Shown here piece by piece: positions 1 through 34,881 of a DNA stretch of 34,881 nt (the first letter of the stretch is position 1; the number at the start of each line of letters is the position of its first letter). Under the pieces are notes generated by a model. The model saw nothing but the letters and a program-made list of their open reading frames with translations, was not told the origin of the DNA and searched no databases. Made by a program: the position numbers and the translations under genes. Location: positions 1 to 34,881 of the IMG/VR virus record IMGVR_UViG_3300032318_001636. One strand, 5' to 3'. The stretch comes from a virus. Its lineage: Duplodnaviria; Caudoviricetes.

Positions 1-47
1 GCCTTTGCGCGAATTTCCCAGAGGATTTCTGAAAACTAGGTGACTTC

Positions 48-542
48 ATGGGACGACGAGGAAGGCATCCTGATCCAAAAAGCAAGGTCAGCCAGGCCGC
101 CCTGGCCCGCGCCGCGGCCATTGGCATGGCCAAGCCGGCCGCCGCCGAGAAGCCTGAGCCGACGCAAGCAATCAAGCCACCGGCGGACGTGAGCTCGAGG
201 CCGGCGGCCGCTCGGTTCTGGAAGGACCGATGCCCGCAGATCGCCGCGGCTGGCCGGCTCAAGCCGGAGCACGCCGAGGCCCTGGCGATCCTGGCCCACC
301 TGTACGCCGACTGCCGCGAGCTCGCCGAGCAGCTGGCCGCCGAGGGCTGGATGACGTCAACCGAGAAGGGCCAGGCGGCGAACCCTGTGGCCCGCCTGCT
401 GCGTGACGCGCGCCGTGATTTCGTCGCCCTGGCCCGCGAGTACGGCCTGACGCCGGCGGCCGAGACGCGATTCCCGCCGGAGGCCGTTGACCATGGCCAA
501 GAGGACGCCGAAGAAGCCGCGCTCCGCGCCTTCTGCGGCTGA
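48..542 (+). CDS. terS: Terminase small subunit (P27-like)
   Basis: N-terminal GRRGRHPDP and C-terminal NP...REYGLTPAAETR pattern typical of P27-family TerS; immediately upstream of TerL. Confidence 0.9.
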   Translation: MGRRGRHPDPKSKVSQAALARAAAIGMAKPAAAEKPEPTQAIKPPADVSSRPAAARFWKDRCPQIAAAGRLKPEHAEALAILAHLYADCRELAEQLAAEGWMTSTEKGQAANPVARLLRDARRDFVALAREYGLTPAAETRFPPEAVDHGQEDAEEAALRAFCG

Positions 543-2109
543 ACCGGGCTCCGACCGGCCCGAGTACGTGCCGGGCTACGTCTGGGATCCCGAGGCCGCA
601 GCGAAGCCGGCCCAGTTCATTGAACAGTTCTGCCGTGTGCCGAGCCAGGACGGCGGCGAGCCGTCGAAGGTGCAGCTGATCGACTGGCAACGCGATCGCG
701 TGATCGCGCCGCTGTTTGGCTGGAAGCGGCCGGACGGCCGGCTCCGCTACCGCCGCGGCGCCGTGTTCGTGCCGAAGAAGAACGGGAAGACCTGGCTGAT
801 GGCAGGCGTGGCCCAGTACCTGCTGACGGCCCACCAGCCGCTGGCGGACGTCTACCCGGCCGCCGTCGACCGCGAGCAGGCCCGGATCCTGTATCGGATG
901 CTGAAGCGATCCGTCGAGGCCTCGCCGACGCTGTCGAAGGTGCTCGAAGTCGTCGACTCGAAGAGCATCATCCGGAATCGGAAACACGGCAACATTCTGC
1001 GCTGCTTGAGCGCCGACGCGTACCGGAACGAAGGCCTGAACGGCTCGGTGATCATCGACGAGATCCACGCCCACCGGACCGACGAGCTGGTCAGCGCGTT
1101 GGCCTATGCCACACGCGCCACGCCCAACGGCTTGGTCCTGGCGATCAGCACGGCCGGCGACGACCGCAAGGGGCCGGGGTACCAGTGGTGGCAAGACTGC
1201 GAGCTCGTGCAGAAGAACGCGGCTGCGAACCCGACGTTCTACGGGCTGATCTACGCGGCAGCGGCCGACGACGATCACGACGACCCAAAGACCTGGCGGA
1301 AGGCAAACCCGTCGATGGGCATCACTTTTTCCGAGGACGAGTTCCGGGCGGACTGGCAGGACGCGAAGACGTCGCCGATCAAATGGCAGCGGTGGCTCCG
1401 CTACTCGCTCAACGTCTGGACGACGCCAGACAACCGCTGGTTCACTCCGGAGGCCTACGCCCCGTGCGTCGCGCAGCCACCGCAGCCGCTGGAGGGCCGG
1501 TCGTGTTTCATCGGCCTGGACCTGGCCGACCATCTCGACCTGACGGCGGCCGTAGCGCTCTTCCCTGACGGCCAGGGCGGCTATGACGCCGACTGCATGT
1601 TCTGGATGCCCGAGGACAACGTGGCCGACCGCGAGCGTGAGGCCCGCGTGCCGATGCGGCAATGGATCGCCGACGGTTGGATCCGCACGACGCCTGGCGT
1701 CCGTCTCGACCACGACCAGGTCGCGGCCGACATCGTGGCCTACTCAAAGCTGCACCGTGTCCGCGGCGTCGGGGCCGATCCATGGAACCTCGGCAGCGTG
1801 GCAACGCAACTTCAACGAGCGGGCCTGGAAGTGCAGGCTATCGGCCAGTCTGTAGGCCGGATGACGGCGCCGTCGAAGCTGCTCGAGGTCCTGATCCACG
1901 AGCGGAAGTTTCGGTGCCCGTCGCCCGTCCTCCAGTGGATGGCCGGGAACGTCTGCGTATACGTCGACCATGCCGGGAACATGAAACCCGACAAGGGCCG
2001 ATCGAGCGATAAGACCGACGGGATCGTGGCGGCGGTTTGCGGCCTGGCGGTGGCAAGTACGGCTGAACCCGAGATGGGTGCGGATTCATGGCAGATCATC
2101 GAGCTGTGA
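493..2109 (+). CDS. terL: Terminase large subunit
   Basis: Walker A VPKKNGKT, Walker B VIIDEIH, ISTAG coupling motif, nuclease GLDLA and KTDGIVA; ATG at 493 chosen over TTG at 487. Confidence 0.97.
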   Translation: MAKRTPKKPRSAPSAAEPGSDRPEYVPGYVWDPEAAAKPAQFIEQFCRVPSQDGGEPSKVQLIDWQRDRVIAPLFGWKRPDGRLRYRRGAVFVPKKNGKTWLMAGVAQYLLTAHQPLADVYPAAVDREQARILYRMLKRSVEASPTLSKVLEVVDSKSIIRNRKHGNILRCLSADAYRNEGLNGSVIIDEIHAHRTDELVSALAYATRATPNGLVLAISTAGDDRKGPGYQWWQDCELVQKNAAANPTFYGLIYAAAADDDHDDPKTWRKANPSMGITFSEDEFRADWQDAKTSPIKWQRWLRYSLNVWTTPDNRWFTPEAYAPCVAQPPQPLEGRSCFIGLDLADHLDLTAAVALFPDGQGGYDADCMFWMPEDNVADREREARVPMRQWIADGWIRTTPGVRLDHDQVAADIVAYSKLHRVRGVGADPWNLGSVATQLQRAGLEVQAIGQSVGRMTAPSKLLEVLIHERKFRCPSPVLQWMAGNVCVYVDHAGNMKPDKGRSSDKTDGIVAAVCGLAVASTAEPEMGADSWQIIEL

Positions 2110-3446
2110 AGCGGACGGCGGCACCCAAGCGGCCGCGGGCTCGCAAGCCGGCCGGCGAGAAGTACGAGCTGCGTGGCCTGGCCGACCATATTCCGCTGGG
2201 CGGGATCCTCCAGGCCGATTCCATGTCGGCCGAGGTGGCCGTCCGCGTAACGTGCATCCTGGCGTGCGTCCGGTTTATCGCCAGCTCGATCGCGTGCATG
2301 CCGACCGAGGTCATGCGTCGGCGGCCCGGCTTCCCGAAGATGCACGCCCACGATCTGCCCTGCTACGACGTGCTGACCTGGCGGCCCAACGCCTGGCAAA
2401 GCGATTTCGAGTACAAGGAAACGACGTCCTATCACCTGGCTCTCTACGGCCGGGCCTACTCGCGGATCGTGTCCGGGGACAATGGGTTCTGCTCGTCGCT
2501 CGAGCCGCTGCACCCGAGCCGTATGTCCTGCCTGCGTGGTGGCGACGGCAGTCTGATCTACCGCTACCTGCTGCCGCGTGGCGAGTACAAGAATTTCGCC
2601 CAGAGCGAGATCGTTCACTACCGCTGGCTGTCGGACAATGGGTTTGAGGGCCAGCTGCCGGCCGAGCTGTGTTCGACCAGCGTGGCCCTGGCACGCAAGC
2701 TCGACGTCGCCGCCGCCAGCTTCTGGGACAACTCCGCACGCCCGGACGGCGTGATCGAGACGCAGGAAGAGATCCCGCCCGAGGCGGCCGCCAAGTTCCG
2801 GCAGCAGTGGCAGGAGATCTACGGCTCGGCCAAGCGCCGCGGCTCGACGGCGATCCTGCCAAAGAAGACGCAGTTCAAGCCGATCGAGGGCAACTCGAAT
2901 GAGGCGAATCAGTTCATGGAGCTGCGAAAGAGCATGCTCCCTGACATCGCCCGCGTGTACGGCATCCCGACGACGCTGCTCGGCGACGACGCGATGGCCA
3001 AGTACAGCAACGTCGAGCAGGAGTTCGTGACGGCCCACGTCTTCGGCCTGCTGCCGTGGCAGAAGCGTTTCGAGGGCGCGATCGACCGCTCGATCCTGCG
3101 GACGTACGACAACCCGATGGACGGCCGGCACTACTGCCGGCTCGATTCCCGCGCCCTGCTTCGTGGCGACACGCAGGCCCGCGTTGCGCTCTACCAGTTC
3201 TTGTTCAACACCGGCGCGATCTCGCCCAACGAGCTGCGGGATCTCGAGGACCTGGATCTCCTGGAGAATCCAGCGGCGAACGAAACGTACATGCAACTCG
3301 GATTCGCGCCGCTTGGCACGTCGGCCACAGGAACGGCCCCGGACGCGGCTCCGGCCATGCCGCCGGCGAACACGCAGTTCCCGGCAGACACGCTGGACCC
3401 GGAAGACGTGCCGGCCCAAGCTCCGGAGGATCCTGCCAATGCGTGA
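2088..3446 (+). CDS. Portal protein, HK97 family
   Basis: ACVRFIASSIA, RPNAWQS, LYGRAY, IARVYGIP, YSNVEQ, ISPNELRDLEDL motifs; follows TerL; start could be GTG 2106. Confidence 0.96.
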   Translation: MADHRAVKRTAAPKRPRARKPAGEKYELRGLADHIPLGGILQADSMSAEVAVRVTCILACVRFIASSIACMPTEVMRRRPGFPKMHAHDLPCYDVLTWRPNAWQSDFEYKETTSYHLALYGRAYSRIVSGDNGFCSSLEPLHPSRMSCLRGGDGSLIYRYLLPRGEYKNFAQSEIVHYRWLSDNGFEGQLPAELCSTSVALARKLDVAAASFWDNSARPDGVIETQEEIPPEAAAKFRQQWQEIYGSAKRRGSTAILPKKTQFKPIEGNSNEANQFMELRKSMLPDIARVYGIPTTLLGDDAMAKYSNVEQEFVTAHVFGLLPWQKRFEGAIDRSILRTYDNPMDGRHYCRLDSRALLRGDTQARVALYQFLFNTGAISPNELRDLEDLDLLENPAANETYMQLGFAPLGTSATGTAPDAAPAMPPANTQFPADTLDPEDVPAQAPEDPANA

Positions 3447-4149
3447 TGACGTCGAGCGGCGTTACGTCCCGACTGCCGTCGAGCCGATCGAGCTCGAGGA
3501 GCGGTCCGCGGCCTCGCCGCTGATCAAGGGGATCTCGCCGCCGTTCAATTCGCGGAGCGAGGACCTGGGCGGTTTCCGCGAGGTGTTTCTGCCGACGGCG
3601 TTCGACAAGATCGTCGGCCGGCACCGGAACGACCCGCGCGGCGGGCTCGACACTGTTGCCCTATTCGATCATGCAGGCCAGCCGATCGGCCGCACGACGA
3701 ATGACACGCTCCGCCTAAACGTCACAGATCGCGGGCTTGCGTATTCCATCGACCCGCCGGATACGACGCTTGGGCGTGACATTACGACCCTCGTGAAGAG
3801 GGGCGACCTGTTCGGGGCCAGCTTCGCGTTCACGCTGCCGCAGGGCGGCACAGGCGAGGCGTGGAGCCAGGAGGCGGACGGCACCATGGTCCGCACGATC
3901 TCCGATGTCGCCGGCCTGTGGGACGTGTCGATCGTGACGCGGGCCGCGTACCCGCAGTCGTCGGCGGCCCTGCGGTCGCTCGAGCAGTGGCGGGCCGATC
4001 ACCTGACAGAGGCCGAGCAGCGGCAAGCGGCCGAGCGAGTGGCAGACGAGCAGGCAGACAGACGCCGCCGCTGGTCCTACGCCCTGACGGCGGCCTCCGC
4101 CAAACTCGCAGCCATGAGGCTCCGCGCCAATGTCGGCCGAATCAAGTAG
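3439..4149 (+). CDS. Prohead maturation protease, HK97 family
   Basis: SEDLGGFREVF, ALFDH, IGRT, ASFAF, DVSIVTRAAYP motifs; true start is ATG 3439 overlapping the portal end. Confidence 0.94.
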   Translation: MRDDVERRYVPTAVEPIELEERSAASPLIKGISPPFNSRSEDLGGFREVFLPTAFDKIVGRHRNDPRGGLDTVALFDHAGQPIGRTTNDTLRLNVTDRGLAYSIDPPDTTLGRDITTLVKRGDLFGASFAFTLPQGGTGEAWSQEADGTMVRTISDVAGLWDVSIVTRAAYPQSSAALRSLEQWRADHLTEAEQRQAAERVADEQADRRRRWSYALTAASAKLAAMRLRANVGRIK

Positions 4150-4297
4150 GGCCTGCCGCAACTGTGGCCACCGCTGCCGCGTGATCACCTCCAGGCGTGT
4201 CGGCCTGGAGCAGGAGCAGCGGCTGGAATGCAGCTGCTGCCACGCCCGCAGGAAGCGTGTCGTGCCGGCCACCGAGATCTGGACGAGGAAGCGATGA
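4130..4297 (+). CDS. 55-aa C4 zinc-ribbon protein (Ogr/Delta- or NrdR-N-like); absent from the ORF track
   Basis: Translated by hand: MSAESSRACRNCGHRCRVITSRRVGLEQEQRLECSCCHARRKRVVPATEIWTRKR; stop overlaps the next ATG (ATGA). Confidence 0.75.
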   Translation: MSAESSRACRNCGHRCRVITSRRVGLEQEQRLECSCCHARRKRVVPATEIWTRKR

Positions 4298-4653
4298 ACG
4301 CCAGCGACACGATCACGACAGTCGCCGCCAGCGTGAACGCGTTCCTGGCCGGCGCACGCGACAAGGCGAAGGACGGCCTGACGTGGTCCGAGTTTGGCCG
4401 GATGCTCGTCGAGCTGCTGTACCTGGTCGTCAGAGCCCTGGAGGCCGTCGCTGGCCTGACAGGCCCGGAGAAGAAGGCGATCGCGCTGACGGCCGTGGCG
4501 GCGCTCTTCGACTCGTTTGCCGACAAGGCCGTTCCGCTGGCCGCCTGGCCGGCGTGGATGCTGATCCGGCCGGCAACCCGAGTTCTCGTTCTCTCGCTCG
4601 CCGCCGGCGCCGTCGAGGCCCTGCTGCGAATCACCAGGAGCCAGGAAGCATGA
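4294..4653 (+). CDS. Membrane-associated protein, possibly holin-like
   Basis: Hydrophobic helices; GPEKKAIAL segment reminiscent of LL-H-type holins; ATGA-coupled on both sides. Confidence 0.6.
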   Translation: MNASDTITTVAASVNAFLAGARDKAKDGLTWSEFGRMLVELLYLVVRALEAVAGLTGPEKKAIALTAVAALFDSFADKAVPLAAWPAWMLIRPATRVLVLSLAAGAVEALLRITRSQEA

Positions 4654-4928
4654 TCACCGCCCTGCTCGTCGTCGCCGCGCTGGCCTACCTGTTCTGGCCG
4701 CGTGGCGTTACGAATCCTCTGCCAAAGATTTCTGCGGCAGATGATTTGTTCCGCGTCCCGCCCCAGGTGCCGGCGGCCGCCGCCCCGGCCCCGGACCCGC
4801 GGGCCGCGATCGACTCGCTGCTGGCCGTGCGTGACCGGCTCGCGGCCACCGACGCCCTGGACGAGGACTCTGCGAAGGCCGTCGACACGCTGTGGCTCGA
4901 CCTGTTGCACGGGAGCCAGCGGAAATGA
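4650..4928 (+). CDS. Hypothetical protein with N-terminal transmembrane anchor
   Basis: MITALLVVAALAYLFWP start, ATGA overlap. Confidence 0.75.
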   Translation: MITALLVVAALAYLFWPRGVTNPLPKISAADDLFRVPPQVPAAAAPAPDPRAAIDSLLAVRDRLAATDALDEDSAKAVDTLWLDLLHGSQRK

Positions 4929-5377
4929 ATCAGCGGACAATCCTTGTCGCTGCCCTGCTGGCCGGCGCCGCCGTGGCGGCCGCCGTCGAGTTCTGGCCGC
5001 GGTCGACCGTGGTGCCGCCAAACGACGGCGGGCTGAATCTCCGCGGCAAGTTCATCGGATCCGAGGCGGCCGCCGACGCCGCGTCGTTCGCCGGCGTCTG
5101 TGCCGCCGTGGCCGACGCCCTCGAGCTCGACGGCAAGTCTGGATCGCCGCGGATCTCGACAGGCCTCCAGCTCGAGGACCTGCGGACGGCTGCCAGCGAG
5201 TTCCGGTTCTCGCCGGTGCCGCTGCGTGAACGCCAGCCGCACGCCAAGGCGGCGATCGGAAAGTACCTCGACGAGGTTGTCGGCAAGAGCGGCGGGCCGC
5301 TGTCGGAGACGTCGCGGACTGCGTGGGTCGAGGCGTTCCGGGAGCTGGCCAGGGCGGCCGAGGAGGCCGTCCGATGA
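4925..5377 (+). CDS. Hypothetical protein with N-terminal signal/anchor
   Basis: MNQRTILVAALLAGAAVAAAVEFWP start, ATGA overlap. Confidence 0.75.
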   Translation: MNQRTILVAALLAGAAVAAAVEFWPRSTVVPPNDGGLNLRGKFIGSEAAADAASFAGVCAAVADALELDGKSGSPRISTGLQLEDLRTAASEFRFSPVPLRERQPHAKAAIGKYLDEVVGKSGGPLSETSRTAWVEAFRELARAAEEAVR

Positions 5378-5613
5378 GCTGGGCCGACTGGCTGTGGGAA
5401 TTCATCGACAACGGCGTCTACGCGCTGACAGTGCTGGCCTGCGTCGTGCTCTTGATCTCGGCCGGGGCCTGCCCGGCGATCTTGCTGGCCATCCGCCAGG
5501 AGGTCCGCGAGCTGCGGCAGGCCGTCGAGGCGATCCCGCCGTGTCAGTGCCGGTGCCGTGCGCCGCTCCTGCCGCTGCCGATCCCGCGTCGGATCGGCGA
5601 GGAGGCGGACTGA
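5374..5613 (+). CDS. Small single-pass membrane protein
   Basis: Long hydrophobic stretch, short coiled coil, CQCRC motif; GAGGAGG RBS and ATGA overlap. Confidence 0.7.
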   Translation: MSWADWLWEFIDNGVYALTVLACVVLLISAGACPAILLAIRQEVRELRQAVEAIPPCQCRCRAPLLPLPIPRRIGEEAD

Positions 5614-6710
5614 TGAGCAACCGCCAGGCAGCGTGGACGTGGTCCGCCGTCGCGTTCGTCGTGTTCGCGGCGATCCTGGGAGCGCTCGTCGACCACCTGA
5701 CGCACAAGGCCCTCCGGGCCGCTGATCGCCAGATGGGCTGGACGCCCAACCCGGAAGGCACGCGGGCTTTCCTCCGCGAGCTCGAGCAGCCGACATTCCG
5801 TCAGGCCGCCCCGGACGTCCTGGCGGCCGCGAAGGGGCGAGACGCCTACCTGTACCGCTACGCCGAAAGAGCCCACCAGGCGCGCTACGGCACGCCCTAC
5901 GGGCCATGGAACCAGGGCGAGATCGGGACGTGTGTATCGTTCGGCTGGGGCATGGGAAGCTACGTCGGCCAGTGCGTCGACTGGTGCCAGGGCGGCCTGG
6001 CGGAGCCGCCGCTCGAGGTGGCAACCGAGCCAATCTACGCCGGCAGCCGGACCGAGGGCCGGCTCCCGCCGGTGACGTTCGCGGGCTACTCCGACGGCTC
6101 ATACGGAGCAGCCGCGGCACGCTGGGTGGCCGGCCTGAAGAACGGCCACGGCGGGATCCTGTACCGCCAGAAGTACGGCGACGTCGACCTGACGAAGTAC
6201 GAGATCCCGCGGGCCAAGGAATGGGGCGCTCGTGGCGTGTCGCCGCAGCTCGCCAAAGAGGCGAACCAACACACGGCACGAGCCGTCGCCCTGGTCGAGA
6301 CGTGGCAAGGCCTGACGGCGGCGCTCGAAAACGGCCTGTGCGTGCCGATCTGCTCGAACATCGGGTTCAAGGGCCAGGACAGAGACGCCGACGGGTTCCT
6401 GAAGAGGAGCGGCAGCTGGGCGCATTGCATGGTTGTCATCGGCGTGAAGTACGCGAAGAACAATCTGCCGGGATCGCTGACGCCGATGCAGCACCCGCGC
6501 GACGGCGTGCTCGTGATGAACAGCTGGGGTCCGAATTGGGTACGCGGCGGCAGGCATCCCGTCGACCAGCCCGACGGCTCGTTCTGGATCACACGCGGAG
6601 ACGCCGAGGCGATCCTGGCGCAGGGCGACTCGTTCGTGATCGGATCGGTCGACGGGTTCAAGGCCCGCGAACTCGTAAACGACGGCTGGATGGCCAAGGG
6701 GGATAAATGA
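5613..6710 (+). CDS. Membrane-anchored papain-like (C1-type) cysteine peptidase
   Basis: NQGEIGTCVSFG (oxyanion Gln + catalytic Cys), WAHCMVVIG (His), VMNSWG (Asn); N-terminal TM helix; GGAGG RBS. Confidence 0.88.
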   Translation: MSNRQAAWTWSAVAFVVFAAILGALVDHLTHKALRAADRQMGWTPNPEGTRAFLRELEQPTFRQAAPDVLAAAKGRDAYLYRYAERAHQARYGTPYGPWNQGEIGTCVSFGWGMGSYVGQCVDWCQGGLAEPPLEVATEPIYAGSRTEGRLPPVTFAGYSDGSYGAAAARWVAGLKNGHGGILYRQKYGDVDLTKYEIPRAKEWGARGVSPQLAKEANQHTARAVALVETWQGLTAALENGLCVPICSNIGFKGQDRDADGFLKRSGSWAHCMVVIGVKYAKNNLPGSLTPMQHPRDGVLVMNSWGPNWVRGGRHPVDQPDGSFWITRGDAEAILAQGDSFVIGSVDGFKARELVNDGWMAKGDK

Positions 6711-6943
6711 TCTCGCTCGTCTACTGGGCATTACTGGGGGCGATTGCCGGCGGCGTGGCAAAGGCCATCGTGCCGGCGAACGTCCCGGCCGGCTGGATCC
6801 CGACGATCGGCGTCGGCGTGCTCGGCTCGATCGCCGGCGGCCTGCCGTTCGGACAAGGCCCGGCCGGCGTCGTCGGATCGATCGTCGGGGCATGCGTCGT
6901 CCTGTACCTGTACCGGCTGTGGAGTGAATCAGATGCGACCTGA
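6707..6943 (+). CDS. GlsB/YeaQ/YmgE-like (transglycosylase-associated) membrane protein
   Basis: W..LGAIAG.VAKAIVP...TIGVGVLGSIAGG...GSIVGACVVL pattern, 78 aa, about 3 TM helices. Confidence 0.85.
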   Translation: MISLVYWALLGAIAGGVAKAIVPANVPAGWIPTIGVGVLGSIAGGLPFGQGPAGVVGSIVGACVVLYLYRLWSESDAT

Positions 6944-7214
6944 CCAGAAGAAGCTGATCGTTGCCGCCGTCGTCCTGGCTGGCGCGACGTGGTGGCTGGC
7001 AACTGCGCCAGAGTCTCCGATCCGCCCCACGCCGCCGCGGCCCGAGCGCCCGGTCCTGCGGTTCCTGGCAAGAGTCGCCCAGGTCGCGGCGAAGTTCGGC
7101 CTGGCTGCCCTGTGGGTCTTCGAGCCGGCTCCGCCCGATGCCGACGAGGTGCAGTTCGCCCACGCGACGATCGGCGTCGACGGCCACCAGGTCCTCGATA
7201 ACGCGAGGTGGTAG
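6933..7214 (+). CDS. Hypothetical membrane protein
   Basis: MRPDQKKLIVAAVVLAGATWWL anchor, Pro-rich linker, second hydrophobic segment. Confidence 0.7.
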   Translation: MRPDQKKLIVAAVVLAGATWWLATAPESPIRPTPPRPERPVLRFLARVAQVAAKFGLAALWVFEPAPPDADEVQFAHATIGVDGHQVLDNARW

Positions 7215-7514
7215 ATGCACGCCCTGTGGCATTGGCTGCTCTGGATGCTGGCGGCTACCTCGAGCGATCCGGCCGACATGGCCGCCGAGCGTGCTCGAGG
7301 TGCCGGCTGCGTGACCGTGGCCTATGCGGCCATGGCCAAGGAGCCGGCGCCGCCGCCTGAACCGGCGCCGCCGCAGCTCGAGCAGAAGCCGAAGGCGGCC
7401 GCGTGCGAGAAGTGCGGCGGCACGGGCCGCATCTACAGGCCCGACGGTGGATACGTACGCTGCTCGTGCGGCGCGTGTTCGTCCGGGCGATGCCCGGCAA
7501 AAGTTCTACCGTAG
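7215..7514 (+). CDS. Hypothetical protein with hydrophobic N-terminus and DnaJ-like Zn finger
   Basis: CEKCGGTG...CSCGAC...C after a Pro-rich linker. Confidence 0.7.
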   Translation: MHALWHWLLWMLAATSSDPADMAAERARGAGCVTVAYAAMAKEPAPPPEPAPPQLEQKPKAAACEKCGGTGRIYRPDGGYVRCSCGACSSGRCPAKVLP

Positions 7515-7597
7515 AACAGTCGAGTTCAACGGTGGTCCGTAGTTCGGGACAGTGTGCGAGTCGATCACGACGAAACACCCTTCCCCGCGAGGACACG

Positions 7598-8818
7598 ATG
7601 AGCAAGCTCCGCCTGGCCCAGGACGAAATCGCCACCCTTCTCCCGCAGATCGAGAACCTCCGGAACGTCGACCCCAACGACGACAAGGACGGCGCGGCGG
7701 CCGCGGCCCTCGAGCGGGCGCTCCAGCGTGCCGACGAGCTGAACCAGGTCGTCGAGCGTGAGAACGCGATCGAGGCCCGCCTTGCGGCGGCCCGTTCGAA
7801 GCTGGCGCCGGTCGCCGACAGCGAGCCGCGCGCAGCTGTCGAGAAGGGCGAGGCCCGCAGCGAGCGGACCGACATCCGCTCCGGCGTGCAGGGGTTCTCG
7901 TCCGCCAAGGCTGCGGCCCTGGTCGGCGGCTACCTGCGGCAGCTCTACACCGGCGAAATCCGGGCGATGGGAGAAACGTCCACCGCGTACGACGCGAAGG
8001 GTGCCGAGTACGTCATCGGCGAGCTCTACAACGCGATCGTGAACCGGCTCCAGTACGCGTCGGTCGGCCTCCAGCTGGCAACAGTCGTGCGTCCGGCCGG
8101 TGCGAAGATCTCGTTCCCGAAGGTCGGCGACGCCACCGCGTCGTTCGTTTCCGAAGGCACCGCGACCAGCGACCAGGACCTGACCACCAGCGTGGCGGAC
8201 CTGACGCTTTACGAGATGCGGGCCTCGGTGGCCGTGTCGCGTAGCCTGCTCGACGACTCGCCGATCGACGTGGCCGGCCTTGTGGCCGAGCGTTTCGCCC
8301 TGTCCTACGCCCAGAAGTTCGACGCCGTCTGGCTCGGTGGCAACTCCTCCAGCCCGACGATCACCGGCCTGGCAGGTGCGGTCGCCTCTGGCAACACGAT
8401 CACCGTGGCTGCCAATGCGGCCACCAGCCTCAACAACCTGGCCGACGTCGTCGGCAAGGTCGACGAGACGGTGATGGGGACTTCGGCGTGGGTCGCCAGC
8501 CGTGCCGGCTGGGTGGACCTGATGAAGCTGTGGGCGGCCCAGCAGACGACCATGACTGTCGGCGGCGGTCGGGTTGTGCCGACGGTGTTCGGCGCTCCTG
8601 TCTACCTGGTGAAGGGCCTGCCCTCGACGACGCTGGCCCTCTACGGCGACTTCTCGATGGCGTCGGCGATCGGCATCAAGGACAGCGGCCTCGAGATCGA
8701 AGCCGGCCGCGAGATCCTGATGCGGAATCGCCAGGTCCTGTACGTGGCGAACACCCGGTACGGCGTGGCCAACCACGCCCCCGAGTTCGTGGGCCGGCTC
8801 GCCAAGGCAGCCAGCTGA
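7598..8818 (+). CDS. Major capsid protein, HK97 fold with N-terminal delta (scaffold) domain
   Basis: Coiled-coil N-terminus, ASFVSEG, VSRSLLDDSPIDV, VFGAPV, LYGDFS motifs; ATG 7598 after GAGGA RBS. Confidence 0.96.
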   Translation: MSKLRLAQDEIATLLPQIENLRNVDPNDDKDGAAAAALERALQRADELNQVVERENAIEARLAAARSKLAPVADSEPRAAVEKGEARSERTDIRSGVQGFSSAKAAALVGGYLRQLYTGEIRAMGETSTAYDAKGAEYVIGELYNAIVNRLQYASVGLQLATVVRPAGAKISFPKVGDATASFVSEGTATSDQDLTTSVADLTLYEMRASVAVSRSLLDDSPIDVAGLVAERFALSYAQKFDAVWLGGNSSSPTITGLAGAVASGNTITVAANAATSLNNLADVVGKVDETVMGTSAWVASRAGWVDLMKLWAAQQTTMTVGGGRVVPTVFGAPVYLVKGLPSTTLALYGDFSMASAIGIKDSGLEIEAGREILMRNRQVLYVANTRYGVANHAPEFVGRLAKAAS

Positions 8819-8840
8819 TCCCAGTCGAGCGTGCGAAACA

Positions 8841-8876
8841 CGGCGGCCGGGGGTGGATCACCGCCCCCGGCCGCTG
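8841..8876 (+). terminator. GC-rich hairpin after the capsid gene (terminator or mRNA stabiliser)
   Basis: CGGCGGCCGGGGGTGG-ATCA-CCGCCCCCGGCCGCTG, 16-bp stem with G-U pairs; no U tract. Confidence 0.55.
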
Positions 8877-8894
8877 GTCCATGAGGAGCAGACA

Positions 8895-9080
8895 ATGCCA
8901 AAGGTCCGATTCATAAAGGCCGCCTGGGGCCACCAGCCAGGCGACGTCGTCGAGTTCGCCAATGATTTCGTCCTGGCGATTGTCCAGGAGGGTGCCGGCG
9001 TCGAGCTCGAGGGCCAGCCGCCGGTCGAGCGTGCTGTGGTCAATGAGCCCGGCAAAGAGACGGCCACGATCAAGAGGTGA
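8895..9080 (+). CDS. Small post-capsid protein
   Basis: MPKVRFIKAAWGHQPGDVVE pattern common directly after HK97-type capsid genes; GAGGAG RBS. Confidence 0.75.
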   Translation: MPKVRFIKAAWGHQPGDVVEFANDFVLAIVQEGAGVELEGQPPVERAVVNEPGKETATIKR

Positions 9081-9083
9081 ACG

Positions 9084-9659
9084 ATGCGTCTTCGGTCGCT
9101 GGTCGTCGCCACGCAGCCCACCGTCGAGCCCGTTAGCCTGGCCGACGCGAAGGCCCAGCTGTCGCTGCTCCCAGAGCAGACAGACGACGACGGCCTGATC
9201 GTCGGCCTGATCTCCGCGGCCCGCAGGCTCGTCGAGCGGCGTATGGGCCTGGCCCTGGCTCCGCAGCAGCTGCGGGCCAGGTACGAGCCAGAGGGCAACT
9301 CGAGCCCGCGGGAGGTCGAGCTGCCGGTGGCCCCTGTGCTGACTGGCAACACGTACCCGGTGGCGGTCGACGTTGGCGGCGTGGCAGTATCGAGCGCGAC
9401 CTATTCGGTCGACGCCGACTCGAAGCCTGGCGTGATCCGGTTCACTACAGCCCCGTCGGTCCCAGAGGCCTCGGTGCTGACCGTCACCTACTGGGCTGGG
9501 CCGGACGCCAGAATCCCACCGCAGCTGCGGGCGGCGATCCTGCTCATGGTCGGCCACCTGTACGCCCGCCGCGAGGCAGCGTCAGACGTCCAGCTCTCCG
9601 AGGTGCCGATGGCGTTCGAGATGCTGCTGGCCAGCGAGTCGATCACCGGGAGGTACTGA
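9084..9659 (+). CDS. Head-tail connector (gp6-like)
   Basis: EPVSLADAKAQL...DDDGLI..LISAAR and AAILLMVGHLYARRE motifs. Confidence 0.92.
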   Translation: MRLRSLVVATQPTVEPVSLADAKAQLSLLPEQTDDDGLIVGLISAARRLVERRMGLALAPQQLRARYEPEGNSSPREVELPVAPVLTGNTYPVAVDVGGVAVSSATYSVDADSKPGVIRFTTAPSVPEASVLTVTYWAGPDARIPPQLRAAILLMVGHLYARREAASDVQLSEVPMAFEMLLASESITGRY

Positions 9660-9991
9660 TGGCTCTGCCGGCCGGAATCCTCCGCGAGACGGTCGTCGTC
9701 GAGCAGGAAACGGAGACGCGAAACAACCTGGGCGAGCCTGTGGCCACCTGGGCGACATTCGCCACCAGGCGGGCCGCGGTCCAGGCGATCAGCTACAGCG
9801 AGCAGGAGCGGCGGAAACAGATTGGCGGCGTCGGCACGTTCGTCGTCCGCTGCCACTACGTGCCGGGCCTTACGGGGAAGATGCGGATCCGGTGGGCCTC
9901 GAGGTCCGACCGGCTGCTCTATATCGCGTCGGTCGTCGAGCAAGGCAACCGCGACGAGCACGAGCTCACCTGCGACGAGAAGGCGACATGA
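9659..9991 (+). CDS. Head closure / head-tail adaptor (SPP1 gp16-like)
   Basis: AGILRETV...NNLGEPVATWATFATRRAAV pattern and synteny. Confidence 0.88.
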   Translation: MALPAGILRETVVVEQETETRNNLGEPVATWATFATRRAAVQAISYSEQERRKQIGGVGTFVVRCHYVPGLTGKMRIRWASRSDRLLYIASVVEQGNRDEHELTCDEKAT

Positions 9992-10488
9992 GCGACTTAG
10001 TTACGCTGAACTGGCAGCAAATGTCCGGAGAGATCTCGTCGCTCATGCAGCGATACGCGACTCTTCCTCGCCATATTGCAAAAAAGCATCTTGTCGCCGC
10101 AATGAAACGCTCGCTTCGGCCAGGCGTTCCACTTCTCAAGGCCGCTACACCAGTCGGCAGAGTCATGAAAGCAAATAAAAATGGCGTCCTGAAAATGCGG
10201 AGATCCGGGGAACTCCGCAGAGCTGCGGTTGCGAAGGCCTATTACAAAGGCAGGAATGCTGACGGATTTGTTGTTGGGGTGCTCGGATACAAGTACGGCC
10301 CGCAGAGCAGGAAGGCTATCTATCTTGAATTCGGCACGAAATACGTCAGGCCTCGCGGCATCGTCGCTGGCGTGATGCAAGCGTACAAAGGCAAAGCTGC
10401 CACGAACCTGTCTGGAGAGATGGCGGCGGCGCTGGAAAAGGCATCGCAGGAGCTGGCTGCCGGCAAGAACCCTGGGAGCCCGTTCTGA
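9988..10488 (+). CDS. HK97 gp10-like neck/tail-completion protein
   Basis: Basic protein with ATPVG..SGELRR and YLEFGT motifs; synteny. Confidence 0.8.
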   Translation: MSDLVTLNWQQMSGEISSLMQRYATLPRHIAKKHLVAAMKRSLRPGVPLLKAATPVGRVMKANKNGVLKMRRSGELRRAAVAKAYYKGRNADGFVVGVLGYKYGPQSRKAIYLEFGTKYVRPRGIVAGVMQAYKGKAATNLSGEMAAALEKASQELAAGKNPGSPF

Positions 10489-10883
10489 TGCCATTCCCAG
10501 AGCAATGGGCGAAGGCCGCCATCGAGGCCGCCGCGAGCTGCCAAGCCTTCCCGCTGATCGCGCCGGAATCGGCAGCCCTGCCGTACGTCATCTACGGGCG
10601 GACAGGCACTGACAGGGCGACGGTCATGTACAACGCCCCGTTGAACGTCAACCCGGCCGGGACGTTCCAGCTCGAGATCTACGCCGCCACGTATTCCCAG
10701 GCGAAGACGCTTGCGGACTCGGTTCGGGCCGCCATGCACAACTTCAACGGCACGGCCTCCGGAATCACAATCCGGCTGTGTTTGCTCCTGGAGGAGCGCG
10801 ACGGCGACCCGGTCTTTTTTGATGGCCAGGACAAGCCGACGTTTATGGTCGAGCACACGTATCAAATCCGCTGGCAGGAGTAG
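10488..10883 (+). CDS. Tail terminator (DUF3168-like)
   Basis: FPLIAPE...LPYVIY...FQLEIYAATYSQAKTLADSVRAAM pattern. Confidence 0.85.
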   Translation: MPFPEQWAKAAIEAAASCQAFPLIAPESAALPYVIYGRTGTDRATVMYNAPLNVNPAGTFQLEIYAATYSQAKTLADSVRAAMHNFNGTASGITIRLCLLLEERDGDPVFFDGQDKPTFMVEHTYQIRWQE

Positions 10884-10886
10884 GAC

Positions 10887-11228
10887 ATGCCCGACATCGC
10901 AGACTCCCAGGGAACGACGTTTAGCTTCAACTCCGTCACGTTTGTGGCGAAGAACGTGAAGGTGAAGCGGTCGCGTCCGACGATCGACGTTACCCCACTG
11001 TCGGCCACTGCTGGCTCGACTCGCGTCTTTCAGCAGGCACCGCTGGACGACGGCGATACGATCACCTGCGAATACTGGGGGACGACCGCCCCTCCTCGAG
11101 GCTCCAAGTACGCGATCTCGTGCAGCACGCTCGGAATCAGTGGCCAGGCGTTCTGCGAAGAGTTCGAGCTCACCGCGGCTGTAGGAGAATTGCTCGTCGG
11201 GACGGCGTCGTTCAAGCTGACCGGCTGA
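10887..11228 (+). CDS. Short tail-tube-like protein, copy 1
   Basis: Position after terminator; SQGTTFSF, IDVTPL, DGDTITCEY, ASFKLTG resemble a minimal siphovirus tube fold. Confidence 0.7.
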   Translation: MPDIADSQGTTFSFNSVTFVAKNVKVKRSRPTIDVTPLSATAGSTRVFQQAPLDDGDTITCEYWGTTAPPRGSKYAISCSTLGISGQAFCEEFELTAAVGELLVGTASFKLTG

Positions 11229-11243
11229 ACCTGGGGGTGAGCC

Positions 11244-11633
11244 GTGCCGGACGTCCCCGACAGCCAGGGAGCGAACATAACGTTTCGTGGAACGTACCTC
11301 GGCGTCCTTCAAGGGTTCTCGCCGTCGGTCACTGCCGGGAACGTTCACGAGGTCACGAGTTTCAGGTCGCAGGTCGTCGGCTCCGGCCAGAGCGCTCGCG
11401 TAGTCAAGCAGTACAACTGCACGAGCATCGAGCCAGGCACCATCACCGCCAGGTTCATCGGCTCGCCTAGCCTGGCGAAGACGGACATCGGCGGGCCTGG
11501 CACGCTCGTCGCAACCTGGGCCGACGGAAAGACGTTTTCTGGGCAGGCCTTCTGCTCGTCCCTCGACGCCGAGCTGGCGCGGGGCGAGCTGATCCAGTGG
11601 GCCGCCACGTTCCAGTTCACAGGCTTCGACTAA
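11244..11633 (+). CDS. Short tail-tube-like protein, copy 2 (paralogue)
   Basis: GTG start; shares MPD..DSQG...F, SGQAFC, GEL...A.F..TG with the upstream gene. Confidence 0.7.
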   Translation: MPDVPDSQGANITFRGTYLGVLQGFSPSVTAGNVHEVTSFRSQVVGSGQSARVVKQYNCTSIEPGTITARFIGSPSLAKTDIGGPGTLVATWADGKTFSGQAFCSSLDAELARGELIQWAATFQFTGFD

Positions 11634-11644
11634 CAGGGAATCCA

Positions 11645-11992
11645 ATGCCGCTCACCGCCGACGAGATCCTGGCCCTCGATGACATCCGCCCGCCGCAGCT
11701 GCTGCACATCAAGGCGTGGGGGAAGGACGTCTACCTGCTCGACCCGACGGCAGACGTCCGCGACGAGTGGGAGATCTTCTGCGCCGCCAACCAGGGCAAG
11801 CGGGCGAGCTGGCGGGCCAAGCTGGCGAGCCTGCTGCTGTGCGATGCCGACGGCAATCGGCTGTTCACGTCCGACGCGGACGTGGCCAGGCTCGGCAAAA
11901 AGAACGCGCGGGCGCTGCACGAGATATGGGAGGCGGGCCAGAAGCTGCTCCTGATCACCGACAAGGAGATCGACGAGCTCGAGGGAAAATGA
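11645..11992 (+). CDS. Tail assembly chaperone (gpG-like)
   Basis: LTADEILA...WGKDVYL...LCDADGNRLF pattern; ends in slippery G GGA AAA. Confidence 0.88.
   Translation: MPLTADEILALDDIRPPQLLHIKAWGKDVYLLDPTADVRDEWEIFCAANQGKRASWRAKLASLLLCDADGNRLFTSDADVARLGKKNARALHEIWEAGQKLLLITDKEIDELEGK
11983..11989 (+). other. Programmed -1 ribosomal frameshift site GGGAAAA
   Basis: X XXY YYZ heptamer in the correct phase just before the chaperone stop; the -1 frame is open to 12312. Confidence 0.85.
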
Positions 11993-12312
11993 GGGGCCGG
12001 CCGGACGACGTGTTCATCTACCGGCTGGCCCTGTCGCTCGGAATACCAAACGTGGAGGCCTGGAAGAGACGACTGACGGTTCGGCAACTCAAGCTCTGGA
12101 TGGCCGCCTGGAGGATCGAGCCCTTCGGCGACCAGTGGCGGATGGCCGCCAGGTCGTCCCTGGTGACGGCCGCGGCCTTCGGGGCGCAGCCTGATCCGAC
12201 GGCCGAGGAACGGTTCCTGCCGAGCTACCGAGAGAAGCCGCAGACGTTCGAAGAGCTGAAGGCCGAGCTGGCAAAGATTCCGGCGTTCGCAAAACAGATG
12301 CAGGGCGAGTGA
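11989..12312 (+). CDS. Tail assembly chaperone extension (gpT-like)
   Basis: FIYRLALSLG...W...EPFGD pattern; lies in the -1 frame of the chaperone, directly before the tape measure. Confidence 0.85.
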   Translation: MRGRPDDVFIYRLALSLGIPNVEAWKRRLTVRQLKLWMAAWRIEPFGDQWRMAARSSLVTAAAFGAQPDPTAEERFLPSYREKPQTFEELKAELAKIPAFAKQMQGE

Positions 12313-13850
12313 TGGCAGCCACGATCGGCAAAGTATCCGCCGTATTCACCGCGTCGACGTCCGGCCTGAAGGCTGGGGTCGCGGAGGCGTCGTCGTCGTT
12401 CAAGAAGCTGTCCGGCGACGTTGCCGGCCTGCGGTCCGGGATGCGGATGCTGGCGGCCATCCAGGGCGCCCAGCTCTTCGGCCAGGTCGCCAGCGGCGCC
12501 GCGTCCGCCGCCAGGGCGTTTGTCAGCATGGCCAAAGGCCAGGCCGAGGGCATCGACAAGACGTCGAAGCTGTCGCGTCAGCTCGGCATGACATACGGCG
12601 AGCTGGCTGGCCTGTCGCTGGCCGGCGACCTGGCTGGCGTCTCAATGGAGACGATCGGCAAGGCGGCCACCAAGGCCGACGTGGCGTTCGTGAAGGCCGC
12701 CCAAGGCTCCGCCCTCGCCCAGCAGGCCCTTGCCGGCGTGGGCCTGTCAGTCGACGAGCTGCAAAACAAGACGCCCGCCGAGCGGTTTCAGATGATGGCC
12801 GACGCGATCGCCGGCCTTCCGACGCCGGCCGAGCGTGCTCGAGCTGCGATTGGCCTGTTTGGCAAGAGCGGGGCCGAGCTGCTTCCGCTCTTTGAGGGCG
12901 GCGCCGGCTCGATCCGCAAGGCCGTCGAGGAGGCCAACAAGTTCGGAATGGCCCTGACGAACGAGCAGGGCGTTGCCGTCGAGGAGATGAACGACGCCTT
13001 CACGCGGGCCTACGCGTCCATACAGGGCGTCGTGCAGCAGGTGGTGGCCTACCTGGCACCGGCGATCCAGTCCGTCACAGATACATTCACGAACCTGATC
13101 GGCGGGATCGGCGGGGCCAACATCGGCCAGTTCATCGGCGAGGGGATCATGGCCGGTGCCGAGTTCCTGGCGTCGATCGCCGACTCGTTCCTGGGAGGGC
13201 TCACGTCGGCCTGGGAGTTTGTCTCGAGCGTCGGCGCCCAGTGGGCCGGCGTGTTCGAGCTGGGAAGCCGTGTAGCTGCGTTCCTGTCTGGCGTCGGCAA
13301 CGCGCTCAAGGTTGTGCTGGCCGCCGGTATTGCGGGCCTGACGGCCCCTGTGACGGCCTTGCTGAAGGGTGCCGATTTCCTGGCAAAGCGTGTCGGCGTC
13401 GACCTGGGCGTCGACAATTTCATCAAGGGCGCGGACGCGTTCAACAACTCAATGTTCACCGCCATGACAGAAGGCGGGATCGCGGCCGGCGAGGATTTCA
13501 AACGAGCGTTCGGCGACGGCGGACCTGTCGCCCAGGCCCAGAAAGGGCCGTTGGCCACGATGGTTTCGGACTCCCTCAAAGCGGCCAGCGAGGCGGCCAG
13601 CGCGAAGAACACTGCCGACCGATCTGCCGTGAAGTCTCAGGCGACTGAGCCGGCAGCGTTCACCGGGCAGTCGCAAGAGGTCCTAAGGGCCACCGACAGC
13701 CGCTCAAAGGAAGGCATTGCCGAGATGTTCCGCCTGATGCGTGGCGGTTCCGGCGACGTCCAGGAGCAGCAGCTTGGCGTCCTTGAGCAGATCCGCGATG
13801 CGGTTTCCGAGGGCGACCTGATGGAAACCTTCGAATTCGCGGGAGGTTGA
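12312..13850 (+). CDS. Tail tape measure protein
   Basis: Ala/Gly-rich helical protein, LFGKSGAELLPL motif, position after chaperones. Confidence 0.93.
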   Translation: MAATIGKVSAVFTASTSGLKAGVAEASSSFKKLSGDVAGLRSGMRMLAAIQGAQLFGQVASGAASAARAFVSMAKGQAEGIDKTSKLSRQLGMTYGELAGLSLAGDLAGVSMETIGKAATKADVAFVKAAQGSALAQQALAGVGLSVDELQNKTPAERFQMMADAIAGLPTPAERARAAIGLFGKSGAELLPLFEGGAGSIRKAVEEANKFGMALTNEQGVAVEEMNDAFTRAYASIQGVVQQVVAYLAPAIQSVTDTFTNLIGGIGGANIGQFIGEGIMAGAEFLASIADSFLGGLTSAWEFVSSVGAQWAGVFELGSRVAAFLSGVGNALKVVLAAGIAGLTAPVTALLKGADFLAKRVGVDLGVDNFIKGADAFNNSMFTAMTEGGIAAGEDFKRAFGDGGPVAQAQKGPLATMVSDSLKAASEAASAKNTADRSAVKSQATEPAAFTGQSQEVLRATDSRSKEGIAEMFRLMRGGSGDVQEQQLGVLEQIRDAVSEGDLMETFEFAGG

Positions 13851-13851
13851 T

Positions 13852-14730
13852 ATGTCCGTCGTGTCCTGCCTTGAAATAGCCCGCGGCACCGGCGTTTCCG
13901 GCAAGTACGGCGAGACGTTTACGTTTACGCGGAAGTGGATCATCCGCGTCGATTCGCCGACGACGTCCCGCGTGAAGATTTCGCAGGCCGCGAGCGTCCT
14001 GTTCGGCGACGGCTACCCTGACTTCACGAGCCACAAGGCGATGGAGTTCGACCTGACCGAGGAGTCTGGCGACGGCATGATCTGGGGCCTGGTCGTTCGG
14101 TACTACATTCCGCCGGTCGAGAACACGCCGGACCCGTCGACCGGAATGCCAAAAGACTGCTGGAGCGGCGCGGGCTCGTCGACGTCCATTCCGGTGTTCA
14201 AGGACAAGGACGGCGTCCTTGTCGTCAACAGTGCAGGCGATCCGCTCGAGGGGGCCGAGCGGGAGTCGAGCGAGTTCTCGCTGACGCTGACCAAGTGCTA
14301 TTCGGACCTGTCATGGTCGCCGATCGCCAAGTCTCGCTCAAACACGGTGAACTCGAGCTCGTGGAACGGCTCGGCGGCCAGGACCTGGAAGGCGTCGTTC
14401 CGGTCGGCGAACAAAAAAGAGGCCACCGTGAGCGGCAGCTCGAGCGACACGAAGCCGTACTGGGAGGTGACGTGGGAGTTCCACTACCGCGAGGAGACGT
14501 GGGATTTCAAACCGTGGGACGTCGGCTTCAACCAGCTCGTCGATTCCAGCGGCAGCCCGGCCACCGGCGGGACGTCGAGGGCCGCGATCCTCGGCGCCGA
14601 CAAAAAGCCCGTGAAGGCCCCAGTGGCCCTGTCGAACGGCGTGGCCAAGGCGGCCGGGCAAAAGCCTGACGCCCTGGCGTTCCGGCTGTACCAGGAGACG
14701 GATTTCAGCGTCTTCGGGAACCCGAGCTAA
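13852..14730 (+). CDS. Putative distal tail / tail-tip protein
   Basis: Directly after tape measure; beta-rich; VNSAGDP segment. Confidence 0.65.
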   Translation: MSVVSCLEIARGTGVSGKYGETFTFTRKWIIRVDSPTTSRVKISQAASVLFGDGYPDFTSHKAMEFDLTEESGDGMIWGLVVRYYIPPVENTPDPSTGMPKDCWSGAGSSTSIPVFKDKDGVLVVNSAGDPLEGAERESSEFSLTLTKCYSDLSWSPIAKSRSNTVNSSSWNGSAARTWKASFRSANKKEATVSGSSSDTKPYWEVTWEFHYREETWDFKPWDVGFNQLVDSSGSPATGGTSRAAILGADKKPVKAPVALSNGVAKAAGQKPDALAFRLYQETDFSVFGNPS

Positions 14731-15155
14731 TGGCCAAGCCGCCGCGACAAACCGGGAGGCGGGTGGCGCTCAGCGTCGAGGCCGCCAAGCGGATCGGCCG
14801 GGCCGTGCTGACGGTCGAGGCCGGCGACCGCAACCAGGGCGGCACGCGGCTGCGATCGGCCCCAGGCGACGACGCCCTGGTCCGCGGGACGTTCTCCGGC
14901 AGCTGGGCCAAGGGGGCCGAGAAGGAAGTCACCGACGCCACGCTGTCGGCGGTGAAGTACAAGGCGAAAAACTACGTCGCTTCCCTGCTGCCGTCCGGGA
15001 CGATGGGCTGTCAGATCGCATACGTCGCCGGCGAGTGGGTGCTGGTGGCGTGGGACTGGTCGGCCCTGTCCGGGTACAGCGGGTCGGCCCAGCAAGTGCT
15101 CGCCCACAACACGAGCGGCCAGCTCGTCTGGCTTAACACCACGGCCTGCACATGA
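14730..15155 (+). CDS. Hypothetical tail-region protein
   Basis: TAATG coupling and typical codon usage. Confidence 0.7.
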   Translation: MAKPPRQTGRRVALSVEAAKRIGRAVLTVEAGDRNQGGTRLRSAPGDDALVRGTFSGSWAKGAEKEVTDATLSAVKYKAKNYVASLLPSGTMGCQIAYVAGEWVLVAWDWSALSGYSGSAQQVLAHNTSGQLVWLNTTACT

Positions 15156-15706
15156 CGCCCATCGCGACGAAGAACAACGCGATCATCCTCAAGGACGGCA
15201 AGCTCGCGGAGAACTGCGGGTGCTGCGGCGATTGGTGGTGCTATGACGGCGCAGCTTCTGGCGACTGTTTTTGCATTTGCGAAGACCCGGCACGAAAGCT
15301 GCCGAACGTGTTGCTATTCAACTGTGCAGCGTCGTCGTGGAATACGTCAGTGCCTAACTGGCCAAATCCAGACACTGCGGGAGACATAAGCCTCGTTAGG
15401 CCAACGTCCTGCACAACGCTGGGGTGGTACGGAAGTTATATGTCTGGAAGCGTTGCCATTTCTGTTTCTGTGGTATGCACGAACTGCTCGTCGAATACTC
15501 AGGCATTCGGGGAAGGAATGAACTTGCTGTGGTATCCGTCTGGCAGCCCAGGGTTGTCATATTCAAACACTTTCCTCACAGCCACAGGTTTTTCTGCCGG
15601 CTATGGAAAAGAAGCACTCAACGCCTTGTGCAACGGTCAGTCGCTTAGCGCCTACCGTTCTCCGAATGACCCGTACTTTGCAGCATCAGTACGCAGGGGT
15701 GACTGA
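15152..15706 (+). CDS. Cys-rich tail-region protein
   Basis: ENCGCC..WWCY..CFCIC; ATGA overlap; lower-GC 3' part. Confidence 0.7.
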   Translation: MTPIATKNNAIILKDGKLAENCGCCGDWWCYDGAASGDCFCICEDPARKLPNVLLFNCAASSWNTSVPNWPNPDTAGDISLVRPTSCTTLGWYGSYMSGSVAISVSVVCTNCSSNTQAFGEGMNLLWYPSGSPGLSYSNTFLTATGFSAGYGKEALNALCNGQSLSAYRSPNDPYFAASVRRGD

Positions 15707-15708
15707 AA

Positions 15709-16545
15709 ATGCCATGCCGGCAAGTTTCAACATATGGCGGCAAGTCAGGTGCCGGCGGCTACGCCACCGAAGCCGCCTGCCTCGAAGCGTGCAAGGAGGG
15801 CGCGTGCTGCGAGGACACGACGTGCAGCGTCAAGCCGCAGTGCCAGTGCCAGGGGACGGGGAAGACGTTCAAGGGGGTGGGGACGACGTGCAGTCCGACA
15901 TCAAGCCAGTGCTGCACCGTTTGCCTGACTCCCGCGCCGCAATCTAGCTGTCCGTGGTGTACCTGTTTTTGTGGAGACGGCCTTTCCGCGTACCCGCGAT
16001 TCATCAACATAACAATAGCGGGCTCATACAATATGTGGGGGCCGACCGTCAGCTATGGGTTTGCGGAAGTGTGGAATATGTTCGGGAGAGTAAAGCAAAA
16101 GCAATTTTCCGCAACCATCACGCTATCCGCTGTCTCTGGGATCACAAACTCATCGCACTCGTCAAACACGGATTCGCGATGCCAGCAATGGCAGTATGGA
16201 AACCTTGCGAGCGGAGGCTTGCCAATCGGAAACAGCGGCATGGTCGGACAAGTGTCGGCGCAAGCCAATGCTTACTCTACTTATTCGCAAGCTGTTTTTG
16301 AAGTGGCAATTGATTATTTTCGTGACACTTCTGAGATTGGCTCGTTGCTTGAAGATAGCTGGGCTTCGTCGTGGGCCGGAAACAGCCGCGCAACGGCAAA
16401 CGGAACAGGCTGGGTTGCGCGTGGTCAAATCGGATTTGCCGCTGACGCAGGGCCATACACATCAGGCGTCTGCTTGAGCAGGCTTGTCGGCAGGACTTTT
16501 TCCACGTCCGCCGAGCTCAAATCAATCAACGGAATACAGGAATGA
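15709..16545 (+). CDS. Cys-rich tail-region protein with GACC motif
   Basis: CLEACKEGACCEDTTC..QCQC...GVGTTC followed by a lower-GC domain. Confidence 0.72.
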   Translation: MPCRQVSTYGGKSGAGGYATEAACLEACKEGACCEDTTCSVKPQCQCQGTGKTFKGVGTTCSPTSSQCCTVCLTPAPQSSCPWCTCFCGDGLSAYPRFINITIAGSYNMWGPTVSYGFAEVWNMFGRVKQKQFSATITLSAVSGITNSSHSSNTDSRCQQWQYGNLASGGLPIGNSGMVGQVSAQANAYSTYSQAVFEVAIDYFRDTSEIGSLLEDSWASSWAGNSRATANGTGWVARGQIGFAADAGPYTSGVCLSRLVGRTFSTSAELKSINGIQE

Positions 16546-16970
16546 CCAGTTTGTGCGAGTGCGATACGGCAACTCGCAGGTGCAAGACGTGCGGTGTTTA
16601 CGATAGTTTTTGTGGCTCCCCGCGTTCCTGCCCAGCGACAGTTGTAGTAGACGACGAGTTTTCGCAGGCGCGACCGGCGAAGAATGCTACGGCTTTGCCT
16701 TTCGTCGCAGATGTTCCCCGCGGCGGCCCCGGCACCGAGCTTTCCAAGCTGCTGAAGAAGTTCGGCATCGAGCCAACGCCGACCTGCGCCTGTCGCGCCA
16801 AGGCCGCAGAGATGGACGCCTGGGGATGCGACGAGTGCAGCAAGCCCGAGCGCATCGACGAGGTTGTGGCGGTCATGCGCGCAGAGGCACAGGCACGCGG
16901 CCTGCCGTTCCTTGATGCCGTGGGGCGGATGCTCGTGCGGCGGGCCATCAGCAACGCTCGGCGGGCCTGA
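16542..16970 (+). CDS. Hypothetical Cys-containing protein
   Basis: ATGA overlap; GPGTEL...CAC...MDAWG domain. Confidence 0.72.
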   Translation: MTSLCECDTATRRCKTCGVYDSFCGSPRSCPATVVVDDEFSQARPAKNATALPFVADVPRGGPGTELSKLLKKFGIEPTPTCACRAKAAEMDAWGCDECSKPERIDEVVAVMRAEAQARGLPFLDAVGRMLVRRAISNARRA

Positions 16971-16989
16971 AAACCAGGGGCTAGGTCGT

Positions 16990-17018
16990 GTTGACCGGTC
17001 AACTGATTCCCGCACAAT
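16990..17018 (+). promoter_or_regulatory. Palindrome GTTGACCGGTCAAC over a putative sigma70-like promoter
   Basis: Perfect 14-bp palindrome; TTGACC-16 nt-CACAAT in the gap before 17053. Confidence 0.5.
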
Positions 17019-17052
17019 CTGAACGTTCGACCACTACCGCGAGGGACCCACC

Positions 17053-17445
17053 GTGGCGACGTTCTCACAAATCCCAGGAGATCTGGGGATCACGTTTGTG
17101 ATCGGCGACGAGCTGAACGTCGGCCTGGCGTTCACCGTGCCTGGCAGCTCGAGCACGCCGATCAACCTGACCGGGTACACGTTCGAGGCCAAGGTCTTCG
17201 TCCCGACATACTCCAACCCGGACGGCGGGCTTGGCTCTGGCAACTACGTGATCGGCTCGACGGCCGCCACGTTCACTGTGTCGCCTGTTTCGCTGTCTGG
17301 CGGCACAGTGTCGATCGGCCTCACCGAGACGCAGACGACCGCCCTGTCGGCAGCCACGGGCTACCGCTGGTATTTCCGGTGGACCGATCCTAATGGCGTG
17401 ACGCTCACGCCGCTGTCCGGCACGTTCACGGCCCGGATCCCATGA
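17053..17445 (+). CDS. BppU-like fibre adaptor/baseplate protein, copy 1
   Basis: PGDLGITF..GDE, INLTGYTFEA, GTVSIGLTETQTTAL, YRWYFRW; paralogue of 28843-29166. Confidence 0.7.
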   Translation: MATFSQIPGDLGITFVIGDELNVGLAFTVPGSSSTPINLTGYTFEAKVFVPTYSNPDGGLGSGNYVIGSTAATFTVSPVSLSGGTVSIGLTETQTTALSAATGYRWYFRWTDPNGVTLTPLSGTFTARIP

Positions 17446-18497
17446 GCGACATCACCGTTACCGTCAACGGCCAGAGCGGGCCAAACGTCACCGCCACAAC
17501 CGGCGACACTGTCGGCGTGGCCGTTGGCGCGTCGTCGTCGGCGTACACGATCACGGCATCGCTGGCAGGGACGCCTGGCGGCATTGGACCGACTGGTCCG
17601 CAGGGGTCGCCAGCCACAGCGATAGCTGTCGGCACAGTGACGACCGGCTCCGCAGGCAGCTCGGCCAGCGTGTCGGCGAAGTCGAGCAACAACGGCAACA
17701 ACGTCACGCTCGATTTCACGATTCCGCGAGGAGACGTTGGCGCTACTGGCCCGCAAGGCCCATCAGGGCCGGCAACGACTCTATCGATCGGAACCGTGAC
17801 GAGCGGCACGACTGCGTCGGCAACGCTCACAGGGGCGGCGCCGAATCAAACGTTATCTCTCGTGATTCCGGCTGCGTCTGGGTCGGGCGGCTCTGCTAAT
17901 TCGCTTTCGATCGGCACTGTGACGACGGGCGCAGCCGGTTCTTCTGCGTCGGCAGAGATAACAGGCGATCCGCCGTCGCAGACGTTGAACCTTACAATTC
18001 CGCGCGGCAATACAGGGGCCGCCGGCTCTGCCGGCTCTGCCGGCTCTGCCGGCTCTGCTAACAGTTTGTCGATCGGAACTGTCACGACTGGAGCCGCTGG
18101 ATCTTCTGCGTCGGCCACGATTACCGGAACGGCACCGACGCAGACTCTTTCGTTGACGATTCCGCGAGGCGATGCTGGGTCGTTTGGCGATCCGCAAACT
18201 CTCAGCGCAAAAACCGCCAACTACACGCTCCAGCTTTCCGACGTTGGAACGCTGCTGACGTTTTCGGCGTCGAGCGGAACGCTCACGATCACTGTGCCGG
18301 CGAGCTCGTCCGTGTCGTGGGTGGCTGGGTCGCATATCGACATCGCGCGCATCGGCGTGGCTGCGTTGACGGTGGCTGGGGCGTCAGGCGTGACCATTAC
18401 CGCCACCCCGTCCGCGTCGTTTCGCGCCACGGGATCAGGTGCGTCTCTTGTGTACCTCGGCTCCAACTCGTGGCTGCTGGTCGGAGATCTAGCTTGA
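17442..18497 (+). CDS. Tail fibre with collagen-like and IGTVTTG repeats
   Basis: G-X-Y runs; about four SIGTVTTG...QTL.L.IP units; C-terminal WLLVGDLA. Confidence 0.85.
   Translation: MSDITVTVNGQSGPNVTATTGDTVGVAVGASSSAYTITASLAGTPGGIGPTGPQGSPATAIAVGTVTTGSAGSSASVSAKSSNNGNNVTLDFTIPRGDVGATGPQGPSGPATTLSIGTVTSGTTASATLTGAAPNQTLSLVIPAASGSGGSANSLSIGTVTTGAAGSSASAEITGDPPSQTLNLTIPRGNTGAAGSAGSAGSAGSANSLSIGTVTTGAAGSSASATITGTAPTQTLSLTIPRGDAGSFGDPQTLSAKTANYTLQLSDVGTLLTFSASSGTLTITVPASSSVSWVAGSHIDIARIGVAALTVAGASGVTITATPSASFRATGSGASLVYLGSNSWLLVGDLA
18021..18056 (+). repeat. 9-bp tandem repeat (GCCGGCTCT)x4
   Basis: Four exact copies encoding AGS AGS AGS AGS. Confidence 0.9.
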
Positions 18498-19467
18498 AAG
18501 GCCACCTGGGATTTCCGTGTCGCGCGTGCATCGTGCCGAGCGCGCCGCTGAATATCCGACAGTCCAGCCTGAGCACGGATTGCGCTTCAGGCTCGATCGC
18601 ATGGGACGAGCCGGACAGCACAGGCACGCGGCCACTTACGGGATACCGCGTCGAGTCGTTGGGCGCGGGCGGCTGGCAGACGCTCATGGAGACATCGTCC
18701 AGCACTCGCACGGCGACGTTGTCGTGGTGCAGAGATACGACGGCTGTTCGTGTTCGTGCGCTGAATGCGTGTGGGCAGGGGCGGCTTCTGACTCGTTCAA
18801 CGGCGCGTCGTGGCTGAATAACTGCGGCGCTCACCAACTATTCACGTCGTCTGGCACCATTCCGATCCCGTGCTGGGTCAACTCGATAAAGGTCTGGGCG
18901 GTCGGAACTGGCTCGACCGTCGGCACCGGTGGGACGGCTGGCGCGCTGACGTGGAAGACGTGGTCTGTCGACACGCAGTACGAGTCGCCTTCGATCTCGC
19001 TTACCAGCTCTGGCACGTCTGTGACGTATCGCGGGACAACCGTCACAGCACCAAGCGGCGGCAGCGCCAGCTCGTGGAGCGGCGGCGACGGCGGCCGGAA
19101 CGGCGGCTCTGGCGGACAGAGCAACAACGGCGCGAACTGGCAGTTCCTGACCGGGTCCATTTTCCTGAGCAGCTGGTACCTGGGCGGGGCTGTGGCCGGA
19201 TACGGCGACAACAAGGAAGAGCGCGCCGTGTCGCCGTGCAAACGTGTGCCGCTCAACGCGACCTACGACGGCGGCGTGCTGGCTGCGGCGGCGGCCTGCG
19301 GCCTGAAGACCACCGAGGACTGTAGTACAGAGCCTGCGTTCGGCTCGGGCGGAATCAAGGTTCCGACATCGCCAGCCCGCTATTTCGCTGCGGGATACGG
19401 CGGTGGCGGGTTCGACTCGAGCTACCCCGGTGGCGCTGGCTGCGTCATCGTGCAGTACCTGGCATGA
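18494..19467 (+). pseudogene. Fibronectin type III + Gly-rich fibre protein, split by a 1-nt frameshift at 18778-18781
   Basis: The frame from TTG 18494 gives an FN3 domain (PSAP..IAWDEP..GYRVE..VRALNACGQG); the adjacent frame continues AASDSF..FTSSGT..VWAVG..GGAGCVIVQY. Confidence 0.7.
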
Positions 19468-19511
19468 CGTGACGGTATGACTCCCCGACACTGCCGAGGC
19501 CATGGTGGGCG

Positions 19512-19712
19512 ATGGCAAAACGATCGAAGGCCAAGCAAACGCCGCCGCGGTTCATCCTGAACCCGGACCTGGCGGACGACTCGGACGAAGACCCGCCGGT
19601 CATGGGGACTCCCGATGACGACGGCTGGGTCTACCTGAACAGATCCCAGAAACCCAAGGAGGGGGAGCAGCGTGCCAAAAGCAAAGGCAAGCATTCTCGC
19701 GGAGGCCGTTAG
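19512..19712 (+). CDS. Hypothetical protein
   Basis: Basic-acidic-basic 66-aa ORF filling the gap. Confidence 0.6.
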   Translation: MAKRSKAKQTPPRFILNPDLADDSDEDPPVMGTPDDDGWVYLNRSQKPKEGEQRAKSKGKHSRGGR

Positions 19713-19926
19713 CGCGGCAGTCGTGACGCACGGCACGCAGCCGTGGCATCGTCGCGTGGCAGAAGAGCACCAGGCAGAGCTACAGCAAGTGAAGGCCGAC
19801 TGGAAGGCCGGGAAAATCAAGCTGCCGCTTCGCGTGTTTGCAAAGTCGTTGAGCCGCGTTTTGCAATCGCGCGAGATCTCGTCTGTCGGCTTCCAAGGAG
19901 TTGAGCAATGGCTTCGCGCCGACTGA
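19672..19926 (+). CDS. Hypothetical protein (possibly DNA-binding)
   Basis: GGAG-rich RBS, GTG start, precedes the phosphoesterase. Confidence 0.65.
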   Translation: MPKAKASILAEAVSAAVVTHGTQPWHRRVAEEHQAELQQVKADWKAGKIKLPLRVFAKSLSRVLQSREISSVGFQGVEQWLRAD

Positions 19927-20978
19927 CAGATGAGGCCATCGAAGACGCCGGCACGGCCTCGCAGCTCGCGGCCGACGCCGAGCTGGCCAGGCTGCGGTCG
20001 GAGATCTCCAGCCTGAAGGGGCGGTACGCCGCTGCGCTGAAGCGGATCGACGCGGAACGCGACAGGGCCTCGAGGCTCGTCGAGCTCTCCGGGATCCAGG
20101 CGAAACCGCCCAAGGCCCGCAAGGCCAGCAAGTCGAAGGCGGCAGCCACCGTGATCGTGGCGCTGTCGGACTGGCACGTCGAGGAGGAGGTCAGGCCGGA
20201 GACGGTGAACGGACTGAACGCCTTCGACCTGGACGTCTGCGACCACCGGATCGACGAGCTCGCGGAGCGGTTCGGCCACCTGCTCGAGCACGAGCGTCAG
20301 CTCGTCCGCGTCGACCGCGTCGTCGTTTGGCTGGGTGGCGATTTCATTTCGGGCCACATTCACCCGGACACGGCCGAGCTCGCGCAGCTGGCGCCGCTGG
20401 CGGCCACCCGCTGGGCCGGCGAGCGGCTGCGTGGGTTCGTCGACATGGTGGCCGGCATGGCCCGCGAGGTCGTCGTCGTCACCTCAAGCGGCAACCATGG
20501 CCGGTCGACCGAGAAGCTGCGGGTCGGGACCGAGCTCGACCACTCGTTCGAGCACGATCTCTACATTCGCCAGGCAGCCGAGGAGCGGAACAAAAACGTT
20601 CGCTGGCAGGTTGGCGGCGGGTACCTGAACGTCCTGGACCTGGACGGGTTCAAGGTCCGGTTTCACCACGGCCACGCCATCCGGTACGGCGGCGGCGTTG
20701 GCGGGATCGCCATCCCGACCGCCAAGGCGATCGCCGCCTGGGACCGCGTGGACCATGCCGACCTGACGGTCTTCGGGCATTGGCATCAGTTCTCGTGGCT
20801 GCGGGCCGGGCGGTACGTCTCGAACGGGAGCTTGATCGGTCACAGCGCATACGCCACAAGGATCAAGGCGGCCTACGAGCCTCCCTGCCAGGCAATGATC
20901 GTCGTCGACCATGGCCGGCAGGAGGTGACGTCCGCGAAACCGATCTTCTGCGACCGCGACCTGAAGGCCCGCCGATGA
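19908..20978 (+). CDS. Calcineurin-like metallophosphoesterase with N-terminal coiled coil
   Basis: SDWH, GGD, GNHG, HHGH, GHWH motifs in canonical order. Confidence 0.92.
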   Translation: MASRRLTDEAIEDAGTASQLAADAELARLRSEISSLKGRYAAALKRIDAERDRASRLVELSGIQAKPPKARKASKSKAAATVIVALSDWHVEEEVRPETVNGLNAFDLDVCDHRIDELAERFGHLLEHERQLVRVDRVVVWLGGDFISGHIHPDTAELAQLAPLAATRWAGERLRGFVDMVAGMAREVVVVTSSGNHGRSTEKLRVGTELDHSFEHDLYIRQAAEERNKNVRWQVGGGYLNVLDLDGFKVRFHHGHAIRYGGGVGGIAIPTAKAIAAWDRVDHADLTVFGHWHQFSWLRAGRYVSNGSLIGHSAYATRIKAAYEPPCQAMIVVDHGRQEVTSAKPIFCDRDLKARR

Positions 20979-21676
20979 GACTGCCCGACGACTACCTGGC
21001 CGACGCTCGAGCCAGGGCCAATCGGTATATGGCCCAGTGGACCGGCACGACCGGCAGCCTGGCGGCCGACGTCCGCCGGTTGCTCCTGGAGCGCGAGGAC
21101 CTGGTCCGCGAGCTCGAGCAGGCCCGCCGGCCAGAGCCGCCGATGGTGGTCGGGTTCGCCGGACACGCAGGGGCCGGGAAGAACGCCGCGGCCGAGGCCC
21201 TGGGCGGAGTCGTCCTGGGGTTCGCTGATCCGCTGTACGCCGCCCTGGGGGCCATGCTTGGCGTCCCGGAGGAGCAGCTGCGGGCCAGGGCCACGAAGGA
21301 GCTGCCGATGGCCTGCGGGAAGAGCCCGCGGGATCTGCTGCGAACTCTGGGGACAGAATGGGGCCGCCAGCTCGTCCGCTCGGACCTGTGGATCTGGCGA
21401 GCCCGGCAGCGGATCACAGAGGCCACCAAGGCAGGCGCCTCGACCATTGCGATCTGCGACGTCCGGTTCAGGAACGAGCTAGAGTTCGTCCGCGACGAGC
21501 TCCGCGGGCAGGTCTGGTGGATCGAGCGGCCCGGCACGGCGGCAGGCGAGCACGCCTCGGACGTGGCCCTGACGGCCGCGGACTGCGACCGCACGATTCA
21601 GAACGCCTGCAGCCTGGACCACCTGCGGTGGGCCGTGCAGGTGGCCATGAAAGAGGCCAGGAGCGCGGCAGCCTAG
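20975..21676 (+). CDS. Deoxynucleoside monophosphate kinase-like protein
   Basis: GFAGHAGAGK, FADPL, SPRDLLRTLGTEWGR, DVRFRNE, HASD motifs. Confidence 0.92.
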   Translation: MRLPDDYLADARARANRYMAQWTGTTGSLAADVRRLLLEREDLVRELEQARRPEPPMVVGFAGHAGAGKNAAAEALGGVVLGFADPLYAALGAMLGVPEEQLRARATKELPMACGKSPRDLLRTLGTEWGRQLVRSDLWIWRARQRITEATKAGASTIAICDVRFRNELEFVRDELRGQVWWIERPGTAAGEHASDVALTAADCDRTIQNACSLDHLRWAVQVAMKEARSAAA

Positions 21677-21697
21677 GCTACCCTGTCCTGCCTGTTC

Positions 21698-22609
21698 TTA
21701 GCCTGCCCCCCCCCCCCCCCCCCTATCTTGAAACGCTGGCGTGAGCAGCTCGCGCGGCGTGATCGCGTTCCGCGTCAGGTGCGACGGGTCGATGTAGTTC
21801 CGCTCGGCGATCCTGGAGCCTGGGACGTGGCCCAGGTGGGCCGTCGCCGATCCAGGGCGTTGGATCTCGACGTCCGTCGCGGAGGCCCTGCGGAGCCACT
21901 TCCAGGTCCCTTTTCTGATGCCTGCCTTCTGGACGAGCCTGGCGAACTGATCGTCGAACGTTTCATGGCTGGCGAGCCATGGCGTGACGAGTTGCCTGGG
22001 GGCGAGCTCAAGCGAGACTCGCAGGGCATCGAAGGTCGACGGCGACAGCTGGCAGATCACAGGCCGACCTGTCTTCGACTGGACAAGGCCGACGGCGCCG
22101 GACGGCCGCACGTCTGCGACAGGCAGCCTGAACTGGTCGCCTTGCCGAAGGCCGGTGTCCCATGCCATCCGGATCGCCAGGTCGAACCAGGCGGACCTGC
22201 GGAGCCCTGTCCTATGCCACCGTTTAAGGCTCTGGCATGCCTCGAGCAGGGCGGAAACCTCGGACCAGTCCCAGCACGTCGGCGCCTTGTACGGGCATTT
22301 CACGGAGCGTATGCGCCGCGTCGGCGGCTCGCAGAGCCCTTCGTCGGCGGCCGCTCTCCACAGGGCCAGGAGGCCAACCTTCTTCGACCTGACAGTCTCC
22401 GGCTCGACGCCGCTGGCCGCGTAATCGCGCAGCCACGCGGAGACGCTTGTCTCATCGAGCTCGTCGAGCCGGACTGGGTGTCCGGCCCACCGCTCGAACA
22501 GGCGCGCGGTGATCGCGTACTGCCTGACCGTCTCCGGCCTGACGTCTCTGAGGAGGCTGTAGTTTGCGGCGTACGCTGACAGCGTGGCCGGGCCTGACTT
22601 GCAATACAT
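21698..22609 (-). CDS. int: Tyrosine recombinase / integrase
   Basis: TGLRQGD (Arg), QSKT (Lys), KWLRR (HxxR variant), LGH, RNY (Tyr); next to a tRNA-derived att. Confidence 0.93.
   Translation of the reverse strand: MYCKSGPATLSAYAANYSLLRDVRPETVRQYAITARLFERWAGHPVRLDELDETSVSAWLRDYAASGVEPETVRSKKVGLLALWRAAADEGLCEPPTRRIRSVKCPYKAPTCWDWSEVSALLEACQSLKRWHRTGLRRSAWFDLAIRMAWDTGLRQGDQFRLPVADVRPSGAVGLVQSKTGRPVICQLSPSTFDALRVSLELAPRQLVTPWLASHETFDDQFARLVQKAGIRKGTWKWLRRASATDVEIQRPGSATAHLGHVPGSRIAERNYIDPSHLTRNAITPRELLTPAFQDRGGGGGAG
21706..21723. repeat. C18/G18 homopolymer in the integrase 3' end
   Basis: 18 consecutive C on the + strand. Confidence 0.9.
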
Positions 22610-22784
22610 GGGACCGGACCGTCACGAGTCGGACTGGGCGCTCCTGCGGCCCCCTCCGACGCCCTCCGCACTCCCTCGTGGAGCGGGTTAGTGGTGCCAT
22701 CCTCCGGACGGCTGGCTTGCTCGTCAAACGCCCCGCAAAACCGGATCTACGGTTCCAGTAGGTGGCCGCTACGGCTCCAGTTGG

Positions 22785-22834
22785 GCATCGGTCTACGGAA
22801 CCGAAGGTTGCAGGTTCGAGCCCTGCGGGGTGTA
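22785..22834 (+). mobile_element. Putative attP core: 3' two-thirds of tRNA-Arg(ACG)
   Basis: Anticodon arm TCGGT-CTACGGA-ACCGA, T arm GCAGG-TTCGAGC-CCTGC, 3' acceptor strand GGGGTGT+A; no D arm or 5' acceptor strand upstream. Confidence 0.88.
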
Positions 22835-22841
22835 CATGCTC

Positions 22842-22872
22842 GCCACCTCAACGCTACGCGCGTTGGGGTGGC
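22842..22872 (+). terminator. 13-bp hairpin following the tRNA fragment
   Basis: GCCACCTCAACGC-TACGC-GCGTTGGGGTGGC (one G-U pair). Confidence 0.6.
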
Positions 22873-22883
22873 CTGGGCAACTT

Positions 22884-22912
22884 GTTGATGGATCAACTCG
22901 TATTCCTACACT
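22884..22912 (+). promoter_or_regulatory. Putative promoter with overlapping palindrome
   Basis: TTGATG-16 nt-TACACT; GTTGAT-GG-ATCAAC overlaps the -35. Confidence 0.55.
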
Positions 22913-22920
22913 CTGGGGCT

Positions 22921-23163
22921 ATGGACATGTTGCTGGACAAGGGCGGGCGGAAGATCGCAACCGCTGACGAGCTGGCCGAGGCGATTGGCGTCCACTCGAG
23001 CAACATCCGCAACTGGGCGCGGAACGGCCAGCTGACGCAGCTGGTGGAATCCCCCCGCCGCGTCTTCTACTACGTCGACGAGGTCAAAGCCTTGAACAAG
23101 GCCAAGATCGACCTGCGGAAGAAGCGCGGCGGGAGGCCGCGGAAGAAGGGCACGGCAGCCTAA
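22921..23163 (+). CDS. MerR/excisionase-like HTH protein
   Basis: TADELAEAIGVHSSNIRNWARNGQL...RVFY; AT-hook-like RGGRPRK; ends TAA; divergent from int across attP. Confidence 0.85.
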   Translation: MDMLLDKGGRKIATADELAEAIGVHSSNIRNWARNGQLTQLVESPRRVFYYVDEVKALNKAKIDLRKKRGGRPRKKGTAA

Positions 23164-23337
23164 CCTCCTGCGCAGCGGCAGCTTGAGTGCGCCAGCTCGA
23201 TAGGCCTCAACGCCATCGGCCTCGAGGTGCCGGTTGGCGTATCGAATGGCCAGCTCTCCGGCATGATCTCACAGGCCGTCGGCCGATAGCCCGTTTCCGC
23301 TGAAAAACGCAGCGGGCAAGAATCTTTCAACCTGGGC

Positions 23338-23367
23338 TTGACCAATAAACGATAGAGAGCATAGGTT
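23338..23367 (+). promoter_or_regulatory. Putative early promoter
   Basis: TTGACC followed 18 nt later by TAGGTT in an AT-rich intergenic stretch; CCAATAAAC overlaps it and recurs at 23507. Confidence 0.45.
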
Positions 23368-23422
23368 CTCGTCGCGTCATGGATGACGCTGACATTTGGC
23401 TCTGGTTTTCAAGGAGGAAAGC

Positions 23423-23494
23423 ATGGACGCACAGGTGTGGATCGAGCTGCTCGTGGTTGTGCTGAAGATCTTCGCGGCAGGCCTCGCCGGCTAG
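23423..23494 (+). CDS. 23-aa hydrophobic peptide MDAQVWIELLVVVLKIFAAGLAG
   Basis: AAGGAGG RBS 5 nt before ATG; single TM-like helix; followed by T7. Confidence 0.65.
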   Translation: MDAQVWIELLVVVLKIFAAGLAG

Positions 23495-23530
23495 TTTTTT
23501 TACGATCCAATAAACACTAGGGAGAATCGC

Positions 23531-23800
23531 ATGGACCCGCATCTTCCGGAATACCTTGCGGCCGCCGGCAACCTGCACGAGCAGACGCCGACGCCAAGCG
23601 AACGCCGCACGGCCTTCGAGAACTACTCGGTCGGCGACGAGATCACGTTTCGGCTGGCCGGCTGGAGCAATTCCAGCAGCGACAGCGGACGCGTCTGCGA
23701 CATGCACGAGGAGCGGCTGACGCTGCTCGTGGAGACGTCGACCGACGTCGTCGAGCTGGACCCGAGGCCGTGGCCGGTGGGCAACGTTTTGCCGTTTTGA
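23531..23800 (+). CDS. Hypothetical protein
   Basis: GGGAG RBS; 89 aa; ends in LPF. Confidence 0.75.
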   Translation: MDPHLPEYLAAAGNLHEQTPTPSERRTAFENYSVGDEITFRLAGWSNSSSDSGRVCDMHEERLTLLVETSTDVVELDPRPWPVGNVLPF

Positions 23801-23930
23801 GTAGGAGCCGCCCAGCGGGGACCGCTGGTGCGGTAGGAGGCGGCCGGAGGCCGCGTAGCAGGGAAGCAAGTTCACCCGCCGAGCTCGGACGCGAGGCGGG
23901 ATTCACGACGAGAAGCAAAGGACGCAAAAG

Positions 23931-24884
23931 ATGAGTGGATTCAAGAAGGCAACAAAGGCCGCCGCGAAACTGCGGGCGGCGATCTTTGGACCGAGCGGGG
24001 CCGGGAAGACGTTCACCAGCCTGCGGGTGGCGACGGGCCTGGCGGACGGCCAGCAGATCGCGGTGATCGACACCGAGCGCGGATCGGCCAGCAAGTACGC
24101 GGACCGGTTCGCGTTCGACGTGCTCGAGCTGGCCGACCAGACCATCGACGGCTACGTCGAGGCGATCCGCCAGGCGGCGCAGGCCGGGTATCCGGTCCTC
24201 GTGATCGACTCGCTGTCGCACGGCTGGCAGACGCTGCTCGAGGAGGTCGAGAAGCTGGCGAAGGCCAAGTACCGCGGGAACACCTGGTCGGCCTGGTCCG
24301 AGGGGACGCCGCTCCAGCGGCGGCTCGTACAGGCGATCCTGGGCTATCCCGGCCACGTCATCGCCACGATGCGGTCGAAGACCGAGTGGACGACCGTCGA
24401 CGACGGCCGCGGCAAGAAGAGCCCGCAGCGTGTCGGCCTGGCCCCCGAGCAGGGCAAAGGCGTCGAGTACGAGTTCGACCTGCTGGTCGAGATTTCGACC
24501 GAGCACATTGCGAACGTGATCAAGGACCGTACCGGGCGATTCCAGGACAAGCTGCTCGACAAGCCTGGCGAGGACTTCGGCCGCGACCTGGCGGCCTGGC
24601 TGGCGGACGGGATCCCGGCCCCTGTGGCGTCGGCGCCGACGCCTGCAAAAACCGCTGACGCTACCAGCGGTACAGGGGCCGGCCATCCCGAGCCGCCGCT
24701 CTTCGACCGGATCACGGCGCACGTAGCCGAGGCCGCCAGCGTGCGGACGCTTGGTCGGATTGCAGACAGGATCGACGTCCTGGCAAGCGACGGCCAGCTG
24801 ACGTCGCAGCAGGCACAGGAGCTGCACGCCCGCGTGGGGCGTCGGCACGACCAGATTGAACCCAAGACGCAGGAGGTGGGCTGA
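23931..24884 (+). CDS. AAA_24 / Sak4-like recombination ATPase
   Basis: GPSGAGKT Walker A, IDTERGS, LVIDSLSH, YEFD, KDRT motifs. Confidence 0.9.
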   Translation: MSGFKKATKAAAKLRAAIFGPSGAGKTFTSLRVATGLADGQQIAVIDTERGSASKYADRFAFDVLELADQTIDGYVEAIRQAAQAGYPVLVIDSLSHGWQTLLEEVEKLAKAKYRGNTWSAWSEGTPLQRRLVQAILGYPGHVIATMRSKTEWTTVDDGRGKKSPQRVGLAPEQGKGVEYEFDLLVEISTEHIANVIKDRTGRFQDKLLDKPGEDFGRDLAAWLADGIPAPVASAPTPAKTADATSGTGAGHPEPPLFDRITAHVAEAASVRTLGRIADRIDVLASDGQLTSQQAQELHARVGRRHDQIEPKTQEVG

Positions 24885-25351
24885 TGGTTGATTTCCGTTT
24901 CGACGAGGGATTCGACGAGCCCGCGGCACCCGCCAGGGGCGAGCGCCTGGACGTTCCCGAAGGCGTCCACGACTTCCTGATCAAGCAAGTGATCGACGAG
25001 GGCGAGCGGATCCAGGTCCGCCTTGAGCACGGCGACAGGCGGTACGGCTGGGTGTTCTGCCGGCTCCTGAAACAGGCCGACTGGGCGAAGCGGCTCGTCC
25101 GCGAGCTGGCGAAGGCCCTGGGCATGACGCAGGAGGAATGGCTCCTGGCGGACGTCGGAGACATCGCGGGGCGCCGCGTCCGGGCCGAGATCGTCCACGT
25201 CCAGAAGGACAAGCTGTTCGTGAACGTGAACCACTTCCTGCCGATCGAGGAGATCGCCCAGGAGGCCGCAGCCAAGGCCAAGGCACGAGCGCCGGCGGCC
25301 AAGGCGACCGCAGCCCTGTCCGAGCAGGTCCACGACGACATCCCGTTCTGA
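24884..25351 (+). CDS. ssDNA-binding protein-like (DUF669-type)
   Basis: VPEGVHDFLI start and acidic DDIPF C-terminus; follows the Sak4-like ATPase. Confidence 0.75.
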   Translation: MVDFRFDEGFDEPAAPARGERLDVPEGVHDFLIKQVIDEGERIQVRLEHGDRRYGWVFCRLLKQADWAKRLVRELAKALGMTQEEWLLADVGDIAGRRVRAEIVHVQKDKLFVNVNHFLPIEEIAQEAAAKAKARAPAAKATAALSEQVHDDIPF

Positions 25352-25411
25352 GGGCAGCCCAGCGGCTGCCGTGTGTGTGATGGATCGAGGTCTTTTTTCA
25401 AGGAGGATCCC

Positions 25412-25726
25412 ATGCGTTGGATGGTTTTCATGACTCTGGCCCTGTTCGTGGCCGCTGCCCAGGCCCACGCCGAGAACGTCATCACGGTCACCACGATCGT
25501 GTCGGCCCAGGAGGCCGCCGAGCAGATGGCCAGGACTGGCGTCCTGCGGCACTGCGGCCGGGCCGGCGGCCGTCGTGAGGGCATCGGCTTCAGCTCGAGC
25601 TCGGCCGACGCCGCCGTCCGCAGCTGCTGCTACTACCAGGACGCGATGCGTGGCCGTTACCGCATCGTCGAGCGCGGCGTGGCCCGCGGGCCTCGAGGCT
25701 GGTTCGCCGTCATCCGCTACGAGTGA
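25412..25726 (+). CDS. Secreted small protein, possibly a reduced CAP/SCP-like domain
   Basis: Signal peptide ending AQAHA; AQEAAEQMA..G.LRH...EGIG...GVARG..GWFAV; AAGGAGG RBS. Confidence 0.7.
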   Translation: MRWMVFMTLALFVAAAQAHAENVITVTTIVSAQEAAEQMARTGVLRHCGRAGGRREGIGFSSSSADAAVRSCCYYQDAMRGRYRIVERGVARGPRGWFAVIRYE

Positions 25727-25890
25727 TTCGTCGCCGGCCCGCCCTGGCTCGGCTGTGCATCGCAGCCGTATGGGTCGCCCAGCCGGTCGTGGCGCGTAAC
25801 GCCGGCAGCTGCGGAGTCGGCTTCAAACCTTCCCGACTGCCGCAGCCGGTCGCCGCACGTTACGCGGCCAATACACAAGGGAATCGAGCA

Positions 25891-26034
25891 ATGCCACCGA
25901 GGACGCAAGTCGACCGCGAGCGAGTCAAGCAGCTCGCGGCCCAGGGCCTGAAGCCGGACGCGATCGCCAAGCGGACCGGCGTGTCGACGGCGGCCGTGTA
26001 CGGCGTGCTCCGGAACTACAGGCGGCGGAGGTAG
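25891..26034 (+). CDS. Small HTH protein (47 aa)
   Basis: LAAQGLKPDAIAKRTGVSTAAVYGVL helix-turn-helix. Confidence 0.8.
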   Translation: MPPRTQVDRERVKQLAAQGLKPDAIAKRTGVSTAAVYGVLRNYRRRR

Positions 26035-26037
26035 GTC

Positions 26038-26295
26038 ATGGACGACCAGGACGTCGACGACTGCGACGGCATGTCGGCATACCGCCGGCGGGAGGCGGAT
26101 CTCGACGAGCTGCTGGAGATCGCGGCCCGGCATCTGCGGGCGGCGGAGCTCGAGCAGCAGGCCGACACGCCGGCCACGCCGCCCACTGCCCTGCCAGCTC
26201 ACCCGCGGTTCGCCAGGCACGTCGCGCGGCTGTCTGACCGCGAGCAGGACCACTGGATCGACCGGATGCGGAATCGGTACGGGGGGGAGTGGTGA
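26038..26295 (+). CDS. Hypothetical protein
   Basis: GGAGGT RBS; fills the gap in the early operon. Confidence 0.65.
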   Translation: MDDQDVDDCDGMSAYRRREADLDELLEIAARHLRAAELEQQADTPATPPTALPAHPRFARHVARLSDREQDHWIDRMRNRYGGEW

Positions 26296-26309
26296 TGCTG
26301 AAATCCAGC

Positions 26310-26591
26310 ATGGACGCGATCAACGATCTGCCGATCTTCGCGGCTGCTCGCGCGAAGGATCCGGAGACGTCGCACGACGCCGCCAAGCGGGCGCCGGTGG
26401 CCGGTCACTGCCGCCTGGTGCTCGAGGCCCTGGCGGCCGGGCCGGCCGGACAGACGGAGCTGGCCAGGCGATGCGGGCTGTTGCCGCACGAGGTGAACAA
26501 GCGGCTGGCGGATCTGAAGCGGCACGGGCTGGCCGAGCTTACGGGCCGCAAGGCGAACGGTGGGCGGGAGCGGGAATGGAGGGTGGCGTGA
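26310..26591 (+). CDS. Winged-helix DNA-binding protein
   Basis: AR.KDPETSHDAA then VLEAL..GP.GQTELA...VNKRLADL...GLAE; start could be 26292 or 26295. Confidence 0.8.
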   Translation: MDAINDLPIFAAARAKDPETSHDAAKRAPVAGHCRLVLEALAAGPAGQTELARRCGLLPHEVNKRLADLKRHGLAELTGRKANGGREREWRVA

Positions 26592-26733
26592 TGAAAAAAG
26601 TGCCAATAAAAGACGTTCTACGAACAGGACTTTCTTGATCGGTGCCCTACTCGTGCTGAAGAGTTGCGGGCCGCTCTGGTTGATTTGATCGCGTCGTGCG
26701 ATGCGACGAAGTAATGAAGACAGGAGGCTCATC

Positions 26734-27603
26734 ATGAGCTACGAGTTGATTGGCACGCCGCGTGCCCACAAAGTGACGAAAACGATGGCAGAAAAGTGGT
26801 CAGGCATGGAGCAGGTACGCAACGACAGGCCGCTTTCTGAGAAGCGTGTTGACGCGTACAAAAAAATGGCAGCGCGAGGGCTGATGCGCCCGGTGCACTG
26901 GGCAAAGGCTCACTGCCTGGAGACGCAAGAGAACTACCGCGTCAACGGTAAGCATACAAGCACTGCGTTCTCGCAGATGGACGACCTGCCAGACACCCTG
27001 CAGGCGATCATCGAAGAATACCAATGCGACACGCTTCGCGATGTTGCAGAGCTGTATGCAACATTCGACGCGCGGATCACGATTCGCACGACCGGTGACA
27101 TCAACAAGTCGTTCGCGGCTGTCGACCCTGAGCTGCACGAAGTTCCTGTCAAAATAATCAACTTGGCAGTGTCGGCGATTTCGCTGTGGAAGTGGGGCGA
27201 GAACTACGCTCAACACGCAGCTTCCGAGCGCGCGGAATGTCTGTTCGAGCCCGAGTGCAAGTCGTTCGTCCGTTGGTTGTGTGACATAGCCAGCGACTCG
27301 AAGGTGAACAAGCGGATGCGTCGGTCGCCTGTTGTGTGGGCTATGTACGCGACATTCAAGAAATCGCGAAAGGACGCCACAGAATTCTGGAAGGCTGTTC
27401 GTGATGAAACTGGAACGTCTCCTACACTCCCCGATCGCAAGATCTCGCGCTGGCTAATGGAAAACGCTGTTGACTCGACAGGTCGGCGTGCTGGAGCGAA
27501 GGAGATGTACGCCAGGTGCGTCATCGCGTGGAACGCATGGCGTACGCAGGCCAAGACAAACCTATCGTACTACCCGGACGCAAAGCTTCCGGTAGCAAAG
27601 TAA
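26734..27603 (+). CDS. Hypothetical protein with ParB-like N-terminal region; lower GC
   Basis: NDRPLSEKRVDAY...VNGKHT resembles ParB-like NR...DGQHR; AGGAGG RBS. Confidence 0.6.
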   Translation: MSYELIGTPRAHKVTKTMAEKWSGMEQVRNDRPLSEKRVDAYKKMAARGLMRPVHWAKAHCLETQENYRVNGKHTSTAFSQMDDLPDTLQAIIEEYQCDTLRDVAELYATFDARITIRTTGDINKSFAAVDPELHEVPVKIINLAVSAISLWKWGENYAQHAASERAECLFEPECKSFVRWLCDIASDSKVNKRMRRSPVVWAMYATFKKSRKDATEFWKAVRDETGTSPTLPDRKISRWLMENAVDSTGRRAGAKEMYARCVIAWNAWRTQAKTNLSYYPDAKLPVAK

Positions 27604-27672
27604 TCGACGCCGCCCTCGTGATAGGCACGGTGCCGCTTCGACGCGGCTGGGCGGAATTGAAAGGAGGCCTAC

Positions 27673-28545
27673 ATGGCCGGTGAATGGATCCCATACGACG
27701 TCTGCCTTCCCCAGAAGCCCGAGGTACTCGAGCTCGTCGACCGGACCGGCCTGCCGGCTGACCAGGTCGTCGGGCGGCTGATGATGCTCTGGGGCTGGGC
27801 GGCCCTGAACAGCTCGGACGGGACGGCCCGTATGTCTGTCCGGCTGCTGGGACGGCTGTGCGGAGGCGACGAGGAGTTCTGGCGGGAGGTCGAATCGGTG
27901 GGCTGGCTGGTGATCGACGGAGACAACGGGACTGTGGCGATCCCCGGATGGGAGCGTCGGTTCTCGAAATCCGCGAAAAACCGGGCAATGCACGCCATCC
28001 GGGCCGGCGAGGCCAAGGCCAGCGCACCGGCGGGTGCGCAAAAGCGCACCGGCGGGTGCGCAGACGCGCACCCACGGGTGCGCAAAAGCGCACTAGAGAG
28101 AAGAGAGAGAGAAGAGAGAAATTCTTCTTCTTCCCCCGGTGTCGCTGCGCTCGAGGACCAGGGCAGCGGCCCTGCCGGGCCGCCAGGCTGGGACACGCTC
28201 CGGAAGGCCTGGGCAGCCGGCACGGGTCGGCCCTGGACGCTGCCAGACGCCCCGGACAAGGCCGCCGACAGGCTTGCGGAGGAGGGCTGGTTCGCCAAGG
28301 CCCTGGCGGCGATCGAGGCCCTGCCGCGGTGCCGGTACTTCCGGGATCCGGTGACGCTGCCACAGCTGCTGAACGCCGGGTTCGTCGACAAGGTCCTGGG
28401 CGGCCAGTTCGACAACCCACGCGAGCATCGGCCGACGGGCCGGCCTGACGACCGGCCGCCGCCTCAGGCCTTCAGCGGTGAGGACGCGGCCCGGTTCGAG
28501 GCCACGAAGCGGGCCATGGTCCAGAAGCTCAAGGAGATCGCCTGA
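27673..28545 (+). CDS. Phage replication initiator (replisome organiser-like)
   Basis: MAGEWI...KPEV...VVGRL..LWGWA...VGWL N-domain; internal iterons and purine tract; AAGGAGG RBS. Confidence 0.85.
   Translation: MAGEWIPYDVCLPQKPEVLELVDRTGLPADQVVGRLMMLWGWAALNSSDGTARMSVRLLGRLCGGDEEFWREVESVGWLVIDGDNGTVAIPGWERRFSKSAKNRAMHAIRAGEAKASAPAGAQKRTGGCADAHPRVRKSALERREREERNSSSSPGVAALEDQGSGPAGPPGWDTLRKAWAAGTGRPWTLPDAPDKAADRLAEEGWFAKALAAIEALPRCRYFRDPVTLPQLLNAGFVDKVLGGQFDNPREHRPTGRPDDRPPPQAFSGEDAARFEATKRAMVQKLKEIA
28022..28131. repeat. Putative replication origin: 22-bp-period palindromic iterons plus purine tract
   Basis: GCGCACC-N4-GGTGCGC at 28022, 28044, 28066, a partial copy at 28088, then an AG-only run and TTCTTCTTC. 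Confidence 0.8.
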
Positions 28546-28793
28546 TGACGTCCACCCGCCTGAAGATCCTGTTCTGGATTCAACGCTACTGCGAAGAGAA
28601 GGGCTACAGCCCGACGCTCCGGGAGCTGTGCGTGGCGTTCCACTGGTCGAGCCCAAACGCCGCCAAGCAGTACCTGGATGGCCTGGCCAAGGCGGGCATG
28701 GTGCGGCGCCAGGAGCGGATCGCCAGGACGTTGACGCTCACGCCGGCCGGGCTCGACGTGCTCGAGCGGCATACCGCCGGCCTGACGCAATGA
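28545..28793 (+). CDS. LexA-type DNA-binding domain protein (no peptidase domain)
   Basis: GYSPTLRELC..F..SSPNAA...L..L...G...R....AR.L; only 82 aa. Confidence 0.9.
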   Translation: MTSTRLKILFWIQRYCEEKGYSPTLRELCVAFHWSSPNAAKQYLDGLAKAGMVRRQERIARTLTLTPAGLDVLERHTAGLTQ

Positions 28794-28842
28794 GCTCGAG
28801 CAAGTTCAACGGCTGCGGCAGAATTGGCATTCTGGCGGCACC

Positions 28843-29166
28843 ATGGGTGCAATCGCCGAGAATCTGCCTGGCCAGCTGAACCTGGCGTTCCGCCGCGGCG
28901 ACGAGTACGGCACGCTCGTCGATTTCTCCGTTTCGCTTACGGGCTACACGTTCGCGGCACAGATCGTCTCGGCGATCACCGGGGCCACGATGGCGACCCC
29001 GACTGTCACGGCCGTCGACCTGGCGGCCGGCCAGGTGAACGTGTCGCTGACAGAGCTGCAAACGGCGGCCCTCGAGGCCGGAACGTACGCGTGGCGGCTC
29101 GTGTGGACGGCCCCCGGCACCGTGACGCGTACGGCCCTGGCAGGATTCGTTGAGGTGATGCCATGA
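28843..29166 (+). CDS. BppU-like fibre adaptor protein, copy 2
   Basis: PGQLNLAF..GDE, SLTGYTFAA, GQVNVSLTELQTAAL, YAWRLVW; paralogue of 17053-17445. Confidence 0.72.
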   Translation: MGAIAENLPGQLNLAFRRGDEYGTLVDFSVSLTGYTFAAQIVSAITGATMATPTVTAVDLAAGQVNVSLTELQTAALEAGTYAWRLVWTAPGTVTRTALAGFVEVMP

Positions 29167-29420
29167 ACGTCTCCGTGACGTCGCAGCAGATCTCGGCCAC
29201 CGCGGCCGGCACGGCCGTGAATGCGTCTGTCGCGTCCGCAACCGTGACGGCGACTGCCACGGGCGGAATCGGGCCTGCAGGCGCCGCTGTCGGCACGCTG
29301 TCGCAGCTCCAGGACGTCGAGCTCGTCAACGCCGCCACCGGCGACCTGCTGCGACGAGACGGGGCCAAATGGAAGAACTACCCGGAGCGAGGCCTGATCC
29401 TGGACGGCGGAAACTGGTAA
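29163..29420 (+). CDS. Small fibre-associated protein
   Basis: LSQLQDV...GDLL....KWKN...LDGGNW motifs common in phage fibres. Confidence 0.7.
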   Translation: MNVSVTSQQISATAAGTAVNASVASATVTATATGGIGPAGAAVGTLSQLQDVELVNAATGDLLRRDGAKWKNYPERGLILDGGNW

Positions 29421-29433
29421 CGGAGGGCACGCG

Positions 29434-30129
29434 ATGCCAACAGACAACGAGATCCGTATCCGCAGGCGAGCTCTCGGCGGCGCCAGCGGCGCACCGTCGA
29501 GCCTGCTGCAATCCGAGCTGGCCTGGTCTGAGGTCGATCAGATCCTGTACATCGGCCAGGGCAGCGGCGGCACGGCCACCGTGATCGCAGTTGGCGGGCC
29601 AGGCAGCTACGCCACAAAGGCCTCCCCTGCCCTGACGGGAACGCCTACGGCCCCGACGGCGGCGTCTGGCACAAACACGACGCAGATCGCCACGACCGCA
29701 TTCGTGGCCGCAGCCGTGTCGGCGGTTGACGTGTCGAGCCAGCTGTCGAGCTACGCTCCGCTGGCGTCTCCCACGTTCACCGGGACGCCTGCCGCACCGA
29801 CGGCCTCTGCCGGCACCAATACGACGCAGATCGCCACGACGGCCTACGTCTCGACGGCGATCTCGAACCTGGTCAACGGCGCCGGATCGGCCCTGGACAC
29901 GCTCAAGGAGCTGGCGGACGCCCTGGGGAACGACGCGTCGTTCTCGACGACGATCACGGCGTCCATCGGCAACAAGTTGGCCAAGGCCTCGAATCTGTCT
30001 GATCTGACGGACGCCTCTGCGGCCAGGACAAACCTTGGCCTGGGCTCAATGGCCACGCAGTCCGCGTCGAACGTCAGCATTACGGGCGGCACGCTGTCAG
30101 GCGTGAGCATCAACGGCGGCACGTTCTAA
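29434..30129 (+). CDS. Tail fibre-like protein
   Basis: Two SP.LTGTP.APTA..GTNTTQIATTA.V repeats, ALDTLKELADALGND, ARTNLGLG motifs. Confidence 0.88.
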   Translation: MPTDNEIRIRRRALGGASGAPSSLLQSELAWSEVDQILYIGQGSGGTATVIAVGGPGSYATKASPALTGTPTAPTAASGTNTTQIATTAFVAAAVSAVDVSSQLSSYAPLASPTFTGTPAAPTASAGTNTTQIATTAYVSTAISNLVNGAGSALDTLKELADALGNDASFSTTITASIGNKLAKASNLSDLTDASAARTNLGLGSMATQSASNVSITGGTLSGVSINGGTF

Positions 30130-30141
30130 GCGAGGTGCCGC

Positions 30142-31440
30142 GTGCCCGGGCTGATTCAGTACAGCAACACCGCAGGCAATACGCCAACGTTGCTGGGCAA
30201 CGCCGACATCGGCATAAACCAGGCCGACGGAAAGCTGTACTACCGCAACTCGAGCGGCGTCGTGACGCAGTTCGCCGGCGGCGGCTCGTCCGGAGTGGTC
30301 GAGGCCGCTACAGCGTCGGCGTTCCCAGCCACCGGCGCGGCCTCGACGATCTACCTCGACCGCTCGACAAATCGCATGTACCGGTGGGCATCCGAGGGCG
30401 CGTACGCCGAGATCGGCAGCCTGGACTCGGACTCGAGCAACTGGTCGCTGCTGTACCCGACCGCCCCGACGAGCGTGACCGGCACCGTTGGCAACGCGCA
30501 GGTGGCACTGGCGTGGACGGCGCCGACCTACACGGGCACGCCGATCACCGACTACGTCATCCAGTATTCAAGCAACAGCGGCAGCACCTGGACGACGTTC
30601 TCGGATGGAACTTCGACGGCAACGTCTGCCACCGTGACCGGGCTGACCAACAGCACGGCCTACGTTTTCCGGGTCGCGGCCGTGAACTCGCTTGGAACTG
30701 GCAGCTATTCAAGCGCCAGCGGCAGCGTCACGCCAGGTAGTGATCCAAACTTCGCGTCCGTCTCGCTCCTCCTGCACATGGACGGCAGCAGCAACAGCAC
30801 CACGTTCACCGACTCGTCGTCGTCGGCAAAAACTGTCACGGCGGTCAGCCCCGCCGTTATCTCCACCACTCAAAGCAAGTTTGGCGGCTCGTCCGGCTAT
30901 TTCTCGAGCACGACCAGCGCGCTGACGACGCCATACGCAGCCAATCTGGATTTCGGCTCCGGCGATTTCACGATGGAATGGTGGCAATACTGGACGGGTG
31001 GCAATTCGATTTTCTGCTGGTCTTCGGACTATCGAATTGGAATCCTCGGCAACTACGGTGCCGCGACGAGCGACAAATTGGCTCTGTGCATCTCGTCAAA
31101 CGGCAGCACATGGAATCTGGCACAACCAGACACTCTCGGCTCCACGTTCGCCGGCTCGTCGGTTGCCGCGACGAAAAACGCCTGGCAGCACATCGCGCTT
31201 CAGCGCAGCGGCACTAGCTGGCAGATGTTTTTTGACGGCACTCGCGTGCTGAACTACACGGCATCTGGATCAATCGCGTCGGCGTCTGGCCTGACGTTTC
31301 GCATCGGCGGCCCGTGGCCCGGCGCAGGGCCGGGAAATTTTCAGGGCTACATGGACGAGTACCGCATCACGAAGGGCGTGGCGCGATACACCACAACCGG
31401 CAACTTCACGGCACCAACGGCCGCGTTCTTCAATAGCTAA
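30142..31440 (+). CDS. FN3 + concanavalin A/LamG-like domain adhesin
   Basis: PTAPTSV..WTAP..ITDYVIQYS..YVFRVAAVN (FN3); VSLLLHMDG, GDFTMEWW, WQHIA, GYMDEYRITKGVARY (LamG). Confidence 0.92.
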   Translation: MPGLIQYSNTAGNTPTLLGNADIGINQADGKLYYRNSSGVVTQFAGGGSSGVVEAATASAFPATGAASTIYLDRSTNRMYRWASEGAYAEIGSLDSDSSNWSLLYPTAPTSVTGTVGNAQVALAWTAPTYTGTPITDYVIQYSSNSGSTWTTFSDGTSTATSATVTGLTNSTAYVFRVAAVNSLGTGSYSSASGSVTPGSDPNFASVSLLLHMDGSSNSTTFTDSSSSAKTVTAVSPAVISTTQSKFGGSSGYFSSTTSALTTPYAANLDFGSGDFTMEWWQYWTGGNSIFCWSSDYRIGILGNYGAATSDKLALCISSNGSTWNLAQPDTLGSTFAGSSVAATKNAWQHIALQRSGTSWQMFFDGTRVLNYTASGSIASASGLTFRIGGPWPGAGPGNFQGYMDEYRITKGVARYTTTGNFTAPTAAFFNS

Positions 31441-31443
31441 AAA

Positions 31444-31671
31444 ATGGCATTTCCATCATCACCCACGGTCGGACAACAGGTCACAGAGAGTGGCCGTCTG
31501 TACCAATGGTCGGGCACGGTCTGGAATCTCGTCTCGGTTGTGGCTGGTCATGCGAGTACGCACGGTGCAGGCGCCGCTGATGCGGTGACGATTCAAACAT
31601 CGCAGATCAGCGATCTGGCGGCAGGCGCGAACGCAGCCGCACGGCTCTACCTCTGGCAGGCATTTCGATAG
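31444..31671 (+). CDS. Small virion-associated protein
   Basis: MAFPSSPTVGQ...YQWSGTVW motif frequent in fibre proteins. Confidence 0.72.
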   Translation: MAFPSSPTVGQQVTESGRLYQWSGTVWNLVSVVAGHASTHGAGAADAVTIQTSQISDLAAGANAAARLYLWQAFR

Positions 31672-31681
31672 GAGATAAGCA

Positions 31682-32065
31682 ATGGCAACCAGCCCAGCAT
31701 TCGCAACCACGCCCCGCATCGGTGCCGTCAGCATCGCAACTGCCGATAGCTCGTACACGGCTCCAAGCAACGTCGGCACAGTCATCACGGGCGTAGCGGC
31801 AGGCACACGCATCGCAGAGGTTATTGTCAAGTGCGCTGCAACGTCTGCGGCCGCAATTGTGCGGCTGTTTCTGCACGATGGCACCTCATACATCCTCCTA
31901 GACGAGGTGACCGTGGCCGCCGCCACAGGATCATCAACGGTCCAGCAGACTCGCGTCTCGGTGGTCTACAACAACCTGATTCTGCCGTCCGCGTCCTGGT
32001 CCCTGCGGGCGACGACGAGCGTCTCCCAGGCAACGCACGTCACGGCTCTCGGCGCTGACCTGTGA
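31682..32065 (+). CDS. Hypothetical virion-associated protein
   Basis: AGGAG RBS; Ala/Thr-rich beta protein. Confidence 0.75.
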   Translation: MATSPAFATTPRIGAVSIATADSSYTAPSNVGTVITGVAAGTRIAEVIVKCAATSAAAIVRLFLHDGTSYILLDEVTVAAATGSSTVQQTRVSVVYNNLILPSASWSLRATTSVSQATHVTALGADL

Positions 32066-33243
32066 ACGTCGGCATCCTGCCATTGCCGACGCAGTACGCC
32101 CAGCCGCCGCGTGCGGTCGGAGGCTCGCCCGCTCGTCCATCGCAGATGCCTGGAGGCATTGGCGAGTCGCTGGATTGGCGGCGGCCGAGCTGGCAGGCGA
32201 CACAGGACGCCGTGTACGCGAGCTCGAGGTCAAGCAATTGGCAATACGGCACGCGGGCAACTGCCGCTACCATATCCGCCGTCACAAACAACTACGTCGG
32301 GTCAGTGCTGGCGACAGACGGCTGTGTGTGGGCTACTCCATTCGCGGCGACTGGCGGGCTGGTGTTCGATTCCAACAACAACCGCACATACGTCGTTGGG
32401 TCGTTCGGAGGCGGCAGCAATTTCACCAGCGGCGTTCTCATGAACGACGGTCGCGTATTTGTGATCCCGAGAGCCTCTACGACGGCGAGGATTGTCGATC
32501 TCACCAACAGCACAGTGACCACGCCAGGCGGCACGTTCCCGGGAGGGAATGCGTATACTGGCGGGTGTCTGATTGACGGAGGGAGGCGGATCTACCTTGC
32601 ACCGTCGCTGCAAGCGTCGGCAGGAATCTACGACCTACAGCGGCAAACGCTTACCACGCCGGCCGGGACGTTCACGTTCAATTCTGGCAGCAGTCTGACT
32701 GCCACTTCCGGCGCGTTCCTACTGCCGGATGGGAGAGTGTTTTGCGCGCCGTGCCATACTTCGGCTGCGATCTATGACCCGGTGGCCGACTCGTTGTTCA
32801 TTTCGTCGGCGGCTCTGGGCTACGACGGCGGGACGTCGGCCACAAGATTTTTCGGCGCAGTCCTGCTGCCGAATGGCGACGAAATCGCACTTATTCCGCA
32901 GAATGTCACCGCCGTCGTCGTCTACAACTGGCGACGAGACACGGCGAGGACCGTCGCTGGAACAGCCACAGGGCATCTGGGCGGGCAACTCATGCCTGAC
33001 GGGAGCGTGCTGCTCGTACCTGGATCATCGACAGCGGCTCGCGCGTACCGGCCGGATACCGACACGCTCACAGCGCTGCCAGACACATATTCTGGCAGCA
33101 ATCCGGCCGCCGGAGCGCATGTGCTTCAAGACGGGCGTCTAGTGATGATGCCGCGCTCGGATTCCGCTGTGCGGACCTGCGGCACTCGCGCCACGCCGGT
33201 TGACGCCAACATCCAGCTATCGCCGTTTTTCAACCACAGGTAG
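32062..33243 (+). CDS. Beta-propeller (kelch-like) repeat protein
   Basis: About seven G..L..DGRV...P.....A.IYD repeats. Confidence 0.8.
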   Translation: MNVGILPLPTQYAQPPRAVGGSPARPSQMPGGIGESLDWRRPSWQATQDAVYASSRSSNWQYGTRATAATISAVTNNYVGSVLATDGCVWATPFAATGGLVFDSNNNRTYVVGSFGGGSNFTSGVLMNDGRVFVIPRASTTARIVDLTNSTVTTPGGTFPGGNAYTGGCLIDGGRRIYLAPSLQASAGIYDLQRQTLTTPAGTFTFNSGSSLTATSGAFLLPDGRVFCAPCHTSAAIYDPVADSLFISSAALGYDGGTSATRFFGAVLLPNGDEIALIPQNVTAVVVYNWRRDTARTVAGTATGHLGGQLMPDGSVLLVPGSSTAARAYRPDTDTLTALPDTYSGSNPAAGAHVLQDGRLVMMPRSDSAVRTCGTRATPVDANIQLSPFFNHR

Positions 33244-33246
33244 GCC

Positions 33247-33750
33247 ATGATTACATACACGGACGGCACTGACCGCGAGGCAGTCATCACGGCGGTTTCT
33301 GAGACAGGATGGACGGCGAGCGTCTACGAATCGTTTGCCGACTATCGAAACTGCCAGACGCCGACGGAGGCGCGGACGTTTCCCGGTACACCGAATCGAC
33401 GGGCAATGCTCTCGGCCTGGCCCGGCTGGACGCCGCGAGTTCGGGACGATGGCAACTGGTCGCTGCTGCCCGAATCCACCGACGACCTGCCAGAGTTGCC
33501 GGCCGTCCCCGTGAGCGTCACGGCTCGGCAGATACGCCTCTATTTGGTCAGGCACGGCATCCCACTCGCACAGGTCGACGCCGCCATCGACGCCATCGCC
33601 GACCCGCAGCAGCGCGAGGAGGTGAGGGTGGAGTGGGACTACGCGCCGTACGTCGAGCGGTCGCACCAGATGCTGGTGCCACTCGCTGCGGCCCTCGGGC
33701 TCAACGAGGCCCAGGTCGACGATGCGTTCCGCGAGGCGGCGACGATTTGA
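33247..33750 (+). CDS. Fibre-assembly-like hypothetical protein
   Basis: C-terminal VTARQIRL.L...EWDYA..VER...LGL...QVDDAFREAA, usually found beside fibre genes. Confidence 0.78.
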   Translation: MITYTDGTDREAVITAVSETGWTASVYESFADYRNCQTPTEARTFPGTPNRRAMLSAWPGWTPRVRDDGNWSLLPESTDDLPELPAVPVSVTARQIRLYLVRHGIPLAQVDAAIDAIADPQQREEVRVEWDYAPYVERSHQMLVPLAAALGLNEAQVDDAFREAATI

Positions 33751-33759
33751 CTCGTCAAA
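33746..33759. promoter_or_regulatory. Palindrome TTTGAC-TC-GTCAAA upstream of RusA
   Basis: Same TTGAY-NN-RTCAA core as at 16991 and 22885. Confidence 0.45.
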
Positions 33760-33801
33760 AGAAAATGGGGAACGTGTCGGCGTCTCACGGAGGAGACGTC
33801 G

Positions 33802-34221
33802 ATGATTGTCCTACAGGTGCCAGGCCAGCCGGTGCCGCAGCCGCGTCCGCGGTTCACGCGTCACGGTGGCGGCCGGACGTACACGCCAAGCGGCCACGCA
33901 ATCCACGGCTACCGTCAGGCGATCGTGCTGATGGCCCAGGCGGAGAACGCCGAGCAGCTGGTCGGCGCCGTGGCCCTGGACGTGGACGCCGTGTTCGAGC
34001 GTCCGCCGTCGCATTGGCGAAAGCACGACCTGAAACCTGACGCCCCGGCATGGCCAAGGGCCGACGGCGACAACGTCCTGAAGGCCGTGGCCGATGCGCT
34101 GACGGACGCAGGAGTATGGCAGGACGACGACCAGGTCGTCCGATGGTCGATCCACAAGCGGTACGCGTCCAGGAACGAGCCTGCCAGGACTGTCATACGG
34201 ATCCGAAAGGCCGAGCCGTGA
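33802..34221 (+). CDS. rusA: RusA family Holliday junction resolvase
   Basis: PG.PVPQPRPR, DGDNVLKAVADAL, VWQDDDQV motifs. Confidence 0.93.
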   Translation: MIVLQVPGQPVPQPRPRFTRHGGGRTYTPSGHAIHGYRQAIVLMAQAENAEQLVGAVALDVDAVFERPPSHWRKHDLKPDAPAWPRADGDNVLKAVADALTDAGVWQDDDQVVRWSIHKRYASRNEPARTVIRIRKAEP

Positions 34222-34517
34222 GGCCCAGCCGGAAGAAGTGGCTGTCGAGGGTGCAGGAGAGGATCGTGCGTGAGGCTTACGCGAAAGGGGCGACATCGGC
34301 CGAGGCTGCGTTCGTGGCCGGGATCACCGTGTCGGTCCTCCAGGCCCGCCTAAAGGACCAGGTAAAGGACCTGCGTCGTGGCCGTGGCCGAGGCGGCAGG
34401 CGTGGCGAGCCAGTCGATCCAACCCCAGAAGAGATCGAGGAACGGCGTGCCGACTGTGACCGTCGGCGGCTGCTGATCATGAAGCCGAAGTTCTACGACC
34501 CGACTAATCTGGATTGA
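34218..34517 (+). CDS. Putative HTH protein
   Basis: GTGA overlap; GATSAEAAFVAGITVSVL helix pattern; DPTPEEI. Confidence 0.65.
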   Translation: MRPSRKKWLSRVQERIVREAYAKGATSAEAAFVAGITVSVLQARLKDQVKDLRRGRGRGGRRGEPVDPTPEEIEERRADCDRRRLLIMKPKFYDPTNLD

Positions 34518-34525
34518 ATGCAGCC

Positions 34526-34822
34526 ATGCCAGACGCGATCCGACGATGGAGGCCGCCACCGAAGGCCAAGGCCAGACCGGCGAAGGAGACGGCGCACTAC
34601 CGCACGCACGACTGGGCTGCGCTACGCACGAGGATCCTGATCCGCGACTCGTTCACCTGCCGCAGCTGCAACGTCGTCGCGTACGGCCTTGCGGCCCACG
34701 TCGACCACGTCGTGCCGCTTGAGCTCGGTGGAACGGACGACGAGGCGAACCTACAGACGCTGTGCAGTCGATGCCATGGACGCAAGACGCGTGCAGAGCA
34801 GCGAGCGGCGGGCCACGCGTGA
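34526..34822 (+). CDS. HNH endonuclease (terminase-associated, HK97 gp74-like)
   Basis: RDSFTCRSC, HVDHVVP..GGTD..NLQTLCSRCH; precedes terS on the circular map. Confidence 0.95.
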   Translation: MPDAIRRWRPPPKAKARPAKETAHYRTHDWAALRTRILIRDSFTCRSCNVVAYGLAAHVDHVVPLELGGTDDEANLQTLCSRCHGRKTRAEQRAAGHA

Positions 34823-34881
34823 TGATGCAAAACGCTACAGGCGGGGTGGGGTCGGTTGAAAAGTCGCCACTGATCCAAGAC

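Follow-up and report, generated by a model that had tools for sequence, protein, structure and literature searches.

Putative CsrA-type binding sites and a covarying GGA-rich RNA element in the early region of an uncultured temperate phage

Are the early genes of a temperate phage held back by a host CsrA protein acting on their mRNAs? The question is raised by the genome of an uncultured temperate phage of 34,881 nucleotides (IMGVR_UViG_3300032318_001636; the whole stretch is called the window here), in which ATGGAC and ATGGAT words recur on the start codons and leaders of the early genes. The high-affinity CsrA/RsmE site is described as an ANGGAX hexaloop on a C-G closed stem, in the general form A(N)GGAX (PMC4005645), and AUGGA loops are reported among CsrA/RsmE sites (PMC5207318). 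The original prediction was that such sites gate the early programme translationally. Here that prediction is examined in the window, and the conservation of the motif is followed across dozens of relatives.

Results

The phage carries a tyrosine integrase gene (21698..22609, minus strand; PHROG 1, Pfam PF02899/PF00589) and an attP core that corresponds to the 3' part of a tRNA-Arg(ACG) (22785..22834, plus strand, as are all features below; the Rfam tRNA match spans 22771-22834). The core finds matches of 96-98% over 48-51 nt within the order of genome G001, the source run has a tRNA 5' half joined on at 22785, and four DNA runs confirm both the window sequence and the att junction. The likely host is a planctomycete family, to which two short MAG contigs and a tRNA match point, the latter lacking a control from outside the phylum. 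A terminator-like 13-bp hairpin predicted by RNAfold (22842..22872) separates the att tRNA from the first of the listed hairpins, at 22884-22897. Next comes a MerR/excisionase-like HTH gene (22921..23163), a candidate immunity repressor with a promoter-like site (TTGATG at 22885, TACACT at 22907-22912) that would give it a short leader. The early genes have a promoter-like site of their own, TTGACC-N18-TAGGTT (23338..23367), whose layout recurs in relatives. Within it lies an operator-like word, AATAAACGATA (23344-23354), and a second copy, AATAAACACTA (23509..23519), abuts the Shine-Dalgarno (SD) sequence of an 89-aa ORF. Over 20 loci, these words matched within their own genome at 8.85 of 11 positions versus 6.65 when permuted, a value reached in 0 of 5000 permutations. 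The repeated word suggests that the HTH gene encodes the repressor. A DNA-level repressor probably exists in this phage, so that CsrA would act as an additional lock and not as the sole one. The layout is not the divergent cI/cro arrangement of lambda, since the HTH gene is co-directional and adjoins attP; a divergent cI is indeed lacking, as had been stated, but the HTH gene with its operator-like word is a candidate for that role.

All the ATGGAC and ATGGAT words listed in the original prediction are present in the window. When stems were measured around the hexaloop with G-U pairs allowed, those at 22888, 23379 and 26038 were of 4, 5 and 4 bp, and two further loops came to light, at 23411 on the SD of a 23-aa ORF (6 bp) and at 33787 before rusA (12 bp); the stems around 22921, 23423, 23531, 25380 and 26310 are of 1, 2, 0, 2 and 2 bp. 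In the region 22835-27700, which was picked after the motif had been seen, ATGGA[CT] occurs 10 times versus a mean of 1.91 in 300 dinucleotide shuffles, none of which reached 10, and ANGGAN on a stem of at least 4 bp occurs 4 times versus 0.50 (0 of 300 reached 4), but plain ANGGAN is not enriched there (27 versus 22.4, p 0.18). The plus strand of the remaining 30 kb holds 2 ANGGAN hairpins with such stems. ATG-GA opens four of the 12 early genes versus 5.1% of late genes (p 0.0024). The fifth start proposed, at 26310, is no start codon but codon 6 of a wHTH gene, because the start of that gene, most likely 26295, is coupled to the preceding stop (TGATG). Compared by protein family, early genes show no excess of ATGGA starts (Mann-Whitney p 0.48), which weakens the emphasis originally placed on Met-Asp starts.

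The hairpins, by comparison, stand out across the family. In 54 non-redundant clusters of relatives, 127 of 1612 ANGGAN words on the early sense strand sit on stems of at least 4 bp versus 2.3% for other A-N-xyz-N loops, which ranks ANGGAN first among the 64 loops for stem placement; on the minus strand only 7 of 311 do so, and the plus count exceeds the minus count in 46 of the 54 clusters. The signal peaks at the exact 6-nt register, 77 of the 127 hairpins have a C-G closing pair, and the loops most enriched are not SD sequences (ATGGAT 22/107, ACGGAT 13/99). A hairpin lies within 50 nt of the start in 67 of 494 early versus 11 of 537 late genes (p 0.011 by protein family), and for C-ANGGAN-G in -20..+15 the comparison of 24 early with 36 late families gives p 1.5e-4. 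Where a GGAG-type SD has a base other than A at -1, A stands at -2 in 73 of 169 early versus 29 of 154 late genes (p 2.6e-6; pooled p-values overstate independence here, because the clusters are related). This preference is read as CsrA-type because CsrA needs the -2 A and anti-SD pairing does not. A(N)GGAX loops directly on C-G closed stems are thus found family-wide and, in the window, at 23379, 23411, 26038 and 33787, and they overlap an SD or start codon, often as two sites. Enrichment extends to non-early sense DNA (41/827) and to host DNA (34/802). The idea that enrichment follows the presence of host csrA seemed to hold while host classes were guesses, but it weakened once csrA status had been verified: 7 of 245 words are on stems where csrA was not found versus 31 of 704 where it was found, the latter becoming 13 of 585 with three loci removed. 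In the stems of the start-site hairpins G-U stands against A-C at 21 versus 26, and wobble therefore does not favour RNA; the corresponding 64 versus 22 comes from a model-fitted alignment, which biases the count.

Conservation separates the individual sites. The 5' hairpin GCGTC-ATGGAT-GACGC (23374..23389), the first element of the predicted early transcript, is conserved: of 45 loci examined, 28 have A(N)GGA directly behind the promoter (as ATGGAT 14, AGGAG 4, AAGGAG 4, ACGGAG 2, ATGGAG 2, other 2), with C-G closure in 17 of 20 distinct versions and an N that is free or missing, matching A(N)GGAX; five loci with the promoter carry no 5' site. The SD hairpin behind it (23405..23422, AAGGAG loop 23411-23416) serves the hydrophobic 23-aa ORF (23423..23494) and is likewise conserved, all 16 homologues having an ANGGAG SD and 15 of them a hairpin site within 60 nt. 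The 89-aa ORF (23531..23800) has an AGGGAG SD at 23519 and a conserved ATGGAC start; ATGGA opens 77% of 47 homologues, and the site is C-G closed in 27 of 35, though not in the window. The Met-Asp-Ala start of this family could be a protein constraint. At the far end of the genome, a 12-bp hairpin (33775..33804) presents an ACGGAG loop on the rusA SD, its stem also covering the AUG, and relatives vary in where this loop lies: of 31 distinct rusA leaders, 12 have it over the AUG and 8 over the SD (one of these doubtful), and the other 11 have no such hairpin.

Other proposed sites are not kept in relatives. Before the 104-aa ORF at 25412 (25380..25405), the predicted ATGGAT is present at 25380 and is not conserved, but 13 of 15 homologues share the SD at 25400 (AAGGAG here) in the form ANGGAG, N being A, C or T. 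The canonically shaped GGTC-ATGGAC-GACC on the AUG of the 85-aa ORF (26034..26047) is private, ATGGA opening 1 of 12 homologues of the 26038 ORF; the corresponding figure for the HTH gene is about 1 of 38 called starts, with another in L097 two codons upstream. Neither GC-ATGGAC-GC at +15 of the wHTH gene (26308..26317) nor GTTG-ATGGAT-CAAC (22884..22897) is conserved, and the latter probably lies outside the HTH mRNA because it overlaps the promoter-like -35 box and spacer. Of the sites originally proposed, then, 23374-23389 and the 89-aa ORF start are kept in relatives, and those at 22884, 22921, 26038 and 26310 are not.

Between the 89-aa ORF and a Sak4-like recombinase gene (23931..24884; PHROG 124, Pfam AAA_24) lies a four-hairpin GGA-rich RNA element of 110 nt with an RsmY/RsmZ-like build (23798..23907), followed by a GC-AAAGGAC-GC site on the SD (23915-23925). 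Its fold has z = -3.36, and both sides have changed in 13 of 25 pairs among 12 sequences, a number as high as which arose in 0 of 500 shuffles. A model built from one lineage gave 55 matches in 100 sources, all sense and 54 beside sak4. The element has a median of 7 GGA versus 2.7 expected, many of them in the loops and linkers of the conserved fold, and is kept under an overprinted ORF and where the downstream gene differs. Loops H1 and H2 retain GGA in 49 and 52 of 52 sequences, but the canonical 5' A is present in just 12 sequences at H1 and 3 at H2. In 34 of 52, H2 takes the form of a C-GGA-G triloop; H4 lacks GGA in 13 and has the A(N)GGA form in 27. Single-stranded A(N)GGA words are conserved at three places (48, 45 and 51 of 52). 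No CsrB, RsmY or RsmZ match was found in Rfam for the window (E <= 1) or for six loci (E <= 5). A search of five host genomes with 150 candidates scored per genome gave 1 match, antisense in a long protein-coding gene and judged to be chance. The original prediction had missed this element, which is the strongest part of the locus.

CsrA itself would be available in the cell, to judge from the family taken as host: csrA is present in 61 of 61 genomes, in 1-7 copies, and R6, R44 and E46 are invariant in 10 CsrA copies from host and phage. One csrA is paired with fliW in an lptF/G operon in 58 of 61 genomes. Flagellin was sought in five incomplete genomes of the family and turned up in none, so that the FliW-CsrA-flagellin checkpoint is not seen in full and flagellin leaders were discarded as a host positive control. 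These observations lend no support to the nutrient link that the original prediction had drawn. The window has no csrA by PF02599 profile search, as had been stated, and neither do 97 of 100 related records searched, which still keep CsrA-type sites. Two groups of related phages place their own csrA behind GGA hairpins in the early operon, directly in L048 and L057 and about 530 nt behind the GGA element in 4 of 70 distinct loci.

Discussion

Taken together, the conserved A(N)GGAN hairpins and the GGA element make it likely, as far as sequence can speak, that a host CsrA paralogue binds these RNAs and represses them as a second lock. Early gating of a CsrA type thus survives on enrichment, register, strand, C-G closing, site relocation and the presence of csrA, with four of the original sites private or misplaced. 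The early transcript would start near 23374, and CsrA dimers would bridge paired sites, either 5' hairpin and SD or SD and AUG, and so block translation of the 23-aa and 89-aa ORFs, of the recombinase gene and of rusA, probably the gateway to the packaging genes. Transcripts leaking through in a lysogen, or in a cell ill suited to the phage, would therefore yield no protein. With less support, lifting of the HTH repressor would let transcripts pile up until the GGA array has bound enough CsrA to open the lock, such titration setting a threshold. That the lysis-lysogeny decision is built on titration of host CsrA by the early transcript's own array is a tentative extension that we think rather doubtful; rising transcript or multiplicity would then flip a post-transcriptional switch, to which some members add an autoregulated csrA.

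A different emphasis would make the array mainly a decoy RNA, either the 3'-terminal part of a short early transcript or a small RNA of its own, which would neutralise host CsrA and thereby reprogramme the cell, the start-site hairpins being secondary. Its size and GGA density resemble Rsm sRNAs, and a sponge role is reported for flaA mRNA in a host of the FliW type (PMC4894983). Among the 70 distinct loci from pattern matching, of which L264 and L305 are chance coding matches, the element directly follows the 89-aa ORF in 51 and has sak4 downstream in only 18. At least 4 T in 10 nt follow H4 in 32 of 55, and L245 and L247 have a promoter-like site for the element. Yet it is always placed shortly before an SD, in the position of a leader, the window shows no separate promoter-like site before it, the T-rich tract would make a weak terminator, and the SD and AUG hairpins show conservation of their own; we regard this emphasis as unlikely. 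Quite unlikely, too, is an autoregulated phage repressor reading the GGA loops, most plausibly the 89-aa protein, modelled as a helix plus an SH3/Tudor-like barrel (pLDDT 87). Small barrels of this kind can bind RNA, its gene has the best conserved SD-plus-AUG site pair and directly precedes the element in most loci, and the C-GGA-G loops depart from the CsrA optimum. The start-site motif nevertheless fits the CsrA rule (A fixed, N free or absent, C-G closing), in L245 and L247 csrA follows the element and no 89-aa ORF stands directly upstream, and the model matches nothing in PDB or BFVD at E <= 0.001 and no named Atlas family. It does not have the CsrA fold, which disposes of the 89-aa protein as a CsrA.

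Strong SDs, GC-rich folding and an N-terminal residue preference, spread by descent among related loci without any binding protein, could account for some of the pattern, since AAGGAG is itself ANGGAN and ATGGA starts are not enriched by family, but this improbable reading is already hard to hold against the enrichment of non-SD loops, the exact register, the -2 A, the relocation of the rusA loop and a covarying, non-coding element. Least probable is an element that works without CsrA, either at the DNA level, through hairpins with stable C-GNA-G triloops, or as an RNA for processing or for antitermination of the put type. GNA mini-hairpins and HK022 put RNA offer parallels, and in its favour are the H2 triloop, the place before recombinase genes, the T-tract and a G-U to A-C ratio that does not point to RNA; against it stand the fixed middle G, the conserved single-stranded words, the sense orientation of every copy and the SD and AUG hairpins left unexplained.

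On the preferred reading of a CsrA lock, the sites resemble those of CsrA/RsmE as described in loop, closing pair, optional N, position on SD or start codon and pairing, and differ in being putative, on phage early and rusA mRNAs, in a likely planctomycete host with several paralogues. The GGA element shares with RsmY, RsmZ and CsrB a length of about 110-130 nt, its GGA in loops and linkers, GC-ANGGAN-GC mini-stems and a 3' hairpin with a T-tract; unlike them, it lies inside a phage operon, sometimes under an ORF, has no Rfam match, and mostly lacks the 5' A in two loops. The flaA mRNA of C. jejuni is reported to be both CsrA target and titrator in a FliW system (PMC4894983), a double role that here would be putative and fall to phage RNA, in a FliW-type family where flagellin was not found in the five genomes searched. 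In Serratia ATCC 39006, loss of rsmA induces prophages, a Csr protein restraining their expression and excision as proposed here; the main text of PMC4046660 does not contain the term GGA and so gives no direct sites, whereas this phage has conserved cis sites mapped from sequence. Phage-borne csrA is reported in 30 phages (PMC7366521) and as PTXU04_00028 (PMC11879866), as in the two groups of relatives above and unlike this phage and most of its relatives, which keep sites and have no csrA. That CsrA restrains prophages (in one mutant study) and that some phages carry csrA were thus known, and in the literature searched we found no paper that places conserved CsrA sites within the regulatory circuit of a phage. 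What is new are putative sites conserved across dozens of genomes while shifting between SD and AUG, accompanied by an unlisted structured RNA that is a candidate phage CsrA decoy. Both are short, directly testable RNAs, and they offer a handle on the Csr biology of planctomycetes, which have several paralogues and FliW, apparently without flagellin.

Two minor features concern the 23-aa ORF. A T7 run (23495-23501) lies directly 3' of it, with a T-run of at least 5 in 7 of 16 homologues; leader-peptide attenuation was rejected as a general model, hairpin and T-run following the ORF in about 7 of 16 only. Two of its homologues match the DinQ-like DqlB below the cut-off, at E about 0.01.

Results

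Two protein scans yielded 128 viral loci; 119 loci with early-region genes, three of them from MAGs, were collapsed into 54 clusters, and 20 long records were added to supply late genes. On the early sense strand of these clusters, ANGGAN stands atop a stem of at least 4 bp in 127 of 1612 cases (7.9%), compared with 2.3% across the remaining 63 loops of A-N-xyz-N form, ranking first of 64. The hairpin peak falls at the exact 6-nt register, a C-G pair closes 77 of the 127 hairpins, and the minus strand gives only 7 of 311; non-early sense DNA shows a smaller enrichment (41/827). Hairpins lie within 50 nt of the start in 67 of 494 early genes versus 11 of 537 late genes. When 87 early and 68 late protein families were compared instead, which lessens the effect of kinship, early genes still stood out for hairpins (p = 0.011), ANGGAG SDs (p = 0.0014), and ANGGA count (p = 1e-7). 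Among GGAG SDs whose -1 position is not A, position -2 is A in 73/169 early versus 29/154 late cases (p = 2.6e-6). The original prediction had also regarded Met-Asp starts as an early-gene mark. Counted per gene, ATG-GA starts are indeed commoner early (84/452 versus 23/447), with internal Met followed by GA equal (10.8 versus 10.4%), but by family the difference for ATGGA starts is lost (p = 0.48). Because the family tests are positive for hairpins and SDs but not for ATGGA starts, the signal is a motif near the start rather than Met-Asp itself. Asp or Glu occupies position 2 of the 89-aa ORF in 97 of 120 database homologues, which may reflect a protein constraint.

Every ATGGA word that had been listed was located in the window. 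Within 22835–27700, a region picked after the fact, ATGGA[CT] occurs 10 times against 1.91 expected and ANGGAN on a stem of at least 4 bp four times against 0.50, neither count being reached in 300 shuffles; plain ANGGAN is not enriched. Compared with homologues, using gene starts from our own gene caller, the 5′ hairpin (GCGTC-ATGGAT-GACGC, 23374–23389, + strand) and the start of the 89-aa ORF (23531–23800, +) are conserved, as are the hairpin at the 23-aa ORF's SD and the SD of the gene at 25412. The sites at the HTH start (22921) and at 26038 proved private to the window. Position 26310 is not a start codon, since its gene begins at 26295 and 26310 falls at codon 6. The presumed leader hairpin at 22884–22897 runs into the -35 box in the promoter-like site of the HTH gene, an arrangement shared by 23 of 38 HTH homologues.

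As defined in one study, the best CsrA-type site places an ANGGAX hexaloop on a stem closed by C-G; N and X may be any base, and N can be missing, though at a cost (PMC4005645). A second study reports AUGGA, displayed in apical loops close to start codons, as the in vivo motif (PMC5207318). The 5′ hairpin varies as the hexaloop rule allows: its CGTC/GACG stem carries ATGGAT, AAGGAG, ACGGAG, ATGGAG, or, with N missing, AGGAG. A 5′ site is present in 28 of 45 loci, two of these being other than the 5′ hairpin; 12 of the remaining 17 have no promoter match, and in five with a promoter the site was not found. Among 31 distinct rusA leaders, the loop lies on the AUG in 12, on the SD in eight (one doubtful; the window included), and is absent from 11.

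Four hairpins, with GGA in their loops and A(N)GGA in the linkers, occupy the spacer at 23801–23930 (fold z -3.36). This RsmY/RsmZ-like element (23798–23907, +) was absent from the original site list. Across 12 sequences from a single lineage, both partners change in 13 of 25 pairs, a count reached by none of 500 shuffles and by no slid control. When 100 sources were searched with a model built on these sequences, 55 copies were recovered, every one in sense orientation. For 54 of them the distance to sak4 (23931–24884 in the window, +) was -14 to 175 nt, the remaining locus having no sak4 match; the element was not found in any of the 21 unrelated genome loci that the search took in. No Rfam family matched the element, either in the window (E ≤ 1) or in six loci (E ≤ 5). 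In the model-fitted alignment, which leans to structure, all 25 pairs change on both sides. Copies hold 4–10 GGA (median 7) versus 2.7 expected, and in a second lineage the element is located under an ORF. A(N)GGA is found in the 5′ arm of 48, the linker of 45, and the third hairpin (H3) of 51 of 52 distinct copies; the H1 and H2 loops retain GGA in 49 and 52, but the 5′ A in only 12 and 3, and H4 has GGA in 39. Of the 120 loci found by a pattern scan, 80 had flanks and 70 were distinct, two of the 70 being chance matches. The 89-aa ORF lies upstream of the element in 51 of the 70, and the next gene is sak4 in 18 and another in the rest. Across loci L236–L310 the element is constant and the downstream gene swaps among sak4, a RecT-family gene (confirmed for L240), and others.

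A promoter-like site, TTGAC-N17/18-TANNNT, is also conserved. A phage-specific 11-nt word occupies its spacer (23344–23354) and recurs before the 89-aa ORF (23509–23519); over 20 loci, its own-genome match is 8.85 versus 6.65 of 11, with 0/5000 permutations as high. The MerR/Xis-like HTH protein (22921–23163, +) would be the natural reader of this word, and the arrangement suggests a co-directional MerR/Xis-like immunity repressor acting on direct repeats. Given the repeated word and its putative reader, CsrA would therefore be a second lock. The first early gene (23423–23494, +) encodes a conserved, hydrophobic 23-aa peptide. Weak DinQ-like matches occur in two homologues, and the peptide may act as a membrane toxin, an exclusion factor, or a modulator of a protease.

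The record is 100% complete (CheckV), and a PF02599 search of the window found no csrA. The phage is a temperate siphophage, with packaging and virion genes, an integrase (21698–22609, - strand), an att core, and then the early operon. A tail-fibre/baseplate-like block (28843–33750) comes after the replication genes and before rusA, separate from the main virion operon, and a stand-alone LexA DNA-binding domain gene (28545–28793; SD AAGGAG) follows the replication initiator. The att core is identical to the 3′ part of tRNA-Arg(ACG), and in the probable source run the phage is joined to the tRNA 5′ half at 22785. The host is likely a planctomycete, because two planctomycete MAG contigs carry family genes and tRNAs of the order match the att core (96–98% over 48–51 nt, in a comparison confined to that order). 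The contigs, titled Planctomycetaceae and Planctomycetia, carry integrase and sak4 (L129) and sak4, ssb, and rep at 71% (L158); both MAGs belong to one family.

In this likely host family, csrA is present in 61/61 genomes. There fliW occurs in 58, next to one csrA and after lptF/G, an order seen in L227 (genome G001), together with a XerC-type gene, and in L228 (G343). Residues R6, R44, and E46, which have a role in RNA binding, are invariant in 10 host and phage copies. Flagellin was not found in the five genomes searched; genomes of the family hold one to seven csrA copies, of about four types. Phage-borne csrA occurs in 3/100 related records and 0/19 near-complete ones; in L048 and L057 it is sited between the GGA hairpins and sak4. 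Four more loci (L245, L247, L263, L297) carry a second phage csrA type ~530 nt behind the element, which there lies at the 5′ end of the operon holding that gene; promoter-like TTGACG-N17-TACACT directly precedes the element in L245 and L247.

Discussion

Judged from comparative sequence analysis, the CsrA-type feature is real and conserved. Host CsrA likely binds these early and rusA RNAs, and its main role would probably be to repress their translation; that the array also titrates CsrA, giving a threshold, seems rather unlikely. The link to nutrient state in the original prediction found no support in the analysis. Published work describes more prophage expression and excision upon rsmA loss in Serratia (PMC4046660), 30 phages with csrA (PMC7366521), a benefit to phage PTXU04 from its csrA (PMC11879866), and sponging of CsrA by flaA mRNA in C. 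jejuni (PMC4894983). Our literature search, with CLIP supplements and most subscription journals outside its scope, returned no CsrA-site map of a phage early operon and no description of the GGA element. The system would represent a variant of Csr control sited on a phage switch.

Unrelated sak4 regions carry the hairpin signal in 7/245 cases where csrA was not found and in 31/704 where it was (13/585 minus three loci), a comparison that does not prove dependence on csrA. Since these regions mostly have no signal, the feature is mainly family-specific. Similar control may operate in unrelated prophages: in a Providencia alcalifaciens prophage (L155), 5.3 kb of early region around the sak4-like gene has eight ANGGAN hairpins with stems of at least 4 bp, and L156 and a Phycisphaeraceae MAG locus (L137) have five each.
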